NCBI GenBank assembly: GCA_014905635.1
Contig: JABVCE010000009.1
Location: 930,001 to 994,000, forward strand
Origin: Scenedesmus sp. PABB004
Taxonomy: Eukaryota
Length of the DNA: 64,000 bases
Direction: 5' to 3'
Shown piece after piece: positions 1-64,000 of this stretch. The notes below the pieces were generated by a model that was not told the DNA's origin, did no database searches, and saw only the letters and a program-made list of their open reading frames with translations. How positions within the stretch are numbered: position 1 is the first letter of the stretch; every line of letters starts with the position of its first letter. Made by a program: the position numbers and the translations under genes.

Positions 1-2638
1 GCTCGCTCGACTCGCTCGCCCCCGCGCTGCTGCTGCGGGGGCTGCCGGCGGCGCTGCTGCCGGCGGCGCTGCTGCCGCCGGCGCTCGCGCCCGCGCCGCC
101 GCCGCCGCCGCCGCCCGCCAGCGCGGCGGCGATGCGCGCGGCGGCCTCGGGCGCCGCCGCCGGGCGCAGCACGAAGCGGTGCGGCACGGCCGTGGCCACG
201 TCGCCGGGCTGCTTGAACAGCAGCGCGCGCAGGCCGGCGAAAAAGGTGTAGCCGTAGGTGTCCCAGTCGGCGCCGGCGGCGCGGTCAAACACGCACGGCC
301 ACGACGCCGCCTCGCCCGGCGACAGCGCGTCGCGCAGCGCCGCCGCGCGCGCGGCGCAGCTCACGACCGAGCGGTTGTACCTGCGCGGCGGCGGCCCGGC
401 GCGGCGGGGCGGCGGCGCGCGTCGGGCGGCAGCCCGCTTGGGAGGCGCGCACGCGCCCGCCCGCCCCCGCCCGCCCGCCCGCCGGCCCGCCCGCCCGCCC
501 GCCCGCCCGCCCGCCCGCCCGCCCGCCCGCCCGCCCGCCCACCCGCCCGCCTGCCCGGGCACTCGGCACTGCGCCCCACCTGAAGCTGTTTTGAACGCTG
601 AAGGCCTTGAATCCGTTGGCGAGCGCGCGCGCCTCGCGGGCCTTGCCCGCCCAGGTCAGCGCGGCGCCGACGAGCCAGATCTTGGCCTCGGTCACCCACC
701 GCCCGAGCGCGAGGCCCCAGGCGCTCGGCGAGTGCTCGCGCGTGTAGGTCACGTACCTGCGAGCCCGCGGCGCGGCGCGGCACGGGTGAGCGCGCGGCCG
801 TGGTGGTGGTGGTGGTGCAGCGGCGGTGGCGCGGCGGCGGCACGCGCGGCGCGTGCGCGGCGCGCGCGCGCACCGCGTGCCGGGCAGGCGCAGCGGCGGG
901 GCGTTAGCCGACCAAAAGGCGGCCATGTGCTTGATGGCGTAGGTGATGGGCAGGCGGTGGCAGGCCGCGGTCGCGGCGTGGTACACGCACGCGGGGCCGG
1001 CGCCGCCGGGCGCGCGCGCGGCCGCGGCGCCCGCCGCCGCCGCGACGATGACGAGCGCGGCGACCGTGTCTGCGCGCGCGGCGGCGCGCGGCGGCGCGCG
1101 GCGGCGTGGACGCGCTGCGCGCGCGGGCCGTGCGTGCGCGACCGCGCCGCGCGCCGTGTGGCGGGGGCGGGCGCGTGGGGGCAGCCTCTCGTCTCACCGC
1201 AGGGCACCAGGTCCAGGGCATAGTCGCTGGCAAAGGCCATGGACGAGAGCGAGGGAAAGAAGCCGCACGAGTAGCCTGGCGGCGGCGGCGGCGCCCCGGG
1301 GCGGCGGCAAATACGGCGGCGGTGTGAGCGCCGCGGGCGCCTCGGGCGAAGGACGGCGCGCGCCGCGACGAGGCGCAGGGCCGGCGCCGGCACGCGCCGC
1401 ACCCATGATCCAGCCGGGCGCGCCGGCGTAGCCGCTGACCCAGCCGGGGTACGGCGCGCCCGCGAGCGCCGAGATGAGGCTCGGCCGCACGACCGCGCGC
1501 GCGACGCGGCGCGGGAGCGGCCAGCCCGCGACGAGGTGCTCGGTGAGGTGCTTGCCAAAGGCGTAGCTGCTGGTGAAGTCGAGCCGCGCCATCAGCGCCG
1601 CCGCCTGCGCCGCGGCCGCGGCGCGGGGGTTGTGGGCGTGCCGCACGGGGCGACCGCGCTCGCACCGCGGCCGCGTTTGCGCCGCACCTGCGCGTCGGCC
1701 TCGGCCGGCGGCATCGCCAGCAGCGCGTCCACGAGCTCGTCGTGGCGTAGCGGCGCGCCGCCGGCGAGCGCGAGCGGCAGGTCGTGCAGCGCCTCGGGCA
1801 CGAGCGTGTTGCGCGGCAGGTGGTTGTTGACCTGTGCCCGCGCGGCGGGTGGGCGCGGCGGGTGAGCCCGGCGCGGCGCGGCGGCCGCGCCGCCGCGTCC
1901 GCGCCGCCATCGCGCGCACCCAGTAGGTCGACGTGAACACGAGGCTGCGCAGGCGCGGCATGCGGGCCGCGAGCTGCAGCAGCGCGCGCGTGCCGGCGTA
2001 GTTGGCGCGCAGCGTCTTGTGGATGGGGGCGTCGAGCTCCAGGTCTGCCGCGGCGTGGATGACGAGCCCGACCTCCGCCTCCAGCGCCGCCGCGTCGGCG
2101 GCGCAGAGCCCCAGCCCCGGCGCGCCCAGGTCGCCCTCGACGGCGCGCACGCGCGCAAAGGGGTCGGCCCCGCCCGGCGCGCCCGCGGCCGCGTGCAGCG
2201 CGTGGAAGAGCGGCGACGACAGCAGGCGCTGCACGCGCGCCGCCGCCACGACGCCGCGCTTGGGGCGGACCAGCAGGTACACGCGGTGCACCTGGGCGCG
2301 CGGCGGGGCGCGGGCACGGCGGCGTGGGCGCCGGGCGCCGGCGGCCAGCGCAGCCAGGCGCTGCTGCCGGCGCCGCCCGGGTGCCGCCGCCGCGCGGCGC
2401 CCGCCGATGCCCGCCGCGCCGCCCCGAGGTCGCTCGCTGGCGGCACGAGCTGCTGCCGCATCGCGCGCGACCGCGGGGGGCGCGGGCGCGCCGGGGCGCC
2501 GCGCGAGTGCTCCGCAGGGCGCCGCACCTCTGTGAGGCGCAGCAGCTGCTCCAGGACCACGCTCCCCAGGAAGCCCAGCCCGCCGGTGAGCAGCACGGTC
2601 TCGCCCGCCAGCTCGCGCGCGGGGGAGAGCGGCGCCAT
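1..2638 (-). CDS. Fatty acyl-CoA reductase (FAR / male-sterility family, extended SDR); multi-exon, 3' end runs off the window
   Basis: ATG at 2638: MAPLSPARELAGETVLLTGGLGFLGSVVLEQLLR (NAD(P)-binding TGxxGxxG). Later exons give VYLLVRPKRG, AVEGDL, VIHAAA, VFTSTYW, YAFGKHLTEHLV (YxxxK), VVRPSLI and PYPGWV. First intron donor GT at 2527. Confidence 0.9.
455..553. repeat. (GCCC)n tetranucleotide microsatellite in a FAR intron
   Basis: Direct reading: tandem gccc units with a few interruptions; source of the PPAR/GGRA pseudo-ORF repeats. Confidence 0.85.
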
Positions 2639-3138
2639 CCTCCTTGTGTGGCCGCGCCGCGCGCAGAGGGTGGCCAGCCGCACCGCAGACGCTGGAGCGG
2701 AGAGCGGTGATCGCTCCGGCTGCGACGCGCCACGCACTGTGATCGTGCCGGCGCGGGGCAGCCAGTGCTCACCAGCCAGGGCACGGGGCTCGGGCTCAGC
2801 TCGCCACCGCACGGTCACCTCGCAGCGCAGCGCAGGCGCGGGCCCGGACGCAGCCCAGCCAGGCAGCTCGCACCGGGTCGGCGGCGGGCGCGGGCGCGGG
2901 TCGCCGGCGGCGGCGGGCGCGTGCGATGCAGGTTGCTTACCGCTCAACACCCGCACACCTGCAGCAGCGGCAGCAGCGGCAGCACACACACGCAAGGAGA
3001 GTACAGCCAGCGCGCCGCGTGTTGCAGCGGCGCGGGCGCAAATACACAACGTACACTGCGCTGCGCGGCGCGCGCGCGCGTGGCCCGGCGCCGCACGGCG
3101 TCCGGCGGGCGCCACGACGCGCGCGCGCGCGCGCCGGC

Positions 3139-3981
3139 TCAGAGCTTGGGCCGCGGCTTGGCGGCGCCGCCCTTGGACGAGAGGCGCGCGATCGCGGCGC
3201 CGACCGCCGCGACGGTGTCGGGGTGCGCGATGTGCGCGTAGCCGGCGGGGCCGGCCTCCCAGTCGAGCGCGTACGCGAGCCAGGCGTCCCCAAAGTCGCG
3301 GCGCAGGCGGTCCTTGGTCTCCGCGCGCGCGCGCGCCGGCAGCGCCGCCGTGCGCGCCATGAGCGCGTGCGCGCGCGCGAGCAGCGCGGCCTGCGCGCCG
3401 CCGGCGGCGCCGCCCGGCGGCGCCGGCACGAGCTCGTCGACGAGCCCCAGCTCCAGCGCGCGCTCGGGGGCGACCATCGTGCCGCCGAGCAGCAGGCGCT
3501 CCGCGTGCGCGGTGCCGACGACGCGGGCCATGAGCCCCGCCCAGAACTTGGGCACCGGGATGCCGAGCGCGACCTCGTTCAGCCCGATCGCCCCCCGGCC
3601 GCCGACCATGAGCCGCGCGTCGCACGCGAGCGCGATCGCGCAGCCGCCGGCGGGGCAGGCGCCCCGGATCGCCGCGAGCGTCGCGAGGCGGCTCGTGAGC
3701 AGGCCCACGAGCGCGCGCGAGAGGGCGGCCCAGAAGCGCGCATACTGCTCCGCGCTCGTCGACGGCGCGTGCAGCTCGGACAGGTCGTTGCCGGCGGTGA
3801 ACACGTCGCGCGCGAGGCCGCTCGTGATGATCAGGCCCGCCATCGCGGGGTCGGCCTCGACCGCCGACACCGCGTCGCCGAGCGCGGCCCACATGGCCGT
3901 GTCGAAGGAGTTGACCGGCTCCTTGGCCAGGGTGATGACCGCGTAGCGCCCGTGCTTGGTGGTGCTGATGAACTGCGCCAT
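3139..3981 (-). CDS. Crotonase-fold enoyl-CoA delta-isomerase/hydratase (ECI1-like), intronless, 280 aa, C-terminal PKL (PTS1-like)
   Basis: MAQFISTTKHGRYAVITLAKEPVNSFD...FTAGNDLSEL...AAIRGACPAGGCAIALACDARLM...IGLNEVALGI...ALELGLVDELVP are crotonase motifs; the protein ends RPKL*. Confidence 0.9.
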   Translation of the reverse strand: MAQFISTTKHGRYAVITLAKEPVNSFDTAMWAALGDAVSAVEADPAMAGLIITSGLARDVFTAGNDLSELHAPSTSAEQYARFWAALSRALVGLLTSRLATLAAIRGACPAGGCAIALACDARLMVGGRGAIGLNEVALGIPVPKFWAGLMARVVGTAHAERLLLGGTMVAPERALELGLVDELVPAPPGGAAGGAQAALLARAHALMARTAALPARARAETKDRLRRDFGDAWLAYALDWEAGPAGYAHIAHPDTVAAVGAAIARLSSKGGAAKPRPKL

Positions 3982-5890
3982 CGCGCCGCCCGCCGCAGCG
4001 GCCGCGCGAGCGCTCGCGCGCCTCGCGCAGCTGGCGCGGCTGGCGCCGGCGCTGCCGGGGCTGCCGGCGCGCCGCTGGGCTCGGGGCGCGGGCCTGAGGC
4101 TCGCGCGGCGGCGGCGGCGGAAGGCCTGCGGGCGGGCGGGCGGGGCGGGGGCGCGCTCAGGCTGGGCCCCGCCGCGGGCACGGGCGGCGCGCACGCACGC
4201 GAACACGCACACAACGCCCACAACGCACGCACGCGCCGCGCAGTCTGTGAGTGTCAGGGTTTTCACTGTTCCGTGTCATCAGCGGCGCGGGGCCGCTTAC
4301 CAAGGTGTCCTAAGATTGAGTGGTTTGGTCATCACCCACTCGCGCGCGGCGCAGGCAGGCACGGCAACCACAACTGCCAAACAACACGCAGCAAAGCCGC
4401 GGGACTCTGTAAGAACGCAGCGTAGTGTTTGTCGATCACGGGTGATCAGGTCAAGCGTTGGATAACTAGTGTCTCGTCATCGTCCGGGGCGGCAACGCCA
4501 CACGCATGGGGCACGCGCACGCGGCGGCGGGCAAGGGGGCGGGCTCGCGGGGCCGATGTCGCGTGGCGCTTGCCGCGCCCGTCACGGGGGTCGGGGCAGG
4601 TCAAACACACGCGTTTGCTCTCCTCAGGGGGTAACGGGGCGGTGGCCTCTGTGGGTGCTGAGAGGTCCGCACGGAGGATGAACTGAGGCTGGTGGTGGCC
4701 GCGCGCCGCGCGCGTGCAGCAGGCACGCGAGCGATGCAGGTGAGCAACAGACACGCGCGCACACACGCCACGCACGCCACACGCACAGCAGCGCACGCGT
4801 GCGGGCCGGCGGGCGGCAGCAGCAGCCGCCGCCGGCCGCCGCCGCCGGCAGGCTCTCCTCAGCGGTTTGCTTGTGGTTGTCAGCAGGAGATCAGGTCTCA
4901 AAGATTATGTTTGCCATCCCGGGAGGCCGCGGGCGCGCACGACGGCCAAGCACACGCCGGCGCTGCATCGCTGCCGCGCACACGCGGCGCGCGCCCGCAC
5001 CTGTGCCTGCCGCGCGCTCACGAGGGGAAGGCCGACCCCCTGACGCACTCGCGGAGCCGCAGCGCGGCGCCCCCGGCGACGGCGCTGCGCGTGGGGCGGG
5101 CGGCGGGGCGCGACGGGCCGGCGGCGTGCGTGCGGCGCGTCTTTGGGACGGCTGGATTGCTGGGAGGGTGGTGTGAGGGCTGTGCGGCGCGCACAGCGGC
5201 GAGCGAAGCTCTGTGAGCAAGGACCTGCCTCAGGTTCTGTGCGCACGCTCTCTCCGTTGCTCATCCGAGCTGCGCAAGACCAGGCCCTCACCGGCGTTGA
5301 CTGCCGCTGCTGCCGCCGCGCGCCGCGCGCAAAGGCCAGCCGCGCGCGCGCGCGCGCTCCGGCGCCGCCACGCGCCCACTTGCGCAGCAGGCGGCGCGGT
5401 CTGAGGAGAGCTCGCGGCGCAGCCGCCGCGCGTGCGGGAGCCGTCGCAGCACGGGCGGGCGCGCGCTGCCAGCCTGGCCCCGCGGCGACGGCGCGCGCCG
5501 CGCGCGGCGCGAGGCACGGCCCTGGGCGCGGCGCGGCGCTCGCTGGTCGCGCCCTGCGCTGCGCGGCGGGGGGGAGCGGGTCCGCCAGCTGCGGCGGCGG
5601 ACGGGCGGGTTGTGACCTGACCCGCGGCGGCGGTTGACCGCCGCGGTGGCGGCATGCGCCCGTCGCCCCTCCCTCGCGCACCACAGTCCCGCCCCCGCGG
5701 CCCGACAGCGACGAGCGCGTGCTGGGACCGCACCGCGCACGCCACTCGCGTCGAGGAGGGCGCCGTTTCCGGCTGCGCGTCAGGTGAGGCTGCGGCCCGT
5801 CGGCGGCGTGGGAGGGCGGGGATCAGCTGTCTCAGCATCGGGGCGGGCGCGCGGGGCGGCGCGGTGCTGTCCGGGCCTGATAGGAACGCC

Positions 5891-8800
5891 ATGGGAGCGC
5901 CCCTCCTACACTCGCGCCGCCACGTCGTGCTCCGCGCCCGCCCAATCGCAGGCCTGGTGGCGATGCGCAGCGGGCGGCTGGCGCCGGCGCCCGGCGCGGC
6001 GCGGCGCCAAATGCTGGCCCCGGCCGGCCGTGCGAGCAGCACATTGACCCGCAACGGCGCCCTGGCCCGCGCCGCGCCTAGGCGCCCCGCGCGCGGCCTC
6101 GCGCCGGCGGTGCCGCGGCCGCGGCCGTGCCCGCCGCTGCCGGGCGTGTGCCGCGCCGCCAGCGTGCTGCAGGGCGGCGCCACGGGCGCGCGGGAGTCGC
6201 CGCGCAGCAGCGGCGACTCGACGGCGTCGCCCGCCGCCGTCGGCGAGTGGCTGCTCCGCCGCTGGATCGGCCTGGGCAACGGAGATGAGCTGCCGTTCCA
6301 CCACGTGCGGCGCGGCGCGCGGGCGGAGGCGGGGCGGGGCGGGCGCGCTGGCGGCGGCTGCGCGGCGTCGCTGCCGCGCCGCGCCCTTCCCTGTGCGGGC
6401 GGGCGTGGGCGCGCGGCTCGCCCGTGTGGAGCGGGGTGCGCCCTCACCGGCGCACCGCACGTGTACCGGGGGCGCGCGCCCTTCCAGCCGCACCCCGGCG
6501 GCGGCGCCCAACCGCCGACAGTCAACGCTCACCGGCACGCACACGCCCGCGCCGCGCAGGAGGCGGGCCCGCTGCGCCACACGTCCTGCGAGCTCACCGT
6601 GTGCGCGACCACGCTGGAGGCCAAGGGCCGCAAGCACGTGCTGCTGGCGTTTGTCGTGACCGGCGCCGCGGGGCGGAGCGGCGGCAAGGCCCTGGGCATC
6701 AACGACCTCCGCGCCCCGCTGCTGCACTGGGGCCAGGTGTCGCGCCAGGGCAGCGGCTGGGGCTCGCCCTCGCCGGGGTGGTCCACCTGGCCCGACGTGT
6801 CGCACGACGCACGTGAGCAGCAGCCGCCGCTCGGCCGCGGCCGCACAGGGCCCGCGCGCGCGCGCGCCGCGCCCCACCCGCGCCCACGCTGCCCCCTCGC
6901 CGCCGCAGGCGGCGCGTGGCAGACGCCCTTTGCCGAGCAGCAGCTGCCGGGCGTGGGCCCCGCGCTGACCCTGCTGGTGCAGGTGCCCTACGAGGCCGCG
7001 CTCAAGTGAGCGCCCGCGCCGCGCGGCGCCTCGCTCCTGGCCCGCCCCGCCCCGCGCGCGCGCCTCACCACGCGCCTCCCGCGCCGCGGCGCGCAGGACC
7101 GGCGGCCTCGCGTTCCTGGTCAAGGCCGGCAGCAAGGCCTGGCTCGGCAACGCGGCAACCAACAAGGACTTTTTCTTTGCCACCGGCGCGCTGCCCGCGG
7201 TGCCGGCGGCGAGCCTCGAGGCCGCGGACGCCGGCGCGCTCGCGGGCGACGCGGCGCTCGTCGCGCCGGAGTCGGTGCTCGACATGGAGACGTGAGCCGG
7301 CGGCTCTTGGGCAGGGCGGGCGAGCCTGCATGGCCCGCGGGCGCCCGCGTGGCCGCCGCGCAGCTGCCCGAGCGCCGCCGCCGCCGCCGCCGCCGTCGCA
7401 GGCTGGCCAAGGTGCCGGTCGTCAAGCGCCCGCCCAGCACCAACGGGCACCACAAGCACAACAACAACAACAACGGCCACCACCACCACCACGACAACAA
7501 CAACGGCCACCACCACAACCACCACGGCGAGCCGGAGCTGCCCAACGCGGGCCGCCGCGAGAAGGAGCCACAGTGGGACGACAGCATGGTGCGCCGCCGC
7601 GGCTGCACGCGGCGGCCGGCCGCGCGCACAGCCAGCGGGCGCGGCGCGGCGCGCTCACCGCCCCGCCGGCGCCGCGCCCGGCGCAGGTGTGCACGCTGAG
7701 CGGCGCGGAGCTGCACCGCACGGCGCAGCAGCAGCTGACCGCGTGGGCGGCGCAGCAGCACGACCTGGAGGTGCCGGAGCTGGGGCTGTCCATCACGCAG
7801 GTGGGCAGGCGGCCCCGCGCGCGCTGTGTGGTGGCCGGCGGCAGCGCCGGGGCCGCGTGCGCCCGCGAAGGGGCCGGGGCACCGCGCTGCGCTTCGTGGG
7901 GCGGCAGCGGCGGCCTGAAGCGCGCGCACGCTGCTGCCGCCGCCTCCGCCGCCTCTGCCCGCAGCACGAGTTCCCTGTCAAGGGCCACGCGTCGACGCCC
8001 TTTGTGGTCGCCTGCACCGCGCTCTGGCGCACCGCCGCGGCGGCGGGCGGCGCGCGCGAGGCCGTGCTGCTGGTCGCGGCGATGGGCGACGTCGGCCTGA
8101 CCGGCAAGCGGCACCCGGGCCTCGTGCTGCAGTGGTCGGGCGTCGGGCCCGACGCCGCGGCGCTCGTGGGCCGCGACCCCGAGGCCGCCGCGCGCATGGC
8201 GGCGACGGCGCTGCCCGACGGCTGGGGCACGCTGCCCGACCTGTCGTGGGACGCGGGTGCGCGCCGCGCCCGCCCGCGCGCGGCCGGCGGCCGGCGGCGG
8301 CGGCGCGGGCGCCACGCGCTCGCGGGGCAGCAGCCCTGCCTCACGCCAGCCCTGCCGCCGCCCGCCCGCCGCGCGGCGCCGCAGGCTCTGGCTTCTGGGA
8401 CACGCCGATGACGCGGCACCTCTTTGAGCTGCCCGCCGCGGGCGCGCCGACGCGCCCCGCCGCGCCGGCGGCGCCGACCGGCAGCGGGCCGCCGAGCGAC
8501 AAGTACCTGGTGCTGCTGCGCCTGCCGCTGACCGCCGAGTTTGCGTGAGTGGGGGCGCGGCCGCCGCGCCCGCCGCGCCCGCCGCGCCGCCGCCGCCGCA
8601 GCAGCAGCGCGGCCCCGGCCGCGCGCCCGGCGCTCACCGCCCGCGGCCGCCGCGCCGGGTCGCCGCAGCACGGGCGGTCTGCTGTTCAACATGCGCACAT
8701 CGCGGCGGCAGTGGATCCGCAACGCCGACAACTCGGGGCCCTTCTTCCTGGACACCAGCGTGCACGCGCAGCGCCTCGGCGTGCCGCCGCCCGGCGCCGC

Positions 8801-11800
8801 CCCCGACGCCGCGCACGCCGCCAACGGCGCCGCGCACGCCGCGCACGGCGCCGCCGCCACCAACGGCGCGGGCCTGACCGCGGCGGAGCGCGACGACCAG
8901 GTCGTGTGGGCGACCACGCGCGCCGCGCTCGTGGCGGCGGGGCTGAGTGACGAGGAGATCGCCCACTTCGCCAAGAGCATGCCCTCCCACCGCGCCGACC
9001 TGTTCCGGCCGCCCACGCCCGGCGGCCGGCGCAGCCCGTCGCCGCTCAACGGCGCGGGCGCCAACGGCAACGGCCGGGCCGCGCACGCCAACGGCAACGG
9101 CAACGGCCGCGCGGCCAGCCCCACGTTTGACGTGCTCAGCAGCGCCGACGCCGAGATGGCGGCGCACATCTCGGCGCACAGCAGCGTCGACGGGCGCGGC
9201 GGCGTCGGCGGCGAGGTCGCGCGCTTCATGCGTGGTTTCGACCCCGCGAGCGCGACCGACCTCTCGGCCGCGCCCTGGGGCCTGCCCGGCGACGGCGCGA
9301 TGGCGAGCGAGGGCATGGAGGTGCCGGAGCTCACGCCGCACCCGTGGCTGATCGGCAAGATCGCCGAGCTGGAGCACAACGCGCGCCGCTCGCTCATGCA
9401 CAGGCGCGCGCCGCCGCCGCGCCGCCGCCGCCGCTGCCGGTGACGCGCTGCCCGCGACGCGCGCCGCCGCCGCTGACGCCCGCGCGCCGCCGCCGACGCG
9501 CGCGCGTCCGGGCGCAGGTACGGCATCGCCGCCGAACTCGTGGGCGAGCTGCTGCACGACCTGCGCGCCGCCGCGCACAGCGCGCCCGAGGCGCTCGCGT
9601 GGCCGCCGCCGCCCGGCGCGCCGACGGCCGGCGACGACCACAGCGTCGCGGGGCGCGGCCGCCGCGCGCTGTCGGGGCTCGTCGCCGTCGCGGTGTGGCT
9701 GCGCCTGAGCGCGCTGCGCCTGCTGACGTGGAACCACAACTACAACGTCAAGCCCCGCGAGATCAGTGCCGCGCTGGACCGCCTCGGCGACCAGCTCGTC
9801 CAGGTGCGCGCCGCGCGGCGGTCAGGGCTGCCGCCCGGGCGCCGCTTGGCGGCGCGCAGCGCCCCGCGGCGCGCCGACGCCTGCGCCCGGCGCGCGCGCT
9901 CACGCCTGGCGCCGCGCCGCGCAGGTGTACGAGGTCGCGCCGCAGCTCTCGGGCGTCGTGCTGCTCGCGCTCGCGAGCGCGGGCCGCGGCGGCGAGGGCG
10001 ACATGGGGCAGCGCATCCGCGACGAGATCCTGGCCATCCAGCAGCGCAACGGCTGCAAGGCGCGCCGCGCCGCGGGGGGCCCTCGGCGCAGCGCCAGCGG
10101 CGGCGCGCGCTCGCCCCCGCCCCGCTCGCCTGCCCACTTTCTCCCTGCCTCGCTGCCGCGCTGCGTCCTCCCTCTCCCGCGCCGCGCAGGGCGGCATGAT
10201 GGAGGAGTGGCACCAGAAGCTGCACAACAACACCTCGCCCGACGACCTGGTCATCTGCGACGCGCTGCTCGCGTACCTCGCGGCGGGGCAGGCGCCGTCG
10301 GCCTACTGGGACACGCTCAAGGCCGAGGGTGTGTGCGCGCGCGCGCACGGGGCGCGGGGCGGGGCAGGCCAGCTGGCCCGTCACGGGCGTGCGCGCTGAC
10401 ACGCCCGCCCGCCCGCCCCCCGCCCGCCCGCCCGCCCGCCCGCCCGCCCGCCCGCCCGCCCGCCCTGGTACCCTCGGGGACGCCAGGCATCACCGCGGAG
10501 CGGCTCGCCTCGTACGACCGGCCGATCAAGAGCGGGCCGCCCACGTTTGACGCGCGCACCGTGCCGCAGCTCACGTCCGACCTGATTGCCTACCGCCGCA
10601 CGCTCGCGGCGGTGCACAGCGGCGCCGACCTCTCGGCCGCGATCGACGGCGTGCTCGGCTACGACGCGGGCAACTGCAAGGGTGCGGCGGCGCCGGGGCC
10701 GCCGGGGCCTGCCGCCGCCGCGCCGGGCCGTGGCCGCCGCCGCCGCCCCCCGCCGCTGAGGCGCGCGTCGCCGGCCGCCGGGCGCAGGCAAGCACGTCAA
10801 GGTCGACCCGCTCACCGCGGTGGCCACGCCGCAGCTGCGCCAGCTGCTGGGCGCCATCCTGGCGCTCGTGCAGGGCGGCAGCGCCGCGTCCAGCCCCAGC
10901 GGCACGCGCCCCGGCACGCCCGCCGCGGCCAACGGTGCGCGCCCGCGCCGGCGCGCGGGCCGCCGGCGCGCGCCCGCCCGCGCGGCCGCTCAAGGCGCGC
11001 TGCTGCTGCCTGCCCGCGCGCGCGTCCAGGCACGGGCTCCAAGGTCGGGGCGATGATGGACATGGAGCGCGCGCTGCAGCTGCAGGCGCTCGTCGTCGCG
11101 GCGCGCAGCGCGCTCGCGCCCGCGCTGCGCGGCGGCAGCGCGGCCTGCCAGGGCAGGTGCGGCCCCCGGCGCGCTGCTGCTGGCTCCTCGCTGGCTAGCG
11201 CACTGCGGCGCTCGTCCAAAGGACAGCCCAGCGACGGCTCACACCACCTGCCGCGCCGCGCCGCGCCGTGCCGTCACCCGCCACACAGGCTGCGTGACGT
11301 CATCTTCCTGGACCTGGCACTTGAGCTCACGGGCCGCGTCGCGCTGGAGCAGGGGCTCACCGCCGTGCGCGCGGCCGCGCCGAGCACGCTCCTCGGCGGC
11401 CTCCTCGCGCTGCTGCAGCAGCCGCTCGCGAGCGCGTGCTTCTCGGCGCTGCCGGGCCAGGGCGGCAACGCGGCGCTCGTCGCGATCTGCAGCCAGCTGG
11501 CGAAGCTCAGCTGCGACTGCCCCGGCCTCGACGCGGGCGCCAAGGCGCGCTGCGCGCTGTCCCTCATCGAGCGCCTGCGCTCGCTGCTCGCGGGCGGCAG
11601 CGGCAGCGCCATCGCGCTGCTGCAGCCCACCGCGTGGCACCTCGCGGGCGCGCTCCAGGTGCGCGCGCGCGCCGGCTCGCCACGCGCGCTGCTGCGCCCG
11701 CGCTGCTGGGCCCGAGCTGAGCCCGCGCCGCCGCCGCCCCGCCAGATTGAGAACCACGGCGACCCGCTCGGGCCCGTGGGCCTGCTGGCGGAGGAGGTCG

Positions 11801-14130
11801 TGCGCGGCAGCGCAGCCGCGGCGCTCTCCCTCGTGCTCACCGCTGTCGAGCCCAGCCTGCGCCGCCTGGCGGGCGTGAGCGCGTGGACCGTGGTCAGCCG
11901 GCTGCCGCCGCGCGTGTGCGGGCACCTCAGCCCGCTGCAGCCCTGCCTCTCGCAGCTGGCGCCGGGCACGATCGAGCCCGGGCGGCCGACCATCCTGGCG
12001 CTGCAGCGCCTCGCTGGCGAGGAGGAGGTGCCGCCCGGCGTGGTCGGCGTGATCGTGCTCGGCGACTGCCCCGACGTGCTCAGCCACGCCGCCGTGCGCG
12101 CGCGCAACTGCCGCGTGCCCGTGGTCGCCTGCCCCAGGTGCGCGCCGCGCGCCGCGCCGTGTGCCGCCCGCGCGCCGCCTGCTGCCGCCTGCGCCGCCGC
12201 CGCTGACGCGGCCATGCCGCCGCCGCTGCGTCCGTGCCGCGCCGCAGCTCGGAGCAGGGCTCGGTGGACCACGTCGCGTCGCTGGCGGGGCGGCAGGTCG
12301 TGCTCAACATCAGCGGCGACGAGGTCCAGCTGCTCGAGGCCGGCGCGGCCGACGCGGCCGGCAGCGGCGCCGACGCCGCGCGCGGCGGCAACGGCGGCGG
12401 CCCCGCGCCCGTCGACGCCGCCGCGGTCGCGGCCGCGCTGGCGGCGCGCGCGCTGACCGCGCCCGTCTGGGACGGCAGCTGGGTGCTGCAGCCCGACCGC
12501 TTCGCGCCCGGCGTGGTGGGCGGCAAGGCGATGAGCGCGGCGATGCTGGGCGCGCCCGGCGGCACGCGCGCGAGCCGGCCGGGCAGCCCGACCGGCAGCC
12601 CCAGCCGCCCCGGCAGCCCGTCGGGCGGCCGGCCGGCGAGCCCCGGCGCCGGCGGCGCGCGGCGCGGGCCGCTGCTGCCGCCGTGGCTGCGGGTGCCGCC
12701 CGCGATCGCGCTGCCGCACGGCACGTTTGAGGCGGTGCTCGCGGCGCCGGTCAACGCCGACGTCGCGGCGCAGCTCAAGGCGCCGCTCGCGAGCGTGGCG
12801 GCGGCCGCCGCGGCGCAGCCGGGCTCCGCGCCGGGCGCCGAGCTGGAGCACATCCGGTGGGCGCCGGCGGCGCCCCGCGCGCGGCCTGCCGCGCGCGCGC
12901 GCCCCGCCGCCCGCCCGCTCACACCCCGCGCGCCCCGCGCCCCGCCCGCAGCTCCCTGGTCGCGAAGCTGCAGCCGCCGCGCAGCCTGGAGGAGGACCTG
13001 CAGCTGCAGCTCAGCCAGCTCGCGGTCGCCGCGGCGAGCCCCGACCCGAGCTACGGCTGGGGCGACGTCTGGGCGGCGATCAAGAGCGTGTGGGCGAGCC
13101 AGTGGAACGCGCGCGCCGTGTCGGCGCTCGGCAAGGCGGCGCTGCCGCTCGCGGAGCTGCGCATGGGCGTGCTGGTGCAGCCGCTGCTGCCGGCGCGGTA
13201 CAGCTGGGTCGCGCACACGGTCAACCCCGCGAGCGGCGACGAGCAGGAGATCGTGGTGCAGCTCGTCGTCGGCCTCGGCGAGGTGCTGGTGGGCAACCAC
13301 CCCGGCCGCGCGCTGGGCGGCGTGATCAAGCGCAGCAGCCTCGACGCCGCGCTCGCCGGCATGGCCGCCGCGCGCGCGCCGGCGCCGGCGCCGGCGCCGC
13401 CGGCGGCGCCCCAGGGCGAGCGCCAGCGCTGGACGATCCCGTTCTTCGGCAACGGCGCGGGGCGCACGCCCAGCTCGCCGCCGGCGCCGCCGGCGACCGC
13501 GACAGTCGCGGCGCCGAGCTTCACCGGCGCCGCGCCGCTGCCCGAGCCGAGCGTGCTCGCGGACGCGGTGGACGTGGTGAGCTACATGAGCAAGGACGCG
13601 GCCATCATCCCGCGCAGCCTCGCGCTGCCCTGCGCGGTCGGCGAGGTGCGCGGCGACGGCGACGGCAGCGACACCGTGTCGCGCGGCCCCGCGGGCGTCG
13701 TGTTCATGGCGCGCTCCGACTCCAACGCCGAGGACCTGCCAGGGTGAGGGCTGTAGGCTGCGCGCCGGCCAGAGCCGCTGGTGGCTGCGTGCCGCGCAGC
13801 GCCGCCGCGCGCGGCCCGCGCGCTGACGCGCCCCCGCCCCGCCGCGCCGCGCGCGCTCGCAGCTTTGCCGGCGCGGGGCTGTTTGACAGCGTGCCGAGCC
13901 TGCCCAACCGCCACGTGACGCTGGACTACGCCAAGGAGCCTCTCGTGTGGGACGAGGCCGCGGCCGCAGGCCTGCTCTGGCAGTGCGCGCTCGCGGCGGT
14001 CGCGGCCGAGGCGGCGGTCACCGACCCCGACGACGGCCCCGGCACGCCCGGGTACGAGGGCCTGGACGTGGAGGGCTGCGTCACCCCCGACGGCACGATC
14101 TGGCTGCTGCAGGCCCGGCCCCAGGTGTGA
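5891..14130 (+). CDS. GWD: Alpha-glucan water dikinase (GWD/R1-type), multi-exon, with probable plastid transit peptide and two CBM45-like modules
   Basis: Spliced motifs: SLMHRYGIA, LTWNHNYNVKPREISAA, GQRIRDEILAIQQRNGCKGGMMEEWHQKLHNNTSPDDLVIC, phospho-His DVLSHAAVRARN, WAAIKSVWASQWNARA, RSDSNAEDLPGFAGAGLFDSVP and C-terminal LLQARPQV*. Start codon uncertain (5891 or a downstream ATG). Confidence 0.92.
10404..10465. repeat. (GCCC)n microsatellite in a GWD intron
   Basis: Direct reading of tandem gccc units. Confidence 0.8.
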
Positions 14131-14722
14131 GGCGGCGGCGGCGCGGCCGGGGCCGCCTGGCCCCGGGCGTGCAGCCCGCGCGTGGGCGTGGGGCCCGGAC
14201 GGGGAGGGCGGCGGCAGGGGGCGGCCGAGGGGGAAGGGTGCGGGGCGGGCCGCCTGGCGCCGCGCGGCTGCATCCAGCCCCGGCGGCTGGCGCGGGGCAC
14301 AAGAAGAACCCTGGACAAGGCCGGCGCGAGGGAGGGGGCGGTCGTTCGGGGGGCAAAACGGCAGCGCGGCGTGCACCACCGCCGCGTGGACGCACACGCC
14401 GCGACCGCGTGTGCTGCTGGCACAGCTGTGAAGTAGTATGGACGGAGTACATGAGCCGAAGGCAAGGGAGAGCCCGCGCACAACACACCAGCGCGAGGGA
14501 GGGGAGGCGCGCCGCGCGCAGGCGCCACGCGCGCGGCGCGGCAACGGCGGCGGCGCAGAGGCGCGCGGGACATACGCGGCGCGCGCCCGCCGCCGCCGGG
14601 GCCGTTCGGTTTGTTTCGTCGGTGGTGGTGGTCCTTCATGTGTGGTGGAGACATGGTGTTGGCGAGGCGTGGCCGTGGTGCGCCGCGCCGTGCTGATGAG
14701 GTGGCGGCGCCCTGTCGTGCAC

Positions 14723-14773
14723 GGGCGGGGCGGGGCAGGGGCGGGGCAGGGGCGGGGCAGGGGCGGGGCGGGG
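14723..14773 (+). repeat. G-run tandem repeat (GGGGCGGGGCA)n, G-quadruplex-competent
   Basis: gggcggggcggggcaggggcggggcaggggcggggcaggggcggggcgggg, downstream of the GWD stop. Confidence 0.7.
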
Positions 14774-15717
14774 ACGGCCGCTTGACGCGATGACAGCGGC
14801 GGCGGCGGCGCACGCGCGCTGCCGGCCCCCCACACACACTCACGCACACGTGCAGCGTGCATTTTCATGCGCGGGCGCCGCCGTGCGCGCGTCCAACGTT
14901 GGCGCGCGGCACGCGGCCCCGCGGCGCAGCGCGGCGCAGGCGGGCGCGTCGCCGGCGCAGGCGCCGGCGCGCGCCCCGCAGCAGCACGACCCCCGACCAG
15001 GCAGGCACACCACCGCCTGCCTGCTTTACTTGCTCGACCCCATTCATAGCCGGCGCGCGCGTGCCGGCCCGCGCGCGCTGCCAAGTGCGCCCGGGCCGCG
15101 CACCGCGCGGCAGACGCAGGACGCCCGGATCCGTGACGACCAGGAGTTGTGTGTGTGCCACACCTCCAGCGCAGCGTGCGTGCCGACACATTAGGAGGTG
15201 CTCTCAGGTTCTCACAAAGGAAGAAGGAGCAGCAGCAGCACTGTGCGCCCCCCCGGGCGCGGGCAACTCGCGCGTCGCGTGCTGCGCAGCGGCTCGGCGC
15301 GCGCGGTTCTGCGCTGGGCCGCGGCGCCGCCGGCGGCGCCACAGCGCGGCCGACGCCGCCGCCGCACGCACACACACATACACACACACACACACACACC
15401 GCCCAGCCGCCGCCTGCCGACGTTGGCGCCGACGCCGCTGCTGCGCCGGCGCGCCGCAGCGCGCTTGCCAGCTGCTCGAGACCGCGCCAGGCGCTGCCGC
15501 CTGCTGACGCGGTGCTTCACGCTCGCACGCACGCGCCGGCGCAGCAGCGTTCGGGACGAGCGGCGACGGACCAGCAGCAGCGCCGCGCGCGGCGCCGTCG
15601 CAGCGCGCCTGGCTCCTGCGCGCCCGGGCAGCGCGTGAGCGGCCGGCCCCGCGGGACTCGCTCGCGCCCCCGCCGCCGCCGAGGCGCCGGTGGCCCGCCG
15701 GCAGGCGGGCACGAGCG

Positions 15718-17837
15718 ATGGCGGCCAGCGACGCGTGGCCGCTGCTGCTGGCGCACCCGGCCGTGGGCGAGGACGTGGGCGTGGTGACCCGCCTGCTGGC
15801 CACCAGCCGGGAGCTCAGCGACACGGGTGCGCGCGCTGACCGCCCGCGCCGCGCGCCCGGCACCCCCGCGCGACCGCTCAGCGCGCCCAGCGCGCCCGAC
15901 CGCTCCACGCCGCACGCCGACCGCCCGCCCTGCGCGCCCCGCCCGCTCCGCGCTGCCCGCCGCCGCCGTCGCCGCCGCCGCCGCCGCCGCCGCCGCAGTC
16001 GGCGCGTGCTGTGAGGGCCGCTTGGTGCTCGACGCTGACGAGTACCTCTGGCGCGATGATTATGAGGAGTCCATGCGGTGGTGCCTGCTGCAGTGGCTGT
16101 CAAAGCACGCCCACCTGCTGGCCGAGCTCAGGCTGAGCGACGCCAAGTGGACGGGGGACTCAGACAAGGAGACGCGGCAGGCGCTGCAGGCGGCGGCGGC
16201 AGTGCGGCCGCTGGCGCTGCGCGCGTTCAGCGGCACCCAAGCGGCGCTAGGCTCGCTGCCGGCGAGCCAGCTCACGCGGCTGGAGATCTCCAGTGGCAGC
16301 TGCAGCCATCCCAGCGCAGCCATCTTCAGCCTGTACGTCATGCTGCCCAAGCTCACCGCGCTGCGCAGCGCGCGCGTGCCGTGCCCCCCTGGTGCCGCCG
16401 CCGGGCCTGGGCTATCCCCGCCTCCGCGACGGTGTGACCGTGCTTGACCCAGGGCCCGTCCTGGCGGGCTGCCTTCCGCTCGGCCTGCGGGCGGTGGAGG
16501 TCGACCAGGGCTACGGCTGGGGCGAGCGGGGCCGGAGCCTCCAGCTTGGTCACCTCACCAACCTGACCAGCCTGCGCCTCGTGGGGCACTGGCGCATGGA
16601 GCCGGGCATGTTTGAGGTGTGTCACAGGCTGCTCGCAGCGCGGCGGCGCCGGCGCGCGGCGCGTCGCACTCCGCCGGATGCGGCTGACCAGCCGCCGACC
16701 CGCCGCCCGCCGCCCGCCGCGCAGCTGCGCGCCGACGACGTGCTGCCGCCCAACGTGGAGGTCCTGGCGCTGCACAACGTGACGCTGGCCCCGCTCGCGC
16801 CGCTCACGCGGCTGCGGCGCCTGAGCCTGCTGGTGCAGGACGCGTCGGCGTTGGTGCACGAGCCCGATTTCATGTTTGACCTCACCAAGATGACCCGCAT
16901 GCTCGCGCCGGAGCTCTTCCGCGGCCTGGCTGCGTTTGACCGCTGGGAGGCGCTGGAGCTCGAGCTGGAGTGGTTCCGCTTTGAGCCCGGCACCAAGCTG
17001 GAGCGCCTCTTCAACAGCTGGGCCGGCGAGGAGGCGCAGCTCTGGGCCGCGGCGGACGCGCTGTACCGCGAGCTCGCGTCGCTGCCGACGGCGTCGCTGC
17101 TCGGCGCTGTGCCGACGCTGGCCGGGCTGCCCCTGCTTGAGCGACTGACCGGCCTCACGCGCCTCAGCCTCAATTACGAGCACTGGCACTGCGTGTGGGA
17201 CGTTGAGGAGCCGGCGGCTGGCGGCGCGGGCGGCGGCGAGGGCGGCGCCGAGCCGGCGTGCGCGCGCGACCGCGTGCAGGCGCTCGCGGGCACGCTGGGG
17301 CAGTTGACCACGCTGCGCGAGGTGCGCCTCGACAACCTGGACGACCTGCATGTCGTCCAGGGGCGCATGGCCGACGGCCGCTCCCTGGCGCCGGCGCTCG
17401 CGGCGCTCGCGGCCCTGCCGCACCTTGCCGGCCTGGAGCTCTGGCAGTGCGGCCCGTGCAATGGCGGCCTCAGCGTCGCGGAGGCGCGCGCGCTCGAGTC
17501 GCCGTCGCTCACGCGGCTTGTCGTGGGCACGATCTACCACGATTGCTACGACAAGGCCTACGCGCTCACTGGCGCCGCGGCGACCGAGCTGCTGCGCGGC
17601 CTGCCCGGCCTGCGCGAGCTGGACCTGCACATGCAGCCGCCCCCGGGTCCCGACGTGCTGACCAGGGCAGCGCTGGTGCCGGCGCTGCGCGAGCTGCGCG
17701 CGCTCACGATGCTGTGGGTGTGCGACAGGCTGCTGGACGAGGGGAGCCGGGCCCAGCTGCGCGCCAGCCTGCCCGCGCTGCGCGTGCTGGAGACGCGGCG
17801 GGACGTCGACTTTGAGGACACCGTGCGCGTCATGTGA
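15718..17837 (+). CDS. Uncharacterised LRR/RNI-like protein, multi-exon, with an unresolved frame break near 16370-16405
   Basis: Repeated LxxLxxLxL segments (LTNLTSLRL, LTRLRRLSL, LTGLTRLSL, LTTLREVRL, LPGLRELDL, LPALRVLE) and strong GC3 codon bias. Confidence 0.7.
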
Positions 17838-18351
17838 GCCGCTCGCCGCATGAGCCGCGCGGCGCGCGCGCCGCACCCCACGCGGCGGTCCGAGGAGTCG
17901 AGCGTGCAAGCGGCGTGCGGAGCGAATGGGTGGATCGGGCTCCCATCGTGCGCGCCGGCCTGTGAGCATTGCGTGCCTGCGTGGCGTTGACGTTGCTGCG
18001 GCCGCACGTAGAGCTAGCTGATCGCCTACGCCGGCGCGTGCACGCGCGCGCGCGCCCGCCTCTCACGCGCGCGGCTGCCGCCGCCGCCGCCGCGCCGGTC
18101 TTGTTGCTGTTGCAGTTGCGGCGCTGCGCACAGCGGCGCGCGAGTAAAGAAGGAGTTGCTGCAAGCGATGCCCCCCGGCACCCCCCAGACGCGCGCGCGC
18201 GCGCGCGCGTGCGATCAGGTCAGAGCTGCAGCCAGCCGCCTGGGCCCCGCGCCCCCCCCCCTCTCGGCCGCGCCTCCTGCAGGTCCTACATATACGCTCG
18301 CCCCCGCCTGCGCGCGCGCGGGCTGCCCGCTGAGCACCACCAGCCCCACCA

Positions 18352-21300
18352 CTAGCCCGCCCGCGCGCCGGCGCGGCGCGCAAAGCGTATGAACACCTCC
18401 TCCAGCGTCGCGCTCGCGATGCCCCAGTCCTGCACGTCCAGCCCCACGCCCGCGGGGCCAACGCCGCGCATCGCGCCAAACACGCGCGCCACGCTCACCT
18501 GCGCGCCGCCGCGCGGGCGGGGCGGGCGGCGACGCGCGGTTGTGCCACTCTCCGCGCGCGCCGGCGGTCGGCGGGCCGCAGCGCCGCTCGCCGCGCCGCC
18601 GCACCTCGCTCGTGGGCAGCTCGAACTTGAGCGTGCCGGCGACGCTGTAGGTCAGCGCCGCGCCGGGCGCGAGGCCGCGCACGAAGCGCGCCGCCGCGCC
18701 CTCCTGCTCCGGCGGGACGGTTATGGTGAAGACCTGGGTCGCGCGCCGCGCGGGGGGAGACGAGCGGGCCGGGCGTGGGCGTGTGCGCGGGGCGTCGGCG
18801 CGCTTGCAGACGCGCGAGCCGGCCGCCGCGCGCCGCCGCGCACCAGGAAGCCCGCGTGGCGGCTGGTGACGTCCTTGGGGTGGCCGATGCAGACCAGGCG
18901 CCCGTCGACGAAGATGCCCAGCCGGTCGCACAGCTCCTCCGCCTCGTCCATGCTGCGTTGCACACGGTGCCGCCCGCGGCCGCGCGAGAGCATGAGCCGG
19001 CGGCGGCGGCGGCGGCGCGCGGCGGCGGCGGCGGCGCTCCGCGGCCAGCTGGCGAGCACGCGCGCCTGTGCGTCGTGAGCACGATCGCGCGGCCCGCCTT
19101 GTTGGCCTTGACCGCCTCCCACAGCGCGCGCCGCGACGCGGGGTCCAGGCCCTGCGCGCCGCGCGGGGCGGCGCGGCGCGCGGCGGCTCAGCCGGCGCGC
19201 GGGCGCGTGGGCCATGCGCCCCGCCGCGCGCGCCCCCAACGAGCAGCCGCTCGCGCGGCAGGCGCTGCCCCTGCGCGGCGCTGCCTGCCGTGGAGGGCTC
19301 GTCCAGGTACACGGCCACGGGGTCGCCCATGAGCGCGATTGCGACGCTCAGGCGGCGCCGCATGCCGCCGCTGTACGCGCCCGCCGCGCGGTCGCCCACC
19401 GCGCCGAGCGCGACGCCGCGCAGGCTCGCGCCGACCGCGCGCTCCAGCGCGGCGCCTGCCGCGCGCGCGGGCGGGCGGCGCCGCGGCGCCCGTCGGCCGG
19501 CTGCCTTGCTGGGCGCCCCCGCGCGAAACCGACCCCGCGCGGCGCCGCGCCGCGCCCGCACCCGTGAGGCCCTTGAGCCGGCCGTAGAAGCGTAGGTGCT
19601 CCGCGCCGGTGAGGCAGTCCCAGAGCAGGTCGTGCTGGGGGCAGACGCCCATGCGCGCGTACACTGCGTCCATGGCCCGCGTGATGTCGGCGCCGCCGAC
19701 GACCGCGGTGCCGCCCGAGGGCGGCAGCAGGCCGACGAGCATGCCGATGCTCGTGGACTTGCCGGCGCCTGGGCGGTGGGCGGTGGGCGGTGGGCGGCGT
19801 GAGCAGTCGCGCGGATTCCTCAGGGCTCAGGGCTCAGGGCCAAGGCCGCCGCGCACCGTTGGGCCCGAGCAGGCCGAAGCACTCGCCGCGCCGGATGGCC
19901 AGGTCCAGGCGCGCCACCGCGTGCTGCGGCGGGGCGGGCCTGCGCGTGAGCCCGGCGCGGCAAGCCGCGAACGCGTCGCGGCCCCCACTCCGGCGCTGCG
20001 CCGCGGCGCGCACCTTGGGCGGCTGGCCGTCGCGGCCGGGAAAAGTCTTGCTGAGCTGCCGCACCACGATGGGGTGGTCGGCCCAGTCCGCCAGCGCCTC
20101 CACGCGCCGGCGCTCCGCCGCGACGTCGTCCGGCTCGGCCGGGCCGCCCTCGCCGCCGTCCCCGCCCGGGCCGTCGTGCGCGCCACTGCCGGCGAGCTGC
20201 ACGAGGCGGCCGAGCCCCCGCCCGCCGCGTGGCAGACGACGCTCACGACCACGCCCGCGCCAAAGGAGAGGCGGCCGAGCATGTCGGAAAGCCGCGCGAG
20301 CGGCGAGCGCGGCTCCGCGGCGCCGCCGGCGTCGCAGGCGTCGCCGTCGGCGCTGCCCGCGCGGTGCGCGGCGAGCGTCTTGATCGTCGGCAGCTGCCAG
20401 CCGGCGCTCGGGCGCGGCGCGCGGCGGCCGTGCTGCGCGCGCGGCGTGGCGCGCAGCCCCTCCAGGAAAAAGAGCGGATGCCGGCGGTTGCCGGTGCCGC
20501 TCGCGCACACCTGCGCGCCGCGCGCGCCCGGTGAGTGGCGGCGGCACCGTCGCCGCGCGCCTCGCCGTGTGCCGCTCCCGCCACCCTTGCTCTGCCCAGC
20601 TCCCCCTCCCCTCCCCTCCCCTAAACGGGGCGCGCCTGCTCGAGGTACCACGCCGCCGCCATGAAGGCAAACCACTCGCCGCCCAGGATGGCCAGCACGG
20701 GGCGCAGCCCGTTGGCCGGGTCGGCCAGGTCCCGCAGCGCCATGCCGCCGCCTGCCTCGCGCCGGTACAGCCCGCGCGACGCGTACGCGCACAGCTCGTT
20801 CAGGCCCCTGCCGCCGGACGGCAGGCGGCGCGGCAGCACGCGCGGCGGCGGCGGCGCGCCCGCGTTGACGTGTGCGCGCCTGGCCGCCGCGGCCGCCGCC
20901 GCGCCACCCCCCCCCCTTCCCCCGCCGTCGCGCGGCGCACCGGTACAGCGCAAAGCCGGGCACCAGCTCCACCAGCGCCGCGTACCACACGCCCGCCTGC
21001 GAGAGCTGGGTGAGCACGAAGCTCGCGACGAGGCCGCCGGCAAAGACGAGCAGGTAGGCCGCGAGAGCCGCGGTGCGGGCGCGCGAGAAGAGGCAGCTCA
21101 GCAGGTGCGCGAGCGCGATCATGTTGTTCCCAAACACCAGGTACAGCGCCGCCTGCACGCCTGCGCGCGCGCGGCGGCGGCGGCACGCGCGCCGTGCGTG
21201 CGGCGGCGGCGGCGGCGGCAGCGGCGGCGGCGGCGGCGGCGAGCCGTGAGCCGAGCGGCGGGCCGGCGGCCGCGCGGGCGAGGGGCGCGCGCCGCACTGG

Positions 21301-23588
21301 GACGCCCAGCCGGGGCGCGCGCACCGTAGTCGTTCTGCCGGAACGCCTGCAGCCCGACCGCGCTGCCAAAGGCCACGAACGCCGCGACGTACGCCGTGTA
21401 GACGGCGAGGCACCAGGCGTAGGTGATCGCCCAGTACGCGGCGTCGCCCAGGCCGTGCATCTTCATCATCATGCGCAGCCGCCGCTCCTTCTCGTACACC
21501 AGCTGCACCAGGCTGGCGACGCGGGCGGCGGCGCGGCAGCGGGCGGCGGCCGCGTGGGGCTTGCAGGACGGCGGCGCGCGCGCGCGCGCCAGCCGCGGCG
21601 CTTGCAGGACAGCCCGCGCCGCAGCCGCCGCGCGCCGGCACGCCCGCGCGCGGGCTCACAAGACGGGAAGCAGCATCTGCACGACCCAGCTGAAGAGCAG
21701 GGGGCCCATGATGGTGCTGAAGTCGAGGCTGACCGCCGTCGCGCGCTTGGGCAGCTCCTGCACGCCGATCAGCTCCGCCGACGCGCCCTCGCCTGCGCGC
21801 GCGCGTGCGGCGGCGGCACGGCGGCGTCGGGCGCAAGGCGTGGGCGGCGCCCGCCGTGCCGGGCCGTGCCTCGACTGCGCGCCGGACAGCGGCCAGCGCA
21901 GGCGCGCGCAGTGCGCACCCAGCACGGCGCGCAGCCAGGCGTTGACCGCCATGTTGAGCACCGCCGGCAGGCGCTGGTACAGCGGCGTGCTGCTCGCCGC
22001 GGAGCGCATGCCGTAGGTGTCGTTGAAGTAGAGGTCCGGCGCGAACGACCCGCCCCCGCTGCCCGCCCAGTCGACGGCGGCCGCATACGCGTTTGGCCCG
22101 CCGCCGCCCGGCGCGTCGGGCGCGTCGGCGCAGCGCGCCTGGGCGTAGCCGCAGTACAGCGCGCGCTGCAGCGCCGCCGCGTCGGCGGCGTGCTGCATCA
22201 CGACGTCGGTGCAGTTGAGCCGCACGCGCGAGAGCTGCGCGGCGGGGCAGCGCGCGCGGGCAGCCGAGGGCGGCACCGCGAGTGAGCGCGCGGGGCGGGC
22301 CCGCGTCCGCGCAGAGCACGGCGCCGCGCAGTCGCGCACCTGGGTGGCTGCGGAGGGCAGGCCGCCGCCGCCGCCGGCAGCGTCGGCGGCGCCCGCCGCG
22401 CCCTCGCCGGCCAGAGGGGCGGTCACGTCGCGCAGGCGCGCGTTGAGGGCCGCCGCGAGGGCGGGCGTGTTCGAGGCGTTGACCATGGCCTCCAGCACTC
22501 TGCTCAGCGTGGCGTTGGGCACACCCTCCAGCCCCAGGCTCTCGCAGGCACCGTCCGGCCAGAGCGTGTGGAGCGTGGGCGACGCCTGCGGGCGCGCGGG
22601 GGTCGGCGCGACGCGGGCGCGGCTTGCAGGACGGCGCGCGCGCGCGCGCGCGGGCTGGCGGCCGCAGCGGCGTGCCGGCGGCGGCAGCGCCGGCTGCCCG
22701 CCCACCCCGGTGAGCGCGGCCTCGAGGTAGAGCCCCGCGCGCTCCTGCAGCAGCGTGGCACTGCCAAGGCGCAGGCCCAGCAGGCTGAGCAGCTCGCCGG
22801 GCACGGCGGTGGCGCTGCCCCGAGGTCGGCGGCGTGCGCAGTCAGGTAGCGCTGCGCCGCGAGCATGCGGCCGGCCTTGAAGTCGGGCGGCGGCAGCAGG
22901 CCCGCGCTCAGCGCAAGCGCGGCCGAGGCGTCCGCGCCCGTGTAGAGCAGCGCCGCCTTGGGCCGGTGCGGCGCGGCGCGCTCGGCCTCGGGCGGCGTCT
23001 GCGGCGGCACGGTGGCGGGCGCGGCGCAGGGGCGGTCGCCGTGCGCGCTGGGCCGCCCGCTCGGCGGGCGCGCGCCCTCAAGCGCACACCTGCATGATGG
23101 CGGGCCAGGAGGGCGTGTGGGGGATCGCGCAGAACGCGGCCTGGAGGGGCGTCGAGAACTGCACGCCGCACGCGCTGGCGTTGAACTCACGGCACTCGGC
23201 CGCGCACGTGCCCGACGCCACGGCCGCGCAGTTGGCGGGGTCGCCGCCGACGCAGCAGCGCGTGCACTGGCAGCCGCACTGCGATGCCAGGGGCGGCGCA
23301 GGGCGGTCGGCGCCGCCCGGCGGTGAAGCCGTGCGCAGCTGGCGCACGCACCGCGTACTCGGCGCCGCTGAGCAGCAGCTTGTTGACCGCCAGCTCCACC
23401 ACCAGCAGCAGCAGGCAGAAGAACACCGGCGCCGCGAGCAGGGCGGCGTTGACGTGCGTGTTGCGCGACTGGTAGGCCGCGTTCTTGCGCAGCAGCGCGC
23501 CCGCCTGCGCGCGCCAGCTCGCGCGCCGCGCGCCCGGCTGCGGCGGCGGCCCTGACGCCATGGCGAAAGGCAGGGCGGCTTCAGTCAT
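18352..23588 (-). CDS. Half-size ABC transporter, subfamily A (plant ABCA-like), multi-exon
   Basis: N-terminal QAGALLRKNAAYQSRN; LVYEKERRLRMMMKMHGL; Walker A GLLGPNG|AGKST; GVCPQHDLLWDCLT; signature YSGGMRRRLSVAIAL; Walker B VYLDEPST; LTTH|SMDEAEELCDRLGIF; ends TLEEVFIRFA...TAG at 18352. Start at 23588 or 23561. Confidence 0.92.
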
Positions 23589-24214
23589 CCCTGCGGCGCC
23601 TGCGAGCGGCGCACGGACGCGTGGCGCGGCGGCCGGCGGCGCGTGCGTGCGCGCGCGCTGCTGTGCCGCCCCGCGCCAGCGGCGGCGCTGCAAGGGCTGG
23701 TGGTGGCCGCAGCGACCAGAAAACAGCTTGCTCTGCCCGTGGAGCGCGGGCCGTGGCGGCTCGCGCGCGGGTGCGCGCGAGCCGCCGCCCGAAAGTTCGC
23801 GCGCCGCGTTCGAGCCCTGCCGCGCACCTGCCGCTTGCCCGCCCGCACGCGTGCTGGAGGGCAGAGTTGCTTCTGTCCGCTATCGCATGAGACAATCACG
23901 CCGGCCACGGGCAGCCCTGCTGGGGCGCGGTGCGCCGTCAAGCGCGGCGGCGCTGCTCGCGCGGCGCGGGGGTGGCTCGGCCTGCTCTATGCCCACGGTA
24001 CTGGCGCTCCCGATCCTGCGCACGACGTGCTGGGCAGCGGCGCAGCTGCGCGCTGCGGTGCGGCGCAGAACCGCGGCGGCGGCTCGGGCCGCGCAGTTTG
24101 AGAATCACTTTTACCATCGACTTCGGTCGGCTCACAGCCTACCCTGCCCCTTCCCGCAGCCAGAAATTCGGGCGGCCGCGCCGGGCGCCGCCGCGGGCCT
24201 GGGAGCCCGCGCAT

Positions 24215-24262
24215 GCGCGTGCGCGTGCGCGTGCGCGTGCGCGTGCGCGTGCGCGTGCGCGT
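24215..24262. repeat. (GCGCGT)n alternating purine-pyrimidine hexamer repeat, ~8 copies
   Basis: gcgcgtgcgcgtgcgcgt... between the kinase stop and the ABCA start. Confidence 0.85.
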
Positions 24263-24359
24263 CGCCCGCCGCGGAGCTCGAGCACATCGCTGGCAGAGAG
24301 ACCGGCGCCGCCCGCCCCGCAGCACGCCGCGCAGCCCTGTGCCGCCGGCGCGGCCCGCG

Positions 24360-27296
24360 CTAGCCGAGGTTTTGCTGGCGCTGGAAGTAGACCTTCATGC
24401 GCTCCTTGATGCCCGCCTTGGGCGCGGGCGTGGTCGGGCTGTAGCACAGCCCCGCGTCGGCGCAGAGCTCAAACTCGGTCTCCGGCGGCAGCGCGACCTT
24501 GAGGCCGAGCGCCAGCGGCGGCCGCGCGCCGCGGCCGCCCCCGCCGCCCAGCGACGCCGCGCGGTCAAAGCCGGCGCCCGCGGCCGCCGCGGCCGCGCCG
24601 AGCGCGGCCGCGCCGACGCCCGTGACGCTGCTGCTGCGGACGGGGCTGCCGCCCGGCGCCGGCGCGTGCGGCGCGCTGGGGTTGAGCGGCGACAGCCGCT
24701 CGCCCGGCGCCGCAAACGCGCTGGCCCCCGCCTTGGGCGACGCGAGCAGGCCCACGCTCGTCGCCGCGCCTGCGGGCGCCGCAGCTGGCGTCAGGGCGCG
24801 TGAGCGCGGCCGAGCACCCGCGCCGGTCCCGGCGCCGGGGCGGGCGTGCCGCCGCCGGCGTACAGCTGTGCCGCGCCGCGTCGCGCCGCGCACCCGGCTC
24901 GGAGGACAGCACGCTCAGGCGCGGGCGGTCGCTGGTGGCGCCGTGGACGTCCCGCAGCCGCTCTGCCGCCGCCTGCGAGGTGGGGCTGGCCAGCGGCGCG
25001 CCTGCGCCCACACTGCTCAGGCCCGCGCCGCTCGTCACCACCGACAGCCCGCTGGGGCGCGCGCCGCTGCCACTGCTCCTGGGGCCACTGCCGCCACTGC
25101 TGCCGCCACCGGCGCCGTCGCGCTCGCTGCCAAAGGCGTCGAGGTGCAGGTGCTGGAGCTGCCGCGCCGCGCCCGTGGGCGTCACCGGCAGCGCCGCCGG
25201 CAGCGTCAGCCCCGCGCCGCCGCAGGGCACGCCGCCCGCGGGCAGCGGCGCCAGCGCGGGCGCCGCCGCGGGCTCGTCGCCGCCGCCGCCGCCGTCGCGC
25301 GCGCGCGCGGCGCCGCCGCCCGCCAGGCTCATGGCGCGCTTGAGGTCCTTGACGCCGCCGCACGCCGAGGCCGCCACGTCCAGCACCAGCGGCTGCAGCA
25401 GCATCTCCTTGCTCGGCCGGTGGTGCTCCGAGAGCGTGCGCTGCAGGTTGGTCGTGATCCTGGCGGCGGCCGCCGCAGCGGCGTCGAGTCGGGCGGCGGC
25501 CGCCGGCCCGGTGGTGGGCGGCAGCGGCGGCGGAGGCGGCCAGCCAGCGCGAGCTGCGCCGCACCAGGCGTGCTTGAGCAGCGCCGCCGCGGTCGGGCGG
25601 TCCTCGGGCGCCTTGACGAGCGCGGCGCGCACAAACTCTGCCCACGCGGGGCTGCGGTTGGGCGGGAACTTGATGGCGTCGCTGTACATGATCAGCGCCG
25701 CGGTCTGGGCCTCATCCTCCACCTCAAACGGCGGCCTGCCGGCGCCGGGCGGCGGACCGGCGCGGGGCGTCAGGCGCGCGGGGCGAGCGGCGCGCGCCGG
25801 TGCGCGCGGCCGCCGCGGCCGCGGCCGCGGCCGCGGTGCGCACCGCCCGCAGACCAGCTCGTACGCGAGCACGCCCGCCGCCCACACGTCGACGGGCGGG
25901 CCGTACGCGCGCACGCCGCGCGCGGCGAGCGCGGCCGCGTCGACGCCGCGGCCCTCCTGGAAGGGCACCGACGGGTTGCGCAGCACCTCGGGCGCCATGT
26001 AGTCGAGCGTGCCGCTGCGGCTGAAGGGCACCTCCTCGTCGTAGCGGATTGCCAACCCAAAGTCGCCGAGGCGCAGCTTGCCGAGGCCCGTGAGGAAGAT
26101 GTTCTGCGTGGCAGGCGCGCGCGGCGCACCGCAGCGTCAAGTCGAGCCACGCCGGCCGCCGCGCGCGGCGCGGCGTGAGCTCGCGCTGGCAACGCCCGCG
26201 CTCGCGCCGGCCCCCCGCCCACCTCGGGCTTGATGTCTCGGTGCAGCCACTTGAGGCTGTGCATCTTCTCCAGGATGCGCAGCAGCGGCACGATCACCTG
26301 GCGCGCGGGCGCGGCGGCATGCGGTGCAGAGGCGGCGGCGGCCGGCGCGTCGGCGCCGCCCCGCCGCCCTCGCGCGCGCGGAGCGACACACGGCACGCGG
26401 GGCGCGCGCAGCGCAGCTCGCGGCGCGCGCCTCGACGCAGACCCAGGCCTCGTCGAGCAGGCCGCCGTGCATGAGCATGGTCTTGAACAGGTCCCCGCCC
26501 TCGCACAGCTCCATCACGATGTACACTGCCGCCGCGTCCTCAAACGTCGCGTAGAACTCGGCCACGTATGGCCCGTTGAGCGCCTTCATCGCCTGCGGGG
26601 CCGCGGGCGGGGCGCGGCTGGGTGGGCACGCGCGCGGCGCGCGGGCGGCGGCTTGCAGGACGGCCCGCGGCGCCGCCAGGCCACCAGGGCGCCGGCGGCG
26701 GCGGACCTCGATCTCGCGGCGCAGCTTGTGGTGGTGCTTGGGGTGCATCTTGGCCTTGTGGTAGGCCTTGAGGATCACCTTGGCGCCGCTCGCGACGCAC
26801 ACGGCCTTGAACACCGTCGCGACGCTGCGGCGGCGCCGGCGCGGCGCCGCGCTCAGCGGCGTGCTCAGCGGCGGGCGCAGCCGGGCGGGTCCGGCCCTGC
26901 CTGCAGCGCGCGCGCTGCCAGCGCCCCCCGGGTGGTGTGGCGCCGCACCCGCCGCGGTAGAGCTCGACCTTCTGGCTGAACTGGGCGATGCTGTCATACT
27001 TGACGCGGCTTGCGGGCGCCCAGCGCGCGGCGGCCGCGCGCTCCGACGCCTCCACCTGCGCCTTGCGCTGGCTGGCGTACGAGAAGGACTTGGCCGAGCC
27101 CTGGGCCGTCAGGTAGCACGCCGCGCCGCCGGGGTCGAGGGCGCTGAGGCCGCCGCCGAGGGCCCTGCGCGCGCGGCGTGCGCCTGAGCGCGGCCGGCGG
27201 CGGAGCGCCGCCCCATCGGGCGCAGCCGCCCTGCCTGCGCGCGCGCGCGGCGCACGGCGCGGCGCCGCCGCCCGTCGCCGCACGCGCTCACTCGCT

Positions 27297-27336
<40 letters not shown>

Positions 27337-27476
27337 AGCGCCGGCCGCAGCGCGGGCAGGGCCCACTCGCTGTGCGCCGAGCGCCCGACCTCCAGCCCCG
27401 GCTCATCATCGTACGGCCGGCCGTCAGCCTTGAGCTTCAGCTTCTTGGCCTCGAAGAGCTCCTTGAGAAAGCCCAT
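24360..27476 (-). CDS. Ser/Thr protein kinase, Aurora-like (algal expanded family), with long low-complexity C-terminal tail
   Basis: VILKAYHK, LRREIE, YIVMELCEGGDLF, LHRDIKPE|NIFL, LRLGDFGLAI, SGTLDYMAPEV, DVWAAGVLAYEL, RPPFE and PEDRPTAAALLKHAW. Confidence 0.9.
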
Positions 27477-28204
27477 GGCCGGCGCGGGGCGGCGCGGCGC
27501 GCGCCGCTACTGCTGTCGCGCCGCGGGCCGCATGGGCCGCTACGGGCGCCGCCTGGGCCGCTCGTAGCACGAGCGCTCCGGTCAGCGACCGATGGAAGGT
27601 TCCGGGTGCCGCGTCTGTGCGCGTGCGCCGCGCGGGCTGGGCTGGCCGGGCGCCGCGGTCCACCCTGCGCTCTGCGTGCGCGGGCGCTGCAGGGGCCTGC
27701 TGACGGGTGCCGGCAATCGCGGGAAGCACGCAGAGCAGCTAGAGTGAAGCTTGCAGCGCGCAGGGGCGGCAGGCCAGCGGGGTTTGGCGGCGCGCCGCGG
27801 CGAGCGGAGCGGAGCGGCTGGGAGGCGCGGCTGCGCCCGAGCAGCTCGCGGGAGGTCGCCCGAGCTGGGGCGGCGTCTGTCGTGGCTGTACTTGCGGCGA
27901 GGGCGCGCGCGCGCGGGCCGCCGGGCGGCTGGCTCACGCCCACGCCGACGCGCTGCCACGCCGCGGGCCTGTTCAGCACTTTACAGGCAGAGTTTGTGCG
28001 CAGCAGCACATGGACACGATGAAAAAGGGATCAGCTACATGCAATGCAGGAATCGACCGATCAGGCGAGGGGAGCGTGCGTGAGTTGGATGCCCCGCGTG
28101 CGCCGCGCCGCGCCGCGCCGCTGGCTGCGGCGCCCGCCGGCGCCGGCGGGCGCGCTTATTGCGTTCTTATTGCCTGCCTGCCTGCCGCCGCGGCCGTGCC
28201 GCGC

Positions 28205-29688
28205 CTACTGCGTGGCCTGCGCCTTGAACCAGGGCGTGAGGCCGAAGCTGCGGATCATGAATGCGAGCTTGCCCCAGTGAAGCTTGCTCCAGTTGTCCCA
28301 CACGATGCCGCCGGTGTCGCCGCTGTTCTCGTTGTACGCCCACCACAGCCAGCCGGCCACCGGCACCTGGTTGTACGCGCGCGCGCCGCCCTGCGCCGGC
28401 AGCGGCGGCGGCGGCGGGCGGGTGAGCGGTGCCGCCGCGGCGGCGAACACGCGCGCGGCCGCGCGCGACCTGCGCGCTGCGCCGCACGGCGCGGCCATCC
28501 CCGCCCGCCCCGCCGCCTGCCACCCCCGGGCGGCCCACCCGGGCGGCCATGAAGTCGCCAAAGTCGGAGAGCCACTGGGTGTCGGCCCAGTCGGCCATGA
28601 ACGACCCGGTCTCGCCGACGACGACGGGGAAGACGCGGCAGCGCCCGCCCGCGCACACGCCGCGGCTCTGCAGCGACCCAAACGCGATCGCGCACTGCTC
28701 CCACAGCGCGGTGCCCAGGAAGGTGGCCTTGGTGATGCTCGGCGGGTAGACGTGCGGCGAGAAGATGACCTGCACCGAGGCGGCGCGGCGCGGCGCGACG
28801 TGTGGGCAGGGCGCGGCTGGCGGGCGCGCGCGCGCTGGCGAGCCGGCGGCAGGCGGCGTGGTGCCTGCCGGCGCGCCGGCGGCGGCCACACCTTGTCAAC
28901 GTAGGGCTTGCCCAGCAGCTCGGCGAAGAAGGGGTTGGGGTCGGAGAGGCCGTAGCGGGAGATGATGCTGGGCTCGGTGATGAAGCCGTTGCCCCAGTTG
29001 AGGCCAAAGCTGGTCTGCCTGGACGCGGCGCCGCGGCCAGGTGCGGAAGCCGGCTGGGCTCGGCAGCGGCCCGCGCGGCGCGCACCACGCGGCGCGCCGC
29101 GCCCGCGCCGCGCGCTGCGCGGCGCGCCGCCGCACCCTGCGCCCTGGAGGACGTACAGCAGGCCATCTGGCGCCAGCGCGTGCAGCGCGTCGAGGGTGCG
29201 CAGGTAGAGGTCCCGCGCGCCGGGCGCCTTGTCGGTCGCCTCCCAGCGGATGCGCATCGAGTCCGGCTCGTTCAGCACGTCCTGCGCGACACGGGGCCCG
29301 GCGCGCGCGGCGGCGCGTCGGGCACGCCGCCACCCCGAGCGCCGCGCGGCTGTGCCGCCGCCGGCGCCGCCCTCGCGCCCCGCGGAGCCGCACCACGAGC
29401 ACGCGGCCCTTGAGGTCGGCGTCCCAGTTGGAGAGGCTCGTCACGCGGCTCAGCAACGCGCGCCACTTGCACACAAACTCGGCGACGTTGTTCGCCTGCG
29501 GCTCGGTGTCCATGGGCTGGTAGTCAAGCATCACGTACATGCCCGCCGCCACAAAGGTCTGAACCGTGTACATCAGACGGTCGTACGTGCTCGACGACGG
29601 GAGGTACCTGCAGGCGCGCACACGCGGCCCCGCGGTGGATGAGCAAGCGCGCGCGGGGCGTGATGGGCGCGGGGCGCGGGGGGCAGCA

Positions 29689-29739
<51 letters not shown>

Positions 29740-31501
29740 GCGGCGGCGCGGCGGCGCGGCGCGCACGCGTTGCAGACCCCCGCGTCGCGCGGCGCCTCGG
29801 CCGGGTTGGGCGGCAGCGGGCGGTCGGTCCACGTGCCCGGCTGCATGAGCCGGCGCCGCAGGTCCTCCTTGGACATCTCCCAGCACCGCACCGTCTGCGG
29901 GGCGCGGCGGCCGCGGCGGCACCGCGAGCTCTCCTGCAAGCGCGCGGCGCGCCCGCGCCCGCGCCCCGCCGCCGCCGCCCGTCGCCTGCGCCCCGCCGCT
30001 GCAGCCCGCCCGCCCCCGCGCGCGGCGCGGCGCGCACGTAGTCCTTGGGGTAGGGATAGTCGAGGTCCCGGTAGCGGAAGGGCAGCCGCACCTGCGCGGG
30101 CGGGCGCGGGGTGTGTGCGCCCGCGCCAGCGGCGCCGGGCGGGCGTGGCGCGGCGCGGCGCGGCGCGGCGCGGCGCGGCGCGGCGCTGCGCGGGCGCGGG
30201 CGCGGGCGGAGGCGCGCTGCGCTGCGCTGCGCTGTCTGGACGCGCCAGGTTGTAGCCCAGCAGGCGCAGCTGGTAGACGACCGTCGCAAAGTCGGTCTCC
30301 GCGGCGCTGCCGCCGTGGCCCAGGCCGTCGGGCGCGTAGCGCGCGACGTTGAAGCCAAACCAGTTGATGCCGTGAAGCTGAACCTCGCGCCCCGCCGCGA
30401 CCACGCGGTTGCCGCGCAGCTCGAGCGGCGGCGGCGGCGCGCCGCGCGGCGGCGCAGCTGCGTGCATGCGCGCGCCGGCAGCGGCGGCGGCGGCAGCGCG
30501 GCAGCTTCAGGCCGGCCGCTTGCAGGGGGGTCGCTTGCAGGGCGGCGCTGCGCGCGCCGCACCCGGCGTCTTGCTGGCGGCGGTGGGCTCGCAGCGCGAC
30601 CAGGCGGCCGTCTTGAACACGCACACGTCGCCGGGGGTGGCACAGCACGCGCGCGCGCCGCAGGCGCCCCAGGTCGGCGCGTAGCTGTAGCAGACTGCGA
30701 GACGCGCAGCGGGCGGGCAGGCGCGGCGTCAGCAGGGCGGCGGCGCCGGCGGCAGCGCAGCGCGCCGCGCGCACGGTTGGCCTCGCTCGACGAGCTCGCC
30801 GGCTCGCAGCGCCACCAGCTCGCGTCCTTGCGCGTGCACGCGTCGCCGTGCTTGCAGCACTGGCCGCCCCAGGGCGCGTCGCAGCCGCTGCCGACGGCGC
30901 AGCTGGCGCCGCCGCCGCCGCAGGGGCCCCAGGTGCTGATCGACTTGGAGCAGGCTGTGCAGCGCGGGCGCGCGCGCCGGCGGCGTGAGCGGCGGCCGCG
31001 CGCGTGTGTGCGCGCGCGGGGCCGGGCGGCGGGGTCGGTGCCCCGGGCGCCGCCGGCCGCGCACGCACAGTTCCTGCGGGGCTCGCAGCGCCACCAGGTC
31101 GGGCCCTGGCGCACGCACGCGTCGTCCGGCCGGCACGCGACGCCCGGCCACTGGCTGTCGCAGCGCGCGGTGCCGCAGGGGCAGAACTGGCTGCCGCCGC
31201 AGTTGCCCCACGTCTCGGCCGTCCACCCTGAGTGGTTGGCGGCGGCAGTGAAGCGTGGGCGCCGCGGGCGGCGGGCGCAGCGTGCGCCGCCCGCGCGCAC
31301 AGCGGCGCCGCCGGCCGCCGGGCGCGCACGGCCGGGCCGGTAGCACTCCCACCTTGCGCGACAATCAGGCACGGCCCCAGCGCGAGCGCCACGGCCGCGA
31401 GCGCGGCGCTGCGGGCGCGGGCGGCGCGGGCTGAAGTCAGCGGCGGCCCGCAGCGCAGCGCAGCCGGCGGCCGCGGCTGGCACGACGCACCTGGGTCGCA
31501 T
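28205..31501 (-). CDS. Secreted GH5 glycoside hydrolase (cellulase-like) with three N-terminal CBM1-like Cys/Trp-rich repeats
   Basis: Spliced signal peptide MRPSAALAAVALALGPCLIVAQG; three WGxCG...C...WxRCEP repeats; GH5 motifs LHGINWFGFN, VRLPF, LNEPDS (acid/base Glu at 29267-29269), FSPHVYPP, VVGETG (nucleophile Glu at 28611-28613) and WWAYNENSGDTGG. Confidence 0.88.
29691..29737. repeat. (GCA)n trinucleotide repeat in a GH5 intron
   Basis: About 15 tandem gca units read directly. Confidence 0.85.
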
Positions 31502-31878
31502 GGCGGGCGAGCCGCGTGGGCAGGCGGGCCGCGGCGGCGGGTCGGCGAGCGGCCGCGCGCGCGAGAGCAGCGGCGCAGCGCCCGGCACGCGCGAGCAGGG
31601 ATCCGACCTGCGGCTAGGGGGCGCGAGGGAGAGCGCGCGGGGCGGGCGATTGGGCGGCGCGTGCAGCTTATCAGCAAAAGCTGTCGACGACGTTTCAAAC
31701 GGGCGAGCTCCGGGGTTCAACGGCACCACAGCCGCCGCGCACCCTCCCGCCCGCGGTCCCCAGGCAAGGAAGCCCCGCCCATTACGGATTCAAAGATTAG
31801 CGCAAGCCCGCTGTCCCCGCTGCCCTGCCGCCCTGCCGCCCGCTGCCTGCTGCACTGTACACGCGCCGCGCGCGCTCG

Positions 31879-32695
31879 TCACGTGCCTTCGCTCAGCCGC
31901 CGCTGCGCGCCCGCGCTGAAGGGGCTGACGCGCCCGCTGCCGCCGCTGTCGCCGCCGGCGCTGCTGCTGCCAGGCCGCCCGCCCGCCGCCGCTGCCGGCG
32001 CTTGCGCGGTCGTGCTGCCCACGCTCTCCAGCGGCAGGCCCGCCTCGACGTCGTCCCCGGCGCGCCGCTGCGCGCCGCGCGGGCCGGCGACGCGGAGCGG
32101 GCTCGCGCCGAGCGGGCCGGCGCCCGCCAGCGCAGCCGCCAGCGGGTCGCCGGCGTCGCCGCGCGGGCTGCGCGGGCTGTTGCCCTGGAGCTCCAGGTGC
32201 AGCGCGGGGTCGCCGAGGTCCGACATCGACAGCCGCACGAGCTGGTCCGCCGTCGCCGCGTTGATGGCGGGCCGCCGGCTGCGCAGCGCCGCGCTGTGCA
32301 GCATCTGGCGCACCGTGAGCTCGCGCGGGCCGACGTCGTGCGCGATCGCCTGCGGCGCGGCGCGGCGGCGGCGGTGGCGGCTGGGGCGCAGCCACGTGGC
32401 CAGGCCCTCAAGCGCGCGCGCGCAAGCCGCGCTCCCGCCGCCGCCGCATCTGCGGCCGTGTCCGCCGCGCCGCGTCCTCCGCGCCGCGTCCGCCGCCGCG
32501 CACCTCCTGCAGGTGCATCACCGCCTCGCACAGGCCCTCCTCCTTGGCCTGCCCGCCGCGGCCGTCGCGCACGAGCGCGACGAGCTTTTCAATCGAGTCA
32601 AAGTAGTCGTTGATGATGTTGTGCTGCTCGCCCTCGCGCAGCTCGACCAGCATGGCCACCGGGTCGACCTCGCCGTGCCTGCGCGGAGCAGCAGC

Positions 32696-32729
<34 letters not shown>

Positions 32730-35557
32730 GCGGCGGCGGGCAGCTGTGTGGGAGGCGGGCGGGCGGCGCGCGGCGTGCGCGCGCTCGCAGGACGGCGCGC
32801 GCACCCCTGGCTCTGCATCAGCGACGTCTGCGCTGCGATGGAGAGCTGCTGCAGCGCGAGGGACTTGGAGTCGGACCGCGACGGCCGGAAGGGCTGCTCC
32901 GACGGCTCCTCCTGCGCGCCGCGGCGGCGGCGGCGGCGGCGGCGGCCGCGCGCGCGGGCTCGGGGCCCCGCGCCCGCGCCGCGCGCCCGCCCGCGCACCC
33001 CGCCGCCGGCCTAAAAGCACCCTCCCGCCTGGGCGCGCGGCGCCCTTGGAAGGCCCGGCTGGGCGCGCCGCCGCGCACCGACTTGTCGAGCAGCAGCGGC
33101 GCGAGCCAGAACACGCAGAGCGTGCCGAGCGTGGCGCAGATGATGATGGCCATGATGCCGGTGGCGAGGATGTCGTTGCCCCACCCCACCCAGCGCTCGT
33201 ACGCGGGGTCCGCCGACAGGTGCGCGTGGATGAGCGACAGCGGCACCGCGCTCAGCGACGCCTGCACCGTCGCCTTGGGCGTCCACGCGATCGCGAAGAA
33301 GAGGCGCTCCTTCCACGCGTAGCGCTGCCGGCCCATCACCAGCCACGTGCACAGCGTGCGCAGCGCGAGGCCTGCGCGCGGGCGCGCGCGCACGCGCACG
33401 CGGCTCGCAGGGCGGCGGCTCGCAGGGCGGCGGCTCGCAGGACCGGCGCGCGGCGCGCAGGCCGGTGCGCACCGGTGCAGACGACGAGGACGGACTTTGG
33501 GATCGTCCCCGGTGGCATCTTTGCAAACACGATGCTCGTGCCGATCGTGGCAAAGAGCATCGGCTCCATCACCCAGTTCCACACCTGCCGGCGGCGGCGG
33601 CGGCGGCGGGGCGGCGGCAGGGCATCGGCGACGCGGCGGGACCGGGCGCAGCCGGGGCGCAGGGGTGGCAGGGCGGCGGCCGGCGCCGCGCGCAGGCCGC
33701 GCCGCGTGCGCGACGGCGCGGGGGGTCGCACCACCGCGCACACGCGCTCCACGGCCGCCGAGTGCGAGTTGCAGGGCCCCGCGCTCAGCGCGGCGGGGCG
33801 GCCGTGCTCCCAGCAGTAGCACGCGACGAGGCCGACCGTGAGCGCGCCGAGCGCGCCGCCGGAGAGCATGTCGTAGTACTCAAGAAAGAACATGATCAGC
33901 AGCGCTGCCAGACGGCGGCGGCGGCACGGGGGCGCGCGGCCCGGCGGCGGAGGCGGAGGCGGCGGCGAGTGAGCGTGGCGCACGAGTCGGGCGCGGCCTG
34001 CCGCCCGGCGGCCGCCGGGCGGGGCGGGCCGGGAGCGCACGCGGCGCGGCGCGCACCCGCGCCGTAGATGCCGATGAGGCGCTTGTGCCTGTTGTCAAAC
34101 AGCACCCGCGTCGCGCCGAGCACCACGCCCGCGAGCAGCCCGCCGAGCATGCCAAACACCACCTGCGCCGGCGGCGGCACGAGCGGCGGGTGCGGCGGCG
34201 GCGGCGCTCGGGCCGCCTGCCATTCAATGCTCGACACCCCGCGCCCCGCGCGCCGCGCGCGGCGCGCGCCTGTAGCGGTCCGCTCGCGATCATCCAGGCC
34301 GCGTTTTCGCCGGTCGCGATGGCGAGGTTTATGAAGATGCTGAACCCCGTGATCGCGACGATGTCGTCAAAGCTCGCCGCGATGACGACGGTGCTGGGAA
34401 TGCCCTGCTTCGCGCCCAGGCCCTGCGCGCCGCGGCGCCGGGAGGGCGGGGCGGGGCGGGGCGGGGTGGGAGGGAGGCTCGGCAGCGGCGAGCGGGAGGT
34501 GGCGCCTGGCGGTGCGACGCGGGCCGGCGGCCAGCGGCCGGCGGCCGGCGGCCGGCGGCTGCTGCCCCGCGCGCGCGCGCGCCGCCGCGCCGCGCGCCGC
34601 GCGCGCCTGCTTCTGCAGCTGGAACATCGCGGGCACGACGAGGCCGGGGCCGACGGCCTTGAGTATGAAGCCGAGCGAGAGCGCGAGCGTAAAGGGCATG
34701 CCAAACACGGCGACCGCCACGCCGCCGTCAAACAGCGCCTCGGCGAGGCCCGGCAGGAACGCGAGGCGCAGCGCGGGCCACTTGTAGAGGGCCATGGTCT
34801 TGAACTCCAGCTCCAGGCCGCAGCGCAGGAAGATCGTCGCGAGCGCGGCGGCGCGCATCTGCACGCCCCAGCGCGCCGGGAACGCGGCGACGACGCCGCC
34901 CGGCACGTTGGCGAGCAGCAGGCCCGCGCCGAGCATGCCGACGACGCGCGGGACGCGCAGCTGCGGCGCGCGGGCGTGGCCGCTGGGGTGTGAGGCGCGG
35001 CTGCGGCGGCGCTGCGGCGCGGCGAGCCGGCGCGCGCGGCGCACCACGTGCGCGAGCTGCGCGGCGACGACTGCGCAGATCCAGATCACCAGCGTCGCGA
35101 ACGCCGGCGCGCCGGGCAGGAAGGCGTTGCCGACGCAGAAGACCAGGACTGTGCGCGCGCGGCGTGTGGGCGGGCGGCGTGGGGCGGCGCGAGAAGCGGC
35201 GACTCGGCGCGCTGTGCCCGCGCGGCGCCCGCGCACCGCCGTAGACCACCGCCGACAGCAGCAGCATCTCCACGCTCACCGACACGCCTGCGGCGGAGGG
35301 CGGCGGGGCCATCGGCGGCGGCTGCGGCAGCGGCAGCGGCAGCGGCGCGGCAGCGGTTGCGGCGCACTCGACTTGGTCGCCGGCCCCAGCCGGCGCAGGC
35401 GTTCGCTCCAGCTCAGCGGCGCCGGCCTGCTCTGCGCCTGGTGCGTGACGCCGCGCCGTGGGCTCAGCGTTGTCGCGCTGCTGCTGCCGGCCCCGCCGTT
35501 CACCATCTCGCTGGACCGCCGGGCCGGGCCCGCGCCGGCCCGGGGCGACGCCACCAT
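31879..35557 (-). CDS. Na+/H+ antiporter, CPA2 NHA/SLC9B-like, multi-exon
   Basis: VGMLGAGLLLAN, ALATIFLRCGLELE, LGFILKAVGPGLVVPAM, GIPSTVVIAASFDDIVAITGF (DD motif), EPMLFATIG, KERLFFAIAWTPKATVQA. Start codon uncertain. Confidence 0.88.
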
Positions 35558-35805
35558 CGCCGGGCGCGTCTACGAGCGGCCCGGCATCGGGGCGCGCGCG
35601 GCACGCGGAACGAGAGTACTGCTGCTCGCGGGCGGGCGCAGGCCCGGGAGGGCGCGGGGGATCGCCGCGCGAGGGCGGGTATGCGCGACGTGTCGGCGGC
35701 GGTCGCGGCTGGGCACCCGCGGCGGCGGCGCCAGCGCACGGGGCTTCGGGCGCCTTGCACCGCCGCGGCGCGGCACAGCGCGCGCCCGGCCGCCGGCCGC
35801 CCCCG

Positions 35806-38083
35806 TCAGCGCGCGCCACCGCCGCCGCCGCCGCCGCCGCCGCCCCGCGCGCCCGTGGCGCTCAGTCGCAGCGCGTTGCGCCCCCCGCGGCGCCGCGGCT
35901 CCGCGGCGCGCTCGCCGCCGCCCGCGGGCGGCGCCTCCTGGCCCGCGGCGCCCGTCGCCGCGTCGCCAGCGGCGGCGGCGCGCCCGCCGCCGGCCGCCGG
36001 CGCGGCGGACGGGCCGCCGCCGCGGCCGGCGGCCGGCGGCGCGTAGGTGCCGCCGCAGGCGCCCAGCACGTCGGCCACCCACTCGTGCAGGCCGCACGAC
36101 ACCGAGACCGCCGGCGACGCCGGCCCCGGCGGCCCGCCGCCGGGGCGGAGGCCCGCGAGCGCGCCGCGCATCGCCTCGAGCGCCTCCGCGTCGAGCACCA
36201 CCACCTCCTCGCCGCCCCCGCCCACGAGGCCGCGCGCGCCGCGCGGCGGCAGCAGCTGCTCGCGCGCCGCGACGCGGCGCAGCAGCAGCGAGCGGCCGTC
36301 GCCGCCGGGCTGCGCGGCGTACCAGTGCAGCAGCGGGCCCGCCGCGCGGCGCGCGAGGTCGTGCGGGCCCGCTGCCAGCAGCACGGCCTGCTGCTCCAGC
36401 AGCAGCTGGCACAGCGCGGCAAAGGCCATGCCGCCGCCCGCGCCCTCGCCCTCGCCCTCGCCCGCGCCGCCGCCGGCGGCCGCGGGCGTGGCCACCAGGG
36501 GCATGCCGTGCAACAGCACGCTGTCGATGTCCTGCAGCGGCACGACCCGCCGCGCTTCCAGCCGGCAGGGCTGGTCCGGCGCGAGCGCGAGCGCGGCCGC
36601 TGGCCCGACGCGGGCCGGGCCGCCGCCCGCGCGCAGCTGCGTGTGGCGCCCGACCTGCAGCACGCCTGCGTCGCTGCGGACCGCGCCGGGGCCCTGCGCC
36701 AGCAGCGCCTGGCCCGTGGCCGCGCAGCGCCACGGCGCCGCCTCTGGCAGCAGCAGCAGCCCCGCCACGGCCGCCGCGTCGCCCGCGCCGCCCAGCGCCG
36801 CGGCCGCCGCGGCCGCGGGCGCGGCGCCGCTGGGCGGGTGCATCGGCAGCGAGTGGCAGGGGCAGAGCTGGGCCGGCAGCAGCCAGGCGTCCAGGGGCAT
36901 GATGGGCGCCTGCAGCGCGCAGGGCAGCAGCTGCGCGCCGACGGACAGCAGCAGGTCTGGCGCCGGTGCGCCGCCGCCGGCCGGGGCGCCGGTGCCGCCG
37001 GGCGCGAGCAGGCGCAGCCAGGTGGCGGTCAGCAGTTCGACCATGGCCTCGCAGTCTGGGGGGTGCGTGCGGCGGGGGCCACGCCGGGTGAGCGGCGGGC
37101 GGCGGCGGGTCGGCGGCGGCGCGCGGCGCGCCCGCGCAAGCAAACTGGCGGCGCGCGCCTGCGGTCAGGGCGTCAAAGGTCGCGGCCGGCGCAAACGCGC
37201 TGACCAGCTGCTCGAAGCTCGCGTCCACGCACGGCGCGGCGCGCGCGCCCGGCTCGCTGCCCTGCAGCTGGTCGGCCGCCTGGCCCTGCGACGCGCTCGG
37301 AGCCGCGTCGGGCGGCGCCGCCGTGGCCACGTCAGGCCCTGCGAGCTGCATGAAGTGAACGCTTGAGCCCTGCGCCGCACACAGCTGCGGCGCGGCGCGC
37401 GGCGGCGCGGGCGGCGCGTCAGCGCGCTGTGGGACGCGCTGCCGCGGCGAGCTGCTGTGTGCCGCGTGTGCGCGCGCCTGCAGCAGCCGGTGGAGCATCG
37501 GGTGCGGGCCCGCGAAGCCGCTCGACAGCAGCAGCAGCCGGTTTGCCACGCCCTCGCCGCCGGGGAGCTGGTTGAGGTGCAGCAGCAGCGACTTGAGGAG
37601 CACGCCTGCGCACGCGGGCGTGGTTGCGGCGGCCGCCGGCGGCCGCCGCGCGCGCCGCCGCGCCCCGGCACGCACTCAGCGTCTTGCCGTCGGCCGCCTC
37701 GCTCGATGAGATGGCGGCCGTGGTGAGCCGCTCCACGCCCGACACGAACTCGGGGAGCGCGAACGTGGCGCCGGGGGGGCGCAGCAGCACCTGCGCGCGT
37801 GTGTGCAGCGTGGCGGGCTGGCGGCGCTCGCGGCGGCAGCGCTGCGCGGCGGCGGGCCGCGAGGTCGAGCCCCCCGCGCCCGTAGAGCACCCCGCGCGCC
37901 CCAGCTCCGCGCCTGCAGCTGCGGGCTGGCGCCGGGCGGGCGCAAAAACATGCCGAGGCCGATCGGCGGCGGGGGCGCCACCGAGAGCGCGAGGACGTGG
38001 CCCAGGCGCGTCAGGGCGCGCTTGACGCGTGAGAGTGCGCCCGGGCCGAGCGCGTCGACGATCACAAAGGCGCGCGTCGACAT
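35806..38083 (-). CDS. Putative meiosis 1 arrest protein (M1AP)-like, multi-exon
   Basis: C-terminal exon RLEARRVVPLQDIDSVLLHGMPLVATP...FAALCQLLLEQQAVLLA...WYAAQP...SLLLRRVAAREQLLP resembles my recollection of the conserved M1AP block; N-terminus MSTRAFVIVDAL. Coding status is solid; the family call is from memory. Confidence 0.6.
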
Positions 38084-38801
38084 GGCGGCCGAGCGCGGCG
38101 GCGGGCGCTCGGGGCGGCCGGAACGGTGGCGGCAGCGGGCGCTGGCGTGGGGGCGCTCTGCGGGGCGCTGTGGCGTGTCCAGAGTGAGATAACACGAGCG
38201 CGCGCTGAAACCCTGAACCACCGCGCGTTTTTGAACGGACCCCGGCGCACGTCGCCGACGCAAGCTGCAAGTGCGCTGCCCTCCGCCGTCCTGCAGTGCT
38301 TGGTGGCGCGCCGAGCACGCGCCGCATACATCCCCGCAGCCGGGGCGGCCGTGCGCTCGCCCTCGGCCGCGACGGCAGACGTTGGTTTGCCCTGCCGGGC
38401 CCGCGCGTGCGTTCGTGGGACAGCACGCAGCCGGCCGGCACGCCGGCGGCCCCAGAGCAGCCCGGCAGCCCGACACACCAAAGCAAGCAGCCGTACGCGG
38501 CCCACAGCGCCGCGGCTCGGCGCGCCCGGCCGGGGGCGCTCCTCAAGGCCGCATGCGGCGCAACAGAGGCACAGACAGAGACCCAGAGACCCGCCCGCCG
38601 CCCACGCCGAGCGCACACGCGCCGACACATCCCCCCGTCGCACGCCGCACGCACACAAAACCGCTGAAAACACAGGCGCACCGCGGCTTGGAAGATATGC
38701 CCCCTCCCCACCCTCCCAACGGACCGACCGCACCGCCGCGCGGCCCGGCCGCTGGCGGCGCAGCCGCGCGCACCGCGCCCGCGCCGCGCGCGCACGCGCG
38801 C

Positions 38802-41800
38802 TCACAGCGTGGGCGGCGGCAGGTGCGTCACGCCGCCGGAGAAGCGGCCCGCCATGTGGCCCGCGGGGTTGCCCGGCAGCGCGCCGAGCGAGCTGCGCGC
38901 GAGGTCGACGAAGGAGAGGCGGTGCACCGAGCTCGCGCCGCGCGGCGACGCGCCCTCGACTGCCGACGGCGGCGAGGCCTCCAGGTCGACCGCCTTGGAC
39001 CCGACCACGGCGGGGCGCTCGGTCTTGTCGAAGCGCGCGGCCGAGTGGACCGAGTAGAGGGCATAGAAGCCGATGACGACGGCAAAGAAGATGGCGAGCT
39101 GCATGTACGCCTTGCCTGCGCGGCGCGGCGTGGCGGTGGCGTGTACAGACAGAGGGGCGGGCGCGTGTCGAGGGTGTTGAGGGGCAGAGCGCGCGCGCGG
39201 CGTGGCGCGGGGTGGTGCTGCGGCGCGCTGTGCGGCGGCGGCGCGCCGCGGGGGTGCAGGGTGGTGCGGCAGCGCGGCGTGTGCGCGCCTGAGAGCGAGG
39301 CCATGAGGAAGCAGTTGAGCAGCAGCGATCCGGCGGGGAGGTAGGGGTAAAGCGGCACGCTGGCGGCGGCGAGGGTTTAGGGTTGACCCGGGGCGGCGCG
39401 GGCGGGCGCGGCGTGAGAGGCAGGGAGCCGCCGCTAGCGGCGGGCGCGGCCCAGGCGGGCGGGCGTCCCGGGCGGCGCCGCGCCGCCGCGCACCGGTAGC
39501 TGGGGCGGTCCCACTGCTTGCACGTGACGTGCAGGCCGACGCAGCACAGCAGCACGAGGCCGCCGATGACGGCCATGCCGACCACGTGGGACAGCCCCGT
39601 GCACAGCGCGTACACGCACGCAAACGCTGCGCGCGCGGCGGACCGGCGGCGGCGGGCGCGGCGCGGCGCGGCCGTCGGCGCGCGGCGCGCGGCGCGGCCG
39701 CTGGCGCAGCGTGGCGCGAGCGGCGGGCGGGGTTGCGTGCGCCGCCGCGTGAGCTAGTCAGATCGCGGTGCTCACCGATGCAGAGGCCTGTGATGGCGAA
39801 GATGAAGGCCAGGGGCAGGGCGTTGTCCTTGATCGGCACGCCCGTGCGCACGACGCGCTTCCAGAGCAGCGCGAGCGCGACGACGCCAAACACCATGAGC
39901 GTGCCCGCGCTCACCCTGCGGGCGCGCGGGCGCGTGGGTGGGTGTGTGCGTGGGTGCGTGGGCGGGGTGGGAGAGGGAAGGAGGGGCGCGTGGGCGTGAG
40001 CGGGGTGGGCGCGGGCGGGGTGGGCGGCCGGCGGTCAACGGCCCAGGGGGTGGCGGGGTCGGTCGACGCGCGGGGGGCTGGTCAAACGGCAGCGGCGCGC
40101 ACATGTCGATGAGGGCGGGGACGTCGGTGAGGATGCTGAGCGGGATGGTCGCGACCGTGACGAAGAGCGTCGCCCACATGGGCGTGCCGAAGCGGTCGCT
40201 GATCTTGCCAAAGACCTGCGCGGGCAGCGGACGGGGCGCGGCGCCGCGGGCGGTGGCGGGGCGGGTGCGGGCGGCGGTGGGTGCGGGCGGGCGCGGGCGG
40301 GCGGCGCGGGGGCAGGGCGCGGGCAGGCGCGCGGGCGCGGGCGCGATCGACGCCACGCACCGGGAAGATGAGGTGCGTGCGGCCCATCGACGTCACGATG
40401 CGCGCGACGCCCATCACGCCGACCTGCGCGGCGCGGCGCGCGGCGCGCGGCGGCGTGTGTGTGCGCCCACACACGTGGGCGCAGCGGGCGGCGGTGGGCC
40501 GGACAGGCGCGCGCGGCAGGGCGCACGGCAGGGCGCGCAGCAGAGGGGCGGCAGGGCGGGCGGCCGGGCCGCCGCGGGGCGCGCGGCGGCCCCGGCGGCC
40601 CTGGCGGCCCTGGCGGCGGCGCGGCGGCGCCGCGCACCAGCACGCCGGTGACGATGCCGAGCGTCGCGCCGAGGGCCACGAGGTATCGGCCCCAGTTCAA
40701 TCCCACCTGGCTGAACGCGGTGGCAAACGACGCGGCGGTGTCGAGCTGGTCGTACGGCACCATCATGACCTGGGCGAGCGGCGGGTGTTGGTGCGACGCT
40801 GGTGTGAGTCTCTCACAGGGCGGAGAGCCCGCCCAGAGCGCCGCGCGCGGCGCGCACGCGCTGGCGGGCGCGCGTGGGCCGCACCAGGCAGAGGGACATG
40901 AGCGTGTAGATGAGCTGCGTGTGTGGGTGTGGGGCGGTGGGCGGTGGGCGCTGGGCGGTGGGCCGCGCAGGCACGCGCTGCGCGCGCCGCGCAGGGCCCG
41001 CCGCCGCGGACTCACGCCGACAAAGGTGATGCAGCCCACGATGCCGACGGGCATGTCGACGGCGGGGTTCTTCACCTGCGCGGCGGCGCCGGGGCAGCGT
41101 CGCGCGGCGTCCGGCGGCGGCGGCACGCCGCAGAGTGCCCGCAGTGCGGCGCTCGCAGTGCGAGCAGCGCGCGGCGCGGCCGCGCCTCCTCGGCGAGCGT
41201 CGAGACGCAGTCAAACCTGCGCGGCGCCGGGGCGGCAGCGCGGGCTCGGCACGCATGCCGCACGGCGCCCGGCGGCGGCGGCGGCGCCGCAGAGCGCGCG
41301 CCCACCCAATAAATGAGAAGAACACGAAGCTCGCGCCGTTGAAGATGCCCTGGACGCCAAAGGGCGTGAAGGGGCGCAGGTTGGCTGGGTTGGCCTTGAC
41401 GAAGCCGGCGATGAGGATGATGAGGATGACGAGCAGCTGGCTGCCCGTTATGACGATGTTAAACCAGCTCCCGCCCGCCGTGCTGAACATGAGCAGCACG
41501 CAGCAGCCGATGAGCAGGCCTGCGGTGTGCGTGGTGTGGTGTGGTGTGCGGGGCGCGGCAGGGGGCGCGGCGCGGTGACTTGTCGCCGGCGACGGCGGGA
41601 AACCGGGGCCGGCGGCGCGGGCCGGCGAGGGGCGGGCCGGAAGCTGGGCGGCCCGCCCGCGCACCTGCGGCGAGGAAGTCGACCGTGTAGTCCTGGTAGG
41701 GGAAGGTGAAGAACATGGGGTCCTTGCCTGTGAGAGGGGACGGGACAGGTGGGGGCGCGGGGCGCGGGGCGCGGCGTGAGCGTGCCGGTGTAGGCGTGGC

Positions 41801-43216
41801 GCGGCCAGCGCGGGCGCGCGCCGCCGCGGCCGGCGGGGGGCTGTCTGCCTCTCACCGATGAGCGTGGCAAAGTAGGCGGAGAAGGCCCGCGACACGGCGG
41901 CGTTGGCGAGGATGTACTCCTGCGCAGCGTGGTTGGTTGGGTGAGGTGACGGGTGAGGTGGCGGGTGAGTTGGAGGGTGAGTTTGAGTGAGTCAAAAAAG
42001 TGAGTCAAGGAGGCGAGTCAAAAAGTGAGTCAAGGAGGTGAGTCAAGAAAGGAGCCGAGGAGGAGGGAGGGGCTCGGGCGCGCCGCGTGGCGGCACGTGG
42101 CGCCGTCGGCGCGCGGCGCGCGGGCGCACCAGCACGAGCGTCGTGACGACCAGCCACGCCGCGAGCTCGCCGAGGGTGAGGGAGATGTAGTTGTACGCGC
42201 CTGGGGGCGCGGCGCGCGCGCGGCGCGCGCGGGCGCGGCGCGGGCGCGCAGTGGGCGCGCGCGGCGCGGGCGCGAGCGCGGCGGGGGCGCGGCGCTCAGC
42301 GCGGCGTCGCGGCGTGTGCGGCTCCCGCGGGCGCTGCGCGCCGCGCGCGGCGGCGGGGGCCTGGCGCGGGCCCGGCGCGGCGGCGGCGGCGGCCGCGCGC
42401 GGCCGCGGCGCCGGGGCCTGCGCGCACCGCCTGCGAGGGGGTACTGCGTCGCAAACTCGCTGTAGCACAGCGCGCTGAGCAGGGCGGAGATGCCGGCGAT
42501 GATGAAGCTGATCACGATGGCGGGCCTGGCGGCGCGGCGGCAGGCCAGCGGGGCGGCGGACCAGGGTCAGGGGGGGCGGGGGCGGGGTGGGAGCGCGCGC
42601 GCGGGCGGAGGAGGGCCTGCCCGCGCGGCGGCGGCGGCGGAACGGCGGCGGCGGCGCACCCGGCCTGCTCCCTCGCGGCGACGCCCGTGGAGACGAACAC
42701 GCCGGCGCCGACGATCATGCCTGCGCGGCGCGGCGGGGGCGGGGGCCGCCGCGCGCGCGCGCGCGCGCCGTGGGCGGGCCGGCCCCGGCGCGCGCGCCGC
42801 GCGCGGGGCTGGCGCGGCGCGCGGCCGCCGCCGCCGCGGGGCCGGCGCGCGTGGGCGGAGGGAGCGTCATGGTCACGCACCGGTGCCAAGCATCGCGACG
42901 TGGAACCAGTTGAGCACCTGGTTCATCGCCGCGCCGGCGGCGTCCTTGTCGGCCAGCTGCGTCTCCGGGTCGCGCACGTAGCCCGCGCGCTTCGCCACCA
43001 GCACGGGCGTGTCCTTGAGAGACCTTGCCCACTCTGCGGCAGGCAGCGGCGGGCGGGCGCGCCCACAGTCGGCCAGCAGCGCCAGCGTCACCAGCCGCGG
43101 CAGCGGCGGCGCCGCCGGCCCAAACGCCGCGGGCCGCGGGCGCCATGGCCCGCGCGCGGCGTGCCTGCGGTGTTGCTGAAGCCGCTCCAGTTGTAGCGGC
43201 GGCTGGTGGACTCCAT
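38802..43216 (-). CDS. Cationic amino-acid transporter (APC superfamily, CAT-like), multi-exon
   Basis: LGT|GMIVGAGVFVSTG, GPAIVISFIIAGISALLSALCYSEFA, PFTPFGVQGIFNGASFVFFSFIG|FDCVSTLAEE|VKNPAVDMPVGIVG, MMVPYDQLD and VPLYPYLPAGSLLLNCFLMASL. Confidence 0.93.
41941..42050 (+). repeat. Intronic degenerate tandem array of (G)TGAGTCA units with 12-13 nt spacing
   Basis: TGAGTCA at 41988, 42001, 42026 and 42039; CGAGTCA at 42014; preceded by GGTGAG units. Confidence 0.8.
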
Positions 43217-43903
43217 GGCGCCTGCTTTCTTGCGACAACCCTTGCTGCTGCTGCCGCAGAGGAGAGGGCGCGCCGGGGCCGCGAGCACCGTGTGCGCGTG
43301 CGGCCGCGCGGGTTTGGCTCTGGGACGGCGCCGTGGCAGCAGCGGAGCAGGGAGCGGGGAGCCAATGCGGCCAGCAACAGCGAGCCCTAAACACCGGGTG
43401 AACGCGGTCGAGATCGCGGTGGGGTGGTCGGAGTGCGTTCGCAGGCCCACGATCGAGCGGTCGGCGGCGGCTCGGGCCGCGCGCGTAAACGGCTGAGGAG
43501 AGACCGAGCTGATGGCGATGGCGCGGCCCCGTTTGCCCGGCCCCGCCCTCAATCACCGCGCCCGCGCCAGACCCGGATGCTCCCGAGCCTTCTCAAAGAC
43601 GTCGCAAGTGCAGTGCGCCCTCCCAGCCGCCCACGTGGGGCGGTCACTCATGCTGGTGCCGCCCACGTGGGGTGGCGCCGCGCCGCGTGACCCAAGCTCG
43701 ATCGACAACACAAGCGAGCCCGCCCACTAGCGCTGCAAAAACCGCCCACTTCTGCCACATCAACCCACCGAGCTCACGTTCTATGCTGCCCGCGCTCCCC
43801 GCCGAGTTGCGCGCGCGCGCGCCGACCGGCCGCCGCCCCGTGCCGCGCTCTGTGCCACCGCCGCCTCGCGCGCCGCCTCGCTTCAGCTCCTCACGCCGTC
43901 GCC

Positions 43904-44703
43904 TCACTTGTCCATCTCGGCCTGGATCTGGTCGAACGACTTTCCCTTGGTTTCAGGCACGTTTGCAGCCACCCACGCGGCGGCGACGAGCGAGCAGGCG
44001 CCGAAAAAGGCATAGACCGCCGACAGACCGTACGCGTTGGCCGCGGCCATGAAGTTCTGCCCGATCGCCACGTTGCACACCCAGTGCGTCACCATCGCCG
44101 CCGACACGGCGTTGCCTGCGCGCGCGCGCACCGCGCGCGCGTGAGCGGGTCGGCGCGCGCGCGCGGTGCGCCGCGCCCGCCCGCGGCCCTGCGCCGCCAG
44201 CCCGCGCCGCGGCGCGCCGCGCGCCGCGCGTCGCCGCCGCCTGGTGCTCGCACCGCGCACGGCCTCCTTGTTGAGCTCCGGCACGATCAGCCCCGACACC
44301 GGCCCCGCGCCGATGGCAAACGACAGGATGTAGGCCAGCGTGCCGCCCAGCGCGATCGTGCCGCTGCGGCGGGCGGCGCGCGGCGCCGCGGCGGCGGGCC
44401 GTCGGCGGCGCCCGCGCGGCGGCGGGCCATCGCGGCGGCGGCGGACGCGGCGCGTGCCTGTAGGGCGCGAGGGCGGGCAGGCCGAAGCCGGCGGCCATGA
44501 GGGCCATGGTGGCGGCCATGCCCAGGTACGAGGCGGTCAGCAGCTGCTTGCGGCCCGCGCCCTCGATGAGCCCCGTCGCGACGAGCGTGCCGGCCACGTT
44601 GGTCGCGCCGACCGCGGCGCTCGCGAGCGCGCCCGACGCGATGCCGGCCTGCGCGCGTCCAGCGCCCGCGGGGCGGGGCGGTCTCAGAACACACACAACA
44701 CCA

Positions 44704-44738
<35 letters not shown>

Positions 44739-46359
44739 TGCGCGTGCGATGCGCGTGCGGCGCGTGCGCTGCCGCGCGCTGCCGCCCGTGTCGCCGCGCC
44801 TGCTTGAACACGCTGCTGCTGAAGTAGACGATGGCGTTGATGCCGCTGAACTGCTGGAACACAAACAGAAGGCAGCCCAGCACCACGCCCTTGCGGTACG
44901 GCGCGGCGAGCAGGTTGGCCCCGCCCGACGCGGCGCCGCCGGCCTTGGCGCCGCCGGCCGGCGCGGCGCCGAGCTGCGCGGCGCCGCCGGCGCCCCAGAG
45001 CTTGGTCGCCGTCGCGAGCGCCTCGTCGCGCTTGCCCTTGCTCGCCAGGTAGGCGGGAGACTCGGGGCAGCCCAGCATGCCTGCGCCCCGCGGCGGCGCG
45101 CGGCGTGCTCGGCGCGGCGCTCGGCGCGCGACGCAGCGGCGTGCCAGGCCGGCAGCGGCCCGCCGCGCGGCGCGTTCCATGCTCGGCGCGCGTCGGCGCG
45201 CGCGCGCACCCAGGAGCAGGATGCCGGCGGGCGCGGCGGCGAGCGTGAACATCGTGCGCCAGTCGGTCACGGGCAGGGCCACGTTGACCAGCAGCGCCGC
45301 GAGGATGCCGAGGCAGATCATGAGCTGGTTCAGGCTGCCCAGCGTGCCGCGCACCGACGTCGGCGACACCTGCGCCGCGCGGCGCGGCGCGGCGCGGCGG
45401 CGGCTCGGCGGGCGCGCGGCGGGCGCCGCTGCCCGCTGCCGCCTGCCCTGGCACCGCCGCTCGCGGCCGGGCGGCGGCGGCGCGTGCGGCGCCGGCTCGC
45501 CTCTGAGATGTAGAGGGGCACGAGCGCGGAGCTGAGGCCGATCGCGACGCCCGCGAGGAAGCGGCCGGCGACCATGGTGTTGAGGTCGGCCGCCGCCGCG
45601 CTGAGCAGCGGGCCGACGAGCATGGGCACCGCGCAGAGCATGAACGAGAGGCGCCGCCCCAGCGCGTCGGCAAAGCCGCCGCCCGTGAGGCTGCCGAGCG
45701 CGGCGCCGGCGAGCGTGCTGCTCACGACCTGCGGCCGGCGCGGCGCGGCGCGGCGCGGTTGGGCCCACGGCGCGCGGCCGCCGCGACGCTGCAGCGCTGC
45801 GGCGGGCGGGCGGGCGGGCGGGCGGCCGCAGCGGCGCGCACCAGGCCGGCGAGCGCCTGGTTGCCGGCGAAGCCGAGCTCGCGCGCGATCGCCTCGAGCG
45901 GCCCGTTGACGACGCCGAGGTGGTACCCAAAGGCAAACGCGCCCATGCACGCCACGCCCACCGCGCCGAGCACGGCGCCCATGTTGGCGCCGGGCGACGC
46001 CGACGACGCGCCCGACGCGCCCGACGCCGCGCGCGGCGGCGCCGGCCCGGCGGCGCGGCGCGGGCGGCCCGCGGCGCGCGCCGGCGCGACGACGGCGGCT
46101 AGCGCGCGGGGAGCGGGCGGGTGCCACGCGGGCGGCGCGGGGGGATGTGGGCGGCAGCACTGCGGCGGCGTGCGCAGCGGCGCTGCGGCAGCGGCGGCAC
46201 GGCGGCATGCCGCCACTCACCGCCGCCGTGGCGATGGCTCGGCGGCGGCGGGACGCGCCCGGACGCCGCGCCGCGAGGCGCCAGGGCCCGGCGGGACGAC
46301 GGCCTGGCGCAGGCGCGCGCCGAGACAGCTGCGAGCGGCTTCATCGCGAGCGCGGCCAT
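43904..46359 (-). CDS. Plastidic glucose transporter (pGlcT-like, MFS sugar porter) with transit peptide
   Basis: AFAFGYHLGVVNGPLE, ADALGRR, VPLYISE|VSPTSVRGTLGSLNQLMICLGI, CPESP, FQQFSGINAIVYFSS, GAGPVSGLIVPEL, HWVCN and VPETKGKS. Confidence 0.93.
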
Positions 46360-46509
46360 TGCGTGGCAGGGCTGAGTGCAAGAGGGCTGTGGGCGGGACG
46401 CGGCGGGCGTGGGCGCACGGGGTGCGTGATGGCGGGGCCCCGCCGGCGCGCCAGCGGCGATGCCGTTGCGCAGGATGGCCGCCGTCGCTGGGAGATGCCT
46501 CCAGGCCGC

Positions 46510-47378
46510 CAGCTAGGCGATCCGCGGCGCGACCTGCACACCAACGCTGCGCCAGACCAGCCGCTCGACGCTCCGATCGCTGCTGTGACGCTGCGGATAG
46601 CCCATGCGCACGCACCGAGCAGGTGTGGCGCGCGCGGGGTCGGGCGGGCCCGTCATACCTCCCTGGACCGCAGCGCGGCTGGCGACCTCCCGCTGCAGGT
46701 CCTTGAGGGGTTCCTTGCGCAGACGCACGGCCGCCTCGCTGGCATCCACGGCGGCGCGCTACTCGGGCACGAGCGTCGCCGCCGCCGGGGCGTGGCGCAA
46801 CGGCCGGGTGCATCATGTGTTGGACAATGCATTCGCATATAGCTTGCTTGCGTGCCGTGCAGAGTGTGCGTGGCGGCTGCGGAAGCACGGGCTGAAGCAG
46901 CGCGCTGCATGCGGCGATTCAGTTGACTGCATACGGCCGGGTCTTTGTGCGCGGGCGCGTCCGGCAGCACGCGCGCCTGCCCGCCGACCTGCCCGCGGTG
47001 GTGCTGGGCATCGGGGACGCCAGCCTGGGCATGGGGGGCTGCATCTCGGGGCCGGGGCCGCCGCGGCAGGCGCTGCTGGCGCTGCTGCGCACGTACTACG
47101 CGCGCCGGCGCGTCGCCGCGGTGCTCATGGACGAGCACCGGACCAGCATCACCTGCTCTGTTTGCGGGGCGCGCGTGGAGAAGCTGCGGGGCATCTATGG
47201 TCTGGTGCAGTGCCCCGGGTGCACGGTCGTCGCGCCGCGCGACGACAACGCGGCGCGCAACATCTGCGCGCTCACGCTGCACGAGTTGCTGCGCGGCGGC
47301 CGCGGCACGGCGGGCGGCGCGCGCCTCGCCGGCGCGTTCCGGCAGGCGGCCGCCGCCGCGGTGGACCCCCCGGCGTGA
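46510..47378 (+). pseudogene. Fanzor (eukaryotic TnpB-like RuvC nuclease) remnant, frameshifted and apparently 5'-truncated
   Basis: Frame 46902-47378: ALHAAIQLT...VVLGIGDASLG...GPGPPRQALLALL...VLMDEHRTSITCSVCG...LVQCPGC...RDDNAARNI (RuvC-II Glu, CxxC..CxxC zinc finger, RuvC-III Asp). An adjacent upstream frame reads VHHVLDN...AWRLRKHGLKQR. A possible degenerate RuvC-I (GDPRRDL) lies at 46516-46536. No introns. Confidence 0.8.
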
Positions 47379-47399
47379 GCGGCGTGTGCGGTGCGCTGC

Positions 47400-47625
47400 G
47401 CTCTCCGTCCTGGGCAGGACGTTAAAAGGCCTCTTGCTGTTGTGTTGTGTTGCCAGGTTAGGTCAGGCGTGTGCGCGTGCGTTTCTCGCCTTGTCACCCG
47501 TTCCGGGTGGCGCAAACCCCTCGCGGGGCACCGACCTGCGGGCCGGTCCCAAACCGTTATGCCTCGCGCCGCTGTGGCCTGTTTCAGGCGGCCGGCGATC
47601 AGAGGATGCCCATGGTCGGTGTTGG
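47400..47625 (+). ncRNA. Candidate structured RNA (putative Fanzor omega-RNA scaffold)
   Basis: Hairpins at 47406-47421, 47465-47491, 47492-47512, 47517-47528 and ~47562-47605, plus a long-range stem 47527-47536/47614-47623, directly 3' of the Fanzor stop. Confidence 0.45.
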
Positions 47626-48013
47626 CGGCGGCGGCGCGCGCGCGCGGCGGTGGCAGCGCCGCGCACGCGCGCCGCGCGCCCGCGGCGCCGGGGCGCCCCC
47701 GGGGCGCCCCGGCAGCCCCCATCCCCCCAGCCGCCGGTGTTGAGACCACCGGCCGGCGCTCCCACGGCGGTAGCGAGGCCGGGGAGCACGCCCACTGCCA
47801 CGAGCTGGGGCGGAGGCACGAGCTGTCGTCGCGGAGTTGCCTGGGCGCCGGGAGCACGGCTGCAGCTGACCCGGCCAACCACCGCGGTGCGGCGGCTCAC
47901 TCTCTCGAAGCTCACGGCCGCCGCGCCCGGCCGCCGCCGCGCCCGCCGCCGCGCCCGCCGCCGCGCGCGGCGCTGCTACCCCTGCCGGCCCCACGCCCGC
48001 GCCCGCTGCGCTG

Positions 48014-48047
<34 letters not shown>

Positions 48048-48725
48048 CCGCCGCCGCCGGCCGCCGCGGCCGCCGCCGCCGCGACGAGCGCGTCGTTGCC
48101 CGCCCCCGGCCGCGTCTTGCCCGCGATGCGCGTAGCGTGCTCGGGGTGGCGGTGCGGCGCTCTCGCGGTGTCGGCGGCGCGATCTCGCTGCGCTGGTGCC
48201 GTGCCGGGCGGGCGAGCGGTCGAGGTGCTTGAGCCCGCGCCCCCAGCTCGTTTGCCGCTCGCCTGCGCGCGCGCTGCTCACGGCCGCGCTGCGATCATCG
48301 CCCCGCCCTCCTCCCGTCCCGCCTCTCCTACCGACCGATCGCGCCCGCGCTGCGAAGGCGCCCGCTCCCGCAGCCAACCGCCGGCCCGCCAGGCGCTCAC
48401 CAGGTGCGCGGGTGGGCGCACGCGACGCGGGAGCGACGCCGGAGGCGCGCGGGCGCGCCAGGGGGCCCGCCGCGCCGGCCGGCAGCAGCGCGCGCGGCAG
48501 GCCCCGGGGCGCGGCGCGAGGGCGGCCCGGGCGCACCCGCCAGCCAAGCGCAGACCGCGCCCGATCGCGGCGCACGGCCGGCGGCGGCGACGCGGCGCGG
48601 CCCGCACGGCGCGCGGCGGCCACTGGCGCTGCCGCGTGCTGCTGCCGCGCGCGGCGGGGGCGGCGCGCCGACGCTGCCCGCGCACGCACGCGCGCAGGCC
48701 AGAACAGCGCGGCGTGCCAGCGGCC

Positions 48726-49659
48726 ATGGCGACCGAGAAGAAGGCCCCCGTGTTCAAGGCGCGGCCGCCGCTGCCGCATGCGCGCGCGGCAGCGAGGGCT
48801 GCCGTCGCTGCGAGGGCCGCAGGGCCGCGGCCGCGACCGGGCGGGCGCGCCGCCGCCGTGCCGCGCAGAACGTGGCCGACCTGCGGCCGGGCACGCACAA
48901 CCACAACCTCAAGGTCAAGGTGCGCAAAGCCCCGGCCCAGCGGCGGGCGCGGCGCAGCGCGCAGGGGCCGCCGGCGGCCCACCGCGCCGCCGCTCCGCCC
49001 CATGCACGCACACGCCCACGCACTCACACCCGCACGCGCCACCGGCGGCCGCAGGTGATGAAGGCGCAGATCGTGGTCGACCGCCCCCGCGGGCCCAAGG
49101 GCACGCCGCTGCGCGTGGCCGAGTGCATCGTCGGCGACGCGAGCGGCTGCATCGTGTTCACCGCGCGCAACGAGCAGGGTGCGCGCACCGGCAGCGCACC
49201 GCCGCGCCGCGCCGCACCACGCAGCCGCGCCGGCCGCGCGGGCCTCTCGCCGCGGCGCCGCCGCCGCCGCCGCGGCGCCGCCGGCCTCACGCCCGCGCGC
49301 GCGCGCCGCGCCGCGCCGCGGCGCACACCCCACACAGTCGAGCTCGCGACCGTGGGCGCGTACGTGACGCTGCGCAACGCCAAGATCGATATGTACCGCG
49401 GCTCGATGCGGCTAGCGGTGGACCAGTGGGGCAAGGTGGAGGCGCTCGAGGGCGCGTCGTTCGAGCCCAAGGTGCGCTGCGGCGGCGGCAGCGGCGGCGG
49501 CGGCGCGCGGCGCGCGGGCGCAGGGAGGCGGGGCGCCGCGCGCGGGGAGGGCGCCGCCCGAGCAGCGCCCGCCCGCCGCGCGCGCAGGCGGACAACAACC
49601 TGTCCCTGGTGGAGTACGAGCTGGTCACGGTGCCGGGCGAGACGCCCGCGGCCTCGTAG
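48726..49659 (+). CDS. Small OB-fold nucleic-acid-binding protein (At4g28440-like), 5 exons
   Basis: MATEKKAPVFK|NVADLRPGTHNHNLKVK|V...RVAECIVGDASGCIVFTARNEQ|VELATVGAYVTLRNAKIDMYRGSMRLAVDQWGKVE...|ADNNLSLVEYELV. Confidence 0.9.
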
Positions 49660-50121
49660 GCCACCCCAGCCGCGCAGGCGCCGGCGTGGGCGCCGGCGGG
49701 GTGCCGGCGTGGGCGCCGGCGGGGCGGGAGCGGCCCCGCGGTCGGCGGCCGGCGTGGCGGCGCAGCAGCAGCTCCTCCTCGTGGTTGGTCTGGCTGCGGG
49801 CAGGGAGAGCTGAGCGCCCTCTCTGATCTGTCGTGCGCCTTGCATGCACTGGTTGCCGAGGGGGCCCTGGGCTCGCGCAGCGCCGCGTGTGGGGCCCGCA
49901 GTTGGCGCGGCGGCGGGCCCTACAGGGCGTCCAGCGAGCGCGCGCGCATCGGGCGCTTGTTACCCTCCCGACCCGACACAAGCCTGGGAGCGGCGTCGGC
50001 CGCACCAGCCCCGCGCAGCCCGCCGCGCCGCGCCGCCGCGCCAGCCAGCCGCGCCAGCGACCTGCGCGCGCCGGCCAGGCCCCCGCGCTCGTGCGCCCGT
50101 TCGCGCGCGGCGCTCGCTCGC

Positions 50122-51690
50122 TCAGTGCGCGCCCGCGGCGAGGCCCGGCTGCGCCGCGGGGCCGGGCGGGGGCGGCTCCGCGCTGCCGGCCGAGGCGCGG
50201 CGCTTCTTGGCCGCGACCTCTTCGTCCGTGAGGGGAAGGTAGTAGAGGCAGGGCTTGGCTGCGGTCTTGCGGAACAGGTCGTCCAGCGTCAGCCCGCCGT
50301 CCTCCTCCTCGCCCGCCGGCGGCGCGGCGGCCGCCGGCGCGCCGCGCCCGCGCACGCCGCCCTCGCGCGGCGCGGCCGCGGCCGCCGCGGCGGCGGGCGG
50401 CGGGCCGGCGCTGCCGCCGCGCGGCGCCGGCGCGGGCTCCAGCGCGGGCTCGGGCTCGGGCTCCGGCTCGGGCTCGGGCTTTGGCTCCTCCCCGTGCTCC
50501 AGCGCGTGCGCCGCGAGGTCGAGGGGGATGAACTCCAGCGACAGCTGCCCGCGGTTGCCCGGCGGCCACGCCGCGCCCTGCAGCGCGGCGCGCGTCGCGT
50601 GCGCGTGGGCGGGCTCCTTGAAGAGCGCCCACGCCACGTCCTTGACCTTGGTGAGCTGCAGCTGCAGCACCACGCCCGTCTCGGCCAGCTTGTCCTGCAG
50701 CGCCTGCGCCGTGAACGGGCGCTTCAGCCCGCGCACGCGCAGCGCGGCGGTCGCGTCGTCGGGAGGCGCACCCGCCGCCGCGACCGCCGCCGCGACGGCC
50801 GCCTCCTGGTCGGCGGTGGGCGCGGACGGCGCGGGCGCGGCGCCGCTGCCCCCGCGCGCGAGCTCGCGGCTCGCCGTGCGCGCCGCCGGCAGCGGGATGG
50901 GCGCGTGCTTGCGCTTGCGCTCGCTGCTCGCCGCCGCGTCCTCGGCGCTGGCGTCCGGCGCCGCCGCCGGCGCGACGGCGGCGGCCGGCGCGGCGGCGGC
51001 GGCCGGCGCGGCGGCGGCGGCCGGCGCGGCGGTCGGCGCCGGCGCCGGCGCCGGCGCCGGCTTGGCGCGCTGCTCCGGCACGGGGATGGGCGTGCGTTTG
51101 CTGCGCTTCGCGCCGGCGGTCGCGGGCGCCTCGTCCGCGGGCGCTTGGCCGCGGGCGTCGCCGCGCCGGGCTGCTGCTCCGCCGCGTCGCCCGCGTCCGG
51201 GTCCTCAAAGTCGAGCAGCTCCTCCGCCGGCGGCGGCGTCGGCTCCTTGGCCGGTGTCGGCGCCTTTGCCGGCGGCGGCGTCGGCTCCTTGGCCGGCGGC
51301 GGCGTTGGCTCCTTTGACGGCGGCGGCGTCGGCTCCCTGGCTGCTGCTGGCGGCTCCTCGGCAGCGGCGGGCGGCGGGTCGGCCTCGCGCGCTGCGCTCG
51401 CCTCGGGCACCACCGGCATCGCCGCCGCCGCCGCCGCGTCGTCGTCGGGCGCGCCCCCGGCCTGCCGAGGCGGCGGCGGGCGCGGTGGGTCGGCGGCGGC
51501 GCCTGCGGCCGCGCCGCGAGCAGCGGGTGGCGCCGCGAGCAGCAGCAGCAGCGCGCACCTCTGCCTCCACCGCCTCCGTCAGGCGCGCCGCAAGCACTGC
51601 CTTCAAGCCCGTCACCGGCAGGCCTCGCTTCTTGAGCTCATCCTTCAGCTCCGCCACCTTGAGGCCGGCTATCCAGTCGGTGGAGGCCAT
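50122..51690 (-). CDS. Acinus-like protein (SAP domain + RRM + RSB motif); apparent 1-nt frameshift at ~51140
   Basis: SAP: LKVAELKDELKKRGLPVTGLKAVLAARL; RRM: LRVRGLKRPFT...LQGAAWPPGNRGQLSLEF; RSB motif: LTLDDLFRKTAAKPCLYYLPLTDEEV. Confidence 0.88.
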
Positions 51691-52139
51691 GGCTGAAAGG
51701 CCCCGCACGATCGGCCCCCCCGCGCCCGCCCGCGGGCCTGAGCGCTGGCGCTGAGGCGCGAGGCGGCTCTCCTGGAGCGTGGGTTCACCGGGGGACGCCC
51801 GCCCAGCAGCGCACGGGGGCACAGGCGCGCGGAGAGGCGCAGAGGCGGTGTGATGGCGCTCGGCACTCAAGACGGGCTGCGGGCTGCTGTCTCGGCGCCG
51901 GCTTGGCCAGCGCAGCAGCAACTGGGCGCGTGACAGAGGTGCGAGGGGCGCACGAGTTTTAACAACATTGAGCAACAACATTGAGCAGCAGGCTGCTCAA
52001 CTGGCAGCAGCGTTCATTCGAGCAGGCGAACGCGCGCGCACACGCACCCAGGCTCCCCTGCGAGCGAGCGCGACGCTGCCACAGCGCCGGCGGCAGCGCA
52101 CGCGAGCACGCCGCGCAGCAGCAGCAAACGGTCTTCGCG

Positions 52140-54651
52140 ATGGAGTGGCTCTCCAACGTCGGCAATCTGGTCCTCGGGACGGGAGGGGATGCAGAGACCA
52201 AGCCGGAGCCCGGCGGCGTGGCGATCGTGGCCAACGCGGCGAGCAGGTGGGGGCGCTGCGCCGCATCGCCCCGCCCGACGCGCGCCCACGGCCGCCCAGG
52301 CCGCCCGGGCGCCCGCCCACGCACGCCCCGTCCCGTCTCCCACTCCCAGCAGCGACGGCGGCGCGGACGCGGCCGCGCAGGCTGCGCTGGCCGAGGAGGA
52401 GCTCGCGGCGCTGGGCCTGGGCGACTCGCGCGACGGCTACCTCGCCGAGGTGCGGCGCCAGCAGACAGGCCGGCCCGCCGTCCGTCCATGCGCGCCGGCG
52501 GCGGTCGCCGCGGGCGCGCCGCCGCCAGCTGGCGGCCGGCGCGGCGCCGGGCGACCGCGCTGCGCTGCGCCGCGCGCGCCGCGCGCGCCCGCAGGTCGGC
52601 AAGGTGCTGCTGCAGCCCTCCAAGATCGGAAAGTACATCGGCATGGACATGACGAGCATCGCGAGCGTGCCGCTCTTCATCAACGAGCCGTTCAGCATGC
52701 TGCAGAAGATGGCCGAGATCATGGAGTACACCGCGCTGCTCGACGCCGCCAACGCGGCGGAGGACCCCTTCGAGCGGTGCGCACGATGGGGCAGCGCGGC
52801 GCGGCGGCGGGGCTGCGGCGGGGCGGGGCAACGGCGGCGCGGCGCCGCGCGCGGCGGCCGGGTCGGCGGCGGAGCTCGCGCGCGGCCGGCGCGCGACGCG
52901 GCGCGACGACGCGCCCGCGCCGCTGCCTCGCAGGCTCGCGCTCGTCGCGGCGTTCCTGGTGTCGCCGTTTGGCGCCGCCGAGCGCACGTGGCGGCCGTTC
53001 ACGCCGCTGCTGGGCGAGACGTTTGAGCTGGAGGCGCTCGGCAGCGGCGTGCGCTTCCTGGCTGAGCAGGCGCGCCGCCCGCGGCCGCGCACGCACCCTC
53101 ACACGCGGGCCGGCGGGCGGGCGGCCACCGCGCCGCGCCGCACCGGCGACGCGGCCCCGCGCGCCGCCGGCCGACCGCGTGTGCGCGCGCCGCCGCCGTG
53201 CCGCGCCGCGCGCGCCGCCGCCGCAGGTGTCGCAGCAGCCGCCGGTGAGCGTCGCGCACGCGGAGAGTGGCGCGTTTACGTATGACATCGTCAGCGCGCC
53301 GGCGACCAAGTTCCAGGGCAACAGCCTGGAGGTCTACCCCAAGGGTGCGCCCGCGGCGCGCGCGGGGCCGCCCCACCAGCGCGCCCGGCCCGGCGGCGCG
53401 CGAGCGCGAGCCCGGCAGCACGCGGCGGTGGCGCTGACCCGCGCCGCCCGCGCCGCCCGCGCCGCCGCCGCCAGGCCGCACGCGCATCACGCTGCGCCGC
53501 ACGGGCGAGCTGTTCAGCCACGTGCCGCCGCAGGCCAAGGTGCACAACCTGGTGCTCGGGCGCACCTGGATCGACTCGTTCGGCACCTTCCTGGTCACCA
53601 ACAACGCCACGGGTGCGGCGCCGGGGGACGCAGCGGCGGCAGCGGCGGCGCCAGCAGCGGCGGCGCGCGCGCGGAGACGGTTGGGCGGCGCGCCGACGGC
53701 CCGCCGCCGCGCGCGCAGGCGACAAGGTGCAGCTGGACTTCAAGCCGTGCGGCTGGTTTGGCGCAGGGCAGTACGAGTTTGACGGCCACGTGCTTGACGC
53801 GGCCGGCAACGCGCGCAGCGTGCTGAGCGGCAAGTGGAACAGCCACGTCGACCTCACGCCCTGCGGCGCCGACGGCGCGCCGGCCGAGGGCGCGGAGCCG
53901 CGGCGGCTGTGGACGTGCGCGGCCAAGCCAGAGGACGACCCGTACGGCTGCACGCACTTCGCGTGGGACCTCAACAGCTGCAAGTGCGCACGCGGTCCTG
54001 CGTGGGCGCCTGCTCGAGCGCCAGCTGCGGCGGCGGCGCAGCGGCGCTCACGGTCACGCTGCGTGCGTCCCGCGCCGCAGGTTCCTCTCCAAGCCGCCGC
54101 TCGCGAGCGACAGCCGGCGGCGCGGCGACCGGCACGCGCTGGAGAAGCGGGAGCTGTCGGCGGCGGGCGCGGAGAAGGCGGCGCTGGAGGAGCGCGAGCG
54201 CGGCGCCAAGAAGGTGCGGCACACGCAGCGCCCCTCGCCCCGGGGCGGCTGCAGCGTGCCGCGGCTGGGGCCACGCGCCGACAGCCGCCGCCGACCGCTG
54301 CCGCCGCCGCCGCCGCGGCGCAGGCGCAGGAGGAGCGCGGGCAGGAGTGGCAGGCGCGCTGGTTCGAGCCGGCGCCGGACATGCAGGTGCTGCCCGGCGA
54401 GGAGCCGGCGGACGTGGTGCCGCTGTGGCGCTGGAACGGGCGCTACACGCAGACGCGCGACGGCATGCCCGCGGGCGAGGGCAGCTGGCAGGGTGAGGCC
54501 GCGCCGCCGCCGCCGGCGCCGGGGCTGCGCTGCGCAGAGGGGGGGGCATGCTTGCAGCGCCGCGCCGCGACGGCCCTGCGCCCGCCGCGCCGCCGCCGCC
54601 GCAGACGAGGTGTGCGGCAAGGGCTTCAATTTTCCCGATGAGGAGCTGTGA
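52140..54651 (+). CDS. Oxysterol-binding-protein-related protein (ORD-only, plant ORP3-like), multi-exon
   Basis: KYIGMDMTSIASVPLFINEPFSMLQKMAEIMEY, RTWRPFTPLLGETFE, FLAEQ|VSQQPP, KVHNLVLGRTWID, FKPCGWFG, LSGKWN, SDSRRRGDRHALE and EKAALEERER. Confidence 0.92.
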
Positions 54652-55248
54652 GCTGCGAGCGCTGGGCAGCGGGCGCAGCGGCGCCCAGCCGCGCCGCGGC
54701 GCAAGCAGCAGCGCGTGGGCGCGGCCTGGCGGCCTCGCCGGCAATTTAGACCAGGACCACCCAGACCGCTGCAGCGAATTTGTGACCTCCCTTCGCCCCT
54801 GCCAGCCCGCGGCTGCGCCAAGCCGCGCGCTGCAGGCGGCCGCCGCTGCGCTTCCCTTGCAGCAGCCGGGCTGCAAAGCGCGGCGCCGGACGGACGACCC
54901 CCGGGGGCGCACTTGAGCGTGGGCCGGGGGTTTGGGGGCTGCGGCTGCGGCGTGCCGCCGCGGCCGTGCGCGCGCGGGCAGGCCGCGCAGCGTGCGACTG
55001 CACTGGCCTGCTATGTAGATGTGCCCGCTGCCACACGCCGGCCCTTCGACACGTGTGTGTTACGATAATGCGGCATGCCCCACACGACGGGGCGCCGTGC
55101 CGAGCTTTGGAAGGCAGCGGGGCGCCCCGCTGCCGACGGCGCCCTGACCGCGCGCGCGCGACGCCAATAACGGCAGCTGCGGGCGACGAGGCAGCTGCGC
55201 CCTGCAACGTTGCGTCGCGAGCCCGTTGGTTACGCCCGCCCGCGCGCC

Positions 55249-57451
55249 TCACTTCCGCGCCGCCGCGAGCGCCGCCTCGAGCTCCGCGACGCGCGCCCGC
55301 AGCGCCGCGACCTCCGCCTCCAGCGCCGCCTCGCGCCCGCCGCCGCCGCCCAGGGCCGCCGGCGGCGGCACGTACGGCGTGAGCAGGTTTTTGCTGAACG
55401 CCCGCAGCGCGTCGACGCCCCGCACCTGGCGCGGGAGCAGCGGCGGCGCGAGGTCAGCCGCCCGCCCGCACGCGCGCACCGGTGCCGCCCGCCGCCCCCG
55501 CCCGCGCAGCGCCGCCGCGTCCGCCCCGCGCCCCCGCCCGCGCAGCGCCGCCGCCGTCGCCCGCTCGCGCCCACACAGCGCGTCCGCACCTCCTCCTCCA
55601 GCAGCGGCAGCTTGACGAGGTGGAAGTCCTCGTAGAGGTCGTGGAACTGGGCGAGGTACTTGGCCTGCATTCGCACGCGCGCCTCCAGCAGCCGCGACCC
55701 GCCCGCTGCGTGCGCGCAAGCCGGCGGCAGCGGCCGCCGCGCGCGTGAGGGGCGGGCGCGCGCGCGCGCGTCGCACGGCGGCGCCGGCGGCTGCCGCGGC
55801 GCGCGCCTCGGGCCGCGTGCGCTGTGGTCGCGCCCTGTGCCGCGCGCACGCACCCGCCTCTGGGAAGATGAGCTGGTTGATGACGATGTTGCGCACGTCG
55901 ATCTCGTACCGCGCCAGCTCCTGGTTGGGCGAACACGCGACGACGACCAAAGACGCGGCGGCGCGCACACACGCAGGCGCGGCGCGCGTGTGGGTGCAAC
56001 GCGTGCGCGCCGCCGCCGCGCGGCGCCAGCCCCAGCCTGCCGCCGCGCCAGCCCCGGCACGCGCGGCGGCCGCGCCTGCACGAGGCGCTCGGTCTCGTAG
56101 AGGGAGAGGAACTCTGGGATGCACACGCCGACAAAGGTGGTCTGCCCCGGGTCCTTGAACTGCTCGTTCACGCGGCGCACCACGTCGAGCATGCCCTCCA
56201 TCTTGCCCACCACCTAGGAGCGGAGTGGCCAAGCCAGGCAGGGAGCGTGGGAGGGCGGGAGCGTGGGAGGTGGGAGGGCAGGGAGGGCAGGGAGGCGGGG
56301 AGGCGGGGAGGCAGGGGGGGCAGGGCGGCGCGCGGCGGCGCGCCTGGTCCGCGATGTTCTCGTCGCCGGCGCCCATGCCCATCATGCGCGTCACCTGGGG
56401 GCGCGGCATGCGGCGCGCGGGGCGCGCGGCTGCTGGGCCCGCAGCGGCCGCTGCCCGCCGCCGCGCCGCCGCCGCGGCGCCGCGCCGCGCGGCGCCGCCG
56501 CTGCCGCCCAAGAGAGCACCCAGCCCCGCCGCGCGCGAGCCCAGCCCCGCGGCGCGCCCCGTGCCTGCCCCATCATGGTGCCCATGGTTCCCTTGAGGGC
56601 CATGAGCTTGCCGAGGCCCTTCTCGAGCAGCGTGGGGAAGTTGAGCAGGCGCAGCGTGTGTCCCGTCGGCGCGGTGTCAAAGACGATGACGCTGTAGTCC
56701 ATGCTCTGCACCTGCTTCAGCACCTGCGCCGCGTTGCGATCCGCGCGCGCAGCAGGAGGGAGGCCGGTGAGCGCGGGGGAGGACAGCGCGGCGGGCGCCC
56801 GCCGCCGCGCGCGCGGTGCCGCTTTTCGCGCGCCTCGGCGAAGCTCATCGCCTCGTCGATGCCGGGGATGCTGCTGGCCAGCTCGGTCATGAACCCGTCC
56901 TGGGCCCACTCCATGCCCTCCAGGTCGCTCGTGTCTGGCGTGGGGTCGACCTCCTGCGAGGGCGCGCGGCGGCGCGCGCGACAGCGGCGCGGCCGGCTCG
57001 CGGCAGAAGAAGCTTCTCCCGGCCGCGCGGCGCGGCCGCCCGCCGCCGCGCATGCATGCGGGCGCCGGCTGCGCGGCGGGCGACTGCGGCGCAGGGGCCA
57101 GCCCGCTGTGTGTGCGCGCTGCCGCTGCTGGCGCCGGCGCGCGCGTGGCAGCGCCGTTGCCGCCAGCGCCGCCGCGTCCGCCGCTGCTCCCGCGCGCACC
57201 ATCGCGTAGAGGTTGGTGAACCCCTGCACCGCGCTGGGCGTCTTGGTGAACTTCTGGCGGAACGCGTCGCTCAGGTTGTGCGCGGGGTCGGTGGAAATGA
57301 TGAGCACGCTCTCCCGCGCCGCCGCGAGCGCGACGGCGAGGCTGCTCGAGCACGTCGTCTTGCCCACGCCGCCCTTGCCGCCCACCCAGATCCACTTCAG
57401 GCTGGTCTGGTCCAGAATGTTCTGCAGCGTTGGGTCGGGCGCGTCCTCCAT
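55249..57451 (-). CDS. GET3: GET3/TRC40/ArsA-family ATPase (cytosolic GET3a-like), multi-exon
   Basis: [81 protein letters not shown] and [12 protein letters not shown]. Confidence 0.95.
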
Positions 57452-57768
57452 GGCGGCGGCCGCGGCGGGAGCAGCGCTGATGGGCGGCAGCGGCAGCGGC
57501 GGGCACGCGCGCTGGGCGGTTGGGCGTGACGTGGGGACGTGGAGCGCGGCGAGTGGACGGTGCTGCGGCCACAGCGGCAGGCGGCGGCCGTCAGTTTGTG
57601 ACGCCCGTCGCTCGAGCGCCGTTCGACCGCTCGGCCGACATGCCGGTCAGCCGCTCCTGCGCGCCCGACCATCCCCCAGACCTGCATCCCACCAGCCGCA
57701 GACCGCCACCGTGAGCTGCCCCGCTGCGGCGAACCGAGTCAACAACACGCTTGCAGCTGCGCGGCGCG

Positions 57769-60481
57769 ATGGTCTACATCGCGCCCCTGCCCGGCAGCGG
57801 GCCCCAGCAGCGCACGCGGCGCAGGCCGGACCAGGCGCCGCCGCCGGGCAGGGAGCCGGCGCGCGCACACCAGCAGCACGCCGCTGGCGGCAAGCCCGCG
57901 GCGCGCGGCCGCCGCGCGCGGGCGCCGCCGCCCGCCGGGGCCGAACCGGTGCAGGAGCTGAGTGAGTCGCGCCGGCGCCGCCGACGGGCGCCGCTGCGCG
58001 CGCGGCGGCCCACCACGTTCGGCGCCCGCCGCCTCGCAGCCCGCCAGGCGGCGCTCGCCTCGGCCGTCCTCGCGCGCGAGCAGGCGGCGCTGGCGGCGCT
58101 CGGCGGCCCGCAGCAGGGCGCCGCGCAGCAGGCGCGCGGGCCGGCGGCCGGCCGCGTCCACCACCGATTCCACGACGCGCCGGCCAAGGCGGCCGACCCC
58201 GCTCGCGTGCCGGGCCTCAGCGGCGGCGGCGCGGTGCAGACGCCGGCGGCGCTCGGCCGCGGCGACAGCGGCGCCGCCTTCCCCGACGGGTGCCTGGCGG
58301 CCTCGCACTGCGAGGCGCGGGACAGCTGCTGCTGGGAGCAGCAGCAAGACAAGCAGCCGCTGCAGCACCACCACCACCACCACCACGACCAGCAGCAGCA
58401 GCAGCAGCACGAGGGCAGCCGGTCGCTGCAGGCGCAGCAGCAGCTCGCAGCCGACGCGCTCGCGGCCGCGGCGGCGCACCCCGACCCAGGGCTGCGCGCG
58501 CAGCTCACCAAAGAGGCTCGCCAGAGGTTGTACAAGGTGCGGCGGCACGCCGTTGCGGCGGTCCGGGCCGCCCGCCGCCCGACCCACGCCCGCCGCTGCT
58601 GCCGCGCCCCGCGCCGCGCAGCTGGAGCTGGAGCAGCAGATTGCCGATCGCGAGGCGGCGCGCGCGGCCGCCAGGGCCGCCACGGCCGCGCGCGACGCGA
58701 CCGAGGCGAGCCGCACGGCCGCGCCGGCGCCGTGGGACCCCGCCGCGCGCGCGGGGCGCTGGGGCGGCGGCGGCGAGCCGCTGCGCGCGGTCGACGGCGC
58801 GCCCGTGGCGGACCTGCGGGGCATGCGGGACCGGCTGCCGCCGCCGGGCGCGGAGCCGTCGTTCGGGGCGCGGCCGGAGGCGCAGGGCCCGCGGCGGCCG
58901 CAGGCGCCGCAGCCGCCGGGCGGCCTCGACGCCGGCGTGGCGCTGGGTGGGAGCCTCGGCGGCCGCGCGTCCCCGGGCGCGCTCGACGCGAGCGTCAGCA
59001 GGTCGGCGGGCTTCATGTCGGCGATTGGTCAGCTCAAGGTGAGCTGGGCGGGCGCCAGGGCCCAGCGCTGCCACCCACACCCTAAACCCACTCGCCCCGC
59101 CCCGCCGCCGCCCGCAGCCGGGCCCCTCGGAGCAGCAGCGCGCGGCGGCGGGCGCGGCGCGCGCGCAGCTGCTGGCCGACCTCGAGGCGCAGGTCGCCGA
59201 CAAGGCGGCCCGCGCCGCGGCGGCCGCGGCGGCGGAGGCGGCGCGCGCGGCGCGGGAGGAGGAGGCGTTCCGCCGCCACGCCCAGCAGCAGCAGCAGCAG
59301 GGGAGCCCGGGCCAGGCGGGCCTCGCCGCCAGTGCCAGTGCCAGCCAGGCGTGGCTCGGCGGCGTCGGCAGCGCGCTGGACGCGAGCGCGCCCTGCGGGG
59401 CGGCGCCGGGGCCGGCGGCGCCCGAGCGCGCCAGCCGCGGCGGGGCAGTCGCGACCGCCCCGGCCCCGGCGGCAGCGGCGCGCAAGGGGCGCAGCCGGCG
59501 CGTGATGGACGCGCCCTGGCTGGACCAGCTGCAGCCCCAGCAGGCCGCGCCTGCCGCCGCCGCTGCCAAGGAGGCACCGCCGCTGCCGGCCGTGGACAGC
59601 GCCGCCACGCTGCCGGCGCCGCAGGTGGCGCCGCCGCGCGCGGAGGCCTCGGCGCCGCGCGGCGCGGCGCGCGCCGGCAGCGGCCAGCTGTCAGCCGCAC
59701 TGCAGGAGCTGCAGCACGAGCAGGCGCTCATTTGGGAGGAGTTTGGCCGCCAGGCGCAGGCGCTCGAGCTGCTGCTGGAGGAGCGCCAGGCCGCGCCGCC
59801 GCCAGTGCCGCCGCCGCAGCACCACGGCCACCACCAGCGTGGCAGGCGGCCGTTGCCTGCCCAGTGGCGCAGCCAGGCCGAGCGGCCCGCCAGCGCCGGC
59901 AGCGGCGGCCGCGGCGGCGGTGCATCTGACGAGGAGCTCCAGGGCGACTGCTGCCTGGGCGGCTTTGTCGTCGAAACGCAGCTGGTGCGCACGCGGCGGG
60001 CACGCGGCTGACGCGCCGTTGGCTGGACTGCGCGCTGAGCCGGCACGCCACGCCGCCCCCCGCCGCGCAGGTGCCGCTCGGCGCGGCTGCCCTCCCTGCA
60101 GCTGGCGGCAGCTCGGCGGACGGCGGGGCACCGACGCCGCGCGTGCAGCTGATGCGGCTGCCGCCCGAGGCGGCGGGCAGCTGCTGCAGCCCTGGCGGCG
60201 ACGCGGCGGCGCGCCGGCGCGCCGGCAGGTACGCGCTCGGGGGCGAGGCCTCGACCGCCAGCACCGCCTCGTGCGCGCCGCAGCAGCAGCAGCAGCAGCG
60301 CGGCGGCGGGGCCGGCGGCGGCAGGGCCGCGGCGCGGCCGCCGGCGTCGCCGCCCATATTGCGGGGGGACCGCGACGCGGACGCGCCGCCGGCGTGGTGC
60401 GCGAGCAGCGGCAGCTGCACCAAGCCGCGCGGGGCGCGGGCGGCGCCCGGCGGCGGCGGCGGCGCGCGGCGGCGGCCGTGA
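57769..60481 (+). CDS. Coiled-coil low-complexity protein with a CSPP1/CCDC66-like motif, multi-exon
   Basis: QRLYK|LELEQQIADRE, PW...GRWGGGGEPLRAVDGAPVADLRGM (resembles the recalled CSPP1 GGGGAPLRD..G....DL motif) and QLLADLEAQVADK. Exon ends are approximate. Confidence 0.55.
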
Positions 60482-60591
60482 CTGACGCGGGTTGAGCGGC
60501 CAATCTCCCTTGCGCCCCTTACGCGTAACACGCCCGACCGCACCGCCGACAACACGGCCCCTCCGCCGCCCGGCGCCGCCCGGCCGCGCGG

Positions 60592-63500
60592 CTAGAGCTT
60601 GCTCGGCGGGCGCGGCACGAAGCCGGCAAACAGCCTGCGCAGCGTCACCTTGCTCACCTTGCCCGTCGCGGTGTACGGCAGCGCCGGCACGAGCGCGACG
60701 TCGTCCGGCACCGCAAACTTGGCCACGCTGGGCTTGGCGCGCATGAAGTCAAGCACCGACCGCCGAAGCGCCAGCCGCGCGTCGTCGTCGGGCGCTGCGC
60801 GGCGGGCGCGGCGTGGCGTTGGCGCCGGCCGCGGTGCAGGCCGTGGCGGCGCGGGCTGGCGGCGCGCGCCGCCGCGCGGCAGCCACAGCCGGCGGCGCGC
60901 ACCCGCGCCCGGCTTGGGCACCACCACGAGCAGCGGGCGCTCGCCGTAGCGCTCGTCCGGCAAGGCGATGACCGCGGCCTCAAGCACCTGCGCCGCGCAC
61001 CCGGCGGGGCCCCCGCGGCGGGCCCGCGCGTCTCGCCGCCGCGGCCGCGCGAGCGCGCCCGCCCGCCGGGCCAGGGGCCGCGCAGCGGCGGCGCCGCGCT
61101 CACCCCGGGGCAGGCCATTGCCGCGTTCTCCAGCGCGATTGAGCTGATCCACTCGCCGCCGCTCTTGATCACGTCCTTGGACCTGAGCGGGCAGCGCGGT
61201 GCCGGAGCTCGTACGCAGGGCCCGCGCGGTGCAGGCGCGCGCGGCACGGGCGGCGGGCCGCGCTGCACGCTGCGCTGCACGCTGCGCTGCGCCGCCCTCT
61301 CGCCTGTCCGTGATGCGCATGCCGCCGCACGCGTCGATGCTCGCGACGTCGCCGGTGTCAAACCAGCGCCCCGCGCCGGGGTCGACCGCGGGCGACGCGT
61401 GGCGGTGGTAGCGCTGCACCACGATGGGCCCACGCACCTGCCCGAGCGCGCGTGGCGGCGGAGGCGGCGGCGGCGGCGGCCGGCTGCTCAGCGGCGGGCG
61501 CTCGGGAGGGGCGGACCGCCGCAGCCCGGCCGCGCGCGGCGCGCCCGCCCGGCGCGGCGCGGCGCGCGCCTGCAGGCTGCCGACCGCCGCGCCGTCGCGC
61601 GGCAGCTCGGCGCCGTCGGGGCCGACGATGCGCATGTCGCACAGCACGTGCGGCCGGCCCTGGCCGACCTTGCGGTCCACGCTCTCCTCGCGCGTCATCC
61701 CCGCCGCGGCCTGGGGCCCCGTGGGCGCGCCGAGGGAGCCGAGGGGCGACAGCTCAGTCATGCCCCACATGTGAGACACGGCCACGCCGTGCCTGCGCGG
61801 CGCGGCGCGGCGCGGCGCGGCGCGGCGCGGCGCGGCGGCGGGTCTCAGCACGGCGGGGCTCGCGCGCGGGCGGGGCTGGGGGGCTGACGCGCGCCGCCCG
61901 CCGCGCACCGCCGTGCAACCGCCCCGCCCGCCGGCCGCCCGCACACCGCCCCGCCCGCGCCGCGCGCCGCACCGCTCGATGGCTTCAATCATCGCCCGCG
62001 GCGGCGCGGCGCCGCCGATGATGATGCGGCGCAACGCGCCGCCCAGGCCCGTGCCGTGCGCCTCGGCGTGCTGCAGCAGGCCCAGCAGCACCGTCGGCAC
62101 CGCCGCGGTCAAGTCGACCTGCGCGGCGGCGGCGCGCGTTTGAGGCGGCGCCCCCTGCTGCGGGGGCTGGGCGCGGCGCGGCGGCGCCCGCGGTGTGTGT
62201 GGGCGCGCGCCGCGCCGCACGCGGTGCGTGTTGATCAGCTGGTGAATGGCCGCGCCGTCGAGGGCGGGCCCCGGCAGCACCAGCCGCGCGCCGACCATGG
62301 GCGCCGCAAAGCTCAGCCCCCAGCTGTTGGCGTGAAACATCGGCACGATCTGGGCGCATGTGTGCGCACGGCGCGCCGCGCGGGCGGCGCGTGGGCGGCG
62401 CGCACTTTCGGGCGGCGCGAGCGGCCCACGCGGGGTGAAGCGCAGCGCCCGCGCGGGACGCGGCGGCCCGCCCCGCACGCGCGTCACCATGAGCATGGAG
62501 CTGGTGGCGCTGAGCGCGAGCGCGTCCGGCTGGGTGACCACGAATGCGTGCAGGAAGTTGCTGCGGTGGCTGTAGCGCACGCCCTTGGGCCTGCCTGCGG
62601 CGCGCGCGGGGCGGCGGCGACGACGCACGTGCACACAGGGGCGGCGTGCCCGCTCGGCGGTCCGTGTGCTCGTCGCGGCCAGCCACGCTGCCAGCGCGCG
62701 CGGCTGGCCGCGCACCCGTGGTGCCGGAGGTGTAGCAGAGGCCGGCGGGCGCGTTCTCGTCGAGGCGCGGCCACGCAAACCCCGCCAGCGCGTGCGCCGC
62801 GCCGTCGAGCAGCTCCTCATAGCAGAGCAGGCGGCGCGGCAGGCCCGGACCGCCCGGCGCGGGCATGTGCTGCCGGTCCGTCAGCAGCACGACCGCCTCG
62901 AGGCGGGGCAGGCTGCCGGCGATGCGCGCCAGCACAGGCAGGAAGGTCACGTCTGCCAGGATGACCTGGCGGCGCGTGCGCGCGGCGCAGCAGGGGGCGG
63001 CGGCGCCCCGTCGGCCGGCGGAGGGGCCGCAGCACGAGCGAGCCCGCAAGGCACGGCGCGCAGGGCACGGCGCGCAGGGCACGGCGCGCACGGCGAGGCG
63101 AAGCGGCGCGCAATAGGCACGGCGGGGTGCCGGGGGCGGCGAGCCCCCGCGCGCGCGCCCCGGTGGCGGCGGCGCGGCCGCGCCTTGTCCTGGCCGTGGT
63201 CGGCGATGTACCTGATGTCCTCGTCGCTCAGCCGCGGGTTGAGCGTGTGGCAGACGGCGCCAATGCCCATGATGCCGTACCTGCACGCGCGCCGCCGCGG
63301 TGCGCGCCGCCGCTCAGCGCCCGCCGGTGTCGCGCCGGCCGGCACGCCGTGCCAGCGCGGCGCGGCGCGGCGCGGCGTGGCGCGTCGCGCACCAGGCCTC
63401 GAGGTGGCGCGTCGTGTTCCAGGCGAGCGTGCCGACGACATCGCCGTGGCGCACGCCCAGCGCGCGCAGCGCGAGCGCGGCCAGGCGCGCGCGGCGGCCG

Positions 63501-63649
63501 AGGTCGCCATAGTTGCTGATGACCGTGGGGCCCTCCACCGTGCGGCACACGATCTCCGTGCTGCTGTGCCAGCGCTCCGCGTACTCGAGCACGGCCGTCA
63601 CCACGAGCGGCCAGTCCTGCATGCGCCCGCCGTCGTCGTCGGCGTCCAT
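60592..63649 (-). CDS. AMP-dependent acyl-CoA ligase (bacterial DmdB/AlkK-like clade) with PTS1 SKL, multi-exon
   Basis: [131 protein letters not shown]; ends PSKL*. Alternative start at 63673. Confidence 0.92.
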
Positions 63650-64000
63650 GGCTGCTGTGGACGCCCGCCCCATGGCAGCGCGCGCCGACGGCCGACGGCG
63701 ACGGCGGCAGCGCCTGGTAGCGACGGCGACGGCGCGGCGCGGCCGGCGGCCGGCGGCGACGGCGCGGCGCGCGGAGACGGCCGAGCAGCGCTTGGCGGCA
63801 GCCGCGGCCGGCCGTGCAACCGTGCGACCGCGACGATGAGTGGCACGCAACGCGCTGCGCGGCGTTGCGGCAGGCGGGCTGAGGAGCGCGGGGCGGCGCG
63901 GCAGCAGCAGCGTGCGCGGGTGCTGAGCTCCTCGAGCTGCGGAGCCCCGCAGCGGCGCGGCGGCTGCTACGGCGAGTGACAGCTGTGGCGGGCCGGACGC

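Follow-up and report, generated by a model that had tools for sequence, protein, structure and literature searches.

A probable 5'-truncated Fanzor gene fragment in the spacer separating a sugar transporter gene from an OB-fold gene in Scenedesmus sp. PABB004

The window analyzed here, i.e. the whole stretch of 64,000 nucleotides from contig JABVCE010000009.1 (positions 930,001 to 994,000 of the forward strand) of Scenedesmus sp. PABB004, contains at positions 46760-47378 (+) the C-terminal part of a member of the TnpB/Fanzor family. With a probability of about 0.7, we consider this fragment to be a recently 5'-truncated partial Fanzor gene, which would be inactive as a nuclease. Fanzors are the eukaryotic homologs of TnpB, that is, RNA-guided RuvC endonucleases carried by transposons. 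They are the only RNA-guided DNA nucleases known from eukaryotes, and they are in development as compact genome editors.

Family membership and fold of the main open frame

The main open frame (46902..47378, +) consists of 158 codons and a TGA, and is enclosed in an ORF of 160 aa located at 46896..47378 (+). The motifs read in the first-pass annotation of this DNA, namely VVLGIGD, GPGPP, DEHRTSITCSVCG, CPGC and RDDNAARNI, were found letter for letter in this ORF. At 78.7% GC, the chance that a frame of 160 codons stays open is 0.19, and the number of stop-to-stop ORFs in the window that reach 160 codons is 264; the openness of the frame alone was therefore uninformative. Over 47031-47375, the GC1/2/3 values were 0.75/0.61/0.97, a periodicity of the coding type, versus a flat 0.69/0.71/0.69 just downstream. 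The GC3 of the fragment (0.97) equals that of the host exons, in agreement with the host-like codon usage proposed earlier.

When the ORF was scanned against Pfam, residues 66-123 matched PF07282 (Cas12f1-like_TNB) with an E value of 1.4e-10 and a score of 41.6 bits, the cutoff being 26.3. The comparison with TnpB/Fanzor profiles, which the first-pass annotation had proposed as a check, thus gave a significant match. Among 1.84 billion representatives, 53 sequence relatives were found at E<=1e-3; PF07282 was listed in all 12 relatives that were scanned and exceeded the cutoff in 10 of them. The relatives are 556-663 aa long and their N-termini are basic and, by eye, NLS-like. All invariant columns of alignment A1 (13/13) are kept in the window copy. 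Furthermore, the tail of the ORF ('...AFRQA...') aligned with the C-termini of the relatives, and the TGA is therefore the family's own stop. Six related loci were detected in metagenome contigs (37-55% identity over short stretches) and one in viral contigs (39% identity), with no close copy in either set. Longer relatives did not emerge at E<=1e-3 from a word-index search, a negative result that carries little weight.

Comparison of the ORF with PDB sequences gave matches to ApmFanzor2, LaTranC, Cas12m and TnpB, the best one being the mimivirus Fanzor2 (L79, 9B0L; E 5.8e-4). When the family profile was compared with solved structures, E values of 1.8e-11 for ApmFanzor2, 3.7e-9 for Guillardia Fanzor1 (profile positions 143-390), 3.5e-8 for Parasitella Fanzor1, 8e-6 for ISDra2 TnpB and 1.9e-5 for SpuFz1 were obtained. 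An AF2 model of the main frame (pLDDT 81.1, pTM 0.72) was submitted to Foldseek and yielded five matches at E<=0.001, corresponding to four Cas12f structures and ApmFanzor2; PpFz was found at rank 6, SpuFz at rank 19, ISDra2 TnpB at rank 23 and GtFz at rank 32, and LaTranC also appeared from rank 6 on. The fold predicted in this way agrees with that of the RuvC half at the C-terminus of Cas12f, TnpB and Fanzor. The fragment had also been called Fanzor1-like. This affinity is plausible in view of the length and the basic N-termini of the relatives; the scores, however, do not separate Fanzor1 from Fanzor2.

Rearranged catalytic site and zinc ribbon

The RuvC-II beta strand VVLGIGD (46998..47018, +; model strand E33-39) bears a Gly, invariant in the family, at the site of the canonical catalytic Glu of TnpB. 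In Fanzors, this position is described as Gly or Pro, and their definition includes a substitute Glu some 45 residues further downstream (PMC10530073). In the window, the relocated catalytic Glu of the DEHRTS motif is encoded at 47133..47135 (+), 40-42 residues after the RuvC-II strand, and aligned with E467 of mimivirus L79/ApmFanzor, the essential relocated glutamate whose replacement (E467A) abolishes cleavage (PMC10530073).

The zinc ribbon (TNB, CxxC ... CxxC) extends over 47154..47222 (+), as indicated by the Pfam TNB match and by the conservation of its Cys: all four are invariant in A1, and in A2 (54 sequences) the second to the fourth are invariant and the first is conserved in at least 90%. 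The RuvC-III motif RDDNAARNI (47238..47264, +), with the catalytic Asp at 47241-47243, aligned with RDENAAKNI of L79, and its R, D, N, A and N residues are invariant in the family. The earlier statement that both downstream catalytic residues and the four Cys survive is thus correct, provided that the site is taken as the Fanzor-type rearranged one (the Glu opposite E467 and the RuvC-III Asp). Three features place the fragment in the TnpB/Fanzor/Cas12 superfamily: the TNB zinc ribbon, which is inserted in the RuvC domain, the Asp of the RuvC-III motif, (R/H)DxNAAxNI in general form, and a C-terminal half with a RuvC fold. Fanzor is distinguished from TnpB1 by the Gly (or Pro) in place of the RuvC-II Glu, the downstream Glu and the residence in a eukaryotic or giant-virus genome, here a eukaryotic one. 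The catalytic site of the fragment lacks one third, namely the RuvC-I Asp.

Genomic setting

The fragment is located in a 2.3-kb spacer which extends from a sugar transporter gene to an OB-fold gene. The transporter gene (43953..46359, -; PF00083 Sugar_tr, E 3.1e-23) is oriented head to head with the fragment. Its start at ~46359 (-), with the transit-peptide-like MAALAMKPLAAV, was read from the ORF rather than taken from an annotation. The downstream neighbour is an Ssb-like, At4g28440-like OB-fold gene (48726..49659, +; PF21473, E 1.7e-27), for which exon mapping gave five coding exons and an own Met (MATEKKAPVFK). The Pfam matches therefore confirmed the two housekeeping genes reported on either side of the remnant. 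Both neighbours are spliced genes with plant/algal orthologs, which establishes that the fragment resides in a eukaryotic genome.

The Scenedesmus assembly is described as 77 contigs with an N50 of 1.3 Mb, and the genome carrying KAF8064625.1, the protein deposited for this locus, as containing 1.31% repeats (PMC12571836). With a GC content of 78.5%, this genome is among the most GC-rich and repeat-poor (1.3%) algal genomes known.

That the fragment is not derived from a Fanzor, but from an unrelated zinc-ribbon protein or from a bacterial TnpB contamination, is hardly conceivable. Weak matches to zinc-ribbon and L37ae proteins (E 0.04-0.4) could be read in this way, and so could the NCBIfam TnpB models, whose matches were confined to about 50 C-terminal residues and stayed far under the cutoffs, a result that is expected for a fragment. 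However, the match also covers the preceding helix, the RuvC-II strand, the relocated Glu and RuvC-III, the predicted fold matches RuvC halves, the genes on either side are spliced, algal and equal in GC3, and the relatives share the Gly and the relocated Glu in an arrangement typical of Fanzors. We consider this alternative refuted by the PF07282 match, the conserved columns, the structure-profile matches and Foldseek. The core of the first-pass annotation, a C-terminal remnant of the TnpB/Fanzor type, is borne out by PF07282, the relatives and the fold.

Upstream block and missing N-terminal half

The upstream part of the Fanzor-derived frame (46760..46900, +; frame of the 46601 ORF) ends with ...AFAYSLLACRAECAWRLRKHGLKQ and corresponds to the helix which precedes the RuvC-II strand in the relatives. 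When a helix profile was run over the six frames of the whole window, the best match was found at 46850-46906 (11.8 bits, the next one reaching 7.4), and hhalign of LLACRAECAWRLRKHGLKQ to the family gave an E value of 0.038 over 19 columns. Both results showed that the upstream block WRLRKHGLKQR, pointed out earlier, is real. The GC1/2/3 values of 46760..46900 were 0.64/0.55/0.79. The remnant does not start at 46510, as had been proposed, since the homologous stretch begins at 46760 by identity with environmental contigs or at about 46844 by profile. No match to Pfam, to the Fanzor profile or to the ESM Atlas was obtained for the piece 46630-46759. An intron reading of the low-GC stretch 46808-46861 (GT...AG, 54 nt) was rejected because the encoded AFAYSLLACRAEC aligns with the relatives.

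The letters GDPRRDL are present at 46516-46540, but as a relic of RuvC-I they performed no better than chance in two profile tests. In the six frames of the window, the 46516 site fell outside the top 15 of 669 matches of the RuvC-I profile, the best of which (5.2 bits) was located elsewhere, and hhalign of the GDPRRDL frame gave an E value of 0.57 over 4 columns. With the 53 relatives, composition-corrected tblastn revealed nothing colinear upstream of 46896, its single 14-aa match being due to the zinc-ribbon insert of one relative; the uncorrected run was dominated by Ala/Arg/Gly/Pro-rich noise. The N-terminal parts of 10 relatives, compared with the whole window, gave one match only (E 0.84). 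Neither the RuvC-I Asp (GxDPG strand) nor the N-terminal WED/REC domains, which hold the guide RNA-DNA duplex, were found in the window. The absence of the N-terminal half, already reported in the first pass, is thus supported by tblastn, the RuvC-I profile and hhalign, all negative, and by the transporter start at about 400 nt from 46760.

In the mechanism that we propose, a copy of a Fanzor element would have lost, by deletion or incomplete insertion, everything upstream of 46760, including the WED/REC domains and the RuvC-I Asp. The part that is kept begins with the helix before RuvC-II and the Gly-type RuvC-II strand, includes the relocated Glu and the zinc ribbon, and ends, past the RuvC-III Asp, at the natural C-terminus. 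In its assembled form, the copy is unable to build a complete RuvC active site and would not function as an RNA-guided nuclease.

Frameshift and breakpoint in environmental contigs

The first-pass annotation had joined the upstream block to the main frame by a frameshift. The two frames do differ by two bases, and according to frame arithmetic, two bases added behind 46899 would join them. This site (46899..46902, +) lies in a short (GC)n run where the window has two bases fewer than the covering environmental contigs, which were obtained from three of the four runs examined. 'GC' was inserted behind 46899 in X1 (depth 10.5/10.5), X5 (29/29) and X7 (4.9/4.9), the contigs of X8 not extending over the site. 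The frameshift can hardly be counted as firm evidence of decay. Two further bases are present at this site in all three independent contigs that cover it, and a slip of the (GC)n run in this strain or an assembly error may account for the difference.

In the assembly, the 5' limit of the Fanzor-derived sequence is a breakpoint at 46759..46760, where the contigs of both sides stop matching. On the left, X1 record 4 (46701-46759) and X8 record 25 (46630-46759) continue rightward into unlike sequence; on the right, X1 record 5 (46760-47272) and X5 record 9 (46759-46939) continue leftward into unlike sequence. None of the contigs listed bridges the junction. The window copy is therefore cut at this point, and the junction itself could be an assembly error. 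The left X1 piece differs from the window by 0-1 mismatches and X1 record 5 by 1 mismatch in 513, in addition to the extra GC. The 30 loose letters of X5 to the left of 46760 were open in the same frame upon translation by hand. Deletion variants were observed in X5 (56 nt; 102 nt replaced by 9), and the main variant is devoid of the RuvC-III motif. The depth of the X5 contigs, about 30 in the element versus 2-5 in the flanks, hints at several copies and does not represent copy numbers.

These data were also considered in terms of a longer, perhaps intact, Fanzor gene at this locus, the truncation and the frameshift being assembly errors or a deletion that only the sequenced culture has. This would account for the extra GC, which every contig over 46899 shows in 3 independent runs and which restores the frame and falls within a (GC)n run, a typical site of indel errors. 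It would also account for the left and right pieces of X1, which are near-identical to the window and of which neither continues as the window does, the genome of 78.5% GC having been assembled from long reads into 77 contigs with an N50 of 1.3 Mb (PMC12571836). However, a search of 45500-49900 did not recover the unlike sequence into which the left contigs continue, and the pattern also fits copies at other loci, the X5 deletion variants being as in a multi-copy family. In addition, the transporter start is no more than about 400 nt away from 46760, so that a large missing segment would be needed, and long-read assemblies rarely lose kilobases within a unique spacer. We regard a longer gene as unlikely.

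If the fragment is a 5'-truncated copy, as we prefer, it would be young, because it is near-identical to the longer environmental copies and displays full coding periodicity and a host-like GC3. From this GC3 and this periodicity, the Fanzor family would have stayed in the lineage for the time needed to take over its codon usage, and it was probably active until recently. As an observation that counts against the preferred reading, the truncation and the 2-base slip are the only signs of decay in the fragment, and every invariant residue is kept.

3' flank and putative guide RNA

The 3' flank (47379..47650, +) travels with the fragment in environmental contigs (X1 record 6, 47367-47636; X7 record 21, 47500-47650; X8 record 26, 47295-47550), and codon periodicity is absent from it. 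This region would be the place of a putative Fanzor guide RNA. Folding of 47300-47660 compared with shuffles gave z values of 0.09 (+) and -0.80 (-). The Rfam scan retrieved no family at the gathering score, only CcsR1 being listed (17.9 bits versus 65.3), and Fanzor RNAs may be outside Rfam. In 46300-48300, no inverted repeats, transposon ends or TSD were detected beyond GC-rich low complexity, and the window contains no second copy of the element. As stated in the first pass, no transposase accompanies the remnant: no such domain was found in the flanking frames tested.

In X1, the mismatches amounted to 1/513 in the coding part and 8/270 in the 3' flank (Fisher p 0.0012); in neither X7 (p 0.10) nor X5 (p 0.44) did the contrast reach significance. 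This X1 contrast also fits selection on the coding part, which counts against the preferred reading.

A ghost-like locus, the protein part of which is dead and the 3' end of which yields a guide RNA (fRNA/omegaRNA) for full-length Fanzors in trans, is quite improbable in our view. The guide RNAs of Fanzors come from the 3' end and the UTR of the gene (PMC10530073), the flank accompanies the fragment to about 47650 in the X1, X7 and X8 contigs, and a precedent is described in Spizellomyces punctatus, where 134 ORF-less ghost loci have kept both inverted repeats and a working omegaRNA (PMC10432273). However, the algal flank does not exceed shuffled sequences in folding (z 0.09), neither repeats nor ends emerge from the GC-rich low complexity, no Rfam family reaches the gathering score, with the reservation made above, and in X1 divergence is higher in the flank than in the ORF.

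Deposited gene model and OB-fold fusion

The first exon of the deposited model KAF8064625.1 was mapped exactly to 47031..47375 (+); it starts at an internal Met, and its GTGAGC donor overlaps the stop codon. The model contains PF07282 and PF21473 and joins the fragment in frame to the OB-fold gene via a 999-nt intron (47375->48375). This fusion in the deposited annotation was absent from the first-pass annotation. The introns of the model measure 999 and 294 nt, with a 30-nt micro-exon, versus 110-159 nt for the introns of the OB gene. Among the OB orthologs listed, 120/120 carry PF21473 only; the search covered proteins of 75-240 aa, and longer fused forms could therefore not appear. The nine closest of those listed are 136-146 aa long with 74-85% identity, and the own Met of the OB gene aligned with complete transcriptome ORFs. 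The TNB-OB fusion is thus not conserved among at least 120 OB orthologs of 75-240 aa, and the fused model is most likely a prediction artefact.

Recruitment by the host, either as a coding exon at the 5' end of the gene for the OB-fold single-strand-binding protein or as a stand-alone zinc-ribbon protein starting at Met 47031, would agree with the in-frame junction of KAF8064625.1 and its GTGAGC donor at the stop codon, with the GC3 of 0.97 shared with host exons, with the conserved residues, all of which are kept, and with the better conservation of the ORF than of the flank in X1. We consider it very unlikely. The TNB domain is lacking in all 120 OB orthologs listed (75-240 aa searched), the own Met of the OB gene is supported by the transcriptome ORFs, and a 999-nt intron and a 30-nt micro-exon would be needed next to introns of 110-159 nt. 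Furthermore, the ORF terminates at the family's natural C-terminus, the environmental copies extend upstream as a longer Fanzor ORF, and the RuvC-III motif is deleted in the main variant of X5.

Comparison with known systems

The fragment shares with Fanzor1 proteins (SpuFz1, 8GKH; GtFz1, 9CER; PpFz, 9CF0) the Gly in RuvC-II, the relocated Glu before the zinc ribbon, the RDxNAxRNI motif and the residence in a eukaryotic nuclear genome. In contrast to them, the window copy comprises only the last ~205 codons (47 at 46760-46900 and 158 at 46902-47375), without RuvC-I, WED and REC, no ends, TSD, transposase or guide RNA were detected, and its best sequence match among solved structures is a Fanzor2 instead. 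In Chlamydomonas reinhardtii, Fanzor1c is carried on Helitron-2 elements. The relatives of the fragment (556-663 aa) are close in size to the mean Fanzor length of 620 aa (PMC10530073).

Compared with the mimivirus Fanzor2 (L79, 9B0L), the Glu of the window stands opposite the essential E467. As an IS607-type element of a virus, L79 comes with TnpA and inverted repeats, whereas neither a transposase nor repeats were found with the algal copy. The relocation of the catalytic Glu by about 45 residues downstream is also shared with TnpB2 (e.g. TvTnpB); TnpB2 proteins, however, are prokaryotic, measure about 400 aa and are found on IS605 with TnpA, whereas the relatives of the fragment are longer and the fragment lies in a spliced algal genome.

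Incomplete Fanzor derivatives left in a genome are likewise found in S. punctatus, for which 42 loci with full-length (19) or partial Fz genes are described (PMC10432273). The algal locus differs from the ghost loci of this fungus in that neither repeats nor an RNA signal were found. Fanzors are known to occur in green algae (PMC10530073; PMC12633428). In Auxenochlorella, a Fanzor-encoding repeat is described as the most abundant repeat of the genome (Craig et al. preprint, PMC12633428), and a small, repeat-poor green algal host genome is common to both cases, which were compared by description only. No report of Fanzors in Scenedesmaceae was found in the literature searched, and 'Scenedesmus' does not occur in the readable supplements of two Fanzor surveys; the algal or pseudogene terms looked for in PMC10711439 were not present.

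Significance of the locus

The locus itself adds little, as the partial-copy kind is already described in fungi (PMC10432273) and Fanzors are known, though sporadic, in green algae. An improbable extension of our reading is that the fragment represents the edge of a living Fanzor family that has fully taken over the codon usage of its GC-rich and repeat-poor host, the truncated copy being kept as a guide-RNA donor or as an OB-fused exon; near-identical, frame-intact and longer copies would then circulate in freshwater populations, as sampled in at least three studies. For a Fanzor family native to an alga of ~79% GC, both targeting and folding would take place in an uncommon sequence context. 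In practical terms, the analysis flags the chimeric public gene model KAF8064625.1 and a probable 2-base assembly error or strain polymorphism, and it provides a lead to full-length Fanzor copies in this Scenedesmus species.

A probable partial Fanzor gene at 46760-47378

The stretch 46760-47378 (+) probably represents, at odds that we put at about 0.72 from sequence comparison and a predicted structure, a real and recently truncated partial Fanzor gene, which would be inactive as a nuclease as it stands. The window is GC-rich (78.7%) and its genes are spliced. The stop-to-stop ORF 46896..47378 (+) was correctly transcribed in the first-pass annotation. This open frame is no evidence by itself, since a 160-codon open frame has P = 0.19 at this composition and the window contains 264 such ORFs.

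When the ORF was compared with Pfam, PF07282 (Cas12f1-like TNB) matched residues 66-123 (E 1.4e-10; 41.6 bits, gathering score 26.3), which upheld the TnpB/Fanzor assignment proposed earlier. NCBIfam TnpB models matched over the same ~50 residues at ~1e-5, far under their full-length cutoffs because the ORF is a fragment. By sequence, the nearest solved structure was mimivirus Fanzor2 L79, followed by LaTranC, Cas12m and TnpB. HMMER, run exhaustively against 1.84 billion representatives, yielded 53 relatives at E<=1e-3, the best at 8.5e-10 with 43% identity; no relative reached E<=1e-10. PF07282 was listed in all 12 relatives scanned, and lay above its cutoff in 10. The long relatives (556-663 aa) display a GxDPG RuvC-I strand, a 'WRLRK..Q..H' helix, an 'IGLGDAS' strand, 'DEhRTSxxCxxC' and 'RDxNAxRNI', and two of them begin with basic stretches that look NLS-like by eye. 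The family profile aligned with ApmFanzor2 (1.8e-11), Guillardia Fanzor1 (3.7e-9, profile positions 143-390), Parasitella Fanzor1 (3.5e-8), ISDra2 TnpB (8e-6) and SpuFz1 (1.9e-5). Furthermore, Foldseek analysis of the AF2 model of the fragment (pLDDT 81.1, pTM 0.72) returned five matches at E<=0.001, namely four Cas12f structures and ApmFanzor2, with Fanzor1, LaTranC and TnpB structures from rank 6 down.

According to PMC10530073, the canonical RuvC-II glutamate is replaced by Gly or Pro in Fanzors and a subset of TnpBs, which have an essential alternative Glu ~45 residues downstream (E467 in the mimivirus enzyme). In the sequence alignment, the Glu of DEHRTS lies opposite E467 of L79, 40-42 residues past VVLGIGD, a beta strand in the AF2 model. 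Thus, the claim that both downstream catalytic residues were kept is right for a Fanzor-type site. The fragment keeps the family residue in each of the 13 columns that are invariant across the alignment (Gly, Pro, Glu, Ser, four Cys, R-D-N-A-N), including the four Cys previously described as retained. Relatives end naturally where the tail '...AFRQA...' aligns with them, which identifies the TGA at 47376 as the stop codon native to the family.

Fanzors are already known from algae, and the present host is likewise an alga: in C. reinhardtii, six Fanzor1c copies are carried by Helitron-2 elements and have their fRNA in the 3' UTR (PMC10530073). The fragment also resembles the partial Fz genes of S. 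punctatus, described together with 134 ORF-less ghost loci (PMC10432273), and is thus of a kind already on record. No report of Fanzors in Scenedesmaceae was found among the literature matches listed, of which the one naming Fanzor concerns Auxenochlorella. Among the matches listed for PABB004, no title named a Fanzor, and 'Scenedesmus' and 'PABB004' were absent from the supplements of both Fanzor survey papers, in which one scanned file is illegible.

Upstream block and missing N-terminal half

A helix profile was run on the window cut into 917 six-frame pieces, and its top match lay at 46850-46906 (11.8 bits; E 0.01; next 7.4). By hhalign, LLACRAECAWRLRKHGLKQ aligned to the family with an E of 0.038. 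The proposed upstream block ending in WRLRKHGLKQR is accordingly real. Within this frame, 46808-46862 has a much lower GC, with codons ending in A/T (cat cat gtg ttg gac aat gca ttc gca tat agc ttg ctt ...), against a GC3 of 0.97 further on. A 54-nt intron at 46808-46862, with GT and AG at its bounds, was rejected since its translation aligns with relatives.

The supposed RuvC-I relic at 46516 was abandoned: it fell outside the top 15 of 669 RuvC-I profile matches, and hhalign of that frame covered 4 columns at an E of 0.57. The second-best RuvC-I match of the window, at 46382-46423 (+), is near the fragment, inside the 5' region of the transporter gene, and is not significant (4.7 bits, E 1.9). 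Composition-corrected tblastn of all 53 relatives gave no colinear match upstream of 46896, and with the N-terminal parts of 10 relatives the entire 64-kb window gave a sole match, at E 0.84, in agreement with the earlier statement that no N-terminal half is recognisable. The transporter gene starts, on the opposite strand, ~400 nt from 46760; the space upstream of 46760 is too small for the missing ~300-450 residues.

Frameshift and breakpoint in environmental DNA

Logan contigs from four runs (X1, X5, X7 and X8; freshwater or other metagenomes, four studies) were compared with 45500-49900. The frameshift reported between WRLRKHGLKQ and ALHAAIQL does exist in the assembly. However, every contig covering 46899, a short (GC)n run, has 'GC' inserted behind this position (depth 10.5/10.5 in X1, 29/29 in X5 and 4.9/4.9 in X7; the site lies outside the coverage of X8), and these two bases exactly join the two frames. 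The frameshift is therefore either an assembly error or confined to the sequenced strain.

The junction 46759/46760 was bridged by no contig among the matches listed for the four runs. Left contigs (X1 record 4, X8 record 25) continue rightwards into unlike sequence, and right contigs (X1 record 5, X5 record 9) continue leftwards into unlike sequence. X1 record 5 covers 46760-47272 and differs from the window at 1 of 513 letters, and in X5 the 30 loose letters left of the junction remain open in the fragment's frame on hand translation. The leftward run-on and the open frame indicate longer copies of the same ORF in those populations, 46760 being the cut point of this assembly's copy. Like the frameshift, this breakpoint is possibly an assembly error.

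Two deletion variants were present in X5: in one (depth 31.1), 102 nt (47238-47341) are replaced by 9 other letters with loss of the RuvC-III motif; in the other (depth 17.4), 56 nt (46936-46993) are skipped. They suggest several decaying copies in that population. Word depth in X5 was ~30 in the element versus 2-5 in the flanks, depth here not being copy number; together with the variants, this contrast hints at a multi-copy family. No second copy of the fragment occurs within the 64-kb window.

Next to the breakpoint, 46630-46759 forms a 130-nt island of coding-type periodicity (GC1/2/3 = 0.86/0.58/0.86). On its minus strand, a 'tag|' acceptor and a '|gtatga' donor enclose the reading RAAVDASEAAVRLRKEPLKDLQREVASRAAVQG (candidate exon 46656-46758). 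The island is near-identical in X1 and X8 contigs, both sides of which continue into unlike sequence, and it had no match in Pfam, the Fanzor profile or the ESM Atlas. The island could be an exon missing from the annotation, or part of a different coding sequence.

Age, constraint and element ends

The codon usage had been called host-like, and this proved correct: over 47031-47375, GC1/2/3 is 0.75/0.61/0.97, with a GC3 of 0.94-1.0 in host exons, while the stretch past the stop codon is flat (0.69/0.71/0.69). This periodicity and GC3 imply that the Fanzor family was long translated in this lineage and that the fragment is too young to have lost the signal. Relative to X5, there are three silent codon differences and two that alter the residue. 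In X1, differences numbered 1/513 in the coding part and 8/270 in the 3' flank (p 0.0012); the same contrast gave p 0.10 in X7 and p 0.44 in X5. Recent copying from active elements would fit this contrast at least as well as selection.

For a guide RNA, no Rfam family reached gathering level, and the predicted folding of 47300-47660 did not exceed that of shuffled sequences (z 0.09 and -0.80). The search for transposon ends returned GC-rich low-complexity repeats only. The spacer before the OB-fold gene holds such an array at 47920-48080, made of CCG/GCC repeats with direct-repeat family D1 and many imperfect inverted pairs; it draws many unrelated metagenome contigs.

The deposited gene model

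A word-index search recovered KAF8064625.1, 'hypothetical protein HT031_003426 [Scenedesmus sp. PABB004]' (271 aa), which contains PF07282 and PF21473; the genome named for it has 39.8 Mb, 77 contigs, 78.5% GC and 1.31% repeats (PMC12571836). When mapped onto the window, the model spans 47031-49659 (+). It starts at an internal Met (47031, +), leaves its first exon by a GTGAGC donor overlying the fragment's stop codon (+), and passes through a 30-nt micro-exon (48375-48404, +) before joining the OB-fold gene. Its first two introns measure 999 and 294 nt, the other four 110-159 nt. The OB-fold protein has a Met of its own. In a search covering proteins of 75-240 aa, it had 1,584 relatives at E<=1e-10, the best 120 of which all carry PF21473 only; the nine closest (74-85% identity, 136-146 aa) include some from complete transcriptome ORFs. 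We read KAF8064625.1 as a probable chimera in which the Ssb-like OB-fold gene has been joined to the Fanzor fragment, the fusion being a likely prediction artefact. The public gene model needs correction.

What the first reader, a model, noticed from the sequence alone, without database searches (positions are those of the whole stretch)
47379..47650. Hairpin-dense non-coding segment right after the Fanzor stop: candidate omega-RNA
Seen: lower GC than the flanks, with stacked stems CGTCCT/AGGACG (47406-47421), AGGCG/CGCCT (47465-47491), TGTCACCCG-ttc-CGGGTGGCG (47492-47512) and CCCC-tcgc-GGGG (47517-47528). There is also a nested CCTC..CGCCG..GCCTG-ttt-CAGGC..CGGCG..GAGG (~47562-47605) and a closing stem GGCACCGACC/GGTCGGTGTT (47527-47536/47614-47623). 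Several stems contain G-U pairs, as expected of RNA-level structure. Known: TnpB/Fanzor guide RNAs derive from the element's 3' end, with the guide read from flanking DNA. Inference: the scaffold ends near ~47623 and the guide would follow. It could still load a Fanzor expressed in trans.
Basis: partly seen in the sequence, partly recalled or inferred. Interest (0 to 1): 0.75.

Follow-up and report, generated by a model that had tools for sequence, protein, structure and literature searches.

The report
Algal Fanzor guide-RNA region, end misplaced
The segment is the front part of the non-coding tail of a repeated algal jumping element that encodes an RNA-guided DNA cutter (Fanzor); it probably belongs to the guide RNA, which ends about 170 bases further on than proposed, and the element's odd copying pattern hints that the cutter itself may help it spread.

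Summary
All the named stems exist, but the segment folds no better than shuffles (z -0.6) and has no Rfam match.

It lies in the 3' non-coding tail of an ~8.6-kb Fanzor1 element with over 30 copies in G000. Conservation does not stop at 47623: 29 of 30 right ends finish exactly at ...GAGCACGC, window 47791. The scaffold should therefore end there, and the guide start at 47792.

The closing stem 47529-47621 keeps all 8 pairs in a 74%-identical stand-alone copy, two by compensatory change. This supports an RNA of at least 275 nt.

Copies are 5'-truncated, keep their predicted introns and have microhomology junctions. They also share 0-17 nt of right flank, a guide's length. This resembles the Chlamydomonas CRe-1/2/3 elements and the fuzzy ends of Replitron-1.

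Apparently new: long copies carry a captured CtIP/SAE2 C-terminal module, and no transposase was found in the element or, by weak searches, in the genome.

Verdict: a real, probable omega-RNA region with the wrong boundary. Fanzor-driven copying is plausible but unshown; a test for guide-matched target sites was negative.

The parts
46665..46759 (-). Inverted ~95-nt piece of the Fanzor ORF from further upstream in the element; forms the rearranged 5' end of this copy
   Evidence: BLAST to the full-length C24 copy, 94% identity, reverse strand; junction shown
46759..47378 (+). 3' end of the Fanzor1 ORF (catalytic Glu in DEHRTS, C4 zinc finger, RDDNAARN). This copy lacks RuvC-I and has a frameshift near 46900, so it cannot make an active nuclease
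47379..47516 (+). 5' part of the non-coding tail, low GC, with TGTTG repeats; stems weakly supported; 3'-UTR-like or a 5' extension of the RNA
   Evidence: similarity to the diverged copy L154 is poor here
47517..47621 (+). Conserved structured domain: CCCC/GGGG hairpin and a multi-branch domain closed by CACCGACC/GGTCGGTG (47529-47536 / 47614-47621); probable 5' domain of the omega-RNA
   Evidence: Closing stem 97.8% of cells paired, 2 double and 2 G-U changes, 3 unpaired cells in two other copies; RNA contigs of one study cover it (weak)
47623..47721 (+). Variable, very GC-rich domain, possibly closed by a long-range stem (47623-47632 / 47712-47721); its interior is deleted in one copy (L103) and replaced in another (L155)
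   Evidence: the long-range stem has no covariation support and one pair is broken in 12 of 17 rows
47730..47757 (+). Stem-loop A, GCCGCCGGTG / CACCGGCCGGC
   Evidence: 98.2% paired, one double change; a diverged relic in L199 keeps the stem with a changed loop
47758..47791 (+). Terminal stem-loop B (GCTCCC/GGGAGC) plus ACGC: the fixed right end of the element and the predicted 3' end of the scaffold (the next CCA, to 47794, may belong to an older end)
   Evidence: 29 of 30 loci end here; 97.1% paired, 3 one-sided changes, broken at one pair in 2 copies
47792..47811 (+). Predicted guide of this copy, read from flanking DNA (begins CCACTGCCACGAG); its first 6 nt are shared with two other copies
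   Evidence: the guide position is inferred from the rule for tested Fanzors (PMC10530073, PMC10432273, bioRxiv 2023.08.09.552727)

Best explanation
The flagged segment is the 5' half of the right-end non-coding RNA region of an intron-containing Fanzor1 element of the CRe-1/2/3 type. Shown: the element's right end is 47791. Inferred: a read-through transcript yields an omega-RNA whose scaffold ends at ...GAGCACGC and whose guide is the next ~15-20 nt of flank. The scaffold includes stem-loops A and B (47730-47787) and probably the domain 47517-47621, so it is at least 275 nt or is cut from such a precursor. This truncated copy makes no nuclease but could supply a guide to Fanzor made by full-length copies. 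Shown: the family spreads by one-ended, DNA-level copying. Each new copy begins 0-17 nt beyond the scaffold end in the parent's flank, runs leftwards with microhomology jumps, foldbacks and inversions, and stops at a variable point. Inferred (about 40% on its own): double-strand breaks made by the element's own Fanzor, with resection helped by the captured CtIP C-terminal module, start this copying through host repair, with no transposase of its own.
For: Fixed right end in 29 of 30 loci, against only 10 left-end matches with graded boundaries. Structure counts on 18 rows: 7 pairs with changes on both sides against 1.3 in shuffles (0 of 500 as high), and at most 5 in slid controls. A stand-alone copy (L154, ~74% identical, no Fanzor ORF found in its 10 kb) keeps all 8 closing-stem pairs. 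The whole tail has z -3.0. RNA contigs in 3 of 3 laid runs cover ~47400-47640. The catalytic D, E and D lie in one frame in 11 of 13 copies that span them; the C24 copy is open from the OTU-like part to the stop once two predicted introns are removed. The fold search ranks Fanzor1 and Cas12f structures first (low-confidence model, pLDDT 48). Fuzzy ends: CCA in 16 of 28 flanks, 0.7 expected; 10 pairs share 7 nt or more against a shuffle mean of 1.4 and a maximum of 9 in 5000. Two parent-daughter pairs share both upstream host DNA and a right-flank prefix. The predicted introns are kept in 8 of 8 and 7 of 7 spanning copies. The SAE2 module scores E 3e-10, is in 6 element copies plus one host locus, and is 45% identical to the host copy.
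Against: The flagged interval alone folds no better than shuffles. Nearly all double changes come from one diverged copy, and 2 of the 7 lie in a poorly aligned stretch. The tested Fanzor1 scaffolds I read about are shorter: 75 nt for SpuFz1 (PMC10432273) and ~120 nt for SfAV (bioRxiv 2023.08.09.552727). In CrFNuc a conserved upstream region was absent from the small-RNA trace (PMC10530073). The RNA contigs come from one study at depth 2-4, show no strand or ends, may be DNA, and favour the lowest-GC part. Left flanks are not enriched for matches to any copy's guide (mean score 17.6 in 25 junctions against 17.4 in 302 controls) and share no TAM-like motif. Only 2 of 28 copies have a long target duplication. 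Flank sharing tracks element similarity only weakly (Mantel r -0.22, p 0.085). SAE2 is in frame with the downstream ORF in only 2 of 5 measured copies. The related CrFNuc-1 showed no cleavage in vitro (PMC10530073).
Confidence: 0.55

Rival explanations
1. The mature omega-RNA is only the last 60-120 nt (stem-loops A and B plus guide). The flagged segment is 3' UTR or a precursor extension that is trimmed off.
For: Tested Fanzor1 scaffolds are 75-120 nt. CrFNuc has a conserved upstream region missing from small-RNA reads. Several copies start inside or after the flagged segment (L082, L085, L086, L092, L101, L105). z -0.6 for the segment.
Against: The closing stem keeps pairing through 6 substitutions in a stand-alone diverged copy. 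RNA contigs sit on this part (weak).
Confidence: 0.27
2. The right-end hairpins are DNA signals for an HUH transposase (Helitron2 or Replitron type) supplied in trans or since lost. Fanzor is a passenger that only protects copy number.
For: The same signature (5' truncation, internal deletions, intact 3' ends, variable duplications, captured 5' sequence) is described for CRe-1/2/3, whose ends resemble verified Helitron2 elements (PMC3627910). Fuzzy right ends derived from the parent are described for Replitron-1 (PMC10288648). An 8-nt inverted match (GGGGCTGC at the left end, GCAGCCCC at 47712) could be an asymmetric terminal repeat (seen by eye).
Against: No PF21859 or PF14214 match in G000 (weak, because the controls did not ring and introns split genes). 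Only one PIF1 locus, with no repeat signature. No fixed left end and no fixed target motif. G-U-preserving changes suit RNA better than DNA.
Confidence: 0.12
3. Copies are made by retrotransposition (a LINE reverse transcriptase in trans) of unspliced transcripts that end in the guide.
For: 5' truncation, a 5' inversion with twin-priming geometry in the window copy, two 16-18-nt target duplications, and 3' junctions confined to a guide's length.
Against: Predicted introns kept in every spanning copy. Internal deletions fall at 2-6-nt microhomologies, not GT-AG. Foldback palindromes are present. No poly(A) tails at the right junctions.
Confidence: 0.04
4. One reading: the scaffold ends near 47623 and the guide follows.
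For: The closing stem ends at 47621-47623, and RNA contig cover drops near 47640, although the contigs' loose ends continue into element sequence.
Against: No copy ends there; 29 of 30 end at 47791. A guide here would be nearly the same in all copies and would match the element itself.
Confidence: 0.02

Closest known systems
CRe-1, -2, -3 Fanzor1 elements (non-autonomous Helitron2) and CrFNuc fRNA of Chlamydomonas reinhardtii (PMC3627910; PMC10530073)
   Same: Green-algal, intron-containing, Fanzor-only element; 5' truncation, internal deletions, intact 3' ends, variable target duplications, captured 5' sequence; non-coding RNA region in the 3' UTR with many protein-less copies.
   Different: No TTTT target or any fixed target motif. 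Long duplications in only 2 of 28 copies (10-70% in the CRe families). No Helitron transposase found in this genome (weak test) and no fixed left end. Carries a CtIP/SAE2 module and an OTU-like module.
Replitron-1 / Replitron-N1 of C. reinhardtii (PMC10288648)
   Same: The right end carries a variable stretch derived from the parent's flank; variable duplications; DNA-level copy-and-paste.
   Different: Replitrons encode an HUH Rep, have a precise left end and insert after RG. Here there is no Rep and the left end varies, and the fuzzy stretch coincides with the predicted guide of an encoded Fanzor.
SpuFz1 omega-RNA and ghost loci (PMC10432273); SfAV Fanzor1 reRNA (bioRxiv 2023.08.09.552727)
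   Same: Scaffold from the right end and guide from the flank; a stem-loop next to the guide; protein-less copies that could act in trans.
   Different: Those elements have terminal inverted repeats and fixed duplications, with scaffolds of 75-120 nt. Here the tail is 413 nt, the conserved part at least 275 nt, and there are no clear terminal repeats.
Engineered Cas9-CtIP fusions (PMC5859065, seen as search listing and abstract start only)
   Same: An RNA-guided nuclease coupled to part of CtIP, a resection factor.
   Different: The engineered minimal fragment is N-terminal. The element carries the C-terminal SAE2 domain. A natural fusion protein is inferred, not shown.

Membership tests
Fanzor omega-RNA (fRNA/reRNA) | Lies between the Fanzor stop codon and the element's right end and is conserved among copies | tested here: met
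   47379-47791
Fanzor omega-RNA (fRNA/reRNA) | Scaffold 3' end coincides with the element boundary, with a variable flank as guide | tested here: met
   Met at 47791 (29 of 30); not met at the proposed 47623
Fanzor omega-RNA (fRNA/reRNA) | Conserved RNA secondary structure with covariation | tested here: inconclusive
   7 double changes, 0 of 500 shuffles as high, but mostly from one diverged copy; z -0.6 for the flagged part and -3.0 for the whole tail
Fanzor omega-RNA (fRNA/reRNA) | Expressed as a discrete RNA that extends ~15-20 nt into the flank | tested here: inconclusive
   Only contigs of one metatranscriptome study; no ends or strand; no cover of the last 150 nt
Fanzor omega-RNA (fRNA/reRNA) | Binds Fanzor and directs TAM-dependent cleavage | not testable with these tools
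   Needs RNP purification and a TAM screen
Fanzor1 | D-X(125,275)-TS-XX-C4 zinc finger-X(5,50)-RD motif (PMC3627910), with the Glu just before the zinc finger | tested here: met
   DPG ... DEHRTS ... C4 ... RDDNAA in one frame in 11 of 13 spanning copies; the window copy lacks the first Asp
Fanzor1 | Placement in the Fanzor1 clade rather than Fanzor2/IS607 | tested here: inconclusive
   No tree was built. The fold search hits SpuFz, PpFz, GtFz and Cas12f first from a low-confidence model. The 26 sequence relatives found are unnamed or hypothetical where looked up (10 of 26). No serine recombinase in the scanned ORF
Helitron2 (CRe-1/2/3 type) | 5' end starting with T, 8-15-bp asymmetric inverted repeats, hairpins at both ends | tested here: inconclusive
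   An 8-nt inverted match and a possible 5' hairpin seen by eye; the match is ~75 nt, not 20-30 nt, from the 3' end; left ends are graded
Helitron2 (CRe-1/2/3 type) | Insertion after a T-rich tetranucleotide | tested here: not met
   The commonest 4-mer before 25 left junctions occurs 3 times and is not T-rich
Helitron2 (CRe-1/2/3 type) | Autonomous RepHel partner sharing the ends | tested here: inconclusive
   PF14214 0 matches, PF05970 one locus; the search is exon by exon and its control did not ring for PF14214
Replitron | Rep HUH transposase (PF21859), short direct terminal repeats, precise left end at a target dinucleotide | tested here: not met
   0 matches in G000 (weak); left end variable; GAGCACGC recurs ~45 nt inside the longest left ends

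The most novel reading that the evidence does not exclude
A transposase-free Fanzor element that spreads itself. Its RNA-guided nuclease, fused to a captured CtIP C-terminal resection-activating module, makes breaks that host repair fills by copying from a parent element, starting within the parent's guide window. Each daughter inherits the first bases of the parent's guide and gains a new distal part, so the guides evolve as a lineage. This would also offer a cause for the unexplained one-ended transposition and fuzzy ends of Chlamydomonas Fanzor elements.
Probability: 0.2. Interest if true: 0.9.

Novelty: new variant of a known kind. Interest (0 to 1): 0.6.

Why it matters
An omega-RNA behind an algal Fanzor is expected. 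What is less ordinary is the family around it.

First, the role of Fanzor in eukaryotic transposition is an open question; PMC10432273 and PMC10288648 both leave it as speculation. This young family has a fixed scaffold end, parent-derived flank of guide length and no transposase found, which makes the question testable: compare new insertions from catalytically active and dead elements.

Second, a CtIP/SAE2 module on a Fanzor element was not found in my searches. It would be a natural parallel to engineered nuclease-resection-factor fusions.

Third, the corrected boundary (47791) is needed for any biochemical test; a construct ending at 47623 would lack both terminal stem-loops and the guide.

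Tried and rejected
- Rfam: 2 matches at E up to 5 in 46300-48700, both far below gathering score and outside the segment.
- Relatives outside the genome for covariation: 15 metagenome loci and 1 viral locus were only distant TnpB-like hits (30-48% over short stretches). The nucleotide HMM found no match in those 16, the covariance model none in the 4 of them searched, and a 27-nt pattern had 0 matches in viral contigs.
- Three word-based protein searches found nothing at E <= 0.001, so whether SAE2-Fanzor fusions exist elsewhere is untested. An alignment-based locus search could not run.
- Of 11 extra pattern hits in G000, 1 (L199) was a relic of stem-loop A and 10 were not.
- Guide-directed target choice: no enrichment in left flanks. 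One junction (L087) matches another copy's flank over 11 nt, the top score among 25 + 302 windows, but it is a single case.
- Junction-anchored duplications: 1 of 28 above the null.
- Long-range stem 47623/47721: no covariation.
- A pseudoknot with the 3' terminal bases was looked for by eye only; nothing consistent was seen.
Lack of RNA cover over the ORF and the last 150 nt proves nothing.
- Earlier scan notes: none for this genome or the words; one unrelated hit.
- Rows dropped before counts: L093 (duplicate site of L092); L107 (no GAGCACGC end) in all flank counts; L081, L098 and L100 in the left-flank test; L101 in the Mantel test.
- One search had three wrong minus-strand ranges and was redone.

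Full report
OBSERVATION. The minimum-energy fold contains most of the proposed stems, but it is no more stable than dinucleotide shuffles: z -0.61, 58 of 200 as good; reverse strand z 0.01. The best of 9 sub-windows reached z -1.8 on the + strand and -2.3 on the - strand. Rfam gave no match in the segment. The ORF ending at 47378 matches PF07282 (E 1.4e-10).

THE ELEMENT. The segment has 31 matches in G000, a lower bound. Alignment to the window shows a shared block from 46759 to about 47791-47797. Longer copies reach ~8.6 kb. Their long ORF holds the Fanzor motif DPG ... DEHRTS ... C4 ... RDDNAA, in one frame in 11 of 13 copies that span it. Pfam found only PF07282 in the 2370-codon frame of the C24 copy, and no transposase. 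Two predicted GT-AG introns (134 and 103 nt) interrupt it, and removing them leaves an open frame; they are not confirmed by RNA. A low-confidence model (pLDDT 48) ranks Cas12f and the Fanzor1 structures SpuFz, PpFz and GtFz first. The window copy is a 5'-truncated piece without RuvC-I, with a frameshift near 46900 and an inverted 95-nt fragment at its left end. That the host is a GC-rich green alga is my inference from gene and intron style.

THE BOUNDARY. A search with the last 95 nt gave 30 loci. 29 end in GAGCACGC, window 47791; the 30th (L107 = L154) is a diverged copy. Two further copies (L002, L027) have lost the right end, at about 47720 and 47740. None ends at 47623. Column identity across 22 long copies is 0.91-1.00 in every 25-nt bin from 47376 to 47791. 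Tested Fanzor RNAs abut the right end and run 15-20 nt into the flank (PMC10530073, section 10 read; PMC10432273, passages; bioRxiv 2023.08.09.552727, passages). By that rule the scaffold ends at 47791 and the guide starts at 47792. CCA follows in 16 of 28 independent flanks, so an older end at 47794 is possible.

IS THE FLAGGED PART STRUCTURED RNA? The whole tail 47379-47791 folds better than shuffles (z -3.0, 1 of 100). I aligned 18 of the ~32 copies, chosen for diversity. On it, the window-derived structure has 94.3% of cells paired and 7 pairs with changes on both sides, against 1.3 in shuffles (0 of 500 as high) and at most 5 in slid controls. The stand-alone copy L154 is ~74% identical and has no Fanzor ORF detected in its 10 kb. 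It has 6 substitutions in these 16 nt and keeps all 8 pairs, two by compensation and two as G-U. Against this: 3 cells of that stem are unpaired in two other copies, almost all double changes come from L154, and two lie in a poorly aligned stretch. The stem AGGCG/CGCCT is broken in 9 of 22 copies. Stem-loops A (47730-47757) and B (47758-47787) are 98% and 97% paired, and a relic in L199 keeps stem A with a new loop. A long-range stem around the GC-rich middle has no covariation support. RNA contigs from three runs of one freshwater study cover about 47400-47640 in 3 of 3 runs, in several sequence variants of the family. Depth is 2-4, strand and ends are unknown, DNA cannot be excluded and this is the lowest-GC part, so the evidence is weak. 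I put the chance that the right end encodes an omega-RNA at about 85%, and the chance that the mature RNA includes 47517-47621 at about 60%.

HOW COPIES ARISE. Shown: only 10 left-end matches were found and their boundaries are graded. Most copies are 5'-truncated at scattered points. Internal deletions sit at 2-6-nt microhomologies rather than splice sites, and foldback palindromes occur. The predicted introns are kept in 8 of 8 and 7 of 7 spanning copies, which points to DNA-level copying. Right flanks share nested prefixes: among 16 CCA-starting flanks, 10 pairs share 7 nt or more, against a shuffle mean of 1.4 and a maximum of 9 in 5000. The longest is 14 nt exact, or 17 of 18 nt, leaving aside one duplicated site. 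Copy C35b carries ~590 nt of the host DNA upstream of copy C24 and shares its first 9 flank bases. C38 and C15a share ~250 nt upstream and 10 flank bases. So daughters inherit part of the parent's flank, never more than a guide's length in these data. Two of 28 copies have target duplications of 16 and 18 nt (null maximum 11 in 756 pairs), ending at flank positions +22 and +21, close to the target-strand cuts reported for SpuFz1; two cases are only a hint. Against guide-chosen targets: left flanks are not enriched for guide matches and share no TAM-like motif, and the Mantel test is not significant (r -0.22, p 0.085; pairs sharing 6 nt or more differ by 0.029 against 0.052 for the rest). No Replitron or Helitron Rep domain was found in G000 (weak tests), and there is one PIF1 locus.

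CAPTURED MODULES. The 5' part of long copies encodes a CtIP/SAE2 C-terminal domain (PF08573, E 3e-10). It is present in 6 element copies and one other locus that looks like the host gene, at 45% identity. It keeps CxxC, RHR and T-P; that these are the functional motifs of CtIP is recalled, from no call. It is in frame with the downstream ORF in 2 of 5 measured copies; the others are shifted within GC-rich repeats, by mutation or assembly error. An OTU-like segment follows (Atlas lead 0.92, PF02338 on 34% of that cluster's members; no Pfam hit).

MECHANISM. Inferred: full-length copies make Fanzor, which loads right-end RNAs from any copy, this one included. Breaks are repaired by resection and microhomology-primed synthesis that invades a parent element within its guide window, copies leftwards and finishes by end joining. 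I give Fanzor-initiated breaks about 40%, an undetected or lost HUH transposase about 30%, Fanzor-independent repair capture about 20% and retrotransposition about 10%.

COMPARISON. The pattern is close to CRe-1/2/3 of C. reinhardtii: one-ended transposition, 5' truncation and variable duplications (PMC3627910, abstract, outline and passages). Their RNA region was sequenced and their protein did not cleave in vitro (the supplement search returned main-text rows only). Parent-derived fuzzy right ends are described for Replitron-1, with Fanzor raised there as a tentative cause (PMC10288648, passages and section 9 part 1). Right-end-only and protein-less Fanzor loci are also described (bioRxiv 2024.09.03.611062, passages), and an unclassified abundant Fanzor repeat is mentioned for Auxenochlorella (PMC12633428, passages). 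The passages I saw of a 2026 review treat Fanzors as cargo of transposase-encoding elements (PMC13565253). Searches found no report of a Fanzor with a CtIP/SAE2 module or of guide-window inheritance in a transposase-free Fanzor family. The library lacks most subscription papers and Repbase, so absence is not established. Cas9-CtIP fusions (PMC5859065) were seen as a listing and abstract start only.

VERDICT. A real feature, with the RNA idea probably right and the boundary wrong by ~170 nt. It is a new variant of a known kind. Interest 0.6, carried mainly by the copying signature and the CtIP module rather than by the hairpins.

Noticed in passing
L060:8073-8333 (-), C24 copy; host locus L189 (G000:C9:331876): CtIP/SAE2 C-terminal module in 6 long element copies, 45% identical to the host's own copy, upstream of the Fanzor ORF and in frame with it in 2 of 5 measured copies.
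   Followed up: partly
L060:6301-7101 (-): OTU-like cysteine-protease segment (GLCGF ... NHWAAV) between the SAE2 module and Fanzor; Atlas lead only, no Pfam hit.
   Followed up: partly
L154:3240-3560 (-), G000:C10:347239-347559: Stand-alone diverged (~74%) copy of the non-coding tail with no Fanzor ORF detected. Its 3' flank contains two 8-mers (CGGTTCAG, TTCAGAGT) also found at the element's left end; this could be a junction relic or chance.
   Followed up: partly
L199:386-440 (+), G000:C76:852028: Diverged relic of stem-loop A with the stem kept and the loop changed.
   Followed up: partly
L141-L144, longest left ends: A 45-nt left extension ends in a hairpin plus GAGCACGC, the same 8-mer as the right end; it may be a relic of another right end joined head to tail.
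   Followed up: no
L098 and L100 (G000:C67:943k and 893k): Two deleted copies share ~1.2 kb of upstream DNA that ends in an ELIP/LHC-like motif (PEVINGLLAMLGFAI; family label recalled), i.e. host sequence carried or duplicated with the element.
   Followed up: no
L151 (G000:C1:1395895) and L153 (G000:C76:1395034): Left-end fragments with no Fanzor or right end detected in the 19 kb and 9 kb fetched downstream.
   Followed up: partly
window 43900-46230 (-) and 48728-49660 (+): The element sits between two divergently oriented, intron-rich host genes: a sugar-transporter-like gene and a small OB-fold-like gene (labels from reading the translations, not from a family search).
   Followed up: no
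L091 and L094 right flanks: The first flank bases repeat the element's own end (CGGGGAGC; GGCACGC), as expected of templated end-joining insertions.
   Followed up: no
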